From a virus (taxonomy: Duplodnaviria > Caudoviricetes): DNA of 64,000 bases. Made by a program: the position numbers and the translations under genes. The DNA lies in the IMG/VR virus record IMGVR_UViG_3300050581_000016, positions 1 through 64,000 of that record. One strand, 5' to 3'. Every line of letters starts with the position of its first letter. Position 1 is the stretch's first letter. Shown here in pieces: positions 1 through 64,000 of this stretch. Under the pieces are notes generated by a model. The model saw only the letters and a list, made by a program, of their open reading frames with translations. It ran no database searches and was not told where the DNA came from.

Positions 1-599
1 TTTAATTGATTGAATCGAAAACCGCCTTCAAACATCTCATAGGCCGGATGGTGTCCGAATGCCACGGTAACGCGGGCATCTCTTTGGTTCTGCAATCTTG
101 ATTGATACCAATCCAATTCCGATTTTGATAAATATCCGAATAATGAAAATGGATATTTTGCGCCGAGATTTTCGGGAGTATGAAGCCCGATAAAATGATA
201 CTTACCGAAGGGATATTCTTTTACGAAATCGTAAAAAGGCTCTTTTTGCATACTTGAATTTCGAAACCATTTGAAATCCGGGTCGGAATAAGTATCATGA
301 TTACCCATAACATCAAAATATATATTTGAAGTCATGTTTGCAGTTTGTAGACTTACAGAATAATTATTCCATTCATATGCCAATTGGCCTTGATTTTTTC
401 CGAGAAAGTTATGGTAATCGGAATCAACGATGTCTCCCGTATGTAGATAGAACGCCGGCTTAATATATTGCTCACTCATATTGAGAAAGTTAACGAACAT
501 ATCCGTTTTTTCTTTAGAACTCCACATACTTTGAGTGTCGGTGATATGAACGAACCAAAATACTCCTTCGTTTTCATCGATTTGTAATAAATCGAGCGT
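1..599 (-). CDS. Calcineurin-like metallophosphoesterase fragment (TMEM62-like), lacks its 5' end and runs off the left edge; non-phage, AT-rich
   Basis: Not in the ORF track. Hand translation of the minus strand from 599 is open to the window edge: TLDLLQIDENEGVFWFVHITDTQ...YLHTGDIVD...FDVMGNHD...VAFGHHP (metallophosphoesterase motifs I-IV). In-frame TAG at 602-600 and no start codon before motif I. GC roughly 30-40% by eye count. Confidence 0.75.
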
Positions 600-600
600 C

Positions 601-1167
601 TACACGTCGTGGGCGCTTGAGAAGGAATACGAGGCCGTCGTGAAGGAATTGGCGCCGATCTCGGGCAAGTGCCTGGGCATTGTCACCAGCAACCACCACA
701 GGCGCTTTGAGCGGGCCGTAGGTATGAGTTTGGACAAGATGCTGGCCCACGACATGGCCGTTCCGTTCCTGGGCCAAATAGGGCTATTGAACGTGATTTG
801 CGGGAAGGCGTCCTACTACATCGCCCTGCACCACGGCACGGGCATGGGGAAGCGGCGCGGCTCCAAGACCAACAACACCGAAGACCTGGCCGTGCTCGTC
901 CCAGGCGCCGATATCTACATGGAGGGGCACACTCACGCTCCCGACTTCTTCATCGACGAGATGAACTACATCGACCGGAAGCGGGGCCTGTTCCGGTCGG
1001 CACCGGCCTACTTCTGCGTGACGGGGCACTTCCTTGACTACGGCAGGAGCTACGCCCCAGGAATGAAGCTCAGGCCCATGCCCCAGGGCGCGGCTGTCCT
1101 TGAGCTTCGTGAGGCGGGCGCCGGGAACGTGGGAAACAAGAAGGTGAGATTCGATCTGTTCAACTGA
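601..1167 (+). CDS. Phage metallophosphoesterase, C-terminal part only (5'-truncated at the junction)
   Basis: Motifs GIVTSNHHRR, LHHG and EGHTH are present but the N-terminal DxH and GD motifs are absent; the frame continues upstream of the GTG at 640 (YTSWALEKEYEAVVKEL) into the junction. Confidence 0.7.
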   Translation, partial: YTSWALEKEYEAVVKELAPISGKCLGIVTSNHHRRFERAVGMSLDKMLAHDMAVPFLGQIGLLNVICGKASYYIALHHGTGMGKRRGSKTNNTEDLAVLVPGADIYMEGHTHAPDFFIDEMNYIDRKRGLFRSAPAYFCVTGHFLDYGRSYAPGMKLRPMPQGAAVLELREAGAGNVGNKKVRFDLFN

Positions 1168-1171
1168 CAAG

Positions 1172-1189
1172 GGGCCGGGAAACCGGCCC
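1172..1189. terminator. GC hairpin GGGCCGG-GAAA-CCGGCCC between convergent genes
   Basis: Perfect 7-bp stem, GAAA loop, T-rich tail; identical 18-mer at 18479, 27705 and 59051. Confidence 0.75.
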
Positions 1190-1195
1190 TCTTTT

Positions 1196-1513
1196 CTATT
1201 TCAGGGTCACGGTTGGAGTGTAGAACAGGTCGATTTCTCCGACCTTCTTGAACTGCGATATGGTTCTGCCTCTGACCGTGACGTAGATCGGAGTTCCTTC
1301 CGGCATGTCAAGGCACTTTCCAGATGCCTGGGCGTCCTTGTAGACTTTGATGGCGGCGTCGTCCTTGTTCTGCTCGATCAAGTCCATGAAATAGGCGAGG
1401 ACAGACTCATCCTTGCATACTGTCGCATTCTTTCCAATGTAGGCGGTGTCGCCAGCCATCGCGGGCGCCACCAGGGCGAGACTCAATACCACGGCCAAAC
1501 AGATTCCCTTCAT
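1196..1513 (-). CDS. Exported hypothetical protein (signal peptide, 2 Cys in mature part); paralogue of 1627-2004
   Basis: MKGICLAVVLSLALVAPAMA signal-peptide pattern; RBS GGAGG upstream. Confidence 0.7.
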   Translation of the reverse strand: MKGICLAVVLSLALVAPAMAGDTAYIGKNATVCKDESVLAYFMDLIEQNKDDAAIKVYKDAQASGKCLDMPEGTPIYVTVRGRTISQFKKVGEIDLFYTPTVTLK

Positions 1514-1626
1514 GATTGCCTCCCAAAACGTGTTGACAAAAGAAAGGCCGGTTCGTGGAACCGGCCATCGGTTTCAGGAATGGCATCATACGCCTCTTGG
1601 AGGTCAAACGCAACTCTCCTGCGTCA

Positions 1627-2004
1627 TCACATTTTGACCTTTGGAGCCTTCTTGGCTGGCTCCTTGGGCGGCTTGCTAGTGAGCATCCACCCGAAGGTGT
1701 AGAAGATCGGATACTCGCCGGGGATTCGTATCATTGCAATGCGGTCGTTGTCCATCATCTTGTAGAAGGGAACTCCTGACGGCAGCATGCGACAGGCGTC
1801 GGATTCAACGACCGCTTTGATGTACTTCTCAAGGGCGTCCACGTCGTTCTGGTTTGAGAGCGCCTGCATGTAGCGAAGCGGGGCCTCGTCGGCACAGAAT
1901 AGGAACCTGTCTCCGGTGTACCTGATGCCGCTGTCTGCCATCCCGGTGGAAACAAAGGCGGCCAGGGACAATGCCAAAACCAGGGTGATGACTGTCTTCT
2001 TCAT
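1627..2004 (-). CDS. Exported hypothetical protein; paralogue of 1196-1513
   Basis: MKKTVITLVLALSLAAFVSTGMA signal-peptide pattern; RBS AGGAGG; shared C.DE..L.Y...N..DA...Y...S..C..P.G.P.Y pattern. Confidence 0.7.
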   Translation of the reverse strand: MKKTVITLVLALSLAAFVSTGMADSGIRYTGDRFLFCADEAPLRYMQALSNQNDVDALEKYIKAVVESDACRMLPSGVPFYKMMDNDRIAMIRIPGEYPIFYTFGWMLTSKPPKEPAKKAPKVKM

Positions 2005-2032
2005 GGCTCCCTCCTTGAAGCGTGTAAGGTTC

Positions 2033-2215
2033 CTACCTGATGTATCCCTCGCGCTCGGCCAGCTTCCTGATCTCAGTCCAACTATCCCCGCGCTCGATCA
2101 CGAAGGGGTGCTGCTTGACGAAGCGCCGGATTCCGACGCCCACCTTCTGTTGGTCTTCGGGGTGGACGGCTCCGGCGATCCATGCTGTCAAATGCCTTCC
2201 GGTGAATTCATCCAC
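2033..2215 (-). CDS. Small hypothetical protein
   Basis: GTG at 2215 preceded by AAGGAGG; co-oriented with neighbours. Confidence 0.55.
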   Translation of the reverse strand: MDEFTGRHLTAWIAGAVHPEDQQKVGVGIRRFVKQHPFVIERGDSWTEIRKLAEREGYIR

Positions 2216-2238
2216 GGCATCCTCCTTGTGTGTTGAGC

Positions 2239-2442
2239 CTATGATTGACCGGCAAGGCCGCAATATCCAAATTCACCACTTTCAAGGCCGCCGTCCCAGC
2301 GCCACATCATGCACTTGTCGGCCCTGCACTTTGCGTTGTCGTTATTCGAGTAACCCGACGCCCCATATGGCGTGCTGATACGATGCCCGTCTCGCGCCAT
2401 CGGACACCACATTTTCTTTGCCTCTTCCACTTTCACGATCAC
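2239..2442 (-). CDS. Small Cys-containing phage protein
   Basis: WCPMAR...CRADKCMMWRW...GYCGLAG pattern; RBS AGAGGAGG. Confidence 0.6.
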   Translation of the reverse strand: MIVKVEEAKKMWCPMARDGHRISTPYGASGYSNNDNAKCRADKCMMWRWDGGLESGEFGYCGLAGQS

Positions 2443-2444
2443 GG

Positions 2445-3137
2445 CTATTCCTCCTCTTTCGCGGGTTCGGGCAATGCGGGCATCATGGTTGAAACATCAG
2501 GCATGCTGACATTCTGCCCAGTCAGGCATGCTGACATTCTGCCCAGATTGATAAGGGCGTTGGTGATGAATGCTTCGACCTCGGTCTTGGCCTCATGAAC
2601 AGTCTTGTCCATAGCCTCTGTGAAGCTCGATTGCACAAACGGGATGTTGCACTCCATTTCGGTCTGGATGTTTCGCAGCTTGCCAAGCAGGGCGTTTAAT
2701 TCCTTCTTGGTCGGCGTGCCCTTCTTGCTAAGCAGCTCCGTGGCCTCGCTGATCGCCTGGCCCATGACCTCGTTGATCTTCATGACCTTCTTTTTAAAGT
2801 CGTCCTCGATGCGATCTTGGACGCTGTAGTCTGGGCACGGCTCCATTTCCTCGCCGTTGAAATAGCGCAAGGTGCAGGGCACACCGTCGCCCATGTTCAG
2901 GCTGGAAATCATCTCGGCAAATTGGGCAGGGCTGAGATGGACTTCTATCAATGCCTCTTTGCCGAAAATCCATTCGCGGGAGAGGTCGCGCTCCCTCGTC
3001 GCCTGTTTGATGGTGATGGCGATTCCGTTGAAGTGCTTGATGTGGGAGCCAAACATATTGTTGCCGCGATTGTCGTAGAACCTGTGAGCGCCGATCATGG
3101 CGTAGCTCTCATGCTTCTCTGTGGCTCTTTCCATCAT
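2445..3137 (-). CDS. Hypothetical phage protein (coiled-coil C-half)
   Basis: 230-aa ORF, RBS AGAAGGAGG, tightly packed with neighbours. Confidence 0.7.
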   Translation of the reverse strand: MMERATEKHESYAMIGAHRFYDNRGNNMFGSHIKHFNGIAITIKQATRERDLSREWIFGKEALIEVHLSPAQFAEMISSLNMGDGVPCTLRYFNGEEMEPCPDYSVQDRIEDDFKKKVMKINEVMGQAISEATELLSKKGTPTKKELNALLGKLRNIQTEMECNIPFVQSSFTEAMDKTVHEAKTEVEAFITNALINLGRMSACLTGQNVSMPDVSTMMPALPEPAKEEE

Positions 3138-3355
3138 GTCCTCCTTCTGGCCCTGAAGGCCCTGGTCGCATGTCGGGGCGCTTCAGGCGTGCCCACGTCG
3201 TAGAAAGTCCGGTACTGGCAGGCCGAACACTGGCCCCTGAACTCACCGTCCTTGGGGCCGAACCCGCTTTCTGAGTGTCCCTGCATCGTGGCGCCGCACT
3301 TCCAGCAGCGCACTTCCTCATGGCTTCTGAATGTCGGGAACAGCCTGACGCTCAT
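3134..3355 (-). CDS. Small zinc-ribbon protein
   Basis: CWKC and CSAC pairs; 4-nt overlap with the next gene. Confidence 0.55.
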   Translation of the reverse strand: MSVRLFPTFRSHEEVRCWKCGATMQGHSESGFGPKDGEFRGQCSACQYRTFYDVGTPEAPRHATRAFRARRRT

Positions 3356-3469
3356 TTCATACTCCCGGAAAGGCCGCCCGAAGGCGGCCTGGTCAATCGC
3401 TAGGGGAGCACCACAGCCTCAACCGCTTTGGCGCCGCCCTGGAGGTTAAATTCTCTAACCGTTAATTCC

Positions 3470-3498
3470 ACAATACAGTAAGTGCTGACTATTGTCAA
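3470..3498 (-). promoter_or_regulatory. sigma70 promoter TTGACA-17-TATTGT with operator variant in spacer
   Basis: -35 at 3498-3493, -10 at 3475-3470; TAAGTGCTGA at 3479-3488. Confidence 0.7.
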
Positions 3499-3521
3499 CA
3501 ACTATTTGATAGGAATTTCAT

Positions 3522-4385
3522 TTACTTGTCTTCACGCACCCTGTAGAACCTGGGGTGCCGAAGCGATCCCGCCTTCGTGACCTGCTGATACCTGATCTCG
3601 ACCATCTTGGGCAGGTCGTCCATGAACTCGTGACGCTGGGCATCACTCATGCCGCTGACGCTCACCTTGACGCCCTTGAAGTCAACCACCAGGGCGCCGA
3701 TCATCCCGGCGTACTTGCCCTCACCAGGCTCCCAGCCGATCACGGGCACGTCTGCCGTCTCTTCGCCCTTCAGCTTCAGCCACTGGGCCGACTTCTTGTG
3801 CTCGTAGAGGCCGTTCTTGGTCTTGAGCACCAGGCCCTCCCAGCCCTCTTTGATCGTGGCGTCCAGCCACTCCAAGATGGCGCCGTCCTCGTACATGGCA
3901 GGGCACAGGTCATGGTGCTCATGCCTCCAGATGTTGCCGTGGTCAACATGCCCATTGAAAATCAATTCAAGAAGGTCTTGGCGTCGGGCCAATGGAGTGT
4001 TGAACATCTGAACATCGAGCACGTTCAGCCGGAAGATGCTGTCGTCAACGTCCTTAAGCCGTCGAAGCTGGCTCATCACGTCGCTGAACTCGGCGCTCGT
4101 GCTGGTCGTCTCACTGTCAAAGACCACCGGATAACCGGACAGGCCGTTCAAGTAGATCGTTCCTGCCAAGGCCCTCAACCCTTCATCGAAGCAGGCAAAG
4201 TTGGGGAATCGCTTCTTGTTCCTGCTGAAGTGGGCGACCTCGCCGTCCTTGTGGACTACTGACAGGGTGCGAACCCCGTCCAGCTTGTACGACCAGCAGA
4301 TATTCTGCGGGCCACCGGCAAAGCCAAGGAACGCTTTCACGTCGTCTCTACAGGTCATGGCGTCAGGTGGGATGTACGGATTCAT
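3522..4385 (-). CDS. lig: Minimal ATP-dependent DNA ligase
   Basis: Motif I YKLDGVR, FDSE, WEGLVLK, WLKLK, OB-fold SLRHPRF; likely start ATG 4385 with GGAGG RBS. Confidence 0.9.
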   Translation of the reverse strand: MNPYIPPDAMTCRDDVKAFLGFAGGPQNICWSYKLDGVRTLSVVHKDGEVAHFSRNKKRFPNFACFDEGLRALAGTIYLNGLSGYPVVFDSETTSTSAEFSDVMSQLRRLKDVDDSIFRLNVLDVQMFNTPLARRQDLLELIFNGHVDHGNIWRHEHHDLCPAMYEDGAILEWLDATIKEGWEGLVLKTKNGLYEHKKSAQWLKLKGEETADVPVIGWEPGEGKYAGMIGALVVDFKGVKVSVSGMSDAQRHEFMDDLPKMVEIRYQQVTKAGSLRHPRFYRVREDK

Positions 4386-4597
4386 TGAATGGCCTCCGCT
4401 GGCGCCTTCATGGCGCACCAATCACCGCATGCCACCGTCCAGGCGCCTTCCGTGAAGCTCGGATGCTGATGCGGGTCGGGATAGTCCCAGGTGTTCATGT
4501 TGCCTCGCCCGTACTCGAAGGCCGCAATCACGGCCTCCCTGGGCGGGAGGTCAAAGCTCATGGTGTCCAGGCTGGACAGGTTCACGACCTCGGTCAT
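4382..4597 (-). CDS. Small hypothetical protein
   Basis: Co-oriented ORF with RBS AGGAG and 4-nt overlap with ligase start. Confidence 0.55.
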   Translation of the reverse strand: MTEVVNLSSLDTMSFDLPPREAVIAAFEYGRGNMNTWDYPDPHQHPSFTEGAWTVACGDWCAMKAPAEAIQ

Positions 4598-4606
4598 GGC
4601 TTACTC

Positions 4607-4798
4607 CTATTTCGACCAGTTGCTCCTGATCGGTATGTCTCCGAAGATGTTGGGAATGTAGGTGATGCCATTCTTAAGCAACAGCGTGCCCAGCTCATCG
4701 AGGCGTCGGCGGGCGTTTCTTCCAAACACCTTGTCAGCCCAGGCATACCTCGACAGGTCTTTGTACTCGCGATAGGCATTGGATAGTTCGACGTTCAT
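4607..4798 (-). CDS. Small hypothetical protein
   Basis: Co-oriented ORF, RBS GGAG, tight packing. Confidence 0.55.
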   Translation of the reverse strand: MNVELSNAYREYKDLSRYAWADKVFGRNARRRLDELGTLLLKNGITYIPNIFGDIPIRSNWSK

Positions 4799-4801
4799 GG
4801 C

Positions 4802-5113
4802 CTACTCCTGCTCGATCAACCAGCGGTCAACCTTGTGGTCAAGCCCGACAAACAGGGCAGGGCCGCTTCCATCCTGCTCTTTCGTAAAACGGGTGTACCA
4901 GACGTTCCCGATGGCACGCCCTTGGCCGTTGATGAAGGGGAATCCCCGGCTGACCGCCACGTCGTAGGCGCTCCTGAACACCCTGGGTTTCCTGATCCTG
5001 ACCGCGCTCATTCGGTTGGCGCGGGTCACTTCAACGTGGTCTGGCGTGACTGTCCTTTTCACTACTGCTTCCATGTCGTCCTCCGTCGTTGGGGTTCGTT
5101 TCCTAGCCGTCAT
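4802..5113 (-). CDS. Hypothetical protein (start may be ATG 5074)
   Basis: Co-oriented ORF directly below a promoter at 5121-5150. Confidence 0.55.
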   Translation of the reverse strand: MTARKRTPTTEDDMEAVVKRTVTPDHVEVTRANRMSAVRIRKPRVFRSAYDVAVSRGFPFINGQGRAIGNVWYTRFTKEQDGSGPALFVGLDHKVDRWLIEQE

Positions 5114-5120
5114 TGTCTGA

Positions 5121-5150
5121 TAAATACCATAAGTGCTTACTGACTGTCAA
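5121..5150 (-). promoter_or_regulatory. Probable sigma70 promoter with operator TAAGTGCTTA (5130-5139)
   Basis: TTGACA at 5150-5145; best -10 TATTTA at 18-bp spacing. Confidence 0.55.
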
Positions 5151-5475
5151 GAGAAAAATCAATAGATAATTGGATAGGTTGCTTTATTTCTGGAGTCCAG
5201 CACAGGTCTGACGCCTTGAGCTTGCCATCATGGTCAAAGTCATAGTAGCACCCGTAGGAGTGCCAGACCTCCCAGGTGTGCTCACCGCTCACTTTGGCAT
5301 AGGGTGTCTGGGGGATGTGGCGGGCCTTGACGGCCTCGCCCTCTTTGAAGGCTGTCTGGCCCTTGCAGACGCCGTGAGTGCGGTATGAATAGGGCGTGGG
5401 TTCCGGCCTAAAGATGTTGCCATCAGTTCGCACGTAAAAGCCGTGTGAGTCTTTCTTGATCTTGGTCTTGGCCAT
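5137..5475 (-). CDS. Hypothetical protein
   Basis: 112-aa ORF, RBS AAGGAGG. Confidence 0.65.
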   Translation of the reverse strand: MAKTKIKKDSHGFYVRTDGNIFRPEPTPYSYRTHGVCKGQTAFKEGEAVKARHIPQTPYAKVSGEHTWEVWHSYGCYYDFDHDGKLKASDLCWTPEIKQPIQLSIDFSLDSQ

Positions 5476-5487
5476 GTCAACCTCCTT

Positions 5488-5844
5488 CTACCAATCAGTC
5501 TCGATGCCTTCATATTCGGCGGCTTCCAGCATCCATTCGCCGAGGTCTGAGCAGTCGTCGTAGGCAGCGCCTTCAGCCTGCATGGCGACGTAGCGACCGA
5601 AGCAGTCGGGGTCGTTGTTGAAGCTCTTGAAGTTTTTGCTCTTGGCCGTTTTCCTGATGTAGGCCAGCTCCTCCTGCCATTCCTCGCGGGTCTTGATATG
5701 TCTTGTTCCCACCGCTATTCCCTTCGTGGCTTCTTCAAGCACGTCGATGTCGATCTCATCCTGGGCGTCGCACGCATCCTCGATCATGAGGGCCAGGCGC
5801 TGTATGTAGGCTTTAGTCACGGGCGTCATGTTAATGAACTTCAT
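5488..5844 (-). CDS. Hypothetical protein
   Basis: 118-aa ORF in the leftward early block. Confidence 0.6.
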   Translation of the reverse strand: MKFINMTPVTKAYIQRLALMIEDACDAQDEIDIDVLEEATKGIAVGTRHIKTREEWQEELAYIRKTAKSKNFKSFNNDPDCFGRYVAMQAEGAAYDDCSDLGEWMLEAAEYEGIETDW

Positions 5845-5847
5845 GTC

Positions 5848-6048
5848 TTATCCCTTCCCGGTTCGTGCCATGCTGACACTGGCTCGGAGCAACTTGATGG
5901 CCTCCTCCACCCTGCACATGGCGATGTTGATTTCATTCGCCCTGTTTTCTCCGTGGCTCCAATCAACCAGGCTCAGGGCGGTTTCCAGGTCGATGGCCGT
6001 TCGCTCGACCTTGCCGAAGAACTTGATGGCCTTCTTTTCAGTCAGCAT
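5848..6048 (-). CDS. Small hypothetical protein
   Basis: RBS AGGGAGG; tight packing. Confidence 0.55.
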   Translation of the reverse strand: MLTEKKAIKFFGKVERTAIDLETALSLVDWSHGENRANEINIAMCRVEEAIKLLRASVSMARTGKG

Positions 6049-6058
6049 CGTGGCCTCC

Positions 6059-6325
6059 CTATCCGACCTGGGTGATGCACTTCGTGGCGGGGTTCATCCA
6101 TCCGTGCCTTCGCTCGACGCCTTTGCTTCCGACCGTTTCAAGGTCGAAGTACACTTCCTTGCTGGCCGCTCCGGTTTCAAACCAGGGCTTGACTATCGAG
6201 TAGCTGTCGCCCAAGTAGCACTGGCCGAAGATGGCTCCGCACTTCTTGCATTCGGACACGCCGATAACCGTGGCGTGGGGCTTCAGACTTCTGCTGCTGC
6301 ATGCAGGGCATTCACAGAGGTTCAT
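6059..6325 (-). CDS. Zinc-ribbon protein
   Basis: CPAC and CKKC pairs; start ATG 6325 with AGGAG RBS. Confidence 0.6.
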   Translation of the reverse strand: MNLCECPACSSRSLKPHATVIGVSECKKCGAIFGQCYLGDSYSIVKPWFETGAASKEVYFDLETVGSKGVERRHGWMNPATKCITQVG

Positions 6326-6372
6326 CGTAGTAGCTCCTTCGGGCGCCCTCGCTGGGCGCCCGTGTGGATGGG

Positions 6373-6687
6373 TTAGCTGATGTAGGCAACCACTTCGTAT
6401 CTGCCGCTCTGCATCTTGTACCAGGTCAGGCACAAGGCGTTCATGAGCGGTTCGTAGAATTCGCCGGTCTTGCTGTCGGCCTTGGCCAGGGGAAGGCTCG
6501 CACGCCCCTCGCGTCCGCAGCAGAACCCGCTCCATTCGGTCTTGTCTTCCTGCACCACAACCAGGCCGACTCTTTTCAGGGCGTCAACCATCGGGCCAAT
6601 CGGAATCCATTCGTGGTAGGCATTGAAGCGGTCGATTGCTTGGTAGGCTGTCTTGCGGTCTTTGGTGCTCAATCTGGGTGCTCTCAT
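6373..6687 (-). CDS. Hypothetical protein, first gene of leftward early operon
   Basis: 104-aa ORF directly downstream of the promoter at 6745-6773. Confidence 0.65.
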   Translation of the reverse strand: MRAPRLSTKDRKTAYQAIDRFNAYHEWIPIGPMVDALKRVGLVVVQEDKTEWSGFCCGREGRASLPLAKADSKTGEFYEPLMNALCLTWYKMQSGRYEVVAYIS

Positions 6688-6744
6688 GTTTCGTGCTCCG
6701 TAGTTGGTTTGTTCGTTGCGCCTTGTTCCCTAACCGTTAATGTC

Positions 6745-6773
6745 ACAATACTAAGTGCTTACTTCTCTGTCAA
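6745..6773 (-). promoter_or_regulatory. sigma70 promoter TTGACA-17-TATTGT with operator TAAGTGCTTA (6752-6761)
   Basis: -35 at 6773-6768, -10 at 6750-6745. Confidence 0.75.
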
Positions 6774-6870
6774 CAAAAATATGAAGCGCTGACTTATTTT
6801 TTTTGAACTTGAAATCAGATGGCCGTCGAGGGTAAGCTCTCTGTATTACCTATTATAGGGAGGGCGGTCT

Positions 6871-7236
6871 ATGGAGTGGATGGATGACTTCGAGCCACCG
6901 GAATGGTTCGTCGTCGGAAGCGACAGGGCACCGAGCATCGAGTACGACCACCGGCTGGAGGTCTTGAACGCGAACCCGCGCCTGGACTTCCACGAGCGCC
7001 TGATCTTCATCCTGATGCTGAGTGAGGCGGGGATCGAGCGGGTGAGGCCGCTTTTCGAGACATACGAGATCGACGCCCTGGTCTATCCGTACAGCTTGAA
7101 GCGGATTAAGCTCATGACCGGCTGGAGCTTCGACGACATTCAGCATGCCGTGGGCAGGCTGACCCACGAGGGCTTCATCGAGCCGGTCGATCCGAGGGGC
7201 TATCGACTCGACTTCGGCGGCACGTTGGCAGACTAG
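6871..7236 (+). CDS. Winged-helix-like DNA-binding protein
   Basis: C-terminal SLKRIKLMTGWSFDDIQHAVGRLTHEGFI resembles a wHTH; RBS GGGAGG. Confidence 0.5.
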   Translation: MEWMDDFEPPEWFVVGSDRAPSIEYDHRLEVLNANPRLDFHERLIFILMLSEAGIERVRPLFETYEIDALVYPYSLKRIKLMTGWSFDDIQHAVGRLTHEGFIEPVDPRGYRLDFGGTLAD

Positions 7237-7252
7237 ATGGACTTCATCGAAC

Positions 7253-7483
7253 TAAGTAGGTACTTATTTGTGCCAAATCCGGCCTGTAAGGGCTAAAACC
7301 TAATGATTTCAACATACTGTACTAATCCGGCCTTCGGCACCATAGTTGAAATCATTGGGAAAAATGACCTAAAAAGGCCGATCTGCCAACAAAACTGCCA
7401 ACAGGGTCATTTTTCAACCCGCAAAACCCGTGCTCAGAACACGGGTTTTGTCGTTGTTGGCATGTTGGCAGATCGTGCCAACG
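7253..7483. mobile_element. attP region; core TCCGGCCTTCGGCACCA (7326-7342) resembling a tRNA-Leu 3' end
   Basis: 17-bp core ending CCA, flanked by inverted AATGATTTCAAC (7303-7314) / GTTGAAATCATT (7345-7356), with TGCCAAC arm-type repeats nearby; lies just downstream of the integrase. Confidence 0.75.
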
Positions 7484-8610
7484 AGTGCCCTGTTCGCCTC
7501 CTCCCGACCCTGCCCTGGAATCCAGTGACCATACGAGTCAACCGTCATCGTGATGGAGTGATGGCCGAGCTGCTTCTGGACGTAGGCAGGGCTGACGTGA
7601 GCCATCAGAAGGATGCTGGCGTAGGTGTGTCGGAGATCGTGAGGATTCCGTCTCCTGAGCAGAGCCATCCGGCATGCCTTCTTCAGGACGCACTGGATGA
7701 GGCGCTGGGTGATCTCGGGGAACAGGAGATCAGCCGGGACACCCGTGGACAGGGCCGCTTTCCGAAGCTCCTTGATGTGGGCCTCCAGCTTGGCGACCAG
7801 TGGCGCCGGGACGTCGATGAGCCTCTGTCCGGTCTTGGGCCTGCCGAAGCGTCCCAGTTTGACCGTCTCGCTCACCATGTACTGACAGTTCGTGACGTCC
7901 AGATGCTCCTGGCGCATGGCCAGACACTCCCCCAGGCGCATGCCGGTGAGGGCCATCGTCTCGATAATCAGGGCATACTTGCCCTTGAGGCGAGCCCAGG
8001 CCGTTTCCAGCAGGCGGTCAAGGTCTTCCTTGGAAAACGGGTCGGGCATGGTCTGATTGCGCTTGTGCTTCGGCGGCAGAATCTTCTTGAGCAGGCCGTG
8101 AGCCGGGTTCTCGTTGGTGTAGCCCCGATCAATGGCCTCCCCGAAGATGCCGCTGATGACCGCATGCACCAGCTCGACCGTCTTGGCCGCACGCCTGGCA
8201 AGGAGGTCGGTCAGGAGGTCTTTGACCTGGGTGCGCTTCACCTTGTCCACCGGCATCTCCCCGATCACCGGATTCACGAAGTCGCGCACAACCGTCACAT
8301 ACCGATCAATGGTGAAGTATGCCCAGCGACCCTTGTTCGTGGCGATCCACTCCGAGGCCACCTGGGCAACCCTGGGAGACTGAGGCTCGACCGGCTCGAC
8401 GGGCGCGATGTTCATCTTGGCGACGAACAGCTCAGCGGCCCGCAAGGCTCGATTCAACTCAGCCTCCCCTGCTCCAAACTGTCTGCGATCCCTTCCACCC
8501 TGCTCGCAGACCACGAGTTGCCACCGCTTCCGGCTCGTCATCATGACCTTGACGCCCTTGGCGATGGTGTAGATGGTTCCATACTTGCCTTCCGTCGTTT
8601 GGTGCTTCAT
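7414..8610 (-). CDS. int: Tyrosine recombinase (phage integrase)
   Basis: TGMRLGECLA (catalytic R), HDLRHTYAS (HxxR), LGHHSITMTVDSY (H and catalytic Y); 398 aa. Confidence 0.95.
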   Translation of the reverse strand: MKHQTTEGKYGTIYTIAKGVKVMMTSRKRWQLVVCEQGGRDRRQFGAGEAELNRALRAAELFVAKMNIAPVEPVEPQSPRVAQVASEWIATNKGRWAYFTIDRYVTVVRDFVNPVIGEMPVDKVKRTQVKDLLTDLLARRAAKTVELVHAVISGIFGEAIDRGYTNENPAHGLLKKILPPKHKRNQTMPDPFSKEDLDRLLETAWARLKGKYALIIETMALTGMRLGECLAMRQEHLDVTNCQYMVSETVKLGRFGRPKTGQRLIDVPAPLVAKLEAHIKELRKAALSTGVPADLLFPEITQRLIQCVLKKACRMALLRRRNPHDLRHTYASILLMAHVSPAYVQKQLGHHSITMTVDSYGHWIPGQGREEANRALVGTICQHANNDKTRVLSTGFAG

Positions 8611-8846
8611 GCGTCCACCTCGTTCATTGCCTCCCGCAAGGCTCTTTTTCTGCGGGAGGCCCTGGCGGCGCCGACGACACGGAACTGCTCAAACCAGGCG
8701 TCGAAATCACTTCGGTTCACCCTTACAGACCGGCCCAGCTTGATATAAGGCATACCTGAAGCCATCCAGTTCCGCAAGGTGTTAATTGAAACGCTGACGT
8801 GGTCGGCCAGCTCCTTTAGGGTGAGATACTCTTTCATGGCGTTCAT
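8607..8846 (-). CDS. xis: Excisionase-like HTH protein
   Basis: YLTLKELADHVSVSINTLRNWMASGMPYIKLGRSVRV; 4-nt overlap with int. Confidence 0.8.
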   Translation of the reverse strand: MNAMKEYLTLKELADHVSVSINTLRNWMASGMPYIKLGRSVRVNRSDFDAWFEQFRVVGAARASRRKRALREAMNEVDA

Positions 8847-8849
8847 CCC

Positions 8850-8859
8850 TAAGTGCTTA
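8850..8859. promoter_or_regulatory. Operator TAAGTGCTTA immediately upstream of xis-int
   Basis: Exact copy of the dispersed motif, overlapping the stop codon of the upstream gene. Confidence 0.6.
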
Positions 8860-9312
8860 CTTATTGTTTTTACGCAAAAAAATAGGCTTCATCCCGATGA
8901 TGTAATCAGGGCCGAGCATCTTCTCGAACCGCTCGACGACCTTGGCCATGCGAAGGTTCATGGCGCCGGTCGTTGGCGGCGCCATCAAGATGTCCTTCTC
9001 GAACTCGACCACATGCTCGTAAACGTCATCGAAGCTCAGTTTTGGGTTCCGGTGCAGGCAGAACGCCGCATGGGTGAACCCGCAGAGCCCCAATAGGTGC
9101 AAGGCGGCCTGTTCGTTGACCTGGAAGCGCTCGATGACGCCCCCGATGTCGGCCAGAGCGATCAGCGACTCAGTCGAGTTCAGAACGAATGAGGCGTCAA
9201 CCCGCTGGCCCAGAGCCTCCAGCATCTCGTTGTATATTTCGCCCATTTCCCCATCTTCAACCCTCTTTGCGATGTACCAGCAGACGGCCTCTCCGGCGTC
9301 CTTGAATTTCAT
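8857..9312 (-). CDS. Hypothetical protein
   Basis: 151-aa ORF between helicase and xis; RBS AGAGGG. Confidence 0.65.
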   Translation of the reverse strand: MKFKDAGEAVCWYIAKRVEDGEMGEIYNEMLEALGQRVDASFVLNSTESLIALADIGGVIERFQVNEQAALHLLGLCGFTHAAFCLHRNPKLSFDDVYEHVVEFEKDILMAPPTTGAMNLRMAKVVERFEKMLGPDYIIGMKPIFLRKNNK

Positions 9313-9320
9313 GGTTCCCT

Positions 9321-10895
9321 CTACAGTATGACAAAGCCCTTCTCCCGCTTGACCAGCTCGTAGCGACGCTGGCTATGCTCGAACAGGTTCGGGTGTTGCC
9401 GGTCGATGAAGTCGATGACGATGGCGTAGTTCTCTTCTTTCTTCCGCATGGCCCTCCCAGTGCGCTGGAACAGGGCCGGGGCCGACTTGTTCCCGGCTGC
9501 CAGAATGACCCCGCTGATGACGTCGCAGTCCACGCCCTCGTCGTAGATGTTGGTTGCGATCAGGACGTCCAGCTTGTCGTTCTGCATGTGCCGGAAGGCC
9601 CGCTCGCGCTCATGCTGTTCCGTCGCCCCATCCTGGTATGCGACCCGCAGGCCCTTCTTGAGCATCATGTCCTCAAGAAGCTGCCCGTGCTCGACCTGGT
9701 TCACGATCACCAGAACCTTCTTGTCCATCTTGACCAGGCGCTGGGCCTGTAAGACGATGATCCCGTTCCGGTAGGAGTTGTGAACGATGCCGTTGGTGTA
9801 GGCCACTCGATAGCTCTTGCCCTTGAGGTTTGGCGTGGTCACGTCGAAGAACTTAAAGTATGGCCTCGCCACGACCCCGGCTTCGACCAGGGTGGAGATG
9901 GGCACCTTGGCGACCACCGGCCCAGCGACTCCCAGGAGGAACATATCGTCCTGCGCGTTGCCCTTCATGAAAGGCGTTGCCGTCAGGGCGAGCCTGTAAA
10001 AGGCGTTCCTGCACAAGATGGCTGGACGGTGGAACTGCTTGGCACCCGATCTGTGCGCTTCGTCGATTATCAATAGTTGAATGCTGTTCAAAAATTCGAT
10101 CAATTCGTTGAATCGTCCTTCAATCATTTCGTCCGTGGCGTCAAGGCGTAGGTACTTCTGGTAGAGGTCTACCGTCGCTTTGTCCTGGGCGTTCTTGTGC
10201 TTCTTGACCTTGAGTTCTTCGAGCTTCTCCTGGATCGTCTGGGGCGTGAGCTTCGTCTTGCGGTAGTCTCTCAGGTCTTCGTAGGCTCGTATGATCGCGT
10301 CGATGGTCTGAACCGTGGCGATGGTGATGAAGTTCGGCTCGTAGATGCCGTCACCTATCGCCCCGATCTTGCCCTTGATGTCGGGGTTTCTGAGCACGAA
10401 CCGCTTGGCCGTCTGGTGCAGCAGATGGGCGCGGTGCGTCAGGAACAGCGTCTTTAAGCCACAACCTCTTGATATTGCTATACTTATTTCTGTTTTGCCT
10501 GAACCCGTTGGCGACTGTACGACTCCACGGCCTCGCTTCATGAAGTCCTCGATGGCCTGAACCTGATAGTCCCGCATCGTGATCCCGTGCAGGATGTTCG
10601 CGTAGTCTGGGCTTGCCGGGAGGCTGGGCCTGGTTCGGGTGTCGCTGATGTTGAAGTCTATCCCGGCCCGCTTCAGGGCCGCACAGGCCGTCCAGAGGAA
10701 GCCGGTCAGGAAGGTGTTGTTGCGCCGGTCAAAGAACGACTTGCGACCGTCCCAGGTTTTGAGCCTGGGATTCTTGCGCCTGATGATCTCGATCTTCGGG
10801 ATCATATATGAAAGGGCCGTGTAGACGGCGTTCAACTCGTCCCTTCTGGGAGAGCTTGCCTTCGTGAACACGTTGCCCACAGTGAACTGGATCAT
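9321..10895 (-). CDS. Superfamily 2 helicase (UvsW/RAD25-like)
   Basis: MRDYQ, SPTGSGKT, IDEAH, LTATP, QRTGRAMR; likely start ATG 10895. Confidence 0.9.
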   Translation of the reverse strand: MIQFTVGNVFTKASSPRRDELNAVYTALSYMIPKIEIIRRKNPRLKTWDGRKSFFDRRNNTFLTGFLWTACAALKRAGIDFNISDTRTRPSLPASPDYANILHGITMRDYQVQAIEDFMKRGRGVVQSPTGSGKTEISIAISRGCGLKTLFLTHRAHLLHQTAKRFVLRNPDIKGKIGAIGDGIYEPNFITIATVQTIDAIIRAYEDLRDYRKTKLTPQTIQEKLEELKVKKHKNAQDKATVDLYQKYLRLDATDEMIEGRFNELIEFLNSIQLLIIDEAHRSGAKQFHRPAILCRNAFYRLALTATPFMKGNAQDDMFLLGVAGPVVAKVPISTLVEAGVVARPYFKFFDVTTPNLKGKSYRVAYTNGIVHNSYRNGIIVLQAQRLVKMDKKVLVIVNQVEHGQLLEDMMLKKGLRVAYQDGATEQHERERAFRHMQNDKLDVLIATNIYDEGVDCDVISGVILAAGNKSAPALFQRTGRAMRKKEENYAIVIDFIDRQHPNLFEHSQRRYELVKREKGFVIL

Positions 10896-10984
10896 GGCTT
10901 CTCCGTCTAGCCTCCTGGGAAAGGTTCGGGTGCTGGGCCGTTCCCAGCACCCTGACGGTTGAAACAACAAACACGGAGGCTTCA

Positions 10985-11386
10985 CTGGTATTACAGTCAG
11001 AAATCGGCCTATCTGGTAAAAGTTTTTTTGCCTGGGCGTGATTTTTTCTGGGAAGGGCCTGGGAGGCGTCCAAGGAATGGCGTCAGTAGTCTGGCCGCGC
11101 TTCGCGGCCTCTGTTTGCCGCGAACCGTATCCCGAAGGGATACGGGATAGGCAAACAGCCCTATATAATAATAAATAGCTTCAGCGAAGCTGAAGCGTAA
11201 TTTCTTTCTATTATCGTTCTATGACTTTCTATGATCTGAACGGACTGTATCGCGCACGCGCACGCACGCGAGGGCGTGAAGTCTGTTTACTGCTTTGGTT
11301 GCCCGCCTTTCCAGGCCCTCCCAGGAAAATGCACGGCCTCGAAAATAAAGTTTACCCGATGTGGCCTTTCCCGACTGTAATACCAG
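10985..11386. other. Candidate replication origin / divergent control region
   Basis: About 80-bp imperfect inverted repeats at the ends, two GAA-triloop hairpins (11125-11145, 11178-11196), AT-rich core, alternating purine-pyrimidine tract 11251-11270. Confidence 0.5.
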
Positions 11387-11415
11387 TGAGCGCAATACCA
11401 ACGGGAGGTATCGAG

Positions 11416-12042
11416 ATGGACTACGAACAGCAACTGATCGAAACGAAGTGGTTTGACTACAAGCCGCTTCCCCCAGACACGGCAACCCTGGCCTTCATCG
11501 TCGAGCACGCGAAGGGCCTGGTCAGACAGCTTGAGTACCTGGGCGAGGAAGGGGCCTACTATAAGGCGACCGGCGCCCTGTTCGGGAGCCGAGGCTTGAA
11601 GCGGGCGAACCCGACAGCCTGGAAGCACTGGAAGCTCTTTGAGCGCCTACGGCAGAGGGCCGACGAGCGTTGCATGCGATACGACCTCTTCTGGGCAATG
11701 GCCTTTGAGGCGTACAACGAGTTCGGCTGGGGAACGAGGCAGACGAAGCGAAAGAGCTGCTTTGTGCCGTTCAACTACTTCACGAGCAAGGCTCTGCTTT
11801 CCAGGGTCTTCGACGGCTGGGAGGAGTACAGGCGGCAGTTCCTGGTCAAGTCGCACATCCCGTTCCTGAGAGCCGAGGCTTTCACCGGCCACCCTTTCCA
11901 GGTGGGATACTGGCGTTACGTCGCTGACGAAATCAAGAGGCGCTATCCCAGGAAGTGGTACGAGCGCCTGGACGAGATGAGGGTTGCCGGTGAATTCCCC
12001 AGCGGCAACGATTGGCTTGCTTTTTGCACTTCAAAGCAGTAA
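11416..12042 (+). CDS. Hypothetical protein heading the replication operon
   Basis: Likely start ATG 11416 (GGGAGG RBS); position upstream of dnaB suggests a replication role (inference). Confidence 0.65.
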   Translation: MDYEQQLIETKWFDYKPLPPDTATLAFIVEHAKGLVRQLEYLGEEGAYYKATGALFGSRGLKRANPTAWKHWKLFERLRQRADERCMRYDLFWAMAFEAYNEFGWGTRQTKRKSCFVPFNYFTSKALLSRVFDGWEEYRRQFLVKSHIPFLRAEAFTGHPFQVGYWRYVADEIKRRYPRKWYERLDEMRVAGEFPSGNDWLAFCTSKQ

Positions 12043-12074
12043 GCACTTACGACACTCAACAAGGAGATTTGAAC

Positions 12075-12377
12075 ATGACGACGGCTACGGAAATCACCAG
12101 AGGATTCGGGCGTTTGACGGTTGTGATGCCCAAGCTGCCCTGCAACTGCGAGGGCGTCAAACACGTCGGGCACATCAAAGATCATTGCATCTTGCCGGAT
12201 GGCGAGCGCCTTCACGTTACGGGCGTCATTCGGTGGAACGGGAATCTGGCCTACTGCGAGGCCGAGACGGTCGAAACCCTGGCGAGGAACCTTGAGGATC
12301 GTTATCCGTCATTGAAGCCCGCCTTAATGAAGCGTCCGGTGCTGGGCCAATGGCTCCGTGACGCGGGAGTGAATTGA
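12075..12377 (+). CDS. Hypothetical protein
   Basis: ATG 12075 with AAGGAG RBS; operator TAAGCACTTA at 12040-12049 just upstream. Confidence 0.6.
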   Translation: MTTATEITRGFGRLTVVMPKLPCNCEGVKHVGHIKDHCILPDGERLHVTGVIRWNGNLAYCEAETVETLARNLEDRYPSLKPALMKRPVLGQWLRDAGVN

Positions 12378-12378
12378 C

Positions 12379-12633
12379 ATGAATGGTGATGCCAAAACGA
12401 TGCTGTTGGTCGCAAAGTCTGCGCGGGTTATCAGATCGTGCGAGACGGCTGAGCAAATCAAGGTGGCAGAGGCATTTCTGAAGAGAACTTTGCGCGTTAT
12501 CGGCTGGCGCGGCCTCTTCGCCTCGCACCTGGCAACGGAAGCGTGTTGGAAGTTGATGCTTCTCCTTGAGCACGCAAAACGTCGTGTTTATCGGGAAGGA
12601 GGGAATGAATGGAACAGCTTAGCAAAGAGTTGA
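12379..12633 (+). CDS. Small hypothetical protein, paralogue of 12609-12842
   Basis: RVIRSCETAEQIKVAEAFL. Confidence 0.6.
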   Translation: MNGDAKTMLLVAKSARVIRSCETAEQIKVAEAFLKRTLRVIGWRGLFASHLATEACWKLMLLLEHAKRRVYREGGNEWNSLAKS

Positions 12634-12842
12634 TGATCGCGGTGAAGATCGAGCGTGTCATCAGGTCGTGCAAGACGCCTAACCACATCAAGGCGGCAGA
12701 AATCTTCTTGAGGGCGGGGTTGCGGGCAATGGGATTTCACACGTTCTCGCCGGATTGGATGTGGGATGTGAGGTCTGACCTTGAGGGCCTTCTTGGCGCG
12801 ATGAGGCGCCTTATCAAAGCGGAGGCTGAGCGCCATGCTTGA
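12609..12842 (+). CDS. Small hypothetical protein, paralogue of 12379-12633
   Basis: RVIRSCKTPNHIKAAEIFL. Confidence 0.6.
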   Translation: MEQLSKELMIAVKIERVIRSCKTPNHIKAAEIFLRAGLRAMGFHTFSPDWMWDVRSDLEGLLGAMRRLIKAEAERHA

Positions 12843-14148
12843 TCTGAACTTCGAGGCCAAGACCCTGGCCTGCCTCTTGAGGTCGAACCAGTTCTGCGCC
12901 GTGGCGGCCCAGCACATGAGTCCCAGCCACTTCGAGGGCGCCATGCGAAAGAACCTGGCCAAGATGGCCCTGGACTTCCACGGCCTCTACGGGACGCACC
13001 TGACCGGCTTGGGCTTCGTGAACGAAATGAAGAAGCTGGTCAAGGCGGGCACCCTGAAGAAGGCCGAGGTCAACGCCTACACAGAAGAGTACAAGGCCCT
13101 GGCCGCCCTGGACATCTCTGATTGGGAGTACGTCCTCAAGGAAAACATGACCTTCATCAAGGGTCGGGAGATGCGGGCGCTCATTGAAGACGCCGTCAAG
13201 AAGCACCTTCCCAAGGACGACTTCGAGGCCATCGAGAAGCAGTTCGGGAAGATCGCGGCCATCAGCATGCGGGCGTCTGTCGAGCCGGTTGACTACTACG
13301 ACGAGAAGGCGGTTGACGACAGATCGAAGCGCCGGGAGGACGAGAAGGCGTCGCGGGTGATCGGCATCTCCACCGGCATCAAGCAGATCGACGCCTTCCT
13401 GCCGTCCCAGGGCTGGCGCCGCAAAGAACTCTACATCATCATGGGAGGGGCCAAGCGGGGCAAGACGATGGCCATGCTCTGGTTCGCCTACTGCGCGAGC
13501 CTCCAGGGCTTCAACGTGCCCTACTTCTCATGCGAGGTCAGCCGGGAGGTCATTGAAGACCGGCTGGACGCCATGATCGCCAACGTCGAAATCAACAAGC
13601 TCCCAGACAACATCAGACACGTTGCCGACCGAGTCAAACTGACCAGGCCCACGGGGCGCATCTTCATCTACGAGTATCCGACCCGATCCCTGTCCGTGCC
13701 CGAAATGCGGCGGCAGATACAGAAGCTGGAGATGGAGAAGGGCATCAGCGTGGACATGATCGTGAGCGACTACGCCCAGATCATGAAGGCGTCCAGGCGC
13801 TACGCCGACGACCCGTTGAGGGAAGAGGCCAGCATCTTTGAGGATCACCGCAAGATGGCCGGTGAGTTCGGTATTCCGGTCATCACGGGCTCCCAGACGA
13901 ATCGGGCTGGCTCGACCAAGGCCGTGGTCAAGGGAACGGACACGGGCGGGACATTCGAGAAGATTGCCATCGCGGACGGCACTCTGACCCTGTCGGCACG
14001 GGATGAGGAGCTGGCGGGCGGCTTCATGCGGATCAGGCTGAGCGAGATGCGGAACGCGCCGAGCAAGACCTTCAAGATCAAGACCGACTTCGGCATGGGC
14101 CGGTTCTACAGGGAGTTCGTCGAGGTCGAAGAGGAGGAAGCGGCATGA
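12835..14148 (+). CDS. dnaB: Replicative DNA helicase (DnaB-like)
   Basis: Walker A GGAKRGKT, FSCEV, DYAQIM, TGSQTNR, MRN arginine-finger region. Confidence 0.9.
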   Translation: MLDLNFEAKTLACLLRSNQFCAVAAQHMSPSHFEGAMRKNLAKMALDFHGLYGTHLTGLGFVNEMKKLVKAGTLKKAEVNAYTEEYKALAALDISDWEYVLKENMTFIKGREMRALIEDAVKKHLPKDDFEAIEKQFGKIAAISMRASVEPVDYYDEKAVDDRSKRREDEKASRVIGISTGIKQIDAFLPSQGWRRKELYIIMGGAKRGKTMAMLWFAYCASLQGFNVPYFSCEVSREVIEDRLDAMIANVEINKLPDNIRHVADRVKLTRPTGRIFIYEYPTRSLSVPEMRRQIQKLEMEKGISVDMIVSDYAQIMKASRRYADDPLREEASIFEDHRKMAGEFGIPVITGSQTNRAGSTKAVVKGTDTGGTFEKIAIADGTLTLSARDEELAGGFMRIRLSEMRNAPSKTFKIKTDFGMGRFYREFVEVEEEEAA

Positions 14149-14573
14149 GATTGGAATTCATGTCAGGAAGCGGCGAGTGTTTTAGCGGCGGCGAGCTGGT
14201 TGAGAGCCACCCAGGGGTTCAGGAGATGGACGGGACATGGATTGAGCCGCCATCTATGGAGCCTATCATTGACCTGGGCGAGCTTGAGGCGGTCTTTGCC
14301 TACATGAGCGAGCAGTTCCCAAAGGGCTGGAAGATCGAGGACGGCAAGGTCATCTCAGCGGTGCCGGTCAAGAAGCGGCGAGCCGCCAAGGCGCCTCTCA
14401 AGAAGAACACTATGAGGCTGGATGAGAATGGCTTGACGCTCGAAGACGACGAGCTGAAGGTCTGCCCCGATTGTGGCGGGAATGGCTGCATAGAAGACGA
14501 GATGGGCTTTCGCATGTGCAATACCTGTGCCAGCATGGGCGCTATCAGAAAGGACGGAGACGATGACCTGTAA
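14145..14573 (+). CDS. Hypothetical protein with C-terminal zinc ribbon
   Basis: CPDCGGNG...CNTC; 4-nt overlap with dnaB. Confidence 0.6.
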   Translation: MRLEFMSGSGECFSGGELVESHPGVQEMDGTWIEPPSMEPIIDLGELEAVFAYMSEQFPKGWKIEDGKVISAVPVKKRRAAKAPLKKNTMRLDENGLTLEDDELKVCPDCGGNGCIEDEMGFRMCNTCASMGAIRKDGDDDL

Positions 14574-14736
14574 TTGCAACTGTCATACCGATTGGTGGGA
14601 GAAGGCGGGCGGCAAGAAGCACGCCGACTGCAACGAATGTACCCTGGAGCTGTTCAAGGAGGCACAGGAGATCAATACGGCCAAGGGCGAGATCGCCTAT
14701 GTCGTCTGCGATGAAGACGACGGATACCCAGACTAG
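14563..14736 (+). CDS. Small Cys-rich protein
   Basis: ATG 14563 with GGAG RBS; CNCNCH...CNEC. Confidence 0.45.
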   Translation: MTCNCNCHTDWWEKAGGKKHADCNECTLELFKEAQEINTAKGEIAYVVCDEDDGYPD

Positions 14737-14745
14737 GAGGGCGTC

Positions 14746-15699
14746 GTGGGCTTCCGAGACTACCTTGAACAGCACTTCAACTTGAAAGAGGTGTCGGCGG
14801 GCACTCAGCTTCAGGTGCTGGGCGAGTGCCCGTTCTGCGGCAAGGACAGCGACGATCTGAGGCTCTATGTCAACGCCTCGACCGGCCTGGGCTTCTGCCA
14901 GCACTGTTCCAAGGGCTTCAGCCCGATAGGGTTCGTCATGGCCCGCGAGCGCTGCACGGCGAAGCAGGCCGGTCGGATTCTGGCGGGCCTGGGCGACGGC
15001 TACGTCAGGACGGAGGACGACGATCCTGATCCGGTCATTGCGGTTCCCTGGCCGGTCATGGAGGGCGTCTTCGACCACCCGCACGCCCAGGCGTACTTGA
15101 ACAACCGGAACGTGAGCGACGCCATGATCGAGGCTCACGGCCTGGGTTACTGCACCAAGAACATGCTCTATGGCGACAAGGTCTACCGGACGGCTGGCCG
15201 GATCATCATCCCGGTCTACGATGCTGCCGGGAACCCCGTGGGCTGGCAGGGACGGGACACCACCGGCAAGAGCAAGATCAAGTATCTGTTTCCACCCCGC
15301 TTCGATGCGAGTGAGCACCTGTTCAATATCCATGCCGTCCTGGGGAGCCCGACCTATGTGATCCTCTGCGAGGGAGCCTTCGACGTCTTTGGCTGGAAGC
15401 GCTTTGGGATCGTGAACGTCCTGGGAACCTTCGGGAAGAAGATCAGCCATGCTCAGGTGGACTTGTTACTGGGCCTGGGCGTCAAGAATGTCCTCATTGC
15501 CTGGGACAGTGACGCCCATTGGGAGCGTGATACGTTTTGCGAGCAGTATGGACATCTATTCAAGACCCGAATCGTTGACCTGGGCGGCGTGGATGCAGAT
15601 GAAGCGAGCCAACAGGATGTGAACAAAGCCCTTCGAGAGGCAAGGGCCTATGATTGGTCTGTCAAGATTCTGGCCAGCTTGAATGACAAGGAAGGCTAG
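14746..15699 (+). CDS. dnaG: DNA primase (zinc finger + TOPRIM)
   Basis: CPFC...CQHC zinc finger, GRIIIP, KYLFP, CEGAFD, WDSD. Confidence 0.9.
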   Translation: MGFRDYLEQHFNLKEVSAGTQLQVLGECPFCGKDSDDLRLYVNASTGLGFCQHCSKGFSPIGFVMARERCTAKQAGRILAGLGDGYVRTEDDDPDPVIAVPWPVMEGVFDHPHAQAYLNNRNVSDAMIEAHGLGYCTKNMLYGDKVYRTAGRIIIPVYDAAGNPVGWQGRDTTGKSKIKYLFPPRFDASEHLFNIHAVLGSPTYVILCEGAFDVFGWKRFGIVNVLGTFGKKISHAQVDLLLGLGVKNVLIAWDSDAHWERDTFCEQYGHLFKTRIVDLGGVDADEASQQDVNKALREARAYDWSVKILASLNDKEG

Positions 15700-16112
15700 A
15701 CGGCGCCCAGTATTGGGCCGCGTCTGTTGGGTTTCCGATCTACGAGAGGTGCAATTTTTGAAACCAGTTTGTCAAGGAGCTTCTCGACTTTCTTGTCAAT
15801 GGCGTCTTTAGACCCTTCGCCGAGGTTTCGCATCGCTGGCATGGCCGAGAAAATTGCCTGATAGCACTCTGGATACAGGTATTTCAGAAGTACGAGCCCA
15901 AATTCTTTCGGCATTTCGTAGGCTTCTACGAAGTCGTTGATTCTGGTCAATGGCACGGTCGATTTGTTCGTTTCGATCATGCTGATGAAGTTTGCGTTTC
16001 GATAGCTCAGCCGGTCTGCGATCTCCTTCTGCGAGATGTTGATTTTTTCTCGCTGGATTTTCAACACGGCACCGATCAGTTTCGCCTTCTCGTACTTCGC
16101 ATCGGCCATCAT
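15696..16112 (-). CDS. XRE-family HTH regulator, probable repressor
   Basis: LKIQREKINISQKEIADRLSYRNANFISMIETNK; divergent from cobT with three operator-like sites in the gap. Confidence 0.8.
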   Translation of the reverse strand: MMADAKYEKAKLIGAVLKIQREKINISQKEIADRLSYRNANFISMIETNKSTVPLTRINDFVEAYEMPKEFGLVLLKYLYPECYQAIFSAMPAMRNLGEGSKDAIDKKVEKLLDKLVSKIAPLVDRKPNRRGPILGAV

Positions 16113-16367
16113 CCCCCCCCCCTTCCCTCTCTCTTTCAAAGATTCCGTTCACTGTCGGTTCTTTTAGCCTCACTTAAGGTTAATTAAGCGCTTAGCAGAT
16201 TGCAAGAGGAAAATACAATTCTCATTAAAAAAATTTAATGTTTCTGGCATCTTTGCCGATATCCCGTTCGTGGAGGCTCGACAACGCTTTGATCTATATA
16301 GCGATTCATTAATACACCATTATTAGAGGCGCCAGAAGCAAAAATCACGAAGCACTTAATTTTTTTC

Positions 16368-16396
16368 TTGCAATCAGTCACTGCTTAGTATATTGT
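16368..16396 (+). promoter_or_regulatory. sigma70 promoter TTGCAA-17-TATTGT; operators at 16185-16194, 16349-16358, 16378-16387
   Basis: Exact 17-bp spacing; TAAGCGCTTA, GAAGCACTTA and TCACTGCTTA variants. Confidence 0.7.
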
Positions 16397-16439
16397 GGGC
16401 TTGACGGTTAAGCAACGACCCAAACCAACGGAGGATACG

Positions 16440-18470
16440 ATGCAAAGCGAACTGACCAAAGTAGCACGGATCATGAGCCAGAAGTACGACGTCCAGGTTG
16501 CCTGCAAAGGCGCCCAGGCGTACACCAATGGCAATCTGGTCGTGATTCCGGCCTTGCCCGAGAAGATGACCGACGAAGCTAAGGCCATCGTGCGAGGCTA
16601 CCTTGACCATGAAAAAGGCCATGTGACCCGCACCGACTTTGAAGCCATGAAGGCTGCCCGCCTTGACCCCACGCTTCACAAGGTCTGGAACTACATTGAG
16701 GACTTGTGGACGGAGGCCGCCGACGCCCGCGAATACCCCGGAACGAAAACCAATCTGAATGCCCTGGCAGAATCGGTTATCAAGGGCGAACCCCAGGAAC
16801 ATCCCATGATGCAGTTGTTCGTTGAGGGACGCCGCCAGATCGGAGGCTACGCCCTGAGCGGGCCGAGCTACGACCGCGAAATCAAACACCACTTCGGGGC
16901 CGACGTGCTTGAGCGGATCGCGGCCATCACCAGCACGAGCGAAGCGATTGAGCTGGCACGCAAGCTGGTTGAGAACTACGACAACTCAATGCCTGACCCG
17001 CAAGACGGCCCGACCGGCGAGAGCGAAGAATCGGCACCGTCCAAGGGCCAGAGCAACGACAAGGGCAAAGACCAGGGCGACGGCGAGCAGGCCGAGAGCG
17101 ACGAGCAGGGCGAGGGTGAAGGCTCTGAGGGCGCTGGCAAGAGCGACGAGCAGGGCGAGGGGGAAGGCTCCGAGGGTGATGGCGAGGGCGAAGACGGCGA
17201 GGATCAGGAAGGCCAGGACGGTGAAGGCAAGGGCAAGGGCCAGGACGAAGGCGACGCCGAAGAGAGCGAAGGCGGCGAAGGTGACGGCTCTGAGGGCGAT
17301 GCCGGTGACGACAGCGACCAGGACGGCGAGGGCGACGGCGGCGAAGGCCAGGGCAGTCAGGACGGCGGCGACGGAGAGGCCGATGGGGATGGGAAAGGCG
17401 GCAAGGGTGAAGGCATCGCCGAGCAGGGCGACGAGCCGGAAGACGGCGACCATCACAAGGTCGAGGAAGGGCAAGCGGCGATTGCGGTTGCCCCCGACTT
17501 GAAGGATGCCCCCGAAGACCCCATCACCCTGGTCAAGGAGTACCTGAGCAAGCTCAATGCAGAGGCCCTTGACAGCGGCGAGTACATGATCTGGGACACC
17601 AGCATGGACATCGTGAGGCCCGCCAAAGAGGGCGACGACACCTTTGAGTATGAGCGCATGAAGAGGGAGCTTGGGAGCCTGAACGTGATGCGGGGTCGGG
17701 TTGCTCAGTTGTTCAACGCAAGAACGGCATCCAGGTGGACGGGCGACCGGGATCAGGGAAAGATCAACAACCGAGCGCTTGCGACCGTGGCAGCCGGGAA
17801 TCGACGGGTGTTCCGCGAAAAGCTGGTGAGCGCCGACAAGGACACCGCCGTGACCTTCCTGGTTGACCATAGCGGGAGCATGGAGTACGGCCCCGACCGT
17901 CAGGCCATGAAGGCCGTGATTGCCTTCCTTGAAACCCTGGAAGGCACGAAGATCAAGACGGAAGTCCTGACCTACACCACGAACTGGGACGCCAGCGAGG
18001 ACTACCACAAGCGCATAGTAAAAGCCCGCGAGGCAGCCAAGGCGGCCAAAGAGGGATACGGAAGGGTCGAGGGAACCCTGCATGTGATCGTGAAGGGATT
18101 CGACGAACCCTACGGACTGAAGATCAAGAGGCGCATCAGCAACTACCAGCGTGAGGTGTCCGCGAACAACTGTGACGGGGATTCGGTGAAGTGGGCTTAC
18201 GAGCGGATCAAGACCAGGCCCGAACAACGCAAGGTGCTCTTTGTGCTGACTGATGGATGTGTCTGCAATGCCGGGGATGACCGGAAGGGCATGGCCTACC
18301 TGAAGAAGGTCACGAAGGTGATCGAGGCCGACCCGCACGTTGAGCTTATCTGCCTTGCCATCGAAGAGGCGACCGCCAAGAAATACTACAAGAATTGCGT
18401 GGACATCACCGGGGCCGAGAACCTCCCAGCAACCCTGATGGGCGAGCTTAGAAAACTCCTCAAGGTGTAA
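16440..18470 (+). CDS. CobT-like von Willebrand A domain protein with long acidic linker
   Basis: N-terminal RGYLDHE, E/D/G-rich linker, MIDAS DHSGSM and LTDG; start ATG 16440 with GGAGG. Confidence 0.85.
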   Translation: MQSELTKVARIMSQKYDVQVACKGAQAYTNGNLVVIPALPEKMTDEAKAIVRGYLDHEKGHVTRTDFEAMKAARLDPTLHKVWNYIEDLWTEAADAREYPGTKTNLNALAESVIKGEPQEHPMMQLFVEGRRQIGGYALSGPSYDREIKHHFGADVLERIAAITSTSEAIELARKLVENYDNSMPDPQDGPTGESEESAPSKGQSNDKGKDQGDGEQAESDEQGEGEGSEGAGKSDEQGEGEGSEGDGEGEDGEDQEGQDGEGKGKGQDEGDAEESEGGEGDGSEGDAGDDSDQDGEGDGGEGQGSQDGGDGEADGDGKGGKGEGIAEQGDEPEDGDHHKVEEGQAAIAVAPDLKDAPEDPITLVKEYLSKLNAEALDSGEYMIWDTSMDIVRPAKEGDDTFEYERMKRELGSLNVMRGRVAQLFNARTASRWTGDRDQGKINNRALATVAAGNRRVFREKLVSADKDTAVTFLVDHSGSMEYGPDRQAMKAVIAFLETLEGTKIKTEVLTYTTNWDASEDYHKRIVKAREAAKAAKEGYGRVEGTLHVIVKGFDEPYGLKIKRRISNYQREVSANNCDGDSVKWAYERIKTRPEQRKVLFVLTDGCVCNAGDDRKGMAYLKKVTKVIEADPHVELICLAIEEATAKKYYKNCVDITGAENLPATLMGELRKLLKV

Positions 18471-18478
18471 CCACCGAA

Positions 18479-18496
18479 GGGCCGGGAAACCGGCCC
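18479..18496 (+). terminator. GGGCCGG-GAAA-CCGGCCC hairpin after cobT-like gene
   Basis: Perfect stem followed by TTTC. Confidence 0.7.
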
Positions 18497-18586
18497 TTTC
18501 TACTTTCCAGGCCCTTCCAGAGGCGCGAATTTTCAACACGCCGCCCAGCGACCAGGCAAAAAAGTTCACGGGCCTGGGCACCCGCC

Positions 18587-18677
18587 AACCCTTACTGATG
18601 GCCGATTTGAGCGTCAGTGCATTAAGAATCTGATTGGGTGTCAATACACACAATCCCGCCTCGGTGCGCTCTAAACG
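18587..18677 (+). repeat. Copy 1 of a two-copy upstream element (31 bp identical to 49017-49047)
   Basis: AACCCTTACTGATGGCCGATTTGAGCGTCAG and GTGCGCTCTAAACG both recur at 49017-49108 with the same spacing (77 vs 78 bp). Confidence 0.85.
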
Positions 18678-18718
18678 CAAATTAGGGGCCTTCGTGGCGA
18701 AGGGCCGTTTTCGGCGTT

Positions 18719-18733
18719 TGGCACGGAACTTGC
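18719..18733 (+). promoter_or_regulatory. sigma54-type -24/-12 promoter
   Basis: TGGCAC-GGAAC-TTGC matches TGGCACG-N4-TTGC; a weaker TGGCAT-N5-TTGT lies at 18748-18762. Confidence 0.65.
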
Positions 18734-18769
18734 CCTGCCAAAAATCTTGGCATGAAAATTGTTTGAAAA

Positions 18770-18825
18770 TAAGTCATTACTTAGTGCATTTTTCTGTTGA
18801 CAGATAAGTAATTACTTAGTATTCT
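18770..18825 (+). promoter_or_regulatory. sigma70 promoter TTGACA-17-TATTCT with two 14-bp operator variants
   Basis: -35 18797-18802, -10 18820-18825; TAAGTCATTACTTA 18770-18783 and TAAGTAATTACTTA 18805-18818. Confidence 0.75.
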
Positions 18826-18869
18826 GTTGTTGACGGTTAGGGAACAAACCAACAACGACGGAGGCTACG

Positions 18870-19973
18870 ATGAAAGATGCGAACTTCTTTGGCAAGGTTG
18901 AGTGCAGGATTTGTGGAGCGAAGGCGCACTTCTTGGAGATGCACCTGACAGAAGTTCACGGCATGACCGCTGCCGACTACCTCAAGACCTACCCTGACGC
19001 CAAGGTGCTCAGCGAGGCCGCCGAGCACAAGCTGTCCCAGATCGCCAGCGACACCAGGAACCAGAAAGTGGTCGTGAAGCTGAAAGACCTCTTTGGCGCG
19101 AACCCGTTTGGCAATCCCGATAGGGCGACCATCGAAGCCTTCAAGGCGCCCCGACCGAACACCCCGAAGACCGACCCCAACTACTACTTCAACCCCGAAA
19201 TCCTGGCGGTTGTTTTGTACGCCATTCAGAACCAGAACATGAAGCTCCTGCTGGTAGGCCCGACCGGATCGGGCAAGACCAGCATCGCCGAACAGGTCGC
19301 GGCACGCCTCAACAGGGGCTTCTACAGGATCAACTTTGACGGCGACATTACGAGGGCCGACCTGGTCGGGCAATGGGTTCTGACCGTCAAGAACGAGATG
19401 CACTTCCAGTACGGCATACTGCCGAAGGCCATGAGGGAAGGAGCCGTCCTGGTGCTTGACGAGTGGGATTGCGTGAACCCCTCGGTGGGCATGGTGCTGC
19501 AATCCATGATCGAGGGCAAGCCTCTGACCATCACCGAGACGGGCGAGGTCATTGAGCCGCACCCCGACTTTCGGCTGATCGCTACGGCGAACACGGTGGG
19601 ACAGGGCGACGACACCGGCCTCTACAACGGGACTCAGCCCCAGAACTTTGCGACCCTCGACCGCTTTACGGTGGTTGAGCACGTTGACTATCCGACCCAG
19701 GCCAAGGAAAAGAAAATCCTGACCCAGACCACGGGCATCACAGACGACGACGTGCTGGACAAGCTGACCCGCACCGCGAAGCTGATCCGCGAAGCGTTTG
19801 TGAAGCAGGAAATCAGGGCGACCATGAGCACGCGGACGGTGGTGAACGCGGCCAGACTGATGCTTGATTGGGGTTCCCCGAAGCGGGCCTACACGTTGGG
19901 CTTCCTGAACAAGCTGACCACTGAGGATCAGAACGTGTGCCTGGAAGTCATCCAGCGAATCTGGGGCATCTAA
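18870..19973 (+). CDS. CobS/MoxR-like AAA+ ATPase with N-terminal C2H2 zinc finger
   Basis: CRIC...H...H finger, Walker A GPTGSGKT, Walker B LVLDEWD, ATLDRF, STR. Confidence 0.9.
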   Translation: MKDANFFGKVECRICGAKAHFLEMHLTEVHGMTAADYLKTYPDAKVLSEAAEHKLSQIASDTRNQKVVVKLKDLFGANPFGNPDRATIEAFKAPRPNTPKTDPNYYFNPEILAVVLYAIQNQNMKLLLVGPTGSGKTSIAEQVAARLNRGFYRINFDGDITRADLVGQWVLTVKNEMHFQYGILPKAMREGAVLVLDEWDCVNPSVGMVLQSMIEGKPLTITETGEVIEPHPDFRLIATANTVGQGDDTGLYNGTQPQNFATLDRFTVVEHVDYPTQAKEKKILTQTTGITDDDVLDKLTRTAKLIREAFVKQEIRATMSTRTVVNAARLMLDWGSPKRAYTLGFLNKLTTEDQNVCLEVIQRIWGI

Positions 19974-20021
19974 CCTGGACGGGCGGGCGAGATGCCCGCC
20001 CTTCTTTGTGGAGGGCAAGCG

Positions 20022-20561
20022 ATGGAATACCGGGACTACGAACCGTACATCACGAAAGCGGTCAGGAATCAACGGGCGAGAGTGTATGCCCAGACCGGCC
20101 TGGTCTTGGATGAGGCCGAGCTGCTGAGTGACTTCAACATGGACTTTCTGATGGCCTCAAAGAGCTGGCAGGAGGACGGGAGTGCGACCTTCACGACCTA
20201 CCTGACACGGTGCATGTTGAACACGGTGTCGAGGCACCGGAGGTCGGCCATCGAGCGGCTGGCGTCAACGGCAGACGTTGACCTTGAGCTGCTGCCAGAC
20301 TCCCAGGCGCATCTTGAGCCGTTTGCCCTGGTTGCCGTGCGCGAGGCCGTTGACGTCATGGGCGGGCAGACCCGGAGAGTGCTTGAGTCTCTGGTTGCGC
20401 CTCCCAGCCTGAGCTGTCAGTTGAAGGGCGGCAACCGGAAGGATTGGGCGAAGTGGGAGGTCGAAGCGCTCACCGGCATGACCACTGACGCGGTCGGATA
20501 CCGCATCAAGAAGGCCAAAAAAAAGTTGAGAAACTCATTGAATTTTGCTTGCAATCAGTAA
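20022..20561 (+). CDS. sigma70-like (region 2 / region 4) phage transcription factor
   Basis: ATFTTYLTRCMLNTV resembles sigma region 2; C-terminal EVEALTGMTTDAVGYRIKKAKKKL resembles region 4 HTH. Confidence 0.6.
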   Translation: MEYRDYEPYITKAVRNQRARVYAQTGLVLDEAELLSDFNMDFLMASKSWQEDGSATFTTYLTRCMLNTVSRHRRSAIERLASTADVDLELLPDSQAHLEPFALVAVREAVDVMGGQTRRVLESLVAPPSLSCQLKGGNRKDWAKWEVEALTGMTTDAVGYRIKKAKKKLRNSLNFACNQ

Positions 20562-20577
20562 GTGCTTATTGTATTCT
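20549..20577 (+). promoter_or_regulatory. sigma70 promoter TTGCAA-17-TATTCT with operator TAAGTGCTTA (20559-20568)
   Basis: Exact spacing; operator overlaps stop codon of the sigma-like gene. Confidence 0.75.
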
Positions 20578-20623
20578 GAAATTGTAAGACGGCGGAAACA
20601 AACCTAAAACGACGGAGGCTACG

Positions 20624-21178
20624 ATGGAAGCATTGAACCTGAACACGATGGCTGAGCTTGAGAGGGACATCGAGGCGACCCTGGCCGCGAAGATCGAGGC
20701 GGGCCGAGGATGCTTTGGAACGATACTCTTTAACGCCAATGACGACGTGACGTGCGGGGCCTGTGACCTGTTTGCGGCTTGCGAAGAGGCCCATGCCGCG
20801 AACCGGATGACGGTGCTCAAGAGCGCCGAGGCCGAGCTTGAGGCCGAAGAGGCGAAGCTGGCGGCGGTCAGCGAACCCGCACCTGAGCCGGTGGTCGAGC
20901 CGGTTGCCCAGGAGCTGGTTGACATTGACGTGAACGCCCTGAGCGGCAAGAGCCGCAAGAAGCAGTTTGATTGGGACAAGGCCATCAACGGCATCCTTGC
21001 CGCGAAGCCGACCCTTTTCAAGGAGGCCGCCGCGATTTGCAAGGACGCCCTGCTCCCTGAGTGGGCCTGGGCCGACGCTACGGCCTACGGCAACTGCAAC
21101 AAGATTCTGGGCGGGCTGGCGAAGGCTGGTGCCGTGAACTGGGCACCGAAGGGCAAGACCATCGAGTGGCTGAGATAG
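20624..21178 (+). CDS. Hypothetical early protein
   Basis: GGAGG RBS in a leader (AACGACGGAGGCTACGATG) identical to that of the cobS-like gene; C..C..C..C cluster. Confidence 0.7.
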   Translation: MEALNLNTMAELERDIEATLAAKIEAGRGCFGTILFNANDDVTCGACDLFAACEEAHAANRMTVLKSAEAELEAEEAKLAAVSEPAPEPVVEPVAQELVDIDVNALSGKSRKKQFDWDKAINGILAAKPTLFKEAAAICKDALLPEWAWADATAYGNCNKILGGLAKAGAVNWAPKGKTIEWLR

Positions 21179-21191
21179 TCAGGAGCCTGAC

Positions 21192-21530
21192 ATGACCGCG
21201 ACATTTTACAAGAACTTTGCGATCAAGTGGGGAACGAACTGCACGAAGTGCGGGAGGCGCCTCGATGAAGGCGCCTCTGCCTGGGGATACAAGGACGGAG
21301 CGCTTGGGAAGTGGCGCTTCATCTGTGGCCACTGTTACTGGACGGAGACTATGACGTTCCCCGATCAGCCGGGGGAGGTTGAGGAGAAGGTCAGCGAGGA
21401 GTTTCTGAGCATGCTCCCAGACAGCGACCCCGTTGGTGTCAAACCCGAACCGCCCGCGAGCGTTAATATGGTCAAGGAAAAGCCCTTGCTTGAGCGCCTC
21501 AAGGACGAGGCGCCCTGGCGCCTGGCATAG
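21192..21530 (+). CDS. Zinc-finger protein
   Basis: CTKC and CGHC pairs; C-terminal LLERLKDEAPWR. Confidence 0.65.
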   Translation: MTATFYKNFAIKWGTNCTKCGRRLDEGASAWGYKDGALGKWRFICGHCYWTETMTFPDQPGEVEEKVSEEFLSMLPDSDPVGVKPEPPASVNMVKEKPLLERLKDEAPWRLA

Positions 21531-21538
21531 GAGGTCAA

Positions 21539-21892
21539 ATGCCAAGATGGAATCTTCAGTGGAAGGTTGACAGCAGCTCAAGCCCTGGCAAGACCTACAC
21601 GGTGTCGGAGGCTTTTGACGGGACATGGGCCTGTTCGTGCCCTGCCTGGACGCGCATGCGGAAAGAGTGCAAACACATCAAGCTGGTCAAGATGCGGCTT
21701 GCGACGGGAATCACCGACAAGGCCATAGTTCTGATAACGGAGAACGGCCATCCGGCCGCGCCTGACGTCATTGGCGCGGCCATCAATGAGGCCATAATGA
21801 ACAGAGAAGCCGAGAAGGTCGAGGAGCCCCCGAGGCAACTGAGCCTTCTTGAGCGGCTGGCGATTGAGGCTCCCTGGAGGATGAAACGATGA
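21539..21892 (+). CDS. SWIM zinc-finger protein
   Basis: WACSCPAW...CKHI SWIM signature; C-terminal LLERLAIEAPWR. Confidence 0.75.
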   Translation: MPRWNLQWKVDSSSSPGKTYTVSEAFDGTWACSCPAWTRMRKECKHIKLVKMRLATGITDKAIVLITENGHPAAPDVIGAAINEAIMNREAEKVEEPPRQLSLLERLAIEAPWRMKR

Positions 21893-24800
21893 TCCATCTT
21901 CACGCCCATTCTCACTACAGCGTGCTTGACGGCCTGGGAACCGTTGACGAGATCATCGAGCGGTGCAAAGCCATCAAGGCGCCTGCCGTGGCGATCACCG
22001 ACCACGGAAGTATCAGCGTCCTGCCCGACCTGTTCAAGAAGGCCAAGGCGGCGGGCGTCAAGCCGATCATCGGGTGCGAGTTCTACCTGACCGACAAGGC
22101 CGAGGGAGAGAAGGCCGAGCGCCGCTATCACCTGACGGTGCTGGCCAAGACCTGGGCGGGCACCCAGAGCATCATCAAGGCCCTGACCCTGGCCAACACC
22201 CAGTTCTACTACCGACCGCGACTCACCATCGAGCAGGCCCTGACGGCCTTCAGCGAGTGCGTGGTGATGAGCGCCTGCACCAGCGGCATCTTGATTAGGG
22301 ACGACTACGCCGACCTCTACGACCGATTCAAGGCGGCCTACGGCGAGGACTTCTACCTTGAGGTGATGCCGCACGCCTTCCTTGACGAGGGCGCCAACCA
22401 TCAGGCCATCGTGAACACGAGGGCGCTGGGCCTCTGGCAGCACAAGAAGGCGAAGGTGGTCGCAACCAACGACGCGCACTACGTCAACCCGGACGACGCC
22501 TACCCTCACGAAGTCCTGCTGGCCATCCAGAGCGGCAAGACCTGGGACGACCCGAAGCGCTGGAGGTTCAACTGCGACGGCCTGCACATGAGGGACGTCG
22601 AGGAAATGGTGGCGGCCTTCGGGAAGAACTGCCCGTATCTGCCCCTTGACTTCGTGAAGGCGGCCATGCTGACAACCCTTGAGGTTGCCCAGAAGTGCAA
22701 CGTCGAGCTGCCCGCCTTCCCGATCCACCTTCCCAAGGTGTCGGCAGAGGACGACAACAAGATGTTCGCAAAGCTCCTGGCCGATGGCTGGGAGGCGAAG
22801 CTGGCGCCGCACGGCGAGGAGCTTGACCTCGACGTTTACCGGAAGCGCCTGGTCTACGAGATCGGCGTCATCAACAAGCTCAAGTTCACGAGGTACTTCC
22901 TGATCGTCCAAGACATCATCCGGTGGGCGCGCGAGCAGGGAATAGCGGTCGGGCCTGGGCGCGGGTCGGCTGCCGGATCGCTGGTCTGCTACTTGCTCGA
23001 CATCACCCAGCTCGACCCGATTGTCCACAAGCTCTACTTTGAGCGGTTCTTGAACCCTGAGCGTCTGGACTACCCGGACATCGACGTGGACTTTGGCGAC
23101 GACAGGCGGCAGGAGGTCTTTGACTACATCAGGGGCAAGTACGGGCACGACAAGACGGCTAACATCAACACCTTCGGGGTGCTGACCGTCAAGAGCGCCT
23201 TCAGGGATGTCGCCAGGGTGTTCGGCGTGAATATCCTGACCGTCAACGCCCTGAGCAAGCTGATCGACGACGAGGTATCCTTTGAGAAGGTTCCAGAGCT
23301 TGGGCGATTCGCCAAGTCAGAGGTCGGCGCCAAGGTTGTTGACCTCTCAAAGAAGCTCAGCGGGCGCATCCGACAGAACGGGGTGCATGCCGCTGGGATC
23401 GTGTTGAGCGACCGGCCCCTCACCGAGGTCGCCGTGATCGAGCACCGCAAGGACGCTGACGTTATCAACTGGGACATGAAGAACTGCGAGGTCTTTGGCC
23501 TCATCAAGATCGACGTGCTGGGCCTGAGCACCTTGAGCATCATGGACATGGCGGCCAAGCTGGTGAAGCGTGACCTTGGCGAGGACATCGACTTCGTGGG
23601 CATCCCGCTGGACGACGAAAAGGCGATGGACGCCTTCTCCAAGGGAGACACGCTGGGCGTGTTCCAGTTTGAAGGAAACGGCCTCCAGGGGCTGCTGAAG
23701 GGCCTTCAAGCCCACGATTTCGAGGCCATAACGGCTGCGACCGCCCTGTTCCGGCCTGGGCCTTTGAATGCGGGCCTGTGCGAGCAGTACCTCCGCATCT
23801 CCAAGGGCGATGAGCGGGAGTGGTATGACCACGAGCTGCTCAAGCCGATCCTGAGCGACACCAAGGGCGTCGTGGTCTACCAGGAGCAGGTCATGCGAAT
23901 CTTTGTTGACCTGGCGGGATTTACCTACCCCGAAGCAGACAAGATGAGGAAGATCATAGGCAAGAAGCTGGGCAAGGACGAGTTCGAGAAGCACCGGGAT
24001 CACTTCGTCAAGGGCGCCGAGGCCAAGGGCATCGACCCACGGCTGGCAGACGGCATCTTCACGAAGCTGGTCGAGTTTGCCGGATACGGCTTCAATCGCT
24101 GTATAGCGCATGACGAGAAGCTGTTCAGGTTGAGTCGATGCGACAGTAAGAGCGAGCCGCTAAGCATAGGAGAGATGTATCGCATAAAGAACAATTTGGC
24201 ATATGCCAAGGCAACAGGGCATGAGGCGCTTCGTAAGAAGTATATGAGGCTTGGGTACGGTTATGCTCTTTCAATGAATGACGAGGGGCGTCTGGTCAAA
24301 AACAAGATCGTTGACATTTATCCATCTGGAGTGATGCCGGTCTATCGCTTGACCACTGAAGGAGGCGTGACGTTTAAATGTACCATGAATCATTCGATTC
24401 CAACGACAGACGGCAAGAAGCTGCTTTCAGATATAGTTCCTGGTGACGCAGTATATGTGTCTAGTGGATACGAACATGTGAGATTCAATGAGTGCTTCTA
24501 CAATAAAGACGAAACGCCTCTAGTCAACTCCGAGCTTGGCAAAATGGGCTTTCAAGAGCGAATGCTTGGTAATTCTGTACTTTATAATACGATAAGAGAG
24601 CAAAAGATTGCTTTGCTGGGGCAATGCGAGGAGTGCGGTGGCGCCCCATCCAGGTTTGAACTGCATCATGTTGGGCTTGACAGGTCGAAGAATGGTTATG
24701 ACGATCTGCGACTGTTGTGTCCGTCCTGTCATAAGATAAAGCACTATGAGGCTGGACGTACCAAGGCTTTTGAGAAGGGCTATCCAACAGTGACCGACAC

Positions 24801-25953
24801 GGTGGCTGTCGTCGAGTATGTCGGTGAGGAAGAGTGTTTTGATGTGGAAATGACGGCGCCAAACCACAACTTTCTTACCGGAGGCGGGCTTGTGGTCTGC
24901 AACTCCCACGCATGTGCCTACTCCATGATAAGCCTCTGGACTCAATACCTCAAGACCCACTATCCGCTTCAGTTTATGGCGGGCAGCATGACATACACCG
25001 ACAAGAAAGAGCGCCTGCGACTTCTGGTCAGGGAGTGCGGGCGCCTGGGCATCGAGGTTAAACAGCCCGACATAAACAGGTCAACCAACGTCTTTGAAGT
25101 GGATGTGGCCGAGAATGCCATCACGGCGCCACTGAACCTGATAAAGGGCGTCGGCGGCGCGGCGGTAAAGGCGATTCTCAAGGCCCGCGAGGAACGGTGC
25201 TTCATCAGCATGGACGATTTCAGCGACCGGATCAACAAGCGGGCCTGTCATAAGGGCATCGTGGAAACTCTGACCAAGGCCGGGGCCTTCGAGAGCTTGG
25301 GCATCGGCGAGCGTGACCCAGAGCAGCGCATCAAGAACTTCGCCGAACTCATGCCGATCTTCAGCCTGCTTCCCAGCCTGACTCTGGGCGGCAGGATGAT
25401 GAAGGAAGAGATCGAGGCGATTCAGGGCCTGGTGATAGAGATGGACGAATGCAGGGCGGCAAACCTCCCGAAGCGCAACCTGATCCCACCGGCATTCAAC
25501 AGTAAGGGACAGATCATGGTGGTCAACAACCCTGTGAAGCACGAAACCAAGCACTTCCAGAGCGACGGCAGCAAGCACTTTCTCAAGACCATGAGGGGCC
25601 TGGGCTTCACCGAGGGAAACTTCTATTACACCTCCCCGATCAAGTGCAAGCACCTCAACTACGGCAAGGCCGACGCGGCCTGCCAGGATCGCTGCCTGGA
25701 GTTCCTGAAGCGCGAGATCGAGCTGGTCAAGCCCAAGCTCATTATCTGCTTTGCGAGCAGCATGACCGGCTTCTTCACGGGAGACCCCAAGGCCCAGGCG
25801 AGCACGCTTCGAGGTCAGGCCGTCTACAACAAGACCCTGGACACCTACATCGTCTTCAGCCCGTCACCCCAGTACGCCTACTATCAGGAGGGCGGTCAGG
25901 CGGCCTTCAAGGAGTCAATGGAGCTGGTCAGAAATATTTTTGCTGACAGCTAA
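21889..25953 (+). CDS. dnaE: DNA polymerase III alpha subunit (family C) with intein and C-terminal UDG-like domain
   Basis: PHP HLHAHSHYSVLDG, GRGSAAGS, YPDIDVDF, KIDVLGL, GYGFNR|SHACAY split by an intein. Confidence 0.95.
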   Translation: MIHLHAHSHYSVLDGLGTVDEIIERCKAIKAPAVAITDHGSISVLPDLFKKAKAAGVKPIIGCEFYLTDKAEGEKAERRYHLTVLAKTWAGTQSIIKALTLANTQFYYRPRLTIEQALTAFSECVVMSACTSGILIRDDYADLYDRFKAAYGEDFYLEVMPHAFLDEGANHQAIVNTRALGLWQHKKAKVVATNDAHYVNPDDAYPHEVLLAIQSGKTWDDPKRWRFNCDGLHMRDVEEMVAAFGKNCPYLPLDFVKAAMLTTLEVAQKCNVELPAFPIHLPKVSAEDDNKMFAKLLADGWEAKLAPHGEELDLDVYRKRLVYEIGVINKLKFTRYFLIVQDIIRWAREQGIAVGPGRGSAAGSLVCYLLDITQLDPIVHKLYFERFLNPERLDYPDIDVDFGDDRRQEVFDYIRGKYGHDKTANINTFGVLTVKSAFRDVARVFGVNILTVNALSKLIDDEVSFEKVPELGRFAKSEVGAKVVDLSKKLSGRIRQNGVHAAGIVLSDRPLTEVAVIEHRKDADVINWDMKNCEVFGLIKIDVLGLSTLSIMDMAAKLVKRDLGEDIDFVGIPLDDEKAMDAFSKGDTLGVFQFEGNGLQGLLKGLQAHDFEAITAATALFRPGPLNAGLCEQYLRISKGDEREWYDHELLKPILSDTKGVVVYQEQVMRIFVDLAGFTYPEADKMRKIIGKKLGKDEFEKHRDHFVKGAEAKGIDPRLADGIFTKLVEFAGYGFNRCIAHDEKLFRLSRCDSKSEPLSIGEMYRIKNNLAYAKATGHEALRKKYMRLGYGYALSMNDEGRLVKNKIVDIYPSGVMPVYRLTTEGGVTFKCTMNHSIPTTDGKKLLSDIVPGDAVYVSSGYEHVRFNECFYNKDETPLVNSELGKMGFQERMLGNSVLYNTIREQKIALLGQCEECGGAPSRFELHHVGLDRSKNGYDDLRLLCPSCHKIKHYEAGRTKAFEKGYPTVTDTVAVVEYVGEEECFDVEMTAPNHNFLTGGGLVVCNSHACAYSMISLWTQYLKTHYPLQFMAGSMTYTDKKERLRLLVRECGRLGIEVKQPDINRSTNVFEVDVAENAITAPLNLIKGVGGAAVKAILKAREERCFISMDDFSDRINKRACHKGIVETLTKAGAFESLGIGERDPEQRIKNFAELMPIFSLLPSLTLGGRMMKEEIEAIQGLVIEMDECRAANLPKRNLIPPAFNSKGQIMVVNNPVKHETKHFQSDGSKHFLKTMRGLGFTEGNFYYTSPIKCKHLNYGKADAACQDRCLEFLKREIELVKPKLIICFASSMTGFFTGDPKAQASTLRGQAVYNKTLDTYIVFSPSPQYAYYQEGGQAAFKESMELVRNIFADS
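24100..24903 (+). mobile_element. 268-aa intein with HNH endonuclease domain in DnaE
   Basis: Starts CIAHDEKL, block B KCTMNH, ends LVVCN followed by Ser; internal CEEC...ELHH...N...LCPSCHKIKH; lower GC than flanks. Confidence 0.9.
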
Positions 25954-25960
25954 TTTTTCC

Positions 25961-25989
25961 TTGCAATCAGTAAGCGCTTAGTATATTCT
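25961..25989 (+). promoter_or_regulatory. sigma70 promoter TTGCAA-17-TATTCT with operator TAAGCGCTTA (25971-25980)
   Basis: Exact spacing; followed by ACGGTTAG leader. Confidence 0.75.
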
Positions 25990-26048
25990 GGAGTTAACGG
26001 TTAGGGGCACAAGGCGCAACGAACAACCAACTACGAAAAGGAACGACG

Positions 26049-26261
26049 ATGAGGACACTGACCAAGCAGGCAAGGGCAAAGATCAGACGGCGCATCTGGT
26101 TGCTGGAATGCTGGACGAACAGCGCGAACAGCTACCTGAGCGGGGCCTTCACGGTTGATTCGGCAAAGGGAAGCCTGGACAGGATCGAGCGCTACCAGAA
26201 GGCGCATCGGGTGCTGACCAGAAGGTTGGACGCGGACACCAAGAATCGAAGGAGGAAGTAA
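26049..26261 (+). CDS. Small basic hypothetical protein
   Basis: First ORF after promoter; AAGGA RBS. Confidence 0.55.
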   Translation: MRTLTKQARAKIRRRIWLLECWTNSANSYLSGAFTVDSAKGSLDRIERYQKAHRVLTRRLDADTKNRRRK

Positions 26262-26681
26262 GTGGCGACGGCATTAAGAACCCTGGAGATTGACGCGACA
26301 GACCTCGACAACGAGCTGTCCAAGCAGGCGGCCAGCTACCTGTACGTCGCCGAGCAGGCCATCGAGGCCGAGGCGGCCTACAAAGAGTACAAGGCCAACG
26401 TGGACATCCTTGAGGCTCAGTTGAGCGCCAAGGCCCGAGAGGAGCTGGAGGCGAGGGGCAAGAAGCCGACCGAGAAGATGGTCGAGTCGGTGGTGGCCTC
26501 CAACGCCCACTTCATCGCGGCGCACAAGAAGCTCAATGAGCTGTGGGGCCAGAAGGAGGTGATGAAGGCCCAGCGGGAAGCCTGGTACATGAGGAAAGAC
26601 CTCTTGATCCAGGTGGCGATCAAGCAGCGATGCGAGATCGAGAGCATGATGAGTTCGACGGTCAAGTCAGCGGCAGTTTAG
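26262..26681 (+). CDS. UvsY-like recombination mediator (coiled coil)
   Basis: Long helical 139-aa protein with KKPTEKMVESVV segment, upstream of SSB-like and RecA genes. Confidence 0.55.
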   Translation: MATALRTLEIDATDLDNELSKQAASYLYVAEQAIEAEAAYKEYKANVDILEAQLSAKAREELEARGKKPTEKMVESVVASNAHFIAAHKKLNELWGQKEVMKAQREAWYMRKDLLIQVAIKQRCEIESMMSSTVKSAAV

Positions 26682-26725
26682 ACGGCTAAGAAAGAAACCC
26701 TAACGAACCGAAAGGATTCAAGACC

Positions 26726-27697
26726 ATGAGCGACAAAGCGTTGATGAAACCCGACGATGCCCTGCTCGATTTGTGGGCTGGCGCCAACAAGGGAGAGGAC
26801 ACCGGAGAAGATCAGGGGCCTCGCATTCCCATCCTGAAAATCAACCAGAAGGCTCACAAGAGCAAGCACGGCCTGGGAGTATGGGTGGTCGGAATGAAGC
26901 TCGACGAGGACGACAACCCCGTCGAGGAGGGCCAGAAGGTGAAGGGCCTGATCGTCCTGGCCGTCAGGAACAGGTTTTCCTACTACGACCAGGGCAACAC
27001 CCGGAACAACTGCACAAGCCCGATCTTCGCCAGCTTTCAGGATGAAGTGCGCGGGAGCAATTACGGCTACGTCTGCACCGACAAGACCTGTCCCCAGCGG
27101 AACAAGGAGGGTAATCCCAGGTGCAAGGCCCAGAAGGTGGTCTTCGCATCGGCCATCACCGAAGCCAATGAGTTCGTGGATTGCGTGGCCTACCTCCAGG
27201 GCGCGAACTACATGCCGTTCAGCACCTACATCAAGGAGGCCAAGCAGATCAGAACCAAGGGCGGCTTCGTTGAGGCCCCGTCCTACGGGTTTATCACCCT
27301 GGTCGGCAGCGAGAAAAAGAAGAACGGCGCCGTGATTTACTATGAGGGCGTTTTCAAACGGGGCTCCCTGCTCGACAAGGCCAAGTACGAGCACTTCTCC
27401 AAAAAGCATGAGGAGGCGCTGCACTACATCGAGGCCATCAACAAGGCCATGAGGAGCGCTCCCGAAGAGACTGCGGCACCGGCAGCGTCGGCCCCTCCGA
27501 CTGCGCCTCCCAAGGCGGCGCCCAAGAAGGCCGACCCCGACGTGATCGACGTTGACGCCATTGACATCAGCCATCTGGGGCCGATGACGGAAGTGCCCGA
27601 CGACATCCCTTTTGACGCCGGTTCCGACGCGGCGGCAGCGCCGGAACCCGATGACTTCGACATCGAAGCCGCTATCAACACCGCATTGAACAGCTAA
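26726..27697 (+). CDS. Putative single-stranded DNA-binding protein
   Basis: Aromatic-rich core, Ala/Pro linker and acidic tail (DIPFD...DDFDIE); recombination-operon context. Confidence 0.55.
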   Translation: MSDKALMKPDDALLDLWAGANKGEDTGEDQGPRIPILKINQKAHKSKHGLGVWVVGMKLDEDDNPVEEGQKVKGLIVLAVRNRFSYYDQGNTRNNCTSPIFASFQDEVRGSNYGYVCTDKTCPQRNKEGNPRCKAQKVVFASAITEANEFVDCVAYLQGANYMPFSTYIKEAKQIRTKGGFVEAPSYGFITLVGSEKKKNGAVIYYEGVFKRGSLLDKAKYEHFSKKHEEALHYIEAINKAMRSAPEETAAPAASAPPTAPPKAAPKKADPDVIDVDAIDISHLGPMTEVPDDIPFDAGSDAAAAPEPDDFDIEAAINTALNS

Positions 27698-27703
27698 GAA
27701 ACA

Positions 27704-27723
27704 GGGGCCGGGAAACCGGCCCC
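27704..27723 (+). terminator. GGGGCCGG-GAAA-CCGGCCCC hairpin
   Basis: Perfect 8-bp stem directly after the SSB-like stop. Confidence 0.6.
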
Positions 27724-27760
27724 ATCGACGAACCCCAACGAATTGAAAAGGATCAAGGGC

Positions 27761-28762
27761 ATGATGAAAACCAATCTCAAAGGAAGCGGATTTGATGGCG
27801 CGAACGACACTGTTGTTTGTTCGACAAACATCAATGGCAAAGAAGTGCGGGCGGTTTTGACCAGTGAAGGTCAGGTTATGGTTGTTGTTTCTGACGTGTG
27901 CAGGTTGATCTGGGAAGGCGGGTCAAGGTCGTTTTCCAGAAGGACGATTCTCCGTGGCCTGCCCGAAGGGAGCCGAATTGACTACATGCTCAGTAATAAG
28001 GCCCTGCACGCTAATGCCTGCGTTGAAGCCAGTGTCTTGTATGACGCTATTTTGAAGTATCGAAAGGTGGACAAGACAAGGCGAAGGCATCTGGCCCATA
28101 GAACGATTGAGGCCATTGACAGCCTGCTCCCCAAATTCAGGACGGCATTCATAGATGGCAAGGAAGCCGAGCCGGTGACGCCCGTTGAGCCGGTCGCTGA
28201 GCCTGCGCCGGAGCCGGTTGCTCAGCCCGAACAGGCTGATCCGCTTGACAGCCTGGCCCAGGCCATTGCAGGGCCGCTCGCTAAGGCCATCAAGGCGATA
28301 ATTGCAAACCAGAAGGCTACGTTTGAGGCCCAGGCTGCCAAGATCGCCAAACAAGAAGCCCAGATCATGAGCCAGGCCGCCAGGATAGAGACGCTGGGTG
28401 ACGTAATACTCCGCCAAAACAACATCCTTACCAAGCATGACTCCATCTTCGTTGAGCTTCGGGATAAGGCGCTAGAGTTGATGAAAAGAGTCGAGGTGGG
28501 AAACGACAAGCCTCCGGTTGTGAAGTCCATGCAGAAGCAATGCAACGATGCCGCTCACAGGTATGCTGGAGTGGCTGGCGTCAGCATCCCCGAAGCGTGG
28601 AACATCATCCACCGGCAATTCAAGATCACCCACGGGAAAGACCTTCAGCGCATGGCGAGGGAGAGAGGCTCGAAGGCGGCCGGCCTGGGCGTGGCAGCCG
28701 AGATCGGAATGCTCGACGAGATGTATGATGTCATCTACGGCTTGACCAAGCTGGCGGCATAA
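27761..28762 (+). CDS. Antirepressor-like protein (Bro-N-like N-terminus, coiled coil)
   Basis: NGKEVRAVLTSEGQVMVVVSDVCRLI resembles Bro-N; central heptad repeats. Confidence 0.55.
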   Translation: MMKTNLKGSGFDGANDTVVCSTNINGKEVRAVLTSEGQVMVVVSDVCRLIWEGGSRSFSRRTILRGLPEGSRIDYMLSNKALHANACVEASVLYDAILKYRKVDKTRRRHLAHRTIEAIDSLLPKFRTAFIDGKEAEPVTPVEPVAEPAPEPVAQPEQADPLDSLAQAIAGPLAKAIKAIIANQKATFEAQAAKIAKQEAQIMSQAARIETLGDVILRQNNILTKHDSIFVELRDKALELMKRVEVGNDKPPVVKSMQKQCNDAAHRYAGVAGVSIPEAWNIIHRQFKITHGKDLQRMARERGSKAAGLGVAAEIGMLDEMYDVIYGLTKLAA

Positions 28763-28815
28763 CCTGACAACCTGGGCCGGTGTCGCCACCGGCCCTTTCA
28801 CGCGAGGTAAAGACC

Positions 28816-29115
28816 ATGACGAAAGCCGAAGCAAACAAGAGGAAGTTCGAGGACTTCAACGCCGTCAACCCCAAGGTGTACGCCCTGTTCTGCCAGTTCA
28901 CCCAGGAGGTCATTGACGCCGGTTTCACCAGCTACTCCGCATACGCCATCATGCACCGCGTCCGGTGGGAAGGCGCCGTGGTCACGAAGGGCGACCCGTA
29001 CAAGATCAGCAACAACCACATCCCATTCTATGCGCGGCTGTACGCCCAGGAGCACCCGAAGTACAAAGAGTTCTTCCTGCTCCGCGAGCTGACGACTGAG
29101 CGCAAGGCGGCCTAG
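28816..29115 (+). CDS. Conserved-looking small phage protein
   Basis: FNAVNPKVY...HRVRWE...YKISNNHIPFYARLY pattern. Confidence 0.6.
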   Translation: MTKAEANKRKFEDFNAVNPKVYALFCQFTQEVIDAGFTSYSAYAIMHRVRWEGAVVTKGDPYKISNNHIPFYARLYAQEHPKYKEFFLLRELTTERKAA

Positions 29116-29126
29116 AGGGAGGAGCC

Positions 29127-30146
29127 ATGACGTCATCTGATTTCATTGAAAGCATATACAAGAAGGTGGGCGAGTCCGACTACAACCAGGACGTGGCGGG
29201 CTGGCTGTCCACGGGCTTCCTGCCCCTTGACTACGCCATCAGCGGCAAGTACCAGGGCGGCGGCCTTCCGATGGGCCGGATCAGCGAGATATTCGGGCCT
29301 GAGTCGAGCGGCAAGACCTTGCTGGCCACGATGGCCATGATCCAGACTCAGCGCCTGGGCGGGCTGGCCGTGTTCCTTGACTTCGAGCACGCCTTTGCCA
29401 TCAGGCGGGCCGTTCAGTTGGGCCTGGGCACCGACAAGAATCTCTGGCTCTACAAGCAACCGGACACGGCTGAAGAGGGCTTCCAGATCGTTGACTACAT
29501 TGGCGAGATGGTGGTCAAGAACGGCATTGAGAAGCCCGTGACCATCGTCAAGGATTCGGTTGCCAGCATGATTACCCAGAGCGAGATGGACACCGGGATC
29601 GGCGACGAGAATATGAAGACGCGCTTGTCCCTGGCCTCCTGTATGAGCACGAACCTCAAGAAGCTGGCCAAGATCGTGAACAAGACCAACATCACCCTGA
29701 TCTTTCTGAACCAAACCAGGGAGAACCCCGGCGTGATGTTTGGCGAGAAGACCACGACACCAGGCGGCAACGCCCTTCGGTTCTACGCATCCATGCGGGC
29801 CAAGCTGCGGAAGACGGGGAAGGTGAAGGACGAGGACACCGGGGCCATTATCGGCGAGAAGGTGAGCGTCCAGATCGTCAAGAACAAGGTCTTTGAGCCG
29901 TTCCGCGAGGCCGACTACATCAGCGTCTTCAAGGAAGGCATCAACCTTCACCGGAGCCACCTGGACTCTCTGGCGGCACGGGGCCTGCTCGGCAGCACCA
30001 AGGGCTATCTGGAGTTCGAGGGAAAGAAGTGGCGGGCGGGCGCCCTGGAGAAGATGCTTCGGGAGGACAACGACGCATATCAGCGCCTCCTGGGCCTGTT
30101 CAATGACGCACCGGAACCCGTGAAGTTTGCGGTAGATGAGGAATAG
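29127..30146 (+). CDS. recA: RecA/UvsX-like recombinase
   Basis: LSTGFLPLDYAI, GPESSGKT, DFEHA, KDSVA, NQTR, GGNALRFYAS. Confidence 0.95.
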   Translation: MTSSDFIESIYKKVGESDYNQDVAGWLSTGFLPLDYAISGKYQGGGLPMGRISEIFGPESSGKTLLATMAMIQTQRLGGLAVFLDFEHAFAIRRAVQLGLGTDKNLWLYKQPDTAEEGFQIVDYIGEMVVKNGIEKPVTIVKDSVASMITQSEMDTGIGDENMKTRLSLASCMSTNLKKLAKIVNKTNITLIFLNQTRENPGVMFGEKTTTPGGNALRFYASMRAKLRKTGKVKDEDTGAIIGEKVSVQIVKNKVFEPFREADYISVFKEGINLHRSHLDSLAARGLLGSTKGYLEFEGKKWRAGALEKMLREDNDAYQRLLGLFNDAPEPVKFAVDEE

Positions 30147-30148
30147 CC

Positions 30149-31207
30149 ATGCGACCGCCAATACTGGTGATAAGCGACCCCCAATTTCACAATTTCAAGG
30201 CCCACTCCACCACGGTCGATGGTGTGAACTCCAGGCTGCTACAGCAGATGGCGGCCTGGAATGAAGCCATCGAGATCGGGGTGAAGGCCGGATGCAAGAT
30301 GCTGGTGATTCCCGGCGACGTGTTCGAGATTCGCGGGCAGATCAAGCCGAGCGTCTTCAACAAGGTCACGGAGCTGGTCTACCTGGCAATGCAGAAGGGC
30401 CTGGACGTCGTGGCGATCCCAGGCAATCACGACATGGAGCATTTCGATGCCGGTGAGAGCGCGATCGACACCTGGGACATGCTGTTCCTGGAGGGGTTCG
30501 GCAGCATGCCCCAGCGCGACGTGACGGTCATGAAAATTCCAGAGGTGGTGATGATGGGCGGTTACCGGATCGCGGGCGTCCCGTACATCCACGACGTCAA
30601 GAAGTTCAAGTCGGCCCTCCGCGATATTGGGAGCCACAACCCTGAGATCACCCTGATCCATCAGGGTGTTGACGACTTCGATCCGACCGGGGCGCTCACG
30701 ACCGGCTTGACGGCTAGGTGGCTCGAAGACAACTGCCCTGGCCGGATCATCTGCGGCCACTACCATTTCCCGGCGATCAAGGGCCGTGTCCTGAACCCCG
30801 GCGCCCTGGTACAGCACCGCTTCGGTGACGAGGGGAACCATCGAGGATGCTGGGTGGTCTACGACAGCAAGGACGAGCCTGAGTTTCATCGCATCAAAAG
30901 CCCTGAGTTCGTGACCTGGCGCGACCACGGCGCAACGCATCTGCCCAGTGCCAAGGGCAACTTCGTCAGGGTCATCACCAAGTCCGTCAAGCAGGGCGAG
31001 AAGATCAGGAAGAAGGCAGAGGAGGCCGGGGCGCTCAGCGTGATCGTCCAGGTGGAGAAGGAGTTCAAGACGGCCCACGAGAAGACGGTGGCGATGGGCA
31101 AGCCCAGGGACATGCTGGGCGAGTACCTCGACATCGAGGCCAAGTACAGTCCGCACAAGGCGGCGATCCTGGGGCTTTTCGACAAGGTGTGCCTGGGGCA
31201 CGCATAA
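30149..31207 (+). CDS. SbcD/Mre11-like nuclease
   Basis: SDPQF, PGDVF, PGNHD, LIHQG, CGHYH; PG + QHRFG. Confidence 0.85.
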   Translation: MRPPILVISDPQFHNFKAHSTTVDGVNSRLLQQMAAWNEAIEIGVKAGCKMLVIPGDVFEIRGQIKPSVFNKVTELVYLAMQKGLDVVAIPGNHDMEHFDAGESAIDTWDMLFLEGFGSMPQRDVTVMKIPEVVMMGGYRIAGVPYIHDVKKFKSALRDIGSHNPEITLIHQGVDDFDPTGALTTGLTARWLEDNCPGRIICGHYHFPAIKGRVLNPGALVQHRFGDEGNHRGCWVVYDSKDEPEFHRIKSPEFVTWRDHGATHLPSAKGNFVRVITKSVKQGEKIRKKAEEAGALSVIVQVEKEFKTAHEKTVAMGKPRDMLGEYLDIEAKYSPHKAAILGLFDKVCLGHA

Positions 31208-31218
31208 GGAGGGAAGAC

Positions 31219-31539
31219 ATGAGCTTTAAAGTGACGTTGAACGCGGGTGAAGACGATGAGCTTCGCGGCTTCCTGAAGCAGCAGATTGAAGGCGCCGTGA
31301 AGTCGGTGACTCGCGCCGAACTGAAGGGAATGATCTACGGCGTGGCCGAGGAGAAGACCAGGACGGGGTTGACCGCGAAGGTCGAAGCAGAAATCCGCTC
31401 CCTGGTGCGTGATGCGATGGGAAGATACAACGTGCCTCACATGATCCGCGAGGCCGTGCGCGAAGAGGTAAGGGCCATCGTCAAGGAGCATGTGAGGCTT
31501 CCTGGCGCGATTAAGCTCGACGTGACACCGATCATATAA
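31219..31539 (+). CDS. Hypothetical protein
   Basis: ATG 31219 with AAGGAGG RBS. Confidence 0.6.
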   Translation: MSFKVTLNAGEDDELRGFLKQQIEGAVKSVTRAELKGMIYGVAEEKTRTGLTAKVEAEIRSLVRDAMGRYNVPHMIREAVREEVRAIVKEHVRLPGAIKLDVTPII

Positions 31540-31551
31540 GGAGGAAGGCAA

Positions 31552-31866
31552 GTGGGTCAGAACCTCATGAACAGCGCTCACAAGGCAACGTCCCAGGCAT
31601 ACCGGGACGGCTATGACCGCATCTTCGGAGGCGGCGAGATCATGGAGAACGAAGTGCCGAACCCCAGCGGCTTTCACCTGGTTCCCCTGGCGTCCTTCCC
31701 AGACTGCTGCCAGATTTGCAAGCACCTCCGGTGGGAAGAGGAGGGCGCGTTCTGTGCGGACGAGATCGACGATGAGGACGCGATTTACGATCATGACGTC
31801 GCCCTGGCAATGGTTTGCAGGCGCTTTGAGCGCATCGAGAAGTGGTCGCAGATGGGGAGCGCCTAG
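31552..31866 (+). CDS. Hypothetical Cys-containing protein
   Basis: GTG with AGGAGG RBS; CCQICKH...C...C. Confidence 0.5.
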   Translation: MGQNLMNSAHKATSQAYRDGYDRIFGGGEIMENEVPNPSGFHLVPLASFPDCCQICKHLRWEEEGAFCADEIDDEDAIYDHDVALAMVCRRFERIEKWSQMGSA

Positions 31867-31912
31867 TCAACGGCACGCTTCCTGCACTTCATAGGTGAAG
31901 GGAGTGGTGAAC

Positions 31913-32182
31913 ATGAAGTACCGGCTGAAAGAAGACAAAGAGTTGGTCGTGCTGGATTGCAGTATCGACTACGGGCACCCCGAGTGCTTTCAGTCCGGTA
32001 CTGAGTTCACCGAGATCGCGGCTTGCAGGAGCAACCGCTATCGGATTCTGGGCCTGGGCACGAAGCGGGTCTATGTGCCCGAGTCCACCTTGAGCACGGC
32101 CTTTGAGGCGGTCTGGGAAGAAACGAAAAGCACTACGGCACCCTGGAGGACGGCAGATGAACCTGAAGCTATTGAGGATTAA
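31913..32182 (+). CDS. Hypothetical protein
   Basis: ATG 31913 with GGGAG RBS, same frame as 31895..32182. Confidence 0.5.
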   Translation: MKYRLKEDKELVVLDCSIDYGHPECFQSGTEFTEIAACRSNRYRILGLGTKRVYVPESTLSTAFEAVWEETKSTTAPWRTADEPEAIED

Positions 32183-34073
32183 GAACTTCCTTGGGATCGG
32201 GGAGTGCGAGGTGCGGTTTGACCGCACGGGCGTCACCCTGATTGAGGGCGTCAACCACGACAGCCCTTCCAGCATCAGCAACGGCGCTGGCAAGAGCAGC
32301 ATCTTCGAGGCCCTGTACTGGGTCTTGTACGGCAAGACCAAGCGGGGCTTGACCGGCGACGACGTCATCAACGAGCGGGCAAAGAAAGACTGCCTGGTAG
32401 AACTCGAGTTCGACGACTACTTGATCCAGCGCTCCCGCAAGGACTCGACGAATGGGACGTCCCTTCAGTTATACCAGATGGACGGGCGCCCCAAGGGCCT
32501 GGGCGGCTGGATGGACATGACCAAGGGCACGGTGAAAGACACCCAGGCCCTCATCGAGGAGATCACGAAGTTCAGCGAGCTGACCTTCTCCAAGGTCGCC
32601 TACTTTGGCCAGGGCGACATCAAGGGCTTTGCGGGTTTGACGGACGCCGAGCTGAAGAAGGTCTTCGAGCAGGCCCTGGGGCTGACCTTCTTTTGCGACT
32701 ACCTGGAGCGGGCCAAGCAGCACCGGCAGGGCCTGGAGGGCGAGAAGAACCTCAAGGTTTCGCGCCTGGGCAACCTGGGCCGTGAGCTGGAGCACGCCCA
32801 GGAAAAGATCGCCATGTGCGAGCGCACCATTGAGGCCCACGAGCTGCGAAAGAAGGCCGACCTGGAGCGCTTGCAGACCGATCTGGAAGGCGTCACCAGC
32901 GAGCGCGACGACATCAAGGCCAATGCGGCTGATGAGGTCAAGCGGGTGCAGGCCAAGATTAAAGACCTGGAGAAGAAGGCCGCCGAGCGCAAGAAGCTCT
33001 ACGACCTGGGCACCCAGCTCGACGACAAGATCGCCGACCATCATGTCAGGATCGCAGCCGTCAGAACTGAGTTCAACCTGGCTGCGAGGGAGGGCAAACG
33101 GCTGGCCGATGAGCTGGCCAACATCGAGGCAAAGATCGGGAAGCCGTGCGGGGAGTGCGGCAAGACCTACGAGCTGGCCGATCTCTCCGACGCCAAAACG
33201 GCCATTGAAACGAAGTTGACCGGCCTGCGGAATCGAATGGAAGACCTCGCGGCGACCCTTGCCGGGAAGGAAGAGGCCGTGGGCAAGTTCAGGAAGCTGC
33301 GCGAGCAACTGAGCGCCAAGCTGGCCGACTTCGACGGGGTCATCGGGGAGCTGGCTATGGCCAAGACCTCCCTTGACTTCTGGACGAAGGCCCAGACCGA
33401 GCGCCTGGGAGAGCTGGACAAGAAAGAGGTCGAGATCAAGGGGCGTATCGAGGCCAAGAAGGCCGACACGACGGCGGCCATCAATGACAAGAACGCCGCC
33501 GAAACGAGCCTGGTCATGATTGGGGCCGACATCGAGACGACCGGCCATGTCATTGAGCGCCTGGGCGCCGACATCGAAGTCGCCAAGATGCTGGAGGAGG
33601 CCCTGGGCAACGGCGGCCTGAAGTCCTACGTCTTTGACGCCATCACTCCTGAGCTGAACAAGCTGATCGACCGGAACATCAAGATGCTCGACGACATCGA
33701 CATCGAGGTCAGCACCGTGACCAAGCTGAAAAGCGGCGAGTACCGGGAGAAGTTCAGCATCGACGTCAGGAACCAGCACGGCGCGGGTCAGTTTGCCGGG
33801 AACAGCGGCGGGGAGCAGCAGAAGGTGAACCTGGCCATAAGCCTGGCCATCAACACCCTTATCCGCACCGTTTCCGAGGGCAGCATCAATACGATCTTCT
33901 TGGATGAGTGCTTCGAGAACCTGGACGACGGGAGCAGCGAGCGTGTCATGGAGCTGGTGAGCGGCATCGAGGTTCCAAATGTGTTTTTGATTACACATAG
34001 ACAGGGAGTGAAAGACCTGGTTCCCAGCGTCCTGACCGTGGAGAAGAAGGGCGGCAGGGCAACGGTTCATTAA
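32157..34073 (+). CDS. SbcC/Rad50-like SMC ATPase
   Basis: Walker A NGAGKS, coiled coils, zinc hook CGEC, signature SGGEQQK, Walker B FLDE. Confidence 0.9.
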   Translation: MNLKLLRIKNFLGIGECEVRFDRTGVTLIEGVNHDSPSSISNGAGKSSIFEALYWVLYGKTKRGLTGDDVINERAKKDCLVELEFDDYLIQRSRKDSTNGTSLQLYQMDGRPKGLGGWMDMTKGTVKDTQALIEEITKFSELTFSKVAYFGQGDIKGFAGLTDAELKKVFEQALGLTFFCDYLERAKQHRQGLEGEKNLKVSRLGNLGRELEHAQEKIAMCERTIEAHELRKKADLERLQTDLEGVTSERDDIKANAADEVKRVQAKIKDLEKKAAERKKLYDLGTQLDDKIADHHVRIAAVRTEFNLAAREGKRLADELANIEAKIGKPCGECGKTYELADLSDAKTAIETKLTGLRNRMEDLAATLAGKEEAVGKFRKLREQLSAKLADFDGVIGELAMAKTSLDFWTKAQTERLGELDKKEVEIKGRIEAKKADTTAAINDKNAAETSLVMIGADIETTGHVIERLGADIEVAKMLEEALGNGGLKSYVFDAITPELNKLIDRNIKMLDDIDIEVSTVTKLKSGEYREKFSIDVRNQHGAGQFAGNSGGEQQKVNLAISLAINTLIRTVSEGSINTIFLDECFENLDDGSSERVMELVSGIEVPNVFLITHRQGVKDLVPSVLTVEKKGGRATVH

Positions 34074-34083
34074 GGAGCGGGCC

Positions 34084-34278
34084 ATGTACGGAATCTTCAG
34101 GGTGTTCGGCATGATGTTCGGGGTGGTCGGGGCGATCTTCGGATTGTTCTTCGGGCTGGGCGGCGTGCTCCTGGTGCTGATCGGCATCCCGGCGCTTATG
34201 GTCAACCTGGGCGCCGGTATCCTGATGATCCTGGTCGGCAGCGCCCTTATCGGAAGACAGGGAAGGAGGTATCACTGA
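34084..34278 (+). CDS. Small membrane protein
   Basis: Two Gly-rich hydrophobic stretches; AAGGAG RBS. Confidence 0.55.
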   Translation: MYGIFRVFGMMFGVVGAIFGLFFGLGGVLLVLIGIPALMVNLGAGILMILVGSALIGRQGRRYH

Positions 34279-34523
34279 TGGAAGAACTGCGGTCGAAGCT
34301 GATTGAAGCGCTCCAGGGATGGCTGCATGATACGGCAGGGTTTTCAGACGCACCGGAGAAGGCCCTGGTGCTGACCCTTGACCGCGAGGAGGTTGTGCAG
34401 CTTAAGACGCTCCTTGAGGTCTACACGCATTCCCAGGCCGACATCGACATGATGTGGTCGCTGGTTGAAGGCTGCCGGGAGGCCAACCGTCGATTGAGAC
34501 TGAAACTGGGAGGCAAGGAATGA
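34278..34523 (+). CDS. Hypothetical protein
   Basis: Start/stop overlap with neighbours; AGGAGG RBS. Confidence 0.6.
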   Translation: MEELRSKLIEALQGWLHDTAGFSDAPEKALVLTLDREEVVQLKTLLEVYTHSQADIDMMWSLVEGCREANRRLRLKLGGKE

Positions 34524-34702
34524 TCTTCGAGGATGACAACGAGTTCGTCCCTGACTACGGCAAGATTCATGAGGCCATCAGGGAGAGGCGGAAGCAGGGC
34601 GTGCCGGTCAAATGGCTGGCGGCCCAGTACCACATGACCTACGCCGAGGTCACGGCGATCATCAAGGAGGGCGAGAGTGGATCGAACGATTCTGACGCTT
34701 GA
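34520..34702 (+). CDS. Small HTH-like protein
   Basis: GVPVKWLAAQYHMTYAEVTAII. Confidence 0.5.
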   Translation: MIFEDDNEFVPDYGKIHEAIRERRKQGVPVKWLAAQYHMTYAEVTAIIKEGESGSNDSDA

Positions 34703-35240
34703 TGTGGGCTTCAGGGCGACCGGCTGGGCGGTCTGCGGGCCGGATGGGCCGGTGGCGTGCGGGGTGATCCGCACGGAGCCGAGCGCCAAGAAGCTCAAGG
34801 TACGCACGGCTGACGATTACAGCATCAGGGCCGCGAAAATGGCCCGTGAGCTGCACAACATCATAAGGGCCTACAATGTGGCGCGCGTCATCGGAGAGTT
34901 GCCTTCAGGGGGCGCACAAAACGCCAGAGCAATGGCCATGATGAACATGGCCACGGCGGTCGTGGCTGCGGTGGTCGAGTTGAACGAGCTGCCGAGCGAA
35001 TGGGCGACCCCAGGCGACGTGAAGCTGGCCCTGTGCGGGAAGAAGAGTGCGTCCAAGGATGACATGATGAACAAGGCGCGGGCGGTCTGGGGCCATCAAT
35101 GCGAGTTCCCAGCGGTCAAGGCTGAGTTCGAGCACATCGCCGACGCATGCGGGGCCTGGTCTGCGCTCAAGTACGGTTCGATTGTGCGGGCGGTTCTGCT
35201 TGGTCAGCGGGCGGGAAAAATCGCATCGGCCTCAAAATAA
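34677..35240 (+). CDS. ruvC: RuvC-like Holliday junction resolvase
   Basis: LTLDVGFRATGWA, IGELP, VKLALCGKKSASK, EHIADA. Confidence 0.8.
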   Translation: MDRTILTLDVGFRATGWAVCGPDGPVACGVIRTEPSAKKLKVRTADDYSIRAAKMARELHNIIRAYNVARVIGELPSGGAQNARAMAMMNMATAVVAAVVELNELPSEWATPGDVKLALCGKKSASKDDMMNKARAVWGHQCEFPAVKAEFEHIADACGAWSALKYGSIVRAVLLGQRAGKIASASK

Positions 35241-35241
35241 G

Positions 35242-35278
35242 GTTTACCCGATAGGCCGTTTTTCGACTGTAATACCAG
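35242..35278 (+). promoter_or_regulatory. Copy of motif KTTTACCMGAT-N11-YGACTGTAATACCAG (putative phage-sigma promoter)
   Basis: Also at 11350-11386 (+) and 10985-11021 (-), all with an 11-bp gap. Confidence 0.6.
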
Positions 35279-35453
35279 CGACGCAGTTATACCGAGTGGC
35301 AATGAACGAGGATCAGACAAGGAGGGCAACATGGGCGACTACTAGAAGGATGGCAGGCGGGCACCCTTTTTTTGCCCGCCTGCTATAAGTAAGGACTTAG
35401 GCTACAGTGAACTGAAATTGTTCAATAATTCCTACTGAATCGTGAGGGGATGA

Positions 35454-35690
35454 ATGAGGGGAACACAAGCGAAACGTCTTCGGCGCCTGGCCCTGACAAC
35501 GTGTGAGTCAGCCGGGATCAAGGGCAGCACCTATCAGATGGAGAACATGCACGACATTCCGGTACACGGCGTCTTCAAGGGCATGCGGGTCGTGATCGGA
35601 TGGTGGCGCTGGGGAATCAGAAAAGCCAAGGGCGTTCACGGAGTCTACAAGCAGTTCAAGAAACACTTCAAGAGGGAGAAAGCGCGATGA
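35454..35690 (+). CDS. Small basic hypothetical protein
   Basis: MRGTQAKRLRR start; overlaps dut start. Confidence 0.55.
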   Translation: MRGTQAKRLRRLALTTCESAGIKGSTYQMENMHDIPVHGVFKGMRVVIGWWRWGIRKAKGVHGVYKQFKKHFKREKAR

Positions 35691-36133
35691 GAAGAGTCTA
35701 TTTCAAGGCCCTGCGACCGGATGTGGTGATGCCGGGATACAAGACGCCGGGGTCAGCGGGGTTTGACCTGGCTGCCATCGAGGACGTGTCCGTTGGCCCC
35801 TATGAGCGCAAGGTTGTCCCGACCGGATTTGCCGTGGCCCTGCCGCCCTTCTACGAGATGGAGGTACGGCCCAGGTCTGGTGTGGCGCTCAATGACGGTT
35901 TGCTGGTTCACAACGGCACCGTGGACAGCGACTACAGGGGCGAGATCGGGGTGCTCGTCTTCAACCCGTTTCACGACCGCACCCTGGTCATCCCGAAGCA
36001 CGCCAGGATCGCCCAGGGCATCGTAAAGCCGGTCGAGCGCGTGATCTTCTTCCCGGTGGACGAGCTGGACGCAACCGAGCGCGGAGCGGGCGGCTACGGC
36101 AGCACTGGAGACAAGGAGGCTGTCAATGGGTAA
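35687..36133 (+). CDS. dut: Trimeric dUTPase
   Basis: GSAGFDL, VPTG, RPRSG, GTVDSDYRGE, RIAQ, RGAGGYGSTG. Confidence 0.95.
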   Translation: MRRVYFKALRPDVVMPGYKTPGSAGFDLAAIEDVSVGPYERKVVPTGFAVALPPFYEMEVRPRSGVALNDGLLVHNGTVDSDYRGEIGVLVFNPFHDRTLVIPKHARIAQGIVKPVERVIFFPVDELDATERGAGGYGSTGDKEAVNG

Positions 36134-36583
36134 GCAACTGGCGGTCTACCTGTGCGGCCCCATCGAGGGCATCACCCTGGAAGAGGCGACGGCCTGGCGC
36201 GACAAGGCCAGCAAGCGGCTCGAAGGGATGGGCGCCAAGGTCTACGACCCCATGAAGGGGAAGCACAACATCGTGCCGTCCCCGGCAAAACGATCTGGTA
36301 TCCCGACTACAACCCCGACCTTGAGCACCTGACCAAGCCGGATGCCATCTACTACAAAGACCTGTTCACCCTTGAGCACTCCGACGTTCTACTGGTCAAC
36401 CTGAGAAGCGAGGCGGCGTGCCGGGGCACCTTCTTTGAGATCGGCTACGCCCGCGCCAAGAACAAGACCGTCATTGTGGTCAGTGACAACGACGTCGTGA
36501 CCAGGCATCCCTTTGTTAGGATGAGCGCCGTCGTCTACTGCTCCATGAGCGAGGCCCTTGACTTGATCGCAACCATGCTGTGA
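36126..36583 (+). pseudogene. Nucleoside 2-deoxyribosyltransferase / nucleotide N-hydrolase-like gene, split by a 1-nt frameshift near 36280-36283
   Basis: Frame 1 VYLCGPIEG...WR...YDP; frame 2 KDLFTLEHSD...GTFFEIGYA. One extra C in the C4 run restores IVPSPGKTIW. Confidence 0.7.
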
Positions 36584-36593
36584 GGAGAACACG

Positions 36594-36881
36594 ATGATCC
36601 GAGTGAGTGATTTCGAGAAGAAGCCCTGCGCCTGCCCCAAGGCCGACGAATGCACGCCCAGCGAACAGGCCGAACTCCAGGCCCTGGACACCCTGGTCAA
36701 CAACTTCGCCGAGGCCATGAAGGCCCAGCTCCGCAAGAAATACTACGAGGGGAAGCGGGATTGGGACAAGCCGGTCTACGCCAACGGCATGATGGATGCC
36801 CTGGAAGACCGCGCCTCTGAAGGCAAGTGGGTGGACGTGGCGAACTTCGCGGCGATGCTTTGGAACTTCGAGCAGGAATAG
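36594..36881 (+). CDS. Hypothetical phage protein
   Basis: FAEAMKAQLRKK...G...WD...GKWVDVANFAAMLW pattern; GAGGAG RBS. Confidence 0.65.
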   Translation: MIRVSDFEKKPCACPKADECTPSEQAELQALDTLVNNFAEAMKAQLRKKYYEGKRDWDKPVYANGMMDALEDRASEGKWVDVANFAAMLWNFEQE

Positions 36882-36891
36882 GAGGCTGGCG

Positions 36892-38793
36892 TTGGGATTT
36901 GAAACACCGTTTCAAGAGTTCGTGTATCTCCGGTCATACAGCCGGTGGCTCGAAAACGAGCAGCGGCGGGAGACATGGCCGGAAACCGTGGGGCGCTACT
37001 CCGACTTCATGGTGAAGCGCGTGCCCTCAGACCATCACGTTGATTTCCTGGAAGCCTGCACGGCCATCGAGGACTCCCAGGTGATGCCGTCCATGCGTGC
37101 GCTCTGGGCGGCGGGCAAGGCCCTGGAGCGCGAGAACCTGGCGGCCTACAACTGCACCTATACCGTCATCAACAGCCCGAAAGTTTTTGCCGAGATTCTT
37201 TACATCCTTATGAACGGATGCGGCGTGGGATTCAGCGTGGAGCGCCAGTACATCAACCGGCTGCCCCAGGTGCCCGACCGGCTGGAAGAGTCCGATGAAG
37301 AGATCGTGTTCGAGGATTCCAAGCTGGGCTGGGCCGAGGGCTACTACCGCTTCATCCGGGGCCTCTACGCCGGGAAGGTCTACAGGTGCAACCTGGACAA
37401 GATCAGGCCCAGGGGCGCACGGCTCAAGACCTTTGGCGGCAGGGCGAGCGGCCCCGAACCTTTGAGGCAGCTCATTGACTTCACCGGCAAGGTCTTCAAG
37501 CAGGCCGAGGGGCGAAAGTTGAACTCGGTCGAGTGCTACGACATCGCCTGCTACGTCGCAAACATCGTCGTGGTCGGCGGCGTGCGGCGAAGCGCGACCA
37601 TCAGCCTGAGCAACCTGAGCGACCGGAGAATGGCCAACGCCAAGACCGGCGAGTTCTGGGCAAGCCATCCCCAGCGGCAGCTCAGCAACAACTCCGTGGC
37701 CTACACGGAGAAGCCCGACTGCACCACGTTCCTTGAGGAATGGCTGAACCTGGCCAAGAGCAAGTCCGGTGAGCGGGGCATCTTCAACCGGGAGGCGGCC
37801 AAGCTCTGGGCGTCCACCGTGGGGCGCCGCGATCCCGAAGGCGACTACGGGATCAACCCGTGCGGCGAGATTCTCCTGCTCCCCGAAGAGGGCTGCAACC
37901 TGACCGAGGCCGTGGTGAGGCCCGACGACACCCTGGAAATCCTTTCGGCCAAGGTGAGGATGGCCACGATCCTGGGCATGGTGCAGTCCACCCTGACCAA
38001 GTTCGGCTTTGTCGGGAAGGGCTGGAGCAGGAACATGGAGCGCGAGCGCCTCCTGGGCGTCAGCCTGACGGGCCTGCGCGATCACCCCATCCTTGGGCGC
38101 ATGAGCCGACCCCACGAGCTGGAGCGCTGGTTGAGCTACCTCAAGGTGCAGGCCGTCGAAACGGCGAGGGAGTGGTCGGAAGTCCTGGGCGTGAGCATGC
38201 CTGCCGCCGTCACCTGTATCAAGCCGTCAGGCACGGTGAGCACCCTGGTCGGGGCATCGAGCGGCCTGCACCCCAGGCATGCACCGTATTATCTGAGGCG
38301 GGTCAGGGTGAGCAACAACGACCCCATCGCCCAGCTCCTGATGCAGGCCGGGGTTCCGCACTATCCCGAAGTCGGCCAGACCTACGACAACATGACCACG
38401 ACCGTCTTTGAGTTCCCGGTGAAAAGCCCTGAGAACAGCGTGTTCAGGGACAACGTGAGTGCCATCGACCAGCTCGAATACTTCCTGATGGTCAAGAAGC
38501 ACTGGTGCGAGCACAACCCCAGCACGACCATCTACGTCAAGGAGGACGAGTGGTTCGAGGTCGGCAACTGGGTCTACAGGCACTGGGACATGATCTGCGG
38601 CGTGACCTTCCTGCCCTATGACGGCGGCGTCTACCAGCTCGCCCCATACGAAGAGATCACCGAGGAGCAGTACGAGAAGGCCGTGGCGGCGTTCCCCAGC
38701 ATCAACTTTGAAGGGCTGGAGTGGCTGGAGAGCACGGACAACACGGAAGGGGCACGGGAGTTTGCGTGCGTGTCAGGGGCCTGCGAGATATGA
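36892..38793 (+). CDS. nrdJ: Class II (adenosylcobalamin-dependent) ribonucleotide reductase
   Basis: PSMRAL, YNC, GCGVGFSVE, GGVRRSA, INPCGEI, CNL, KPSGT, C-terminal CVSGACE; likely TTG start with GGAGG. Confidence 0.9.
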   Translation: MGFETPFQEFVYLRSYSRWLENEQRRETWPETVGRYSDFMVKRVPSDHHVDFLEACTAIEDSQVMPSMRALWAAGKALERENLAAYNCTYTVINSPKVFAEILYILMNGCGVGFSVERQYINRLPQVPDRLEESDEEIVFEDSKLGWAEGYYRFIRGLYAGKVYRCNLDKIRPRGARLKTFGGRASGPEPLRQLIDFTGKVFKQAEGRKLNSVECYDIACYVANIVVVGGVRRSATISLSNLSDRRMANAKTGEFWASHPQRQLSNNSVAYTEKPDCTTFLEEWLNLAKSKSGERGIFNREAAKLWASTVGRRDPEGDYGINPCGEILLLPEEGCNLTEAVVRPDDTLEILSAKVRMATILGMVQSTLTKFGFVGKGWSRNMERERLLGVSLTGLRDHPILGRMSRPHELERWLSYLKVQAVETAREWSEVLGVSMPAAVTCIKPSGTVSTLVGASSGLHPRHAPYYLRRVRVSNNDPIAQLLMQAGVPHYPEVGQTYDNMTTTVFEFPVKSPENSVFRDNVSAIDQLEYFLMVKKHWCEHNPSTTIYVKEDEWFEVGNWVYRHWDMICGVTFLPYDGGVYQLAPYEEITEEQYEKAVAAFPSINFEGLEWLESTDNTEGAREFACVSGACEI

Positions 38794-38896
38794 CCCCTTG
38801 AAAGAGTGAGGGCGGGAACATCCCGCCCTCGACGGCTAAGAAACAAACCCCAACGACGGGGCATCTGAATGCTAACCCCAAGTGAAAGGGCTGTCA

Positions 38897-40180
38897 ATGC
38901 GGAAGACCTTTGTGCTCGACACCAACGTCCTGCTCCACGACGACGAGGCTCTTTTGGCCTTCGAGGAGAACGACGTCTGCCTGCCCATCACCGTGCTGGA
39001 GGAGCTGGACGGCATCAAGAAAGGCCCTGGCGAGCTGGCGCGGAACGCCCGCCATGTCTCCAAGTTCATTGACCGGCTCAGAAGCCGGGGCAGTCTGGCA
39101 GACGGAGTGCCCCTGGGCGAGGGCCGTGGCAAGCTGCGGATCGCCGCCGAGAACGTGACCTTCAATTTCGCTGGCCTCAAGAACAGCAACGACAACTACA
39201 TCCTGGGTGTGACCCTGCGCCTGGCCGACGAGCAGAAGGCGTGGTCGGCCCCTGGCCGGGAAGTGATCCTGGTCACGAAGGACATCAACCTTCGCATCAA
39301 GGCCGACGTCATGGGCGTCAAGGCCCAGGACTATCTGAACCAGAGGGCGAGCGGCGTGTCCGGTTGCATCAAGGACTACTCCATCGGAAGGGACGTCGTT
39401 GACCGCCTCTACATGGAGCCTGGCTTCGCAATTCGGGCCGAGGACTTCAAAGAGAACGACTGCGTGATAGTGCGGGCGCATGATGACAGCTCAACGGCCA
39501 TGACGCGCTTCCAGCGGGGCGTCCTTCGCCTGGTCAAGCCCAGGTCGGAAATCCAGGGCATCACGCCCAGGAACGCCGAGCAGCGCTTCCTGGTGGAGCT
39601 GCTGACCGACCCCAACCTGGACATGGTGATCGTGAACGGGGTCGCCGGGAGCGGCAAGACGCTTCTCTCCCTGGCGGCTGGCCTGGAGTGGATCGAGAAC
39701 CTCAAAAAGGGGCGCCGCATTCTCATCACCAAGGTCATCGAGGCCGTGGGCAACGACATCGGGTTTCTGCCGGGGAACAAGCTGGAGAAGATGATGGAGT
39801 GGGTCAGGCCCTTCCTCGACAACCTGGAGCTGCTCATGGACGAGGAGTACGCCGATCAGTACATCGAGCGGGGCAGGATCGAGATCGACGCCCTGACCTA
39901 CATGCGGGGCCGGTCATTGATGAACCGCTTTGTCATCATCGACGAAACCCAGAACCTCCCGCCAAAGACGCTGAAGACTCTAGTCAGCCGGATCGCGGAC
40001 GGGAGTAAGCTGGTGATCCTGGGCGACCTCCAGCAGATCGACAACCCCTATCTGGATTCAAGGAACTGCGGGCTGGCCTACGTCATGGACAAGATGGCGG
40101 GCTTGCCCAACGTGGGCGTGCTCAGCATGGCGAAGGGAGAGCGCGGGCGCCTGGCCAGGCTGGCCGTCGAGCGCCTCTAA
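38897..40180 (+). CDS. phoH: PIN-domain PhoH-family ATPase
   Basis: PIN VLDTNV...LEELD...ND...VTKDINLRIKA; GVAGSGKT, YMRGRS, IDETQN, GDLQQID. Confidence 0.9.
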   Translation: MRKTFVLDTNVLLHDDEALLAFEENDVCLPITVLEELDGIKKGPGELARNARHVSKFIDRLRSRGSLADGVPLGEGRGKLRIAAENVTFNFAGLKNSNDNYILGVTLRLADEQKAWSAPGREVILVTKDINLRIKADVMGVKAQDYLNQRASGVSGCIKDYSIGRDVVDRLYMEPGFAIRAEDFKENDCVIVRAHDDSSTAMTRFQRGVLRLVKPRSEIQGITPRNAEQRFLVELLTDPNLDMVIVNGVAGSGKTLLSLAAGLEWIENLKKGRRILITKVIEAVGNDIGFLPGNKLEKMMEWVRPFLDNLELLMDEEYADQYIERGRIEIDALTYMRGRSLMNRFVIIDETQNLPPKTLKTLVSRIADGSKLVILGDLQQIDNPYLDSRNCGLAYVMDKMAGLPNVGVLSMAKGERGRLARLAVERL

Positions 40181-40793
40181 ATTGTATCCGGGTCTGCCAG
40201 CTTTATATTGGCAGACCCGGATACAGGATTGCAGTGGACTAGCTGATGATTTTTGTTGCGATGTTTTTTCATGGCCTGCTTCACGCCATCCATGTTGAAT
40301 TGAAGATCGTAGTTGATAAGCCTTGGCCACATGAGCCCGCTTTGGATTTCGACAACAATGGCCGAGTCGCATTGTGGCCGCAAGACCGCAAATGTGGTTT
40401 GTGCAGGACTGCACTTGAACATCATGTTTCGGAATAATGGCGATGGGACGAAGCGGCTGTCTTCAAGGACGGAGCCCAGATTGACGCTTCCAATGGATAG
40501 GCGGCGATCCCGGTTTGGTTTGTGTGGATTTAATTTGAAGTGAGTGTAGGGGTCGCCGAGCTGGAGCGGGACACCATTTTCAAGCCATTCGTATAGCTCT
40601 TTTTTAGGTTGAAAAAGGTCAAGATTGAAGCTGATGAGGAACGCTTCGTACATTCCAACGATTGCATAGTGGGAGTGGTTGTTTTCAATTGTGATGAAGG
40701 TGTTCCAAAAGAAAATGGACGCTCGGAAATCGTGCAGGCTGATAATTTCCGGGTTGATTACAGAAAATTGGACTGTCTCTAGCCCTGAAGCAT
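40177..40793 (-). pseudogene. AT-rich antisense accessory gene, probably frameshifted 4 codons after its start
   Basis: GAGGAGG RBS and ATG at 40793 read MLQG-stop; one extra G in the GGG run joins it to the long frame ending 40177. No recognisable domain. Confidence 0.45.
40183..40225. terminator. 17-bp perfect inverted repeat, probable bidirectional terminator
   Basis: TGTATCCGGGTCTGCCA / TGGCAGACCCGGATACA between convergent phoH and the accessory gene. Confidence 0.65.
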
Positions 40794-40917
40794 AGTCCGA
40801 TTTCCTCCTCTGTTGTGGTTATTGATTAAAATGATCGTTACCTATACGCCAGCAACATCAAATAGTCAACTGATTTTGATAGGTAAGTGCTTAACTACTT
40901 TGTGAAAGGAGAAAACA

Positions 40918-41562
40918 ATGCACTTGAAAGACACCTTATCTGTTGAATTAATTGGACATACCGACCTCGACGTGGCCATTACGGCCATGCGAAAATGTTG
41001 GGCCTCCGAGGACAAGACCGACACTTGCTGGAGGATTCAGAATGACCAAGTGGTCATGATACTTGGCGATAACGACCGGCGTTTGATCCAGCGGATCATC
41101 GAGAGCGACCATACCAGCACCGTTGAGCATATTGTCTATAATTTCGAGATCAAGGATATAAGCAGGGCTATTCTTCAGGAGCTGGCGCGTCATCGGATTG
41201 CAAGTCTGTCTGTGCAAAGCACGCGATATGCTCTGAAGAAGCTCCTGAACGGGGAGGTGGAGCTGGAAAGCCTCCTGGTTCCGAGCGGCAACGACCACAT
41301 TGACAGGCTCAATATCGAGATGCTGTACCGGCTGCGAAGCGTTGCCAGGAATTTCGATCTCCCAAACGACATCGCCAAGTACGGCATCCCGGAAGCCTTC
41401 AAGACGACGCTTATCTGGACGGCCAACGCACGAAGCCTTCGGAACTTCCTGAAGCTGCGGTCGTCAAAACGGGCGCACCCTGAGATCAGGCGCCTGGCCC
41501 ATGCCGTCTATGGCGCCCTGCCTGAAGATCACCGTCTTATTTTTGACGGCTGCATGAATTAA
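40918..41562 (+). CDS. thyX: FAD-dependent thymidylate synthase
   Basis: HTSTVEH, SRAILQELARHRIASLSVQSTRY, NARSLRNFLKLR, AHPEIR; operators at 40884-40893 and 41560-41569. Confidence 0.95.
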   Translation: MHLKDTLSVELIGHTDLDVAITAMRKCWASEDKTDTCWRIQNDQVVMILGDNDRRLIQRIIESDHTSTVEHIVYNFEIKDISRAILQELARHRIASLSVQSTRYALKKLLNGEVELESLLVPSGNDHIDRLNIEMLYRLRSVARNFDLPNDIAKYGIPEAFKTTLIWTANARSLRNFLKLRSSKRAHPEIRRLAHAVYGALPEDHRLIFDGCMN

Positions 41563-41587
41563 GCACTTAATAGAAAGGAGAGCCAGA

Positions 41588-42223
41588 ATGATGAAGAGCC
41601 ATGATGTCGAGCGATTCCTCAATGAGAACGTCCCGTGCTTCCAGGGTGGAAGCGACCAGAAGCTCAGCGCTGATCTGAGGTTCGAGGAGGGAACCGGCCA
41701 GAAGCTCGAAGTCGATTGGGACTATCAGCACTGTGAACAGCCTCCACCAGCGCCATCCATCAAGGTCAAGGTCAACGGCCTCAATGTGGAGACGCTGGAC
41801 GACATGATCGTGAAGAAGATGCAGGCCGCAACGCACATCAGGGAGGACGCCTCTGAGGAAGAGAAGCGGGCGGCGGTCGAGGTCGGCGGGGCACGGTTCA
41901 ACGAAGGCAAAGTCAGGTTCGACCTCGTGCCGCCTGACGCCCTCTGGGAGCTGGCCAAGGTCTACACCTTCGGGGCCAGGAAGTACAGGGACAGAAACTG
42001 GGAGAAGGGCATGAGTTGGGGCATTTGCTTTGCGGCGGCCATGCGGCACCTGTGGAAGTGGTGGCGGGGCGAGCGGAACGATCCCGAATCGGGCATCCAC
42101 CATCTGGCCCATGCGGCCTGGAACTGCCTGTCTGCCCTGGCCTACGAGCTGCGGGAACAAACCGAGTTCGATGACCGCTACAAGCTGGGCCAGCCCAGGG
42201 GCTTCAGCCTGCCCCACGATTGA
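41588..42223 (+). CDS. DUF5664-type dATP/dGTP diphosphohydrolase
   Basis: RFNEGKVRFDLVP, GARKY..RNWEKG, AAMRHL, DPESGIHHLAHAAWN. Confidence 0.85.
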   Translation: MMKSHDVERFLNENVPCFQGGSDQKLSADLRFEEGTGQKLEVDWDYQHCEQPPPAPSIKVKVNGLNVETLDDMIVKKMQAATHIREDASEEEKRAAVEVGGARFNEGKVRFDLVPPDALWELAKVYTFGARKYRDRNWEKGMSWGICFAAAMRHLWKWWRGERNDPESGIHHLAHAAWNCLSALAYELREQTEFDDRYKLGQPRGFSLPHD

Positions 42224-42280
42224 CACGAAGGCGCCCTTCGGGGCGCCCTTCCTGTTTCATGGCGATGGGTCAAATAGTTC

Positions 42281-42309
42281 TTGCATTCAGTAAGTGCTTA
42301 GTATATGCT
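42281..42309 (+). promoter_or_regulatory. sigma70 promoter TTGCAT-17-TATGCT with operator TAAGTGCTTA (42291-42300)
   Basis: Exact spacing; same architecture as other early promoters. Confidence 0.7.
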
Positions 42310-42351
42310 GGAACCAAGTGCTAAGGAAAAACGCCAACGACGGAGGTTGAC

Positions 42352-43068
42352 ATGAAGTTTGAGAACGAAGCAGTCGAGCGAGTCTACAAGAGGTTTCTGG
42401 CCAGGGACATCGAGGAAGTGAAAACGGGCGGGAACGCCCTGTGCGGCGTCTTCATGGCGGGATACAGCGGCGACCAGGCCCAGACGCCCAGGCGCGACAC
42501 GGTGGCCTACGGGGCCTACATCGCCGGAAAAATGCGCCGGAATCAGGCCAAAGGGGCCAAGAAGCGGGCGCCCAAGAAACCGGCCCTTGATGCGGCCCCT
42601 GATACCGAGCAGCTCAGGGAGGACGCCGTGGCGGTTGCGACCGGGAACACGCCCAGGCCCAAGACCAGGCCCAGCGAACCCAAGGCCATTGACACCCTGG
42701 TCGGGATTGCGACCGGCTTGGTTAAGGTCAAAGACGAGGCGCCCGTGTTCGAGCCGGTGCAGGCCCTGAAGGCCCTGGGCGACGGCGAGTACCAGGAGCT
42801 GCCTCACGAGCGGGCGCTGGCCCACATCAAGGTTGTCAAGAACGAGAAGGTCGCCCAGTTGTTCGGGAACAACAAGAAGAGCTTCGGGGTGTTCTGGGGC
42901 GAGCGGCTCCTTGGGCACATCGAGCTGGCCAAGGGCAATGTGATGTGGACGGTGGTGATGCGGGAAGGCGGCTCAAAGCAGGCCAAGTCACCGGCAGACG
43001 CCATCTACGCGATGATTCAAGGCGGCCTTGAGGCCGCAATCAAGAAGGAGATCGGCGATGACAAGTAA
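42352..43068 (+). CDS. Hypothetical early protein
   Basis: 238-aa ORF with AACGACGGAGG leader. Confidence 0.65.
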   Translation: MKFENEAVERVYKRFLARDIEEVKTGGNALCGVFMAGYSGDQAQTPRRDTVAYGAYIAGKMRRNQAKGAKKRAPKKPALDAAPDTEQLREDAVAVATGNTPRPKTRPSEPKAIDTLVGIATGLVKVKDEAPVFEPVQALKALGDGEYQELPHERALAHIKVVKNEKVAQLFGNNKKSFGVFWGERLLGHIELAKGNVMWTVVMREGGSKQAKSPADAIYAMIQGGLEAAIKKEIGDDK

Positions 43069-43342
43069 CAGCGTGAGACGGTACGGCAAGAAGCCCGACT
43101 ACATCTGCAAGGTCAAAAAGGACTATCCAGGGAGCGGGAGCATCACGACGCTCTACGCCTACTTCAAGCAGGAACGGATACTCTGCGAGCTGGCGGTCTA
43201 TTCCAGCAAGACGGGCGGGCGCCATGTTCCAGGCCGGTGGAAGGAGATGGCGGGCGTCGAGCCCGCCAGGTTCCTTGAGGTGATCGGAAACCACTCGGCT
43301 GACGGCAGCCTCAAGTATGCAGGCACGGTCAGCGACAACTGA
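43058..43342 (+). CDS. Hypothetical protein
   Basis: ATG 43058 with AAGGAG RBS. Confidence 0.55.
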   Translation: MTSNSVRRYGKKPDYICKVKKDYPGSGSITTLYAYFKQERILCELAVYSSKTGGRHVPGRWKEMAGVEPARFLEVIGNHSADGSLKYAGTVSDN

Positions 43343-43422
43343 TCGGTTCTTCGAGCATAATTAAGCACTTAGTAGTTATTTTGCAAATGCCTAAAAAAGT
43401 TTGGAATATTTTCGGCTGGATG

Positions 43423-43431
43423 TGGTATAAT
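43423..43431 (+). promoter_or_regulatory. Extended -10 promoter TGgTATAAT upstream of the ParB/PAPS-reductase cluster
   Basis: TG at 43423-43424, TATAAT at 43426-43431; operator TAAGCACTTA at 43362-43371. Confidence 0.55.
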
Positions 43432-43522
43432 AAGGATGTTTGGATCGAAAGAATGATTCATTGATTCCTCCTCCTCCCTTGGCCGGTGAGCATTCCTCAC
43501 CGGCCATTTCTTTTAAAGGCAA

Positions 43523-44179
43523 ATGATGGCTGACAAGATAAAGATCGAATGGGTTCCAAGACACGAGCTGACGGTCGCTGGGTACAACCCCAGGAAGATG
43601 CAGCCGTCCACCCTGGAGCGCCTCAAGAAAGGCATCAAAGAGTTCGGGATCGTTGACCCGCTCATCATCAACCGAGACGGCACGGTGATCGGAGGCCACC
43701 AGAGGCTCCAGGCTGCCGAAGAGTGCGGCTTCGCCGAGTTTCCCTGTGTGCGCCTTGACCTTGACGCCAAGCGTGAGAAGGCCCTCAACCTGGCCCTGAA
43801 CAAACTGGCGGGAGAGTGGGACTACACGAAGCTGAGCGCACTGCTCCTTGAATTCGAGGGCGAACCAGGTTTCGACATCGAGCTGACCGGCTTTGACGGC
43901 CTTGAGGCCATTGAGATGTCAACCCTGGGCAATGCCGACCTGGGAGGTCTTGGAGTGGCCGGGGGCCTGCCTGACGCGAGCGACCTGGGCAGCCCTATCG
44001 AGGGCGCCGGATCGACCGGCGACTCGAAAACCAAGAAAACGGGCCTTCAATATGTCATCGTCTTCAGCGACGAGGGCGAGCAGCGCGAGTGGCTCGACTA
44101 CCTTGAGAGCCTCAAGGAGCGCTATCCAGACGAGGAAACGGTCAGCGCCCGCATCATTCGGGACATCACAGAGCGATAG
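43523..44179 (+). CDS. ParB/Srx-like N-terminal domain protein (ParB-1)
   Basis: YNPRKM...IKEFGIVDPLIIN...VIGGHQR. Confidence 0.85.
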   Translation: MMADKIKIEWVPRHELTVAGYNPRKMQPSTLERLKKGIKEFGIVDPLIINRDGTVIGGHQRLQAAEECGFAEFPCVRLDLDAKREKALNLALNKLAGEWDYTKLSALLLEFEGEPGFDIELTGFDGLEAIEMSTLGNADLGGLGVAGGLPDASDLGSPIEGAGSTGDSKTKKTGLQYVIVFSDEGEQREWLDYLESLKERYPDEETVSARIIRDITER

Positions 44180-44188
44180 GTGACTCCG

Positions 44189-45343
44189 ATGGCGACAGTC
44201 AGCCGATATTACAAGACGACCAACGTGTTCGAGGAGGCCCTGGAGCGCATCCGGTGGGTCTTCGACGAGTTCAAGAACGTGGTCGTGAACTATTCGGGCG
44301 GGAAGGACAGCACCATTATCCTTGAGATGGCCCTCATGGTCGCCAAGGAGAAGGGCAGGCTTCCACTGCCGGTCTTCTTCATCGACCAGGAGATCGAGTG
44401 GAACACGACCATCGACATGGTGCGCGACGTCATGTACCGGCCAGAAGTCAAGCCCTACTGGCTCCAGGTTCCGTTCAAGATCGAGAACGCAACGTCCTTC
44501 GAGGACGGATGGTTGTACGCCTGGAGGCCGGGAGACGAGTGGATTCGCCCGAAAGACCCCATCGCCATTCATGAGAAGACGTTCCCAGGCGAAGAGTTCC
44601 ATGACCTCTTCGAGGGCTGGGGCAACGCCATGTACGGCGGCACCGACCTGGCGAGGCTCACCGGAGTCCGCGGTGAGGAGTCAAGGAACAGGCTGATGGG
44701 CCTGACCTGCTATGCCTGCTACAAGTGGGTCACTTGGGGAAGGAAGCACTCTGGGCGCGAGAACCACATCTCGTTCTCCCCTATCTATGATTGGTACTAC
44801 ACGGACGTCTGGAAGGCCATTCACGAGCACGGCTGGAAGTACAACGCGCTCTACGACATCCAGTACCAGCGTGGCGTCCCGGTCAGGAACATGCGGGTTT
44901 CAAACCTCCATCACGAAACAGCCGTGAAGTCCCTGGAGATGCTCCAGGAGATCGACCATGACCTCTACAACAAGGTTACGAGGCGGCTCAACGGGATCGA
45001 CGCCTACACCAAGATTTCCGAAATCTTCATCGTCAAGAAGCTGCCGTTCATGTTCGCATCATGGCGGGAGTACCGGGACTTCTTGTTCGAGAAGATCGTG
45101 ACCGATGAGAGCGCCGCTCAGACCTTCCAGAAGCACTGGAAGCCGCTGGAGGACGTGATCGACTTCATTGGCGATCCGCACTTCACCGAAGCGCTCATCA
45201 AGTCCGAGATCAACGCCATGCTGGTCAACGACCGTGCGGGCACGAAGCTCAACAACCTGTCCGGTTGGATCGACGGCGAGAAGAAGAAGGCCGAAGCAAG
45301 AAAGGGCGTCAAGTATGTCGATAGAAAATCACCCCGTACATAA
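44189..45343 (+). CDS. PAPS-reductase-fold adenine nucleotide alpha hydrolase, IbrA/YbdN (DUF3440) type
   Basis: PP-loop YSGGKDS, FIDQEIEW, GVRGEESRNR, SPIYDW...DVW, MRVSNLHHE. Confidence 0.85.
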   Translation: MATVSRYYKTTNVFEEALERIRWVFDEFKNVVVNYSGGKDSTIILEMALMVAKEKGRLPLPVFFIDQEIEWNTTIDMVRDVMYRPEVKPYWLQVPFKIENATSFEDGWLYAWRPGDEWIRPKDPIAIHEKTFPGEEFHDLFEGWGNAMYGGTDLARLTGVRGEESRNRLMGLTCYACYKWVTWGRKHSGRENHISFSPIYDWYYTDVWKAIHEHGWKYNALYDIQYQRGVPVRNMRVSNLHHETAVKSLEMLQEIDHDLYNKVTRRLNGIDAYTKISEIFIVKKLPFMFASWREYRDFLFEKIVTDESAAQTFQKHWKPLEDVIDFIGDPHFTEALIKSEINAMLVNDRAGTKLNNLSGWIDGEKKKAEARKGVKYVDRKSPRT

Positions 45344-46691
45344 CGTCCAATGGGTTCCGCTGGAGAAGGTCGAGGCGAACAGCTACAACCCCAACTCCGT
45401 GGCCATCAACGAGATGAAGCTGCTCTACACCTCGATCAAGCACGATGGCTACTGCGTCGAGGAGTCTACACCTGTTTTAAGGGCCGACCTAACCTGGGTT
45501 CCAGCAGGTGAATTATCTGTTGGAGACAAGATCATTGCGTTTGATGAGTATGCGACTGGGAACGGGGACGGCAGGAAACAGCGTCGCTATCGCACGGCTT
45601 CAGTCGTGTCAAACTCCATTGAAGAGAGTGACCTGGTAAGAGTTGAAACGGATCGTGGTGAGCTGCTTACGACTCCTGACCACCCTTTCTTAGCAAAGCG
45701 CTGTTACGGCAGAGGGTATCACATGGCCGATTGGATCATGGCCTCTGACTTGCGACCCGATGACATCGTGATCTATTTGATGGCTCCATGGGAAGTTGAC
45801 CGATCATATGATGCTGGATGGCTCTCTGGCTTTCTTGATGGAGAGGGGACGCTGGCGAACAACCAGAATAAAAGTCGGAAGCCTACTGTTCGACTGGCTG
45901 GGTATCAGCGCCCAGGCACTACAGCCGACCACATGGTTGCAGAAATGGCCAAGCGAGCGCTGACGAAGGTTTTTACTTTAGACCGGACGGGCCATGTCAA
46001 ATGGAGCAGCATGGTTATGGCGCGGGTTGACCGCCTCACCGAAGTGATGCGGCTTTTAGGCTCGGTTCGCCCAGAGCGCCTGATTGAAAAAGGCGGTGTT
46101 TTCTGGGAAGGGTGTGCCCTGTCTTCCAAGCTTAAGGATGAGACGAAGGCAGTAGTTGCGTCTGTTAGCCAAGAACGGCGCGGCAACATTGCACGGTTGT
46201 CTACAACTACAAAGACCTATATTGCCAATGGGTTTGCGGTTCATAACACTCAGCCCATCGTGACGGTCTACGACGAGGCGCAGGACAAGTACATTATCGT
46301 GGATGGATTCCATCGGCATCTGGTCATGAAGCACAACCGGGACATCTACGAGGACACGGGCGGCCTGCTGCCGGTGGTGGTGCTCAATAAGGACATCAAC
46401 GACCGCATGGCCTCCACCGTCAGGCACAACAGGGCCAGAGGGCGGCATGCCGTTGAGGGCATGGCGACCATCGTGTTCTCGATGCTCGACAACGGCTGGG
46501 CCGACATCGACATCTGCAAGGAGCTGGGCATGGAGCACGAGGAGCTGATCCGGCTCAAGCACATCACCGGCTTCTCCAAGCTCTTTGAGGACGTCGAGTA
46601 TCGGCGGGCGTATGAAACCAAGCGACAGGTCAAATTGAGGCTCGAATGGGAAGAAAAACATTCGTCGTCATCTCAGTCTCCGACAGAGTAG
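45315..46691 (+). CDS. IbrB/YbdM-type ParB-like protein (ParB-2) interrupted by an intein
   Basis: Exteins read YNPNSVA...SIKHDGY|TQPIV...IVDGFHR...STVRHNRARGRH; 193 aa after intein removal. Confidence 0.85.
   Translation: MSIENHPVHNVQWVPLEKVEANSYNPNSVAINEMKLLYTSIKHDGYCVEESTPVLRADLTWVPAGELSVGDKIIAFDEYATGNGDGRKQRRYRTASVVSNSIEESDLVRVETDRGELLTTPDHPFLAKRCYGRGYHMADWIMASDLRPDDIVIYLMAPWEVDRSYDAGWLSGFLDGEGTLANNQNKSRKPTVRLAGYQRPGTTADHMVAEMAKRALTKVFTLDRTGHVKWSSMVMARVDRLTEVMRLLGSVRPERLIEKGGVFWEGCALSSKLKDETKAVVASVSQERRGNIARLSTTTKTYIANGFAVHNTQPIVTVYDEAQDKYIIVDGFHRHLVMKHNRDIYEDTGGLLPVVVLNKDINDRMASTVRHNRARGRHAVEGMATIVFSMLDNGWADIDICKELGMEHEELIRLKHITGFSKLFEDVEYRRAYETKRQVKLRLEWEEKHSSSSQSPTE
45453..46247 (+). 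mobile_element. 265-aa intein with a LAGLIDADG-type motif
   Basis: Starts CVEESTPVL, block B TTPDHPF, AGWLSGFLDGEG, ends GFAVHN followed by Thr; lower GC than flanks. Confidence 0.9.
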
Positions 46692-47452
46692 GCGAGCTGA
46701 ACGCCCTGGTGGGGCAGATCGCAGCCGACTCGCGCTTTGACTCTTATGACGTCAACCTCTACTTCCAAGACCCGCAAGGCGTGGCTGGGAAGATCGCACA
46801 CCGTGACCGCTATGAGCGCGTCATCGTCGTGCCCGAGCTGGCAGGCTGTCACGGGGCCAGAGTCCTTCTCTTGAGGGAGCTGGACGGGGCCGGATACGAC
46901 GCCTACGTCAACCTGGACGACGACATGGAGCTGTGCGGGCACACCGACTACGAGCCTGCGGTCGCCTTCTCAGGCTATCCAGGGATCGGGTTTGTCATGA
47001 CGAACTGGGCCAAGACCATGCCCCTTCTGGAAAAGAAGGTTCCGGCCATGCTCAGGCATCGGGCCTCCGGCATGGGCCGGTTCAAGCGTCAGATCATGCT
47101 CTACAACGGTGGAGGCATGGTCTACCGGGACAGGGTCGCCGACCTCATGCGTCAGCTCGAACCCGTCAAGACGGCCTTTGATTGTGCCTGGCCGATCACT
47201 TCTTATGTCAACGGGTTCGAGAACTACCGGGATCAGGGCAGCCTTGCCGTCCACAAGGTCTGCGGGACGGGCGGCATGAACGCCTTCATGGCAGCGACAA
47301 AGCTGCATGTGATGTGCGAAGAGTGGCTGGAGTTCCTGCCTGCAAAGAAGCAGGACGGAAGCTGCACCTCCGTCTTGATACCGCTGGACGCCCAGGTGAA
47401 GCAGGCTGCCAAAGAGGCTCACGCCAAGGCGAGAAGGGAAATGGGACTATGA
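46646..47452 (+). CDS. GT-A fold glycosyltransferase-like protein
   Basis: N-terminal VVISVSDR strand, DxD motif VNLDDDM, GGGMVY, C-terminal HKVCGTGGM. Confidence 0.65.
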   Translation: MGRKTFVVISVSDRVGELNALVGQIAADSRFDSYDVNLYFQDPQGVAGKIAHRDRYERVIVVPELAGCHGARVLLLRELDGAGYDAYVNLDDDMELCGHTDYEPAVAFSGYPGIGFVMTNWAKTMPLLEKKVPAMLRHRASGMGRFKRQIMLYNGGGMVYRDRVADLMRQLEPVKTAFDCAWPITSYVNGFENYRDQGSLAVHKVCGTGGMNAFMAATKLHVMCEEWLEFLPAKKQDGSCTSVLIPLDAQVKQAAKEAHAKARREMGL

Positions 47453-47991
47453 ACAGGGTCGAGATGAACCGCAAGCAAATGCTTGAGTACATTGCCAGGA
47501 CTCTAGGCATGACGGGCGGCGTGATCGCCGAGGTCGGAGTGCTACGGGGCACCTTCGCAAAGAGCCTGCAAGACGCCCTGGCGCCCAGCAGAATGTACCT
47601 GGTCGATCCCTGGCAGGCGTTCCCGCCCAGCGAGTTCTCCGACTACACCAGCTATTCCCAGGCGAAGTGGGATGCGATAGCGGCCTCGGTCGCCAGCCGT
47701 TTCCCGCCTCCTGTGAATGTGATCTTGCGTATGACATCGGAGGAGGCCGCTCAGCACGTCCCAGACGGCTCCCTCGATATGGTCTACCTGGACGGGAACC
47801 ATGCTTACGAGCATGTGGCCCAAGACTTGCGGCTCTGGTTCCAAAAGGTCAGACCTGGCGGGTTCATCGCTGGACACGACATAGACCGGAAAAGCGTCGG
47901 AAGGGCCGTGGGTGAGTTCCTGACCAGCATCAGCGCCTCGGCGCACATGACCAACGAGAAGTCCTGCTGCTCATACTTCTGGCAGAGATAA
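47449..47991 (+). CDS. Class I SAM-dependent methyltransferase (Methyltransf_24 / sugar O-methyltransferase-like)
   Basis: AEVGVLRG, LVDPW, DMVYLDGNHAY, KVRPGGFIAGHD; 4-nt overlap with the GT gene. Confidence 0.85.
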   Translation: MNRVEMNRKQMLEYIARTLGMTGGVIAEVGVLRGTFAKSLQDALAPSRMYLVDPWQAFPPSEFSDYTSYSQAKWDAIAASVASRFPPPVNVILRMTSEEAAQHVPDGSLDMVYLDGNHAYEHVAQDLRLWFQKVRPGGFIAGHDIDRKSVGRAVGEFLTSISASAHMTNEKSCCSYFWQR

Positions 47992-48000
47992 GGAACAGCC

Positions 48001-48573
48001 ATGCAAATCGTCGATGTCAAGATCGAACAGATACGCCCCTACTGGCGAAATCCTCGCAAGAACGAGAAGGCCATCCAGGCCGTCAAGGAGTCCATAGAGC
48101 GCTACGGCTTCAACGTGCCCATCGTGCTGGACATGGCAGGCGTCATCATTGCCGGTCACACCCGATACAAGGCGGCCCTGGAGCTTGGATGGAAGTCGAT
48201 CCCGTGCATCTACTCCGACATGGACGAGAAGAAGGCCAAGGAGTACCGGATCGCCGACAACAAGACCGGCGAGCTGGCCCAGTGGGACATGGCGAGCTTG
48301 AAGCTGGAGATGCGCGAGCTTGAGTTTGACGGCTCCCTCCCAGGCTTTGACGAGGCCGAGATGAGTTCATTCCTGAGCGACATCTCGTTTGGCAACGCGA
48401 GCCTTCCGTCGCTCGATGGAAGCGACAAGGATCAGGAGCGGTTCGACCGCAAAGAGGCTGAGCTGAACTCCAAGTTCAGCGATCATAGCCAGAAGATGCA
48501 GGACAACTACGTCACGGTCAACTGTCCTCATTGCGGCAAGGAGTTCGTCCTTGACAAGAACGACATGGGGTAG
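48001..48573 (+). CDS. ParB-like N-terminal domain protein (ParB-3) with C-terminal CPHC
   Basis: RNPRKNE...SIERYGFNVPIV...IIAGHTR...YRIADNK. Confidence 0.85.
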   Translation: MQIVDVKIEQIRPYWRNPRKNEKAIQAVKESIERYGFNVPIVLDMAGVIIAGHTRYKAALELGWKSIPCIYSDMDEKKAKEYRIADNKTGELAQWDMASLKLEMRELEFDGSLPGFDEAEMSSFLSDISFGNASLPSLDGSDKDQERFDRKEAELNSKFSDHSQKMQDNYVTVNCPHCGKEFVLDKNDMG

Positions 48574-48655
48574 AGTCACGCTCAATAAGTGTTGTGATCT
48601 TTCACGAGGTGTGATATAAATACCTCAACCATTCACCCCAACGAAAGGATCGCAC

Positions 48656-48967
48656 ATGATAGAAATTGAGCCGATTCAGTTTGACGAGGAAAGTGCAGTC
48701 AGGGCCAGGGCATTCATCGAGGCCGTCAGATGGCAGGTCGCCAAGACCTACGAGAAGACGGCCCCTCACGAGTACACCGTCAGAAAATGGTGTCCCGATC
48801 TTGAGAAGGAGTACGCCTGGTTTGACATGCTCATCCGCGATGCCGGTGTCAAGAAGAAGTTCTGGAAGACCCAGTACAGCTACTTGTACCTGGACGGCTA
48901 TCGTTATTGGACGGGCTGGCCGCCGATCCTCATCAATAGATGCCCAGCAGACCAACCCTGGCAGTAA
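48656..48967 (+). CDS. Aromatic-rich hypothetical protein
   Basis: RW..AKTY...PHEY...YLYLDGYRYWT...LINR; own candidate promoter TTGTGA-17-TATAAA at 48592-48620. Confidence 0.65.
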   Translation: MIEIEPIQFDEESAVRARAFIEAVRWQVAKTYEKTAPHEYTVRKWCPDLEKEYAWFDMLIRDAGVKKKFWKTQYSYLYLDGYRYWTGWPPILINRCPADQPWQ

Positions 48968-49016
48968 AGAATACAACGATTCTTAAATGCAAGCCTTTTG
49001 CGGCAGAGCGCCTGTG

Positions 49017-49108
49017 AACCCTTACTGATGGCCGATTTGAGCGTCAGCGCATTCAGATTCCGTTTAGGTGTCAGTACATAGGGGGCAACTTCAAGTGCGC
49101 TCTAAACG
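49017..49108 (+). repeat. Copy 2 of the two-copy upstream element
   Basis: 31 bp identical to 18587-18617 plus GTGCGCTCTAAACG at 49095-49108. Confidence 0.85.
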
Positions 49109-49141
49109 GCAAATAGGCCGCCCAGAAGCGGGGTGAAAGTC

Positions 49142-49174
49142 TGGCACGATTCTTGGCTCGGCACGAGGCTTGCA
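49142..49174 (+). promoter_or_regulatory. sigma54-type -24/-12 promoter(s)
   Basis: CGGCAC-GAGGC-TTGCA at 49159-49174; weaker TGGCAC-GATTC-TTGG at 49142-49156. Confidence 0.6.
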
Positions 49175-49221
49175 AAGGTTCTAAGTGTCTAAAATATTTT
49201 GCAATCCCCTTCACTTTTTGT

Positions 49222-49250
49222 TTGACAAAGAAGTAAGTCCTTAGTATTCT
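49222..49250 (+). promoter_or_regulatory. sigma70 promoter TTGACA-17-TATTCT with operator TAAGTCCTTA (49234-49243)
   Basis: Exact spacing; followed by ACGGTTAAGG leader. Confidence 0.75.
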
Positions 49251-49302
49251 GGGTGCAACGGTTAAGGAACAACACCAACCCCAGATACGAAGGAGCACGA
49301 CC

Positions 49303-49881
49303 ATGACTTACGGCGAATACGCAAAGGCCCAGGCGAAATTGGCGAAGATCAACCACGACCTCGATGAGATGTGGGAGAACGCCGAAACTGAAGAAGCCCG
49401 CAAAGAGTGCATGGTGCTTGAGAAAGAGGCCGAGGAACTCCAGGCCATAGTCGCCGAGGGCGCCGAGCAGTACAAGGCGACCGAGGACAACGACGAGGAC
49501 ATGGAAGACGACGAACTGCTCAAGACCATCGAGAAGATCATGGGCGGCAGCACCGCGAGCACGATGGTTGAGAAGGAAGTGGCCCTCGCCGACAGTGCGA
49601 CGGCCAAGGCCCTGAAAGAGGGCGCGACGGTAGTTGCCGACGAACCGGCCAAGAAGGACGAAGAGGCCGTCAAGAAGGCCCGCAAGCCCAGGGAGAAGAA
49701 GGAGCCCGAACCGGAAGTCACTGAGCTTGGAGGATTCAAGCTGGGCCAGAAGGCGGGCTGGAAGGAAGGCGGGCAACTCTTTGAAGGGATCGTTACAAAG
49801 ATCGGCAAGTGCTACCTGGGGATCACCATCGAGAGTGGAAAACACCAGAAGATCAAGCCCTGCTACACGATAGCCCTGTAA
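49303..49881 (+). CDS. Highly charged hypothetical early protein
   Basis: 192 aa, E/K-rich with a small C-terminal beta domain; AAGGAG RBS. Confidence 0.7.
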   Translation: MTYGEYAKAQAKLAKINHDLDEMWENAETEEARKECMVLEKEAEELQAIVAEGAEQYKATEDNDEDMEDDELLKTIEKIMGGSTASTMVEKEVALADSATAKALKEGATVVADEPAKKDEEAVKKARKPREKKEPEPEVTELGGFKLGQKAGWKEGGQLFEGIVTKIGKCYLGITIESGKHQKIKPCYTIAL

Positions 49882-49951
49882 GGGAATCAAGGGGCCGACC
49901 TGGTGGTCAGATCGGCCCCTACTTCAACAACCAGGAGGAAGGAGTCGAATC

Positions 49952-50275
49952 ATGAAAAGAATCATTACTGCATTGGTGATCGCCCTGACGCTCGTGATTG
50001 GAGCGCCCATCGTCAACGCCCAGGACGCCGTCTGTGTTGATCCGAATGGATGGGTCGTTGCGTGCTCCACGGAGGAGTACAAGGTGTTGCAGCCTCAGAT
50101 GGACGGGCCGAACCTGTGGTCGGCAACGATTGTCGTTAAACGGAATTCACCGCTCATGAGCACCAGGGATAAGGTCGTGGCGGTTTACGGTCGTACCTGC
50201 GATGAGGCCCAGGATCGGGCGCGGCAACTGCTTCGGATGCTCAGGGGCGGCAAGGACTTCATGGAAGGCAGATAG
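49952..50275 (+). CDS. Exported hypothetical protein
   Basis: MKRIITALVIALTLVIGAPIVNA signal-peptide pattern. Confidence 0.65.
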   Translation: MKRIITALVIALTLVIGAPIVNAQDAVCVDPNGWVVACSTEEYKVLQPQMDGPNLWSATIVVKRNSPLMSTRDKVVAVYGRTCDEAQDRARQLLRMLRGGKDFMEGR

Positions 50276-50330
50276 ACATCTCGACGAGGTCGAAGAGGAG
50301 GCCCTGGGAAACCGGGGCCTTTTCATTTGT

Positions 50331-50407
50331 GCGGGGATAGCTCAACAGGCAGAGCACAACCCTTCCCAGGTTGAAGGTGCGTGGTTCGAGTCCCGCTCTC
50401 CGCTCCA
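50331..50407 (+). tRNA. tRNA-Gly (anticodon TCC), with encoded CCA
   Basis: Acceptor GCGGGGA/TCTCCGC, D-stem GCTC/GAGC, anticodon stem CAACC/GGTTG with loop CTTCCCA, GTTCGAG T-loop, discriminator T, CCA. Confidence 0.85.
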
Positions 50408-50469
50408 ATAGTCATCAAAGAAGGCCCTGGGATGAACCCAGGGCCTTTCCTGTTTCAGGAGGATGTCAC

Positions 50470-50628
50470 ATGAAGTCGTGCAGCAACTGCTCGAATAGCA
50501 ACTGGAACATTCCAGGCTCCCAGTGTCAGGACTGTCGAGGATACTCTCGATGGGCGAAGCGCCCAGAGAAGCCGAGATTCAACAAGGCGGCCTGGAAGGC
50601 GGCCCATTTCGATCAAAAGGAGAGTTGA
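50470..50628 (+). CDS. Small Cys-rich protein
   Basis: MKSCSNC...CQDC; AGGAGG RBS. Confidence 0.45.
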   Translation: MKSCSNCSNSNWNIPGSQCQDCRGYSRWAKRPEKPRFNKAAWKAAHFDQKES

Positions 50629-51191
50629 TGGCAGAGCGCAAGTATGACACGGCCCAGCTCGAAGCATGGCTCGACAAGTGGCAGCCCCGGTTGAAGCTCA
50701 GTGATTGGGACATCGACATCAAGTATTGCGACATCGGCGAGCTGAAAGGCGACATGGCTCGTATCGAATGGGACGACGGAAACCAGATCGCAGAGATCAG
50801 CGTGCTCCCCGAAGACCAGTATCAAACCAACAAGGGCATGATCCTATACGACGCAGAGGTCAGCATCGTTCACGAACTGGTTCATTTGCGATTGTCAGAC
50901 ATCGAGCCCAAAGAGGGATATCACGAGGAGCGGGCCGTCAACGCCATCGCCCAGGCGCTTGTCTATACCGACAGGATGGTCGTCGAAGAGGCCAAGAATG
51001 AAATGGAGAGGATCAGGAGTGCGCTGTCGGATGTCGTTGCAATGGGCGATGAAATCGTCTCCTATGCGAAGGCGGAAGTAAACGACAGCGGGCAGGTGGT
51101 CATCACGATCACACCCGTCAATAAAATTGATTGCACGAGCCCACCCGTTGATTTGAAAGACATCATCAAAGTAGTGAATTTCGAGCGCTGA
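50628..51191 (+). CDS. HExxH metallopeptidase-like (SprT-like) protein
   Basis: WQPRLKLSDWDI...SIVHELVHL...EERAVN. Confidence 0.65.
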   Translation: MAERKYDTAQLEAWLDKWQPRLKLSDWDIDIKYCDIGELKGDMARIEWDDGNQIAEISVLPEDQYQTNKGMILYDAEVSIVHELVHLRLSDIEPKEGYHEERAVNAIAQALVYTDRMVVEEAKNEMERIRSALSDVVAMGDEIVSYAKAEVNDSGQVVITITPVNKIDCTSPPVDLKDIIKVVNFER

Positions 51192-51414
51192 TAATCCAAG
51201 TCTTCAAACCAGTAGGCTTCACAGCCAAGAGGAAGACCGTTGGTGAAGCGCATCCATAGGGGCCTGCAACACGGCCCCTTTCTAAACATGAAGGCCAGAG
51301 CCGACCGTTCTGGCCTTTTTGCTTGGATTCAACCATTCAATCGAAGGAGCTGAAATTGACTGATTCAATTCAAACCCTTCACAAGCTGACCACTATTCAA
51401 CCAAGGGGAGCGTC

Positions 51415-52083
51415 ATGGGTCGGGAACCCAAGAAGCCCAAGGAAAGGAAGGTTCCGAGGAACCTGAGCGCCGATACCTGGGTCGAGATACAGGCCCAGTG
51501 GGAAGCGGGAGTGCCTGGATCAGAGCTGGCGAGGAAGTACGGCTTGACGCCGTCTGCCATCACCCACAGAGCCAAGAAGGACGGCTGGCTCAGAGGGGCC
51601 TCCATCAAGACCAGGGCCATCGAAGAGGCCCGTCAGGAGGTCAAAGAGAAGCTCAAGGACACCTACAAAGACCTGGTCGAGAAGGCCAACGAGCAGCACA
51701 TGAAACTCGCCAACTACGGCGAGCAGTTCGGGATCATCCTCTGGAAAGAGCTTGAAATCAACATGAAGGCGCTCCAGAAGCAGCGCCTGGACATGGGTCA
51801 CACTGACGAGAACCCCATCTGCCTGCATGACTTCGGCAAGATCAACGGCCAGTACAAGTCGATCTGGGAAACCCTGGAGAGTGTCGCCAGGTTCAAGCGC
51901 GACGTCCTGAAGATGGGCGAGCACAACTCGTGGATGAGCGACGAAGAGAACCAGGACTCCATCCAGCGGCTCAACGAAATCTTTGAGGAGGGGCGCAAGC
52001 GGTATGAGGAGGTGAGCGGGGATGCTGACAAGGAGGCCACGACAGCGGGCGAAGCTGTTCACCCCGATAATCCACCCAAATAG
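51415..52083 (+). CDS. terS: Probable terminase small subunit
   Basis: N-terminal HTH (WEAG...ELARKYGLTPSAITHRAKKDGW) followed by coiled coil; overlaps terL. Confidence 0.7.
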   Translation: MGREPKKPKERKVPRNLSADTWVEIQAQWEAGVPGSELARKYGLTPSAITHRAKKDGWLRGASIKTRAIEEARQEVKEKLKDTYKDLVEKANEQHMKLANYGEQFGIILWKELEINMKALQKQRLDMGHTDENPICLHDFGKINGQYKSIWETLESVARFKRDVLKMGEHNSWMSDEENQDSIQRLNEIFEEGRKRYEEVSGDADKEATTAGEAVHPDNPPK

Positions 52084-53359
52084 CAAGTCTGAGGAATCAC
52101 TCTATCGCAGCACGAGGCGCCTCAACATCTGGGAGGGCAGCGTGCGGTCGGGCAAGACCATTTCCAGCATCCTTCGCTGGGTCAAATGGGTCGTGACCGA
52201 AGCCCCTGACGAGGGCGAGCTGCTCATGACCGGCAAGACCTACAAGACGATGGAGCGCAACGTCCTCAACCCGATCATCGACATGCTGGGAAGCCGGAAC
52301 GCCTGGTACAACCGAGGCACGGGCGAGTTCTTCATCCAGGGATGCAACCGGCCCATCAACATCATCGGGGCAAACGACGAGCGCTCCCAGGAGAAGATTC
52401 GAGGCGCGACCATTTGCGGGGCCTACGGCGATGAGCTGACGCTCTGGCCCGAGTCCTTCTTCAAGATGCTGCTCTCCAGGTTGAGCGTCAAGGGCGCCAA
52501 GTTCTTCGGGACGACGAACCCCGACAGCCCGTATCATTGGCTCAAGAAGGAGTACATCAACCGGCAGCACGAGCTGGACATGGCCGTCTTCCACTTCATT
52601 CTGGAAGACAACCCCTTCCTTGACCCAGACTACGTCTCGTCGCTCAAGAAAGAGTACACGGGCCTCTGGTACAAGCGCTTCATCGACGGCCTCTGGGTGC
52701 TGGCCGAGGGCGCCGTCTACGATATGTGGGACGACGACCTTCACACCCTGGACGTGCGGGCCATGCTCGAAGCGGACGTCAAGGGCGGCAGGCGAGGACA
52801 GCCCAGGTTCAGGCGATACTTCGTGGCCATTGACTACGGCACGAACAACCCCTGTACGTTTGGCCTCTACGGCTTTGACAAGGGCGTCGTCACGATGGGC
52901 GGCAAGGCGATCATCCCGAAGGTCTACCTTGAGAGGGAATACTACTGGGACAGCAACGTCACGAGCAGACAGAAGACGGACGCCCAGTACGGCGACGACT
53001 TCGTGAAGTGGCTGGGCGGCATCCGGCCCGAGGCCATCTACGTTGACCCCAGCGCCTTGAGTTTCATATCAGAGCTGCGGCACCGGGGCTACCGAGTGAC
53101 CGAGGCCAAGAACGACGTTCTGGACGGCATCCGGTTTGTCGGGAAGCTGCTGAGCGCCGGGAAGTTCCTGATCGACAAGTCCTGCGAACACACGACCGGC
53201 GAGTTCAGCGCCTACGTCTGGGACACCAAGGCCCAGGCACGGGGCGAGGACAAGCCCATCAAAGAACACGATCACGCGATGGATCGGAACAGGTACGGGC
53301 TTTACACCCACTTCTTCAGAGAGAATCCGACCCTGATCCACGGCTTCAACTTCAGGTGA
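52022..53359 (+). CDS. terL: Terminase large subunit (PBSX-like)
   Basis: GSVRSGKT, GDELT, TTNPDSP, IDYGTNNP, YVDPSA, DHAMDRNRY. Confidence 0.95.
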   Translation: MLTRRPRQRAKLFTPIIHPNSKSEESLYRSTRRLNIWEGSVRSGKTISSILRWVKWVVTEAPDEGELLMTGKTYKTMERNVLNPIIDMLGSRNAWYNRGTGEFFIQGCNRPINIIGANDERSQEKIRGATICGAYGDELTLWPESFFKMLLSRLSVKGAKFFGTTNPDSPYHWLKKEYINRQHELDMAVFHFILEDNPFLDPDYVSSLKKEYTGLWYKRFIDGLWVLAEGAVYDMWDDDLHTLDVRAMLEADVKGGRRGQPRFRRYFVAIDYGTNNPCTFGLYGFDKGVVTMGGKAIIPKVYLEREYYWDSNVTSRQKTDAQYGDDFVKWLGGIRPEAIYVDPSALSFISELRHRGYRVTEAKNDVLDGIRFVGKLLSAGKFLIDKSCEHTTGEFSAYVWDTKAQARGEDKPIKEHDHAMDRNRYGLYTHFFRENPTLIHGFNFR

Positions 53360-53452
53360 TTCCCACTTTTGCCATCAAAACAGGGCGTGATTCCCACTTT
53401 CATTTGTTCACCCTCGGTAAAGCGGGAACGGAATTTTGAAAATTCCCACTTT
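53356..53452 (+). repeat. Three direct repeats of ATTCCCACTTT
   Basis: GTGATTCCCACTTT at 53356-53369 and 53387-53400; ATTCCCACTTT at 53442-53452. Confidence 0.8.
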
Positions 53453-53474
53453 GGGCCAATTTTGGAGGCAACCA

Positions 53475-53876
53475 ATGAATGAAGTTCCCGTCAAGCGACA
53501 CCGGCTTATCCTTGAGGGCTACGGATGCTCTGACGTGATCGTCCAGGACGTGCATGACTTCCTGATCGAGCTGACCGTGGCGCTCGACATGCGAATCCTC
53601 GTTCCGCCGATGATCGTCCAGGTGCCCATCGTGAAGCCCGCTCCAGGCATGGAGACGGAGGACATCGGCATCAGCGGGCAACTCATCTGGATGGAGTCTG
53701 GCTGCCAGGTGCATCAGTGGACGAAGCATGGGTTCGTCGCAGTGGACATCTTCAGTTGCAAAGCGTTCGCCCAGGCCAAGGCCGAAGACGTCTTCGACAG
53801 ATTTTTCCAGCCGATTACGCTTCGCAGTTGCGTCCCTGTCGTCCAACCCTATACGGCGGGCCTGGACATGCATTGA
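53475..53876 (+). CDS. speD: Pyruvoyl-dependent S-adenosylmethionine decarboxylase-like proenzyme
   Basis: HRLILEGYGC, GISG...MES cleavage site, downstream H (VHQW), VDIFSC. Confidence 0.75.
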   Translation: MNEVPVKRHRLILEGYGCSDVIVQDVHDFLIELTVALDMRILVPPMIVQVPIVKPAPGMETEDIGISGQLIWMESGCQVHQWTKHGFVAVDIFSCKAFAQAKAEDVFDRFFQPITLRSCVPVVQPYTAGLDMH

Positions 53877-53949
53877 GGCGCCGAATTTGGCCCGAATTAG
53901 CCACTTTCTGATGGCGCCCCATACCGTGAACCACTTAAAGGATGGCATC

Positions 53950-54123
53950 ATGGCAACTTCTAGCAATATCGGGCTGTTATTGAAGGCCGTCATTCTGAAG
54001 GCGGGCGGCACCGTCAAACTCACTGACGAGGACATCGACAAGGCCAAGAACGTGAGGCTCGAAGCGGGGCGCTTCATGGACGACCCAGATTCCCTGGTGA
54101 TCCGCATCAAGGAGGGCTTTTGA
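53950..54123 (+). CDS. Small hypothetical protein
   Basis: LLKAVILKAGGTVKLT pattern; ATG 53950. Confidence 0.5.
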   Translation: MATSSNIGLLLKAVILKAGGTVKLTDEDIDKAKNVRLEAGRFMDDPDSLVIRIKEGF

Positions 54124-54359
54124 TTGGACGGCGTGAAGACAATGATCTGGCAGATTTTTGCCCTGGCATTTGCGGGCACGATCCTGTTGAACAGCGCCAA
54201 GGCCCTGTTCGGGCTTTGATGAGGCGCCACATGGTCAAGTGCGAGAAGCCTGATTGCAGGCTGTTCTATCAAGGCGAGTACAAGTGCCTTTGGTGCAAAT
54301 GGTTTAAACGACTTCGGCCCGACCGCTACGAGCCGATCAAACAGCATAGGGAGGCATCA

Positions 54360-54752
54360 ATGAAGAAGCATCTGATCGCCCTGGCGCTCGCTCTCGTCTT
54401 GCTCTTGCCGATGGCGGCCCAAGCTGCCGGGGTCACGGTCTTGGACTTGAGCTGGCAGCCCAACACGGAGTTGAACCTCGCGGGCTACAAGATTTACCTT
54501 CGGAACGCTCATGTGCCGAGTCAGACCATTCTGTTGAAGACAGTGGGCAAGAAGGCCAGCAACATCCCAACGCTGACGTTCACGCTTCCAAGCAGCGGGA
54601 CGTATGTCCTGGTGATGACGGCGTTCAACCAGGCTGGAGTCGAAGGGCTTCCGAGCGCCCCTGCAATCAATCGAGCAACCGGAAAGAGGGCCTCGTGGAG
54701 CGCAAAGGGCGCTGTTCCTGCAACCGTCAAAGGATTGGGTTTCGCCCAGTAA
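54360..54752 (+). CDS. Exported fibronectin type III-like protein
   Basis: Signal peptide then LSWQPNTELNLAGYKIY...Y.LVMTAFN..G.E. Confidence 0.7.
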   Translation: MKKHLIALALALVLLLPMAAQAAGVTVLDLSWQPNTELNLAGYKIYLRNAHVPSQTILLKTVGKKASNIPTLTFTLPSSGTYVLVMTAFNQAGVEGLPSAPAINRATGKRASWSAKGAVPATVKGLGFAQ

Positions 54753-54762
54753 GGAGAGTCAC

Positions 54763-55152
54763 TTGAAAAGATTTCTGTTCGCAATTCTAGCCTGCATCTG
54801 CGCGATCTGCATGCCCTTGACGGCCTATGCCGGGACGACCCCGGTCACACTGGTCTGGGACGCCGTGAGCGCCACCGATCTGGGAGGCTACAACGTCTGG
54901 TTTGTGGACAAGTACGGCGCCCTGCCCTCGGTCAAGCTGGCAAGCGTCGGCAAGGTCACGACCGCGAGCGTAGAGTGCCCGGAGGTCGTAGGCTCAGGCG
55001 CCTTCCAGCTCAAGGTGACGGCCTTTGACGTGGCGACCCAGCCCAACGAAAGCGCCATGAGCGCACCGGCTGTTAAGGCTGACGGCAGCATCTTCGAGCT
55101 GTTTGACCTCACGCCTCCGGCAGCCCCAAAGAACGTCAAGGTCACAAACTAG
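54763..55152 (+). CDS. Exported fibronectin type III-like protein (paralogue)
   Basis: Signal peptide then LVWDAVSATDLGGYNVW...VTAFD...NES...PAAPKNV. Confidence 0.7.
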   Translation: MKRFLFAILACICAICMPLTAYAGTTPVTLVWDAVSATDLGGYNVWFVDKYGALPSVKLASVGKVTTASVECPEVVGSGAFQLKVTAFDVATQPNESAMSAPAVKADGSIFELFDLTPPAAPKNVKVTN

Positions 55153-55164
55153 ACAGGAGGCCAG

Positions 55165-55446
55165 ATGATAGAGAACATACTCATTATGATCGCGGTCATG
55201 ACGGCATCCATCGGCTCGCTGGTGGTTCTTGCGTTTTGCAGGATGGCAAGAATCAGCGAGGCGCTGGGCAACATCGCACACATGATGCACGGCCAGTGTC
55301 AGGTTCAATATCAAAGCGCAGACCTACTGCTCAGGCTGGCCAATGCCGAGGCAGAGCGCCTCAAGCTCGCTAAGGCGTCGGCAAACGCCATCGTTGAGGC
55401 GGTCGTGGGCAAGCAGGCCCAGAACAAACCCGACAGCATCAATTAA
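55165..55446 (+). CDS. Small membrane-anchored protein
   Basis: N-terminal hydrophobic helix then coiled coil; AGGAGG RBS. Confidence 0.55.
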   Translation: MIENILIMIAVMTASIGSLVVLAFCRMARISEALGNIAHMMHGQCQVQYQSADLLLRLANAEAERLKLAKASANAIVEAVVGKQAQNKPDSIN

Positions 55447-55457
55447 GGAGACGACAC

Positions 55458-56990
55458 ATGGCGGACTCAGCCATCAAGAACGCGAAAGTCGGAAGCCTGT
55501 TGACGCGGGTGCATCCGAAGCATGCCGAGTACAGTTTGTCGTGGGTGTTCTTCCTTGAGAGCTACCTGGGCGGGCCGTCATACCTGAGCAAGCACCTGTT
55601 TCAGTATTTCAAGGAGGGCGACGAGGAGTTCGCGGCAAGGAAAGACCGAGCCTACAGGGAGAACCATACCAAGCGGGTCGTTGACCTTGTCAACTCCTAC
55701 CTGTTCAAACAGGAGGCTGGGCGGTCGAGCGACAACGCCCTGGTCAAGAAGTTCTGGGAGAACTTTGACGGGCGCGGCGGCAAGGTCGGGCGCTTCATGA
55801 AGAAGGCGTCGGTCTTTGCGAGCATCATGGGAAGGGTCTACATCGTGTGCGACAAGCGGGGCCTGCCCGAAGAGAGACAGACCGGCACCCAGCTTGACAA
55901 TTTGCAGTCAGAGGCTCAGCCCTACTGCTACTTGGTCTATCCACAGGACTTGCTCGACGTGGGACTTGACGACCAGGGCAGAATGCGGTGGGCGGTCATA
56001 AGGGAATACAAGAGGGACGACGATGACCCGTTTCATTCTACGGGCGACGTCCAGCCCAACTACCGCTTCTGGACGCGAGACGAGTGGACGCTCTATGACG
56101 AGTCGGGCCAAGAGATTGGCGGCGGCCATCACGGGCTTGGCATGGTTCCCATCGTGACGCTCGACAGCGAGGAGCAGGACGACTACACGGGTCAGAGCCT
56201 GGTTGGGGATGTGGCCTATCTCGACAGGGCAATCATGAACAACTGGTCGCGCCTGGATGTCGTCGTGAACGACCAGACCTTCAGCCAACTGATCTTCCCC
56301 GTCGAGGGCCTGCCCGCCGATATCATGGAAGACAAGGAGCTGCGGGAGAAGTTCCTGACCCTGGCGACCAACCGCGTCATTTTGTACTCGGCCCAGGCCC
56401 AGGCGGCCCCGAGTTTCATCAGCCCTGACGCCTCCCAGGCCACTTTCATTCTGGAAATGATCCAGACCCAGGTGAAGCAGCTCTACGCGAGCATGGGCCT
56501 ACAGGGCGAAACCGGCGTTGAAGTCAAGACCCAATCCGGCGTGTCGAAGGGCTACGACTTCGAGAAGCTCAACAAGCTCCTGGCCAATAAGGCCGACAAC
56601 CTGGAGCAGGCCGAGGATAAGATTCTGGACATTTTCAGGGGCTGGATGGGCGGCATCAATGCCGAGGCGAAGGTTGAGTATCCTGACGAGTTCGATGTCA
56701 AGAGTCTTTCCGACGAGATCACGATGGCCCAGGAGCTGACCCTCATGGGCATCAGCGAAACATTCACCAAGGAGCTTCACAAGAGCATCGCGGCCAAGGT
56801 TCTGAACAAGACCGACCAGCCCACGATGCAAAAGATCAATCAGGAGATCGACGACAGGGACATTGCTGCCGAAGAGGCTGCCAAGAAGCCGGTCTTCGAC
56901 TTCGACCAGCAAGGGAAGCCACCGGCACCTGGCGATCAGAAGATTAAGCCCGGAGACCAGAAGATTGACCAGAAGAAAAGGCGGCCCTGA
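55458..56990 (+). CDS. Portal protein
   Basis: 510 aa after terL; GMVPIV clip-region motif, SGVSKGYDF, VEYPDEFDV stem pattern typical of SPP1-like portals. Confidence 0.8.
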   Translation: MADSAIKNAKVGSLLTRVHPKHAEYSLSWVFFLESYLGGPSYLSKHLFQYFKEGDEEFAARKDRAYRENHTKRVVDLVNSYLFKQEAGRSSDNALVKKFWENFDGRGGKVGRFMKKASVFASIMGRVYIVCDKRGLPEERQTGTQLDNLQSEAQPYCYLVYPQDLLDVGLDDQGRMRWAVIREYKRDDDDPFHSTGDVQPNYRFWTRDEWTLYDESGQEIGGGHHGLGMVPIVTLDSEEQDDYTGQSLVGDVAYLDRAIMNNWSRLDVVVNDQTFSQLIFPVEGLPADIMEDKELREKFLTLATNRVILYSAQAQAAPSFISPDASQATFILEMIQTQVKQLYASMGLQGETGVEVKTQSGVSKGYDFEKLNKLLANKADNLEQAEDKILDIFRGWMGGINAEAKVEYPDEFDVKSLSDEITMAQELTLMGISETFTKELHKSIAAKVLNKTDQPTMQKINQEIDDRDIAAEEAAKKPVFDFDQQGKPPAPGDQKIKPGDQKIDQKKRRP

Positions 56991-57085
56991 AGGCAGCCTA
57001 GCACGAACCGTAGAAGTTCATTGTGAGGCCCGTCAGGCAGGTTCTGACGGGCTTTTTCATTCAACCTTAACAGGAGACAGGCAAC

Positions 57086-57877
57086 ATGACGGAAGAGGAA
57101 AAGAAGGCCCTTGAGGAGAAGGAAAGGCTGGAGGCCGAGCGCAAGAAAAAGGAGCAGGAGGACAAGACCTACTCCGAAGCTTACGTCAAGGGCATTCGGG
57201 ACGAGGCGGCCAAGTACCGCACGAAGCTCCGTGACGTCGAGGAACGGCTGTCCAAGTTCGACGGGATCGACCCAGCCGAGCTGCTCAAGCTCAAGGAAGA
57301 GAAAGAGCTGGCCGAGAAGAGGAAGCTCGAAGAGCAGGGCAAGTGGGAAGAGCTGAAGACCAACATGGTCAAGGCGCACCAGGACGAGCTGGCCAAGAAG
57401 GACGAGGCCATCAAGCAGGCCCAGGTGAAGTATGAGGCCCTGGAGGCCCAGTACAACGACGCGATCCTGACCAACGCCATCGCGGTGGAAGCCTCGATGG
57501 CCAAGGCCCTGAATCCGTCCGTCCTGAAGCTGGTCGTGGCCCAGGAGGCCAAGGTCGAAGTGCTGGAGAACGGGCAGCGGGTCATCAAGCTCTACAAGCC
57601 CGATGGCCAGGTGAAGCTCGACATGAAAACCGGCGAGCCGCTCTCGATCAAGCAGCGTCTGGAAGAGATGAAGCAGGACTCCGAGTACGCCATGCTCTTT
57701 GAAGGGGCGACGGGCGGCGCTGGCAGCAACACCTCCCAGGGCACCCAGAAGAACGTGAACCCCTGGAAGAAGGAAACCTTCAACCTCACGAAACAGGGCC
57801 AGATTTATCGGGAGAATCCCGAATTGGCCAAGCGACTCGCAGCCGAGGCGGGCGCCACCATCGGCTACGGCGCGTAG
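57086..57877 (+). CDS. Capsid scaffolding protein
   Basis: Coiled coil with YSEAYVKGIRDEAAKYR, C-terminal NPWKKETFNLTKQG; between portal and MCP. Confidence 0.8.
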   Translation: MTEEEKKALEEKERLEAERKKKEQEDKTYSEAYVKGIRDEAAKYRTKLRDVEERLSKFDGIDPAELLKLKEEKELAEKRKLEEQGKWEELKTNMVKAHQDELAKKDEAIKQAQVKYEALEAQYNDAILTNAIAVEASMAKALNPSVLKLVVAQEAKVEVLENGQRVIKLYKPDGQVKLDMKTGEPLSIKQRLEEMKQDSEYAMLFEGATGGAGSNTSQGTQKNVNPWKKETFNLTKQGQIYRENPELAKRLAAEAGATIGYGA

Positions 57878-58028
57878 CACATCACCACGGATTAAGGGCG
57901 GGCTGGTTCCCGCCCCTTCCTTTTGGCTTGATGCCACCTCCACCGGCATGACGCCGGGGCAACTCGTTTTTCAAACCAATCCAAACCAATAGCAACACCA
58001 CTCAAAAGTCCAAAAGGAGGACATTGAA

Positions 58029-59039
58029 ATGGCTGCGACCAAAGTTAGCGACATCATCATTCCCGACGTATGGGTTCCCTACGTCATTCAGCGCACGATG
58101 GAAAAGAGCGCCCTCATCCAGAGCGGCATCGTCGTGCCCAACGCCGTTTTTGACGAACTGGCCAGAAAGGGCGGCAACCTCATCAACATGCCTTATTTCA
58201 GCGATCTGAGCGGCGACGACGAAGTGCTGTCCGATTCTCTGGCTCTGTCGCCTGGAGCCATCGGAACCGCTCAGGATGTGGCCGTTCTGCACATGAGAGG
58301 CCGCGCCTGGGGCGTGAACGATCTGGCCAAGGCCCTGTCCGGTGACGATCCCATGAGCGCCATCGCCGACCTCGTGGCGAGCTACTGGAATCGGCGCGAG
58401 CAGGCTCTTCTGTTCGCCACCCTCAAGGGCATCTTCACCACGGCCCTGGCTTCCACGCACGTCAAGGACGTCGCAGTCGAGGCCGGTGCGAGCGCGACGG
58501 AAGACAACCTGATCGGCGGCACCGTGGTCATCGACGCGGCGACCCTTCTTGGCGACGAAGCCGAGGGCCTGACCGCAATGGCCATGCACTCCGTTCCGTT
58601 CAGCAGGCTTCAGAAGCTGAGCCTGATCGAGTACGTCGAACTCGACAGCAACGGCAAGCGCGTTGAGGCGAAGTCTGCCGAAACGATCACCGTCCCGATG
58701 TTCCTGGGCAAGCGCGTGATCGTGGACGATACCTGTCCCAAGGTTGCCGGTTCGACCAGCGGGTACAAGTACACCACCTATCTCTTTGGCCCCGGAGCCA
58801 TCGCGCGTGGTGAAGGCAACGCCCCCGTTCCGGTTGAAACCGACCGCGACAGCCTGGCCGGTGAGGACTATCTCATCCATCGGCGCCATTTCGTGCTGCA
58901 CCCCAGAGGGGTCAAGTACAACAAGGCGTCTCAGGCTGGACAGGCCCCGACCAATGCCGAATGCGAAACCGGCTCCAACTGGACGAAAGTCTGGGAAGCC
59001 AAGGCCATTCGCATAGTCAAGCTCGTGACCAACGGCTAA
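58029..59039 (+). CDS. Major capsid protein
   Basis: 336 aa, TKVSDIIIPDVWVPYV, INMPYFSDL, FLGKRVIVDD, ETDRD...HPRG; follows scaffold, followed by terminator. Confidence 0.85.
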   Translation: MAATKVSDIIIPDVWVPYVIQRTMEKSALIQSGIVVPNAVFDELARKGGNLINMPYFSDLSGDDEVLSDSLALSPGAIGTAQDVAVLHMRGRAWGVNDLAKALSGDDPMSAIADLVASYWNRREQALLFATLKGIFTTALASTHVKDVAVEAGASATEDNLIGGTVVIDAATLLGDEAEGLTAMAMHSVPFSRLQKLSLIEYVELDSNGKRVEAKSAETITVPMFLGKRVIVDDTCPKVAGSTSGYKYTTYLFGPGAIARGEGNAPVPVETDRDSLAGEDYLIHRRHFVLHPRGVKYNKASQAGQAPTNAECETGSNWTKVWEAKAIRIVKLVTNG

Positions 59040-59048
59040 TCACCTGTT

Positions 59049-59070
59049 AAGGGCCGGGAAACCGGCCCTT
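59049..59070 (+). terminator. AAGGGCCGG-GAAA-CCGGCCCTT hairpin after MCP
   Basis: Perfect 9-bp stem. Confidence 0.65.
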
Positions 59071-59093
59071 GCGCCTAAAGAAGGAGCAATATC

Positions 59094-59513
59094 ATGGCAG
59101 GACACGATGATTTTCCGGTGGGAAGCTCTTTTGAGGATCGCTACCTCATGCAGCGAGCCATGTGCGGTGACATGGTTTTCTCGATCACGCCCGCAACCGT
59201 TGCCGGAGTCGCAGGCACAGGCAAGGCGGCGTCCAGTAGGACCGTCACCATTGAACTGAAGACGGCGGACGGCGAAGTGCATCACTGGTTTAACAAGGCC
59301 ATCGCCAATGGCGTGAGCATCGCAGATACCACGACTCCAGCGGCAACCATCCCGAGCACTACCCTGACCTTCGTGAAGGGCGTGGCAACGGTTGTAATCA
59401 CCCTTCCCGAGGGTGATTACGTCGCGGATCAAACCAACACCCTGACCGTGGCTCAGGCAACCGTCCTCGGATACACCATCGCACAGAAGACGAGCGTTCA
59501 GACCTTCGCGTAA
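59094..59513 (+). CDS. Probable capsid decoration / Ig-like head protein
   Basis: Thr/Val-rich beta protein directly after MCP. Confidence 0.55.
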   Translation: MAGHDDFPVGSSFEDRYLMQRAMCGDMVFSITPATVAGVAGTGKAASSRTVTIELKTADGEVHHWFNKAIANGVSIADTTTPAATIPSTTLTFVKGVATVVITLPEGDYVADQTNTLTVAQATVLGYTIAQKTSVQTFA

Positions 59514-59584
59514 ATCTTCAGCAGCAACCATTAAGGGCTGGGCAACCGGCCCTTTATTTTCAGGAGACAATAAGGAGATTTGAC

Positions 59585-59734
59585 ATGGGCTTGGCAGGAT
59601 TCAATCGAGCGAGGCGGCTCGCGGCAGAGAAAGAGGCCCAGGAGCAGGCGTCCAAGAAGAAAACCAAGCGCACCAAGGCGGCCAAAGAACCCCAGGCGCC
59701 CCAGGAAGCCGAAACATCGGTCGAGAAGGAATAG
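59585..59734 (+). CDS. Small K/E-rich head-region protein (49 aa, below ORF-track cutoff)
   Basis: AAGGAG RBS, MGLAGFNRARR...VEKE-stop. Confidence 0.5.
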   Translation: MGLAGFNRARRLAAEKEAQEQASKKKTKRTKAAKEPQAPQEAETSVEKE

Positions 59735-59750
59735 CCACGGGAGGTAGATC

Positions 59751-60233
59751 ATGGCCGTAACAGTTGACGCAACCAAGGGCGGGCTGAACTCGAACAGCTA
59801 CGCCACCGTCGAAGAGGCCGACGCTTTCCTCAACACCATCTACGGGGCCGACGAATGGGCGTCGCTGGGCGCCGACGACAAGGCCAGACTTTTGATAACG
59901 GCAACAAGATTCATTGACAGGCTCTCCGTGACCTACTCCAGCATCGACGTCAGTCAGGCCCTGAACTTCCCATTGGACACCGGAAGCCTGGACGGCGACG
60001 ACGGCTTCGCGCAGGCAAAGCGGGCCTGCATCATCCAGGCGTTCTATTTGTTCCGAAACAACGACACCATCGGAGAGGCCCAGAACATGGCCATCCAGGG
60101 CGTCAAGCAGGAGGGCATCGGGCCGACCAACAAGATCATCACCGGCTTCAACTCGATGCGGAAATACGACCCAGATGTCTATCGGATACTTGGCCGGTTC
60201 CTCTACCTGGACTTCAAGATCGGGAGGGGATGA
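59751..60233 (+). CDS. Head-tail adaptor (DnaT-like fold family)
   Basis: NSYATVEEADAFL...W...KARLLITATRFID...LNFP. Confidence 0.7.
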   Translation: MAVTVDATKGGLNSNSYATVEEADAFLNTIYGADEWASLGADDKARLLITATRFIDRLSVTYSSIDVSQALNFPLDTGSLDGDDGFAQAKRACIIQAFYLFRNNDTIGEAQNMAIQGVKQEGIGPTNKIITGFNSMRKYDPDVYRILGRFLYLDFKIGRG

Positions 60234-60511
60234 TGGGTGAGTTTCTTTGTCCCGACTGCGGAAGACAGGTCGAAACGCCTCATTTTTGCGAGTGCAACCC
60301 AGGCGGCATTGAGTTCAACATCACGATCCCGCTGGGCAGGAAAGAGCCTGAAAGTCACTCGCCGGCCGATCCCTACGCCGAGCAAAAGGCTCATTTTCAG
60401 CAGCAGCTCGACGACTACTACATCACCCAGGAAGAGTATGACTGCCACATGCAGCACATCGAGCGCTACGAGAAGCTCTGGCGCACGCTCAACGGCAAGG
60501 AGGAAGACTGA
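60230..60511 (+). CDS. Hypothetical protein
   Basis: CPDC...C.C; overlaps both neighbours. Confidence 0.5.
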   Translation: MMGEFLCPDCGRQVETPHFCECNPGGIEFNITIPLGRKEPESHSPADPYAEQKAHFQQQLDDYYITQEEYDCHMQHIERYEKLWRTLNGKEED

Positions 60512-60759
60512 TGGAGTGGATTCTTAGCAAGCTCGTCCAGAGCTGGGAAGTCATTCAGCAGATTGCTGATTGGGCCGACCACAACGTCCTGGCGGCCATG
60601 TTCTTCGGCTATCTGTTCGTGAGGATCGCGGGCTACATCGTCAAGATCACCCCGAACAAGTACGACGACCTGTGCTTCGACATCGTGGTCGATGCGGTCA
60701 AGGGCGCCTGGGACAAGGTGCAGGCGGTGAAAGGCGGGCCTTTCAAGAAGGGCAAATAG
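60511..60759 (+). CDS. Small membrane protein, possible holin
   Basis: One hydrophobic helix followed by KITPNKYDD and basic C-terminus. Confidence 0.5.
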   Translation: MEWILSKLVQSWEVIQQIADWADHNVLAAMFFGYLFVRIAGYIVKITPNKYDDLCFDIVVDAVKGAWDKVQAVKGGPFKKGK

Positions 60760-60760
60760 C

Positions 60761-61681
60761 ATGGGCGCAATCGCCGATTTCCTCAACCGCTATGCGGGCA
60801 CGGACACGGTCGCAAGCGAGCTGACCGCAAAGGCCCAGGAGGGCATGCTCAAGCTCTACGAGGACGCCTGGCTTCGCATCTGCAAGGCCCTGGACGCCGC
60901 CCGCAAGGACAGCCTGAGCTTCGCCACCTACAGCCACCAGACCCAGCTCCTCAAACAGGTCGGGCAGCTCATTGACGACATGAAGGGCGGCCTGACCGAC
61001 TACCTGGCCAAGGCCATGAGCGAGGCAGCCAAGACGGCGACCTCTGGTGCCGTCAAGGACATGCACCTGGTCGGCGACAAGCTGGCCAACCCTGCATCGT
61101 GGCACTTCAAGTTCAACCAGGATTGGGTCGAAATGGCCTTCCGCGACAGCTACGACCACATCGCCGCTCAGACCGACAAGATGAAGGCCGACTTTAAGGC
61201 CCTGCTCAGGCAGGAGGCCACGGAGGTCTTCAGGAAGGCGGCGGTCGAGGGAATCAGCAGGCGGCAGGCGACCCAGGAGCTTCGGGACAAGCTGCTTTCC
61301 AAGGAGCCGACCTTCCAGTTCGTTGACAAGGCCGGTCGGGCCTGGGACTTGCGGGACTACCTGGGCATGCTCACCACGACCGTCATGCACAACACCATGA
61401 ACGAGTGCTACGTCAACACCATGACCAACGAGGGCAAAGACCTCGTGGCCATCAGCGCCCACGGCGCGACGGACAGGTGCGGGCCGTGGGAGGGCCAGGT
61501 CATCAGCCTCACGGGCGCGACGACCGGCTACCCGACCCTGGGTGAAGTGCGGGGCAGCGGCGACATCTTCCATCCAAGATGCAAGCACAGGCTCGTGGCC
61601 TACACCCCGAAGATCACTGAAATCTTCAAGCGGGTCGCGGCTGGCGAGAGCGACGAGGAAATTCTGGAAGCCATCAAATAG
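60761..61681 (+). CDS. Minor capsid protein (Phage_min_cap2 / MuF-like)
   Basis: FVDKAGRAWDL..Y..M, SAHG...C.PWEGQV, FHPRCKH. Confidence 0.75.
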   Translation: MGAIADFLNRYAGTDTVASELTAKAQEGMLKLYEDAWLRICKALDAARKDSLSFATYSHQTQLLKQVGQLIDDMKGGLTDYLAKAMSEAAKTATSGAVKDMHLVGDKLANPASWHFKFNQDWVEMAFRDSYDHIAAQTDKMKADFKALLRQEATEVFRKAAVEGISRRQATQELRDKLLSKEPTFQFVDKAGRAWDLRDYLGMLTTTVMHNTMNECYVNTMTNEGKDLVAISAHGATDRCGPWEGQVISLTGATTGYPTLGEVRGSGDIFHPRCKHRLVAYTPKITEIFKRVAAGESDEEILEAIK

Positions 61682-61692
61682 GGCAAGGAGGG

Positions 61693-62028
61693 GTGATGCA
61701 GTTCAACAAGAAGATCGCGGTCACATACAACACCCGAAACGAGCACGACGAACTTGAGCCGGTGGAAGACAAGGAGCTGCGGTGCTGCATCATCGAGCAA
61801 CACAGGAGCACCCAGGAAACGGGCGACGGCAAGCGCAGGGCCTACGACCTCAAGTTCATCGTGAGCAACCGATCTTTCGCGCCGTACAAAGACCTGTTCA
61901 CTTCCGACACGCTCACCTTCACCTACGATGGCGTCCAGTACGATCCGGTGCTCCTGACCAGCATCAATGAGTCCAGCGGCAAGGTCAAGTATTACGAAGT
62001 AAGGCTTGCTGAGAAACGAGTGCAGTGA
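61693..62028 (+). CDS. Probable head-closure protein
   Basis: 111-aa beta-rich ORF in head-tail position. Confidence 0.55.
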   Translation: MMQFNKKIAVTYNTRNEHDELEPVEDKELRCCIIEQHRSTQETGDGKRRAYDLKFIVSNRSFAPYKDLFTSDTLTFTYDGVQYDPVLLTSINESSGKVKYYEVRLAEKRVQ

Positions 62029-62459
62029 TGGAGATCAAACTTGATTTCGGGCCTGGGATAGCGGCCATGACCAAGAAGATCGGCGCCATAGGCACCAAGA
62101 CCTATGCGGCGGCGGCAAAGATCATCGACGACGTGACCGACAACCTGCAAGCCGAAACGATCAAGCGCGTCCCCATTGACAAGGGCCTTCTCCAGCAGTC
62201 CATCGACAAGACTGTCGAACACAACACTTTTGCGAGCGAGATCACTGGGCACGTTTTCGTTCCGGCCAATGCACCGGCCAAGGACTATGCGCTCTACATG
62301 CACGAGCTGGAGTATAACCTGGGGGCCGCATCGCTTCAGAAGCAGGCGGGGCAGCCCGAGAAGGTCGGTCGCAAGTACATGGAGCGGGCCTTTGAAGAGA
62401 ATAAGCGGGCCTACGAACTCTACATCGTGAGCGAGCTAAGGAGGGCAATCGGTGTTTAG
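62025..62459 (+). CDS. HK97 gp10-like tail completion / neck protein
   Basis: VPIDKGLLQQS, YALYMHE, KYMERAF. Confidence 0.7.
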   Translation: MMEIKLDFGPGIAAMTKKIGAIGTKTYAAAAKIIDDVTDNLQAETIKRVPIDKGLLQQSIDKTVEHNTFASEITGHVFVPANAPAKDYALYMHELEYNLGAASLQKQAGQPEKVGRKYMERAFEENKRAYELYIVSELRRAIGV

Positions 62460-62832
62460 CACAGTTCTGACAACCGTCCTGGCCGATGCCGGTCTTGGCC
62501 TCGTCAAGGGGCAGAACCTATTCAGCGAGCAGGCGAGCGTCGCCCAGTGCGTCCTGGTCAAGACCACGAGGGTCGAAGACATCGACCAGGCCATCCCGGA
62601 CATTCAGAGGGCCGTCGTACAGGTCTTGGTCAAGGGATACGCCATCGAGGAGGGGTTCGCTTTGGCAGACAACGCCGTGAAGGCCCTTGAGTCCCTTTCT
62701 GGCGCGTTCTCTGATGGGGCGGCACAATACGGCATAAAGTCGGTCATCGTGCGAAATAGGCCCGTTTTCGTGGCCTACGGCGGCGAGAAAGCCTACTCCG
62801 CAAACCTGGAGTTCTTCTACTCCATCGCATAG
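62452..62832 (+). CDS. Probable tail terminator
   Basis: QRAVVQVLVKG...YSANLEF; immediately before tail tube genes. Confidence 0.6.
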   Translation: MFSTVLTTVLADAGLGLVKGQNLFSEQASVAQCVLVKTTRVEDIDQAIPDIQRAVVQVLVKGYAIEEGFALADNAVKALESLSGAFSDGAAQYGIKSVIVRNRPVFVAYGGEKAYSANLEFFYSIA

Positions 62833-62937
62833 CGGCAACAAACCATAGACCGCCCTGGCGGCATCTACTTCACCGCATCCAGCAATGGATTGCGGGTTTT
62901 GTTTTCACAATCAATCCAACGAAAGGAGCAACACAGC

Positions 62938-63438
62938 ATGGCAGGTGTGGCGCAAGACGTGAAAATGGGCGTTTGTACGGTTGAGTTTGATACCGCTGAT
63001 CTGGGATATACCAGCGGCGGGGTCAAGATCAGCTACAAGGCCGAAACCAAAGAGAAGACGGTCGATCAGGAGGATGCGCCGGTTGACGTCATCGTGATCG
63101 GACAGTCAATTGAAGTGACCGTTCCATTGGCCGAGCAGAATCTCTCCAGGCTGGCCGACCTCCTCCCCGGCGCGACGTACACGCTCGATGCGACCAAGAA
63201 GAAGATGGTCTTGAGCGGCGCGGCAGGATCGAGCCTTCTGACCCTGGCAAAAGAGCTGGTCGTGAAGCCCGTTGGCGGGACGGCGAACGATTGGGTCACG
63301 ATCCACCATGCGGTTCCCCAGCCGTCGATGGAGTTCAGCTACGACAAGGACAAGCAGCGCATCTACGAGGTCGTGTTCAAGGGCGTCAAGGGCACGAACG
63401 GTTTTGTAACCTTCGGCGACGAAACGGCAGCGCCCTAA
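62938..63438 (+). CDS. Major tail (tube) protein, copy 1
   Basis: DLGYTSGGVKISYK...FSYDKDKQRIYEVVFKG; siphovirus tube pattern. Confidence 0.75.
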   Translation: MAGVAQDVKMGVCTVEFDTADLGYTSGGVKISYKAETKEKTVDQEDAPVDVIVIGQSIEVTVPLAEQNLSRLADLLPGATYTLDATKKKMVLSGAAGSSLLTLAKELVVKPVGGTANDWVTIHHAVPQPSMEFSYDKDKQRIYEVVFKGVKGTNGFVTFGDETAAP

Positions 63439-63470
63439 GCCGTGACGCGGCTCAATGAAAGGAGCTGAAC

Positions 63471-63974
63471 ATGGCAGGCGTAGCAGCAGACGTGAAGATG
63501 GGCGTCTGCACTGTCAGTTTCGGCGGTGTAGACCTCGGTTATACCAGCGGCGGCGTCAAGGTAAGCTACAGGGCTGAAACCAAAGACGTCGTCGTTGACC
63601 AAGAAGACATTCCTCTCGACGTCATAGTGACAGGTCAGTCAATCGAGGTCACGATCCCTCTGGCCGAGCAGAATCTGGAGCGGCTCGGCGGCCTGCTTCC
63701 TGGAGCGACCTTTACGCAAGATGTGGCCAAACAGAAGCTGGTCTTGAGCGGCACGGCTGGCACCCGTCTTTACCCGCTCGGCAAGAAGCTGGTCATCACC
63801 CCAGTTGGTCTTACGAGCGCCAATGAAAAACTCACGATCTACAAGGCAGTTCCGCAACCTCAAATCGAGTTCAGCTACGACAAGGACAAGCAGCGCATCT
63901 ACGAGGTCGTCTTCAAGGGCGTCAAGAGTCCAAATGGGTTCGTGACATTCGGTGACGAAACGGCTGGCACTTAG
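63471..63974 (+). CDS. Major tail (tube) protein, copy 2
   Basis: Near-identical motifs to copy 1 throughout. Confidence 0.75.
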   Translation: MAGVAADVKMGVCTVSFGGVDLGYTSGGVKVSYRAETKDVVVDQEDIPLDVIVTGQSIEVTIPLAEQNLERLGGLLPGATFTQDVAKQKLVLSGTAGTRLYPLGKKLVITPVGLTSANEKLTIYKAVPQPQIEFSYDKDKQRIYEVVFKGVKSPNGFVTFGDETAGT

Positions 63975-64000
63975 CCGACGAACGGCTGACAATCAGCCGG

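Follow-up and report, generated by a model that had tools for sequence, protein, structure and literature searches.

An IbrA/IbrB-type gene cassette upstream of the packaging genes of an uncultured phage, a candidate system for DNA hypermodification

Results

Gene content and genomic setting of the cassette

The window, i.e. the complete stretch of 64,000 nucleotides analysed here, belongs to an uncultured phage, the full record of which comprises 76 kb and is ~67% complete. Based on the list of open reading frames and on reading of the sequence, six + strand genes were located at 43523-48573, which overlap or abut with junctions of 0, −29, −46, −4 and +9 nt and follow the order ParB1, IbrA-like, IbrB-like with an intein, GT-A glycosyltransferase (GT), Methyltransf_24 methyltransferase (MTase) and ParB3. 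A seventh gene, encoding a small protein with a domain designated sm, belongs with them. The features of the locus are the following.

43423-43431, +: extended −10 promoter-like motif TGgTATAAT (direct reading of the sequence)
43480-43516, +: terminator-like hairpin and TTTCTTTT, part of the leader and 16 nt upstream of the first ATG
43523-44179, +: ParB1, stand-alone ParB/Srx N-terminal domain with GGHQR motif (PF02195, E 7e-7)
44180-45343, +: IbrA-like PP-loop ATP pyrophosphatase, PAPS_reduct and DUF3440 (Pfam, PHROG)
45315-46691, +: IbrB-like ParB/Srx protein, split by an intein (phrog_2159, E 1e-63)
45453-46247, +: predicted intein of 265 aa inside IbrB, insertion site between DGY and TQP
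46646-47452, +: predicted GT-A fold glycosyltransferase (alignment and AF2 model)
47449-47991, +: Methyltransf_24 class I SAM methyltransferase, O-methyltransferase type (PF13578)
48001-48573, +: ParB3, second stand-alone ParB/Srx N-terminal domain, with AGHTR motif (PF02195, E 2e-9)
48656-48967, +: small conserved sm domain protein of 103 aa, found in about 72-77 of 101 IbrA loci
51415-52083: TerS-like packaging gene downstream of the cassette
52022-53359: TerL packaging gene downstream of the cassette
53436-53876, +: SpeD-like pyruvoyl decarboxylase outside the cassette (PF02675, E 6.6e-12)

The original prediction had described six overlapping or abutting genes behind an extended −10 promoter and upstream of the packaging genes. 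This arrangement was confirmed, and the gene identities were upheld and strengthened by the predicted fold of the GT, the fusions seen among homologs of the MTase and the co-occurrence of the GT with IbrA/IbrB. The intein and the seventh gene had been overlooked; the strong terminator-like hairpin between the −10 motif and the first ATG had likewise gone unmentioned. This hairpin (43480-43506) comprises 11 pairs, eight of them G-C, with a loop of 5, and is followed by a T-run. Comparison of the leader hairpin with Rfam yielded no family (best match E 0.21, under the gathering score), and a consensus promoter scan found no good −35 element for the motif at 43423-43431.

Upstream of the cassette, the phage encodes ThyX (40918-41562, a thymidylate synthase equivalog), dUTPase, ribonucleotide reductase and a MazZ-like dATP/dGTP diphosphohydrolase. 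The observation that cysteine desulfurase, hydroxymethylase and TET/JBP enzymes are missing holds across the 76-kb record (~67% complete) for cysteine desulfurase (PF00266), which was matched in 14 of 14 control genomes, and for a ThyA-type enzyme (PF00303). Tet_JBP (PF12851) had no match in the record either, a weak negative since the control genomes were also silent. A TGT/DpdA homolog was absent from the 76-kb record as well. The host IscS could stand in for the missing cysteine desulfurase.

The nucleotide-metabolism genes bear on the possibility that RNA, for example tRNA, or free nucleotides prior to their incorporation are the target of the cassette. Many nucleic-acid-modifying PP-loop enzymes do act on tRNA, among them TilS, ThiI and TtcA. 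However, the cassette lies apart from the nucleotide-metabolism genes, has its own promoter-like motif and terminator-like hairpin, adjoins the terminase genes and contains no nucleotide kinase. As the ParB-type partners and the nuclease fusions of the sm domain described below also favour DNA, we regard this explanation as quite improbable.

ParB/Srx proteins and the intein of IbrB

Both stand-alone ParB proteins matched phrog_620 (ParB1, E 1e-38; ParB3, E 5e-53). They aligned best to proteins in which a ParB domain is fused to a DNA methyltransferase, the match lying in the N-terminal domain of the fusion, as seen for ParB1 with phrog_498 (E 5e-37) and PADLOC MTase_II (E 1e-28) and for ParB3 with phrog_498 (E 2e-40). 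This kinship suggests a link of the cassette to DNA. A literature search found no experiment in which an IbrA/IbrB protein was shown to touch DNA.

The IbrB-like gene overlaps the IbrA gene by 29 nt and encodes an extein of 193 aa with a DGFHR motif. The insert within it starts with Cys1 (C47), ends with H310-N311, is followed by T312 (Thr at +1) and carries one LAGLIDADG-like motif, LSGFLDGEG. It matched the intein profile NF038136 (E 4e-12), and TIGR01445 gave 23.5 bits, just under the cut-off of 24.5. IbrB homologs from 20 related loci aligned gap-free to residues 3-47 and 312-455, the insert being absent in all 20. Cys1, the His-Asn end, the +1 nucleophile and the absence from orthologs consistently characterize the insert as a predicted intein.

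The IbrA-like protein is a PP-loop enzyme lacking conserved cysteines

The IbrA-like protein showed matches to PF01507 (60.5 bits, cut-off 22.5) followed by PF11922/DUF3440 (26.7 bits, cut-off 25) as well as to phrog_2302 (E 6.5e-76), and close relatives occur on at least 568 viral contigs of IMG/VR. An alignment of 14 sequences revealed the invariant motifs SGGKDS, DQE, GxRxxES..R and PxYDW, including the intact ATP-pyrophosphatase loop SGGKDS, and no invariant or near-invariant cysteine. The nearest solved relatives in a profile search were the adenylyltransferases CysD and FAD synthase. The lack of an invariant cysteine argues against both Dnd-like sulfur chemistry and sulfate assimilation.

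Databases use the name "PAPS reductase" for such proteins, which together with the PF01507 match might suggest an auxiliary metabolic gene, namely a true PAPS reductase that boosts sulfate assimilation of the host. This role has next to no probability. Without an invariant cysteine, IbrA lacks the catalytic residue of the CysH type, its ATP-pyrophosphatase loop is intact, its partnership with ParB-like proteins is obligate, and all CysH/PAPS-reductase NCBIfam scores were far under the cut-offs (TIGR02057, 25.6 versus 254.2; TIGR00434, 23.9 versus 165.1). The missing catalytic cysteine effectively refutes this assignment. Virome papers routinely label IbrA-like "PAPS reductases" as sulfur-metabolism genes, a label that is wrong for this family because the catalytic cysteine is missing and the ParB partners are obligate.

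A predicted GT-A glycosyltransferase and its methyltransferase neighbour

The product of 46646-47452 had no match in Pfam (E up to 0.01), PHROG or NCBIfam, and precomputed PF00535 matches exist for three of 57 homologs. Among 31 aligned sequences, residues N89, D91, D92 and D93 (N89-x-D91-D92-D93, the DxD metal/NDP-sugar motif) are invariant, as are GGG155-157 and GG209-210. The AF2 model (pLDDT 96.1) resembled GT-A enzymes with VIA Z 14-18; 916 of 998 aligned chains reached Z ≥8, B4GALNT1 scored Z 18.2 (rmsd 3.3, 206 aligned), ppGalNAc-T2 Z 16.3 (rmsd 3.7, 226 aligned), and Foldseek matches had E-values of about 1e-7. The modelled fold and the invariant DDD thus clearly point to a GT-A glycosyltransferase. 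Among solved structures, the nearest to the model are enzymes with protein, lipid and glycan substrates. Viral fold matches include models of TAGT and of beta-glucosyl-HMC alpha-glucosyltransferase (E 4e-7 to 8e-6); in BFVD the TAGT models ranked 9, 46 and 49 and the T-even enzyme 25, with E-values like those of generic GT2 enzymes. Known DNA glycosyltransferases are not prominent among the structural matches, an observation that speaks against DNA as the target. The proposal that the DDD and GG motifs are marks of DNA-base glycosyltransferases gained no support from these ranks.

The GT family was found in 20 viral loci of IMG/VR, 19 of which also encode IbrA, an intein-free IbrB and a ParB protein, the twentieth contig ending inside IbrB. 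It had no match in 50,697 cultured-phage records and 185,579 bacterial genomes (one per species). Since the GT family is seen with IbrA/IbrB wherever it is found, IbrA/IbrB, the GT and the partner genes are one functional unit.

The true start of the MTase gene is 47449, resulting in a protein of 180 aa compared to the listed open reading frame of 269 aa. PF13578 was matched with 64.6 bits (gathering 26.3), while the TylF profile, with 21.2 bits, did not reach its cut-off of 23 and matched only the C-terminal 76 residues. The MTase is present in six of the 101 related IbrA loci, in five of these together with the GT-A family, and five of nine longer homologs carry a fused glycosyltransferase domain. 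O-methylation of a sugar, which had been proposed for this enzyme from the outset, fits these fusions. Fusions of Methyltransf_24 and glycosyltransferase domains are typical of glycan biosynthesis in general.

The cassette might modify a protein or make a small molecule rather than act on DNA. In one such scheme, a packaging protein, a virion protein or a metabolite would be adenylated by IbrA at a carboxylate or phosphate and would then receive a methylated glycan through the GT and the MTase, with the ParB/Srx proteins serving as NTP-binding enzymes or scaffolds instead of DNA clamps. The top structural matches of the GT and the glycan-type GT domains fused to relatives of the MTase are in line with this, as is the location of such cassettes in or beside packaging and structural modules, of which Flavobacterium phage FCL-2, with the genes placed between TerL and portal, is an example. 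Moreover, CysD and FAD synthase, relatives with the PAPS-reductase fold, adenylate small molecules, and one member of the ParB/Srx fold, sulfiredoxin, has a protein as its substrate. Nevertheless, we judge it unlikely, considering that each cassette has three ParB-type proteins, two of them of the type fused to DNA methyltransferases, that fusions of the sm domain include PD-(D/E)XK nucleases and one sm gene adjoins a GmrSD_N gene, and that none of the cassette genes was recognised as coding for a carrier protein or a peptide precursor.

Related cassettes, the sm domain and the SpeD-like protein

Comparison of 101 related loci revealed a core consisting of IbrA, at least two ParB/IbrB proteins and the sm domain, which is combined with swappable enzymes: GT25-like proteins (37 loci), GT-A enzymes of the type encoded at 46646-47452 (22), GNAT proteins (22) and also SAM methyltransferases, as well as pyruvoyl decarboxylases (SpeD-like in seven loci, PvlArgDC in four). 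About half of the loci adjoin TerL. In cultured phages, the IbrA/IbrB pair occurs without GT or sm domain, which argues that the core function needs no sugar. The term "candidate new system" appears fair, as no functional study of IbrA/IbrB cassettes was found in the literature.

The sm protein was modelled with a pLDDT of 91.9 and had no fold match in the PDB. Its domain family comprises 3,798 cluster representatives; elsewhere, the domain is fused to SAM methyltransferases, to one GNAT acetyltransferase and to PD-(D/E)XK nucleases, and a Prevotella genome has it flanked by genes for a WYL regulator and a GmrSD_N protein. That transferases and nucleases have a targeting domain in common suggests that nucleic acid is the substrate they share. 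The sm protein is probably a substrate-targeting or reader domain, and its fusion partners lend additional, indirect support to a putative DNA target. It was absent from the 50,697 cultured-phage records. The occurrence of the sm domain without IbrA/IbrB in bacterial genomes, like that of IbrA/IbrB without GT or sm in cultured phages, speaks against the DNA target.

In the SpeD-like protein downstream of TerL, the Ser/His/Cys positions are conserved, and homologs lie within the IbrA cassette itself in loci L001/2, L009 and L058/64/71. Phage SpeD homologs have been described as arginine or ornithine decarboxylases (PMC10407285). The product of 53436-53876 is a candidate for an amine-supplying partner of the cassette.

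The exchange of enzymes among relatives also bears on a regulatory role, in which IbrA/IbrB would control the expression of late or prophage genes, while the GT, the MTase and the additional ParB proteins would be encoded by unrelated passenger genes of a variable region. The only phenotype attributed to IbrA/IbrB, reportedly observed in E. coli ECOR-9, is activation of prophage gene expression, which counts against a DNA-modifying function, and databases name these proteins "co-activator of prophage gene expression". Furthermore, the cassette heads the late region, its promoter-terminator leader suggests regulated read-through, and cultured phages carry the bare pair. However, the GT family is seen solely together with IbrA/IbrB, the cassette genes overlap, and the PP-loop of IbrA is conserved intact. 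In addition, relatives fill the same slots with other transferases and amine-making enzymes, a pattern of a pathway and not of passengers. Regulation with passenger genes is therefore very unlikely.

Discussion

Proposed function of the cassette

The best reading of these findings, to which we assign a probability of roughly 0.5, is that the cassette is expressed late and attaches a covalent modification to the phage's own DNA ahead of packaging. The modification would most likely be a methylated sugar. We infer the DNA target, the order of the steps and the chemical product as follows. IbrB, ParB1 and ParB3 as ParB/Srx-type proteins would load the machinery on DNA, where IbrA, as an enzyme of the CysD/FAD-synthase type, might adenylate a position, an oxygen of base or backbone, at the expense of ATP. 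A nucleophile, possibly an amine derived from the SpeD-like decarboxylase or from the host pool, would then displace the AMP ester. Subsequently, the GT-A enzyme may transfer a sugar from an NDP-sugar, which would be O-methylated by the Methyltransf_24 enzyme, and the sm protein would bind the substrate and recruit the decorating enzymes. Against DNA as the target stands the observation that the record offers no known route to a hydroxylated base usable by a DNA glycosyltransferase.

More tentatively, IbrA/IbrB cassettes could possibly represent a large class of post-replicative systems for DNA hypermodification that has so far gone undescribed. In these, direct adenylation of DNA by the PP-loop enzyme would be followed by installation of a nucleophile, sometimes an amine, that is then glycosylated, methylated or acetylated, sm being the matching reader reused in bacterial modification-dependent nucleases. 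On this reading, the genes at 43523-48967 would encode a methylated-sugar DNA adduct formed without a hydroxymethyl-pyrimidine intermediate. If the cassette modifies DNA, hypermodified bases or backbone would be reached by a new route driven by ATP. This would bear on evasion of restriction and CRISPR and on artefacts in virome sequencing, and could be a source of new enzymes that modify DNA or read its modifications. The sm domain represents a concrete handle, since its fusions to methyltransferases, an acetyltransferase and PD-(D/E)XK nucleases suggest a candidate writer-reader pair that can be tested in E. coli.

Comparison with known systems

Phosphorothioation by Dnd/Ssp likewise combines a PP-loop enzyme of the PAPS-reductase fold (DndC/SspD) with a ParB-like protein, the regulator DndB. 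The analogy to DndC/SspD drawn in the original prediction is nevertheless weakened, as IbrA has no invariant cysteine and the cassette contains neither a desulfurase nor a DndD/DndE-type partner. Matches of IbrA to DndC and BrxP profiles were weak (E about 1e-8), the PADLOC DndC match (E 4e-8) covering only the N-terminal 90 residues, and the DndC equivalog TIGR03183 scored 23.9 bits versus a cut-off of 290.4. In IbrA cassettes, sugar, methyl, acetyl and amine-making enzymes replace those for sulfur. According to a passage of review text, a phage PAPS reductase helps to evade a Dnd defence (PMC13551039, citing Piel 2022).

Pairing of a ParB-like protein with a DNA-modifying enzyme is seen in DndB/DndC and also in the Dpd 7-deazaguanine system, where the ATPase DpdB aids DpdA (PMC12839542). 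Unlike Dpd, the catalytic enzyme of our cassette is a PP-loop protein, and the record has no TGT/DpdA homolog. Glycosylation of DNA bases in phages (T-even glucosyl-hmC, TET-associated, base J) also depends on phage-encoded GT-A-type enzymes, whereas the present record has no hydroxymethylase or TET/JBP match, and DNA glycosyltransferases rank no higher than generic GT2 enzymes among the fold matches.

By mechanism, the synthesis of lysidine and agmatidine in tRNA by TilS, a PP-loop enzyme, and TiaS provides an analogy, as a base carbonyl activated at the expense of ATP is attacked there by an amine, which displaces the activated group; related IbrA cassettes carry decarboxylases of the arginine or ornithine type. 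The likeness is one of mechanism only; DNA would be the presumed substrate of the present cassette, to which sugar and methyl transferases are added.

The closest likeness is to the IbrA/IbrB pair itself, encoded on the E. coli ECOR-9 island and, as the paralogs YbdN/YbdM, in K-12, in which a PAPS_reduct and DUF3440 protein also adjoins a ParB-like protein. Phage pairs of phrog_2302 ("PAPS reductase") and phrog_2159 (ParB) are likewise located close to packaging genes, as in Flavobacterium phage FCL-2, Microbacterium phage Hendrix, mycobacteriophages and streptococcal phages. Compared to such pairs, the seven-gene cassette adds a predicted GT-A enzyme, an O-methyltransferase-type enzyme, two further ParB proteins and the sm protein, and its IbrB carries a predicted intein.

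Setting and Leader of the Cassette

The genes of the cassette form a genuine functional unit. The original prediction had described a run of six overlapping or abutting genes, and this was confirmed for the six open reading frames at 43523-48573, which meet at junctions of 0, -29, -46, -4 and +9 nt; the unit should be extended to 48967 to include a seventh frame, which begins after a gap of 82 nt. The parent record comprises 76,298 bases and is ~67% complete according to CheckV (IMG/VR), and from ~11 kb of the window on, nearly all genes are located on the + strand. Genes of replication and nucleotide metabolism are found upstream of the cassette (RecA, an SbcCD-like pair, dUTPase, ribonucleotide reductase, PIN-PhoH, ThyX and a MazZ-like protein), and the terminase genes downstream of it.

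Genes of the cassette and its surroundings
38882-40180, PIN domain fused to PhoH-like ATPase, 432 aa, end of the nucleotide-metabolism block
40918-41562, ThyX, adjoining the MazZ-like gene
41588-42223, MazZ-like dATP/dGTP diphosphohydrolase (PF18909, E 6e-37)
43523-48573, + strand, ParB1, IbrA-like, IbrB-like (with intein, 45453-46247), GT, MTase and ParB3
46646-47452, + strand, GT, putative GT-A fold glycosyltransferase, 268 aa
47449-47991, + strand, MTase, Methyltransf_24 protein, 180 aa
48656-48967, + strand, sm, small seventh cassette protein, 103 aa
51415-52083, TerS-like gene, downstream of the cassette
52022-53359, TerL, downstream of the cassette
53436-53876, SpeD-like pyruvoyl decarboxylase, directly after TerL, Ser, His and Cys positions kept

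The MazZ-like gene raised the idea of a Z-genome or deazaguanine phage. Neither a PurZ-type protein (PF00709) nor a TGT (PF01702) was detected in the 76-kb record, which does not look like that of such a phage, and this reading is unlikely on present evidence. A 107-aa open reading frame (49952-50275), located after the cassette and before the terminase genes, matches no family and carries a signal-peptide-like N-terminus, MKRIITALVIALTLVIGAPIVNAQ. Nucleotide similarity to cultured phages was limited to the IbrB exteins (~70% identity, Microbacterium phages).

The extended -10 motif named in the original prediction was located at 43423-43431, with no second copy elsewhere in the window. It is followed after ~50 nt by a strong, G+C-rich hairpin of 11 bp with a T-run (43480-43516), directly before the first ATG; no Rfam family fits the leader region, and none scored over its gathering threshold. 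In lambdoid phages, late promoters subject to antitermination are followed at once by a terminator. The promoter-like motif and terminator-like hairpin of the cassette have a similar layout, and by this analogy the leader resembles a late promoter whose read-through is regulated by antitermination or attenuation.

Identity of the Cassette Genes

ParB1 and ParB3 are proteins with a ParB N-terminal domain (PF02195, E 7e-7 and 2e-9, respectively). For both, the best profile matches include phage proteins in which ParB is fused to a DNA methyltransferase, with alignment to their N-terminal region (phrog_498, E 5e-37 and 2e-40; PADLOC MTase_II, E 1e-28 and 2e-25). The second gene, as judged from its domain matches, has the IbrA architecture, with PAPS_reduct and DUF3440 each over the Pfam cut-off and a match to phrog_2302 (E 6.5e-76). 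The third aligns in two segments to phrog_2159, the IbrB-type ParB family (E 1e-63), and an intein of 265 aa (residues 47-311) separates the segments. The intein begins with Cys, ends with His-Asn, is followed by Thr and contains a single LAGLIDADG-like motif; it is inserted at DGY|TQP, 16 residues N-terminal of the DGFHR motif, and is missing from all 20 related loci, where the alignments run straight across.

No match to GT was found in Pfam, PHROGs, NCBIfam or PADLOC. Its 57 homologues are all metagenomic, only three of them with a precomputed PF00535 match, and in a 31-sequence alignment N89, D91-D92-D93, G155-G157 and G209-G210 are invariant. The AlphaFold model (pLDDT 96.1, pTM 0.92) matched B4GALNT1 with Z 18.2 (VIA-align; rmsd 3.3, 206 aligned), followed by ppGalNAc-transferases (Z ~16) and by SpsA and the nucleoside glycosyltransferase AvpGT (Z 14.8); Foldseek structure matches reached E ~1e-7. 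In a viral structure library, TET-associated glycosyltransferases and the T-even beta-glucosyl-HMC alpha-glucosyltransferase also matched, with scores like those of many generic GT2 proteins. The modelled fold, of GT-A type, thus bears out the predicted glycosyltransferase identity; the structure matches do not favour a DNA glycosyltransferase over other glycosyltransferases. MTase matched Methyltransf_24 with 64.6 bits and TylF below threshold. Of nine longer MTase homologues, five are fusions that also contain glycosyltransferase domains (PF05637, PF04488, PF00534/PF13692), which supports the sugar-directed methyltransferase originally proposed.

Linkage and Variability of the Cassette

Scanning IMG/VR with the GT alignment yielded 20 loci. 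In 19 of them, GT lies a few kb or less from IbrA, IbrB and one or more additional ParB genes, all in the same orientation; the contig of the 20th starts inside IbrB. Gene order varies among the GT loci, which is an argument that selection keeps the genes together and against descent from one inherited arrangement. By tblastn, none of 50,697 records of cultured phages matched the GT family, and none of the cultured phages matched sm; a search of 185,579 species-representative genomes likewise gave no match to GT. IbrA, unlike GT, is represented among the cultured phages, with 223 records, and occurs on at least 568 contigs of IMG/VR. Cultured phages with the bare IbrA/IbrB pair include Flavobacterium phage FCL-2, Microbacterium phage Hendrix and a Streptococcus thermophilus phage. 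A 644-aa open reading frame joining GT and IbrA (L002:2854-4788) was not used as Rosetta-stone evidence: a single base, within an A-run where GT and IbrA overlap, sets it apart from the near-identical locus L001:2213-4148, and the joined frame may be genuine or an artefact of assembly. Longer forms of GT carrying a fusion were sought and not found.

Clustering of the + strand open reading frames over 101 loci (80 IbrA-anchored, 20 GT-anchored and the window) separated fixed from variable members. Fixed are IbrA (97/101 loci), ParB/IbrB proteins (98/101, about two each) and the sm family (72-77/101), the last either standing alone or N-terminal to a class I SAM methyltransferase. The variable part includes a GT25-like protein (weak Pfam match, 37 loci), the GT-A family (22), a GNAT-like protein (22), additional methyltransferases and pyruvoyl decarboxylases, both SpeD-like (7) and PvlArgDC (4, E 1e-30). 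MTase was present in six loci, five of them with the GT family. About half of the 101 loci have TerL within the flanking sequence that was retrieved. The co-occurrence values for the 101 loci are descriptive only, since the locus set was anchored on GT and IbrA.

The SpeD-like gene after TerL belongs to the same family as copies inside IbrA cassettes at six loci (L001/2, L009, L058/64/71). Pyruvoyl-dependent arginine decarboxylases are located in cassettes with the GT family at the following positions of the related loci.

L006:1702-2178
L010:9885-10397 (PF01862, E 1e-30)
L017:7444-7971
L018:9885-10397

The Small Seventh Protein

The model of sm is confident (pLDDT 91.9), and its fold resembles no solved structure, the best matches being the Ku core (VIA Z 4.4, rmsd 3.1, 68 aligned) and a Foldseek hit with E 0.36. 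A profile search against PDB sequences gave nothing significant, and the ESM Atlas no usable match. Four residues of sm do not vary (P37, H38, Y84 and N94). The domain family is large, with 3,798 members recovered by profile from 1.84 billion cluster representatives. Among 20 longer members tested, seven carry a C-terminal SAM methyltransferase (one on a sub-threshold match), two a PD-(D/E)XK nuclease (PF14281, E 6e-21 and 2e-17), one a GNAT and one a DUF433 domain. The nuclease-type fusions belong to genomes of Prevotellaceae and Bacteroidales, where IbrA, IbrB, ParB and GT were all missing within 8 kb. At a Prevotella locus (L106), the fusion gene is flanked by a WYL+WCX regulator and a GmrSD_N+DUF7834 gene, a neighbourhood that looks like a defence island.

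In phages sm is attached to methyl- and acetyltransferases, in bacteria to nucleases. The simplest explanation of this pattern is that sm binds a nucleic acid on which all of these enzymes act. This domain architecture provides the strongest new indirect argument for DNA as the target of the cassette, and makes sm a candidate reader of modified DNA.

Predicted Chemistry and Comparison with Known Systems

Among 14 IbrA sequences with 37-45% identity, the PP-loop SGGKDS and the motifs DQE, GxRxxES..R and PxYDW are invariant, and no cysteine is conserved, which excludes a CysH-type PAPS reductase. Profile comparison places CysD and FAD synthase closest among proteins of solved structure, and each of these two moves AMP from ATP to a substrate oxygen; in the ESM Atlas, the DUF3440 part matched DUF3440/IbrA clusters and nothing else. 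Given the motifs, the lack of a conserved cysteine and the nearest relatives, the best-supported predicted chemistry is an adenylation step, after which an external nucleophile would displace the AMP group. Arginine or ornithine decarboxylase activity has been demonstrated for SpeD homologues of phages (PMC10407285). These activities and the SpeD-like decarboxylases make an amine a candidate substrate for the IbrA step, which is a reasonable idea.

No functional study of IbrA/IbrB, of DUF3440 or of a PAPS reductase with ParB or hypermodification was found in the literature searched, relative to which the cassette is undescribed. Particular to the window are the IbrB intein, a GT-A family seen only beside IbrA/IbrB, and the Methyltransf_24 partner. 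Of the original interpretation as a DNA hypermodification system, the unit itself stands: it combines a glycosyltransferase and a sugar-type methyltransferase with three ParB/Srx proteins and a predicted adenylating enzyme. Its most likely target is DNA, with a probability of about one half. The proposed analogy to Dnd and Ssp fails in its chemistry: the missing cysteine in IbrA argues against DndC/SspD-type sulfur chemistry, in agreement with the score against the DndC equivalog TIGR03183 (23.9 vs a cut-off of 290.4 bits) and with the absence of a cysteine desulfurase, noted earlier for the window and now extended to the record. What the cassette does share with Dnd and Ssp is their architecture.
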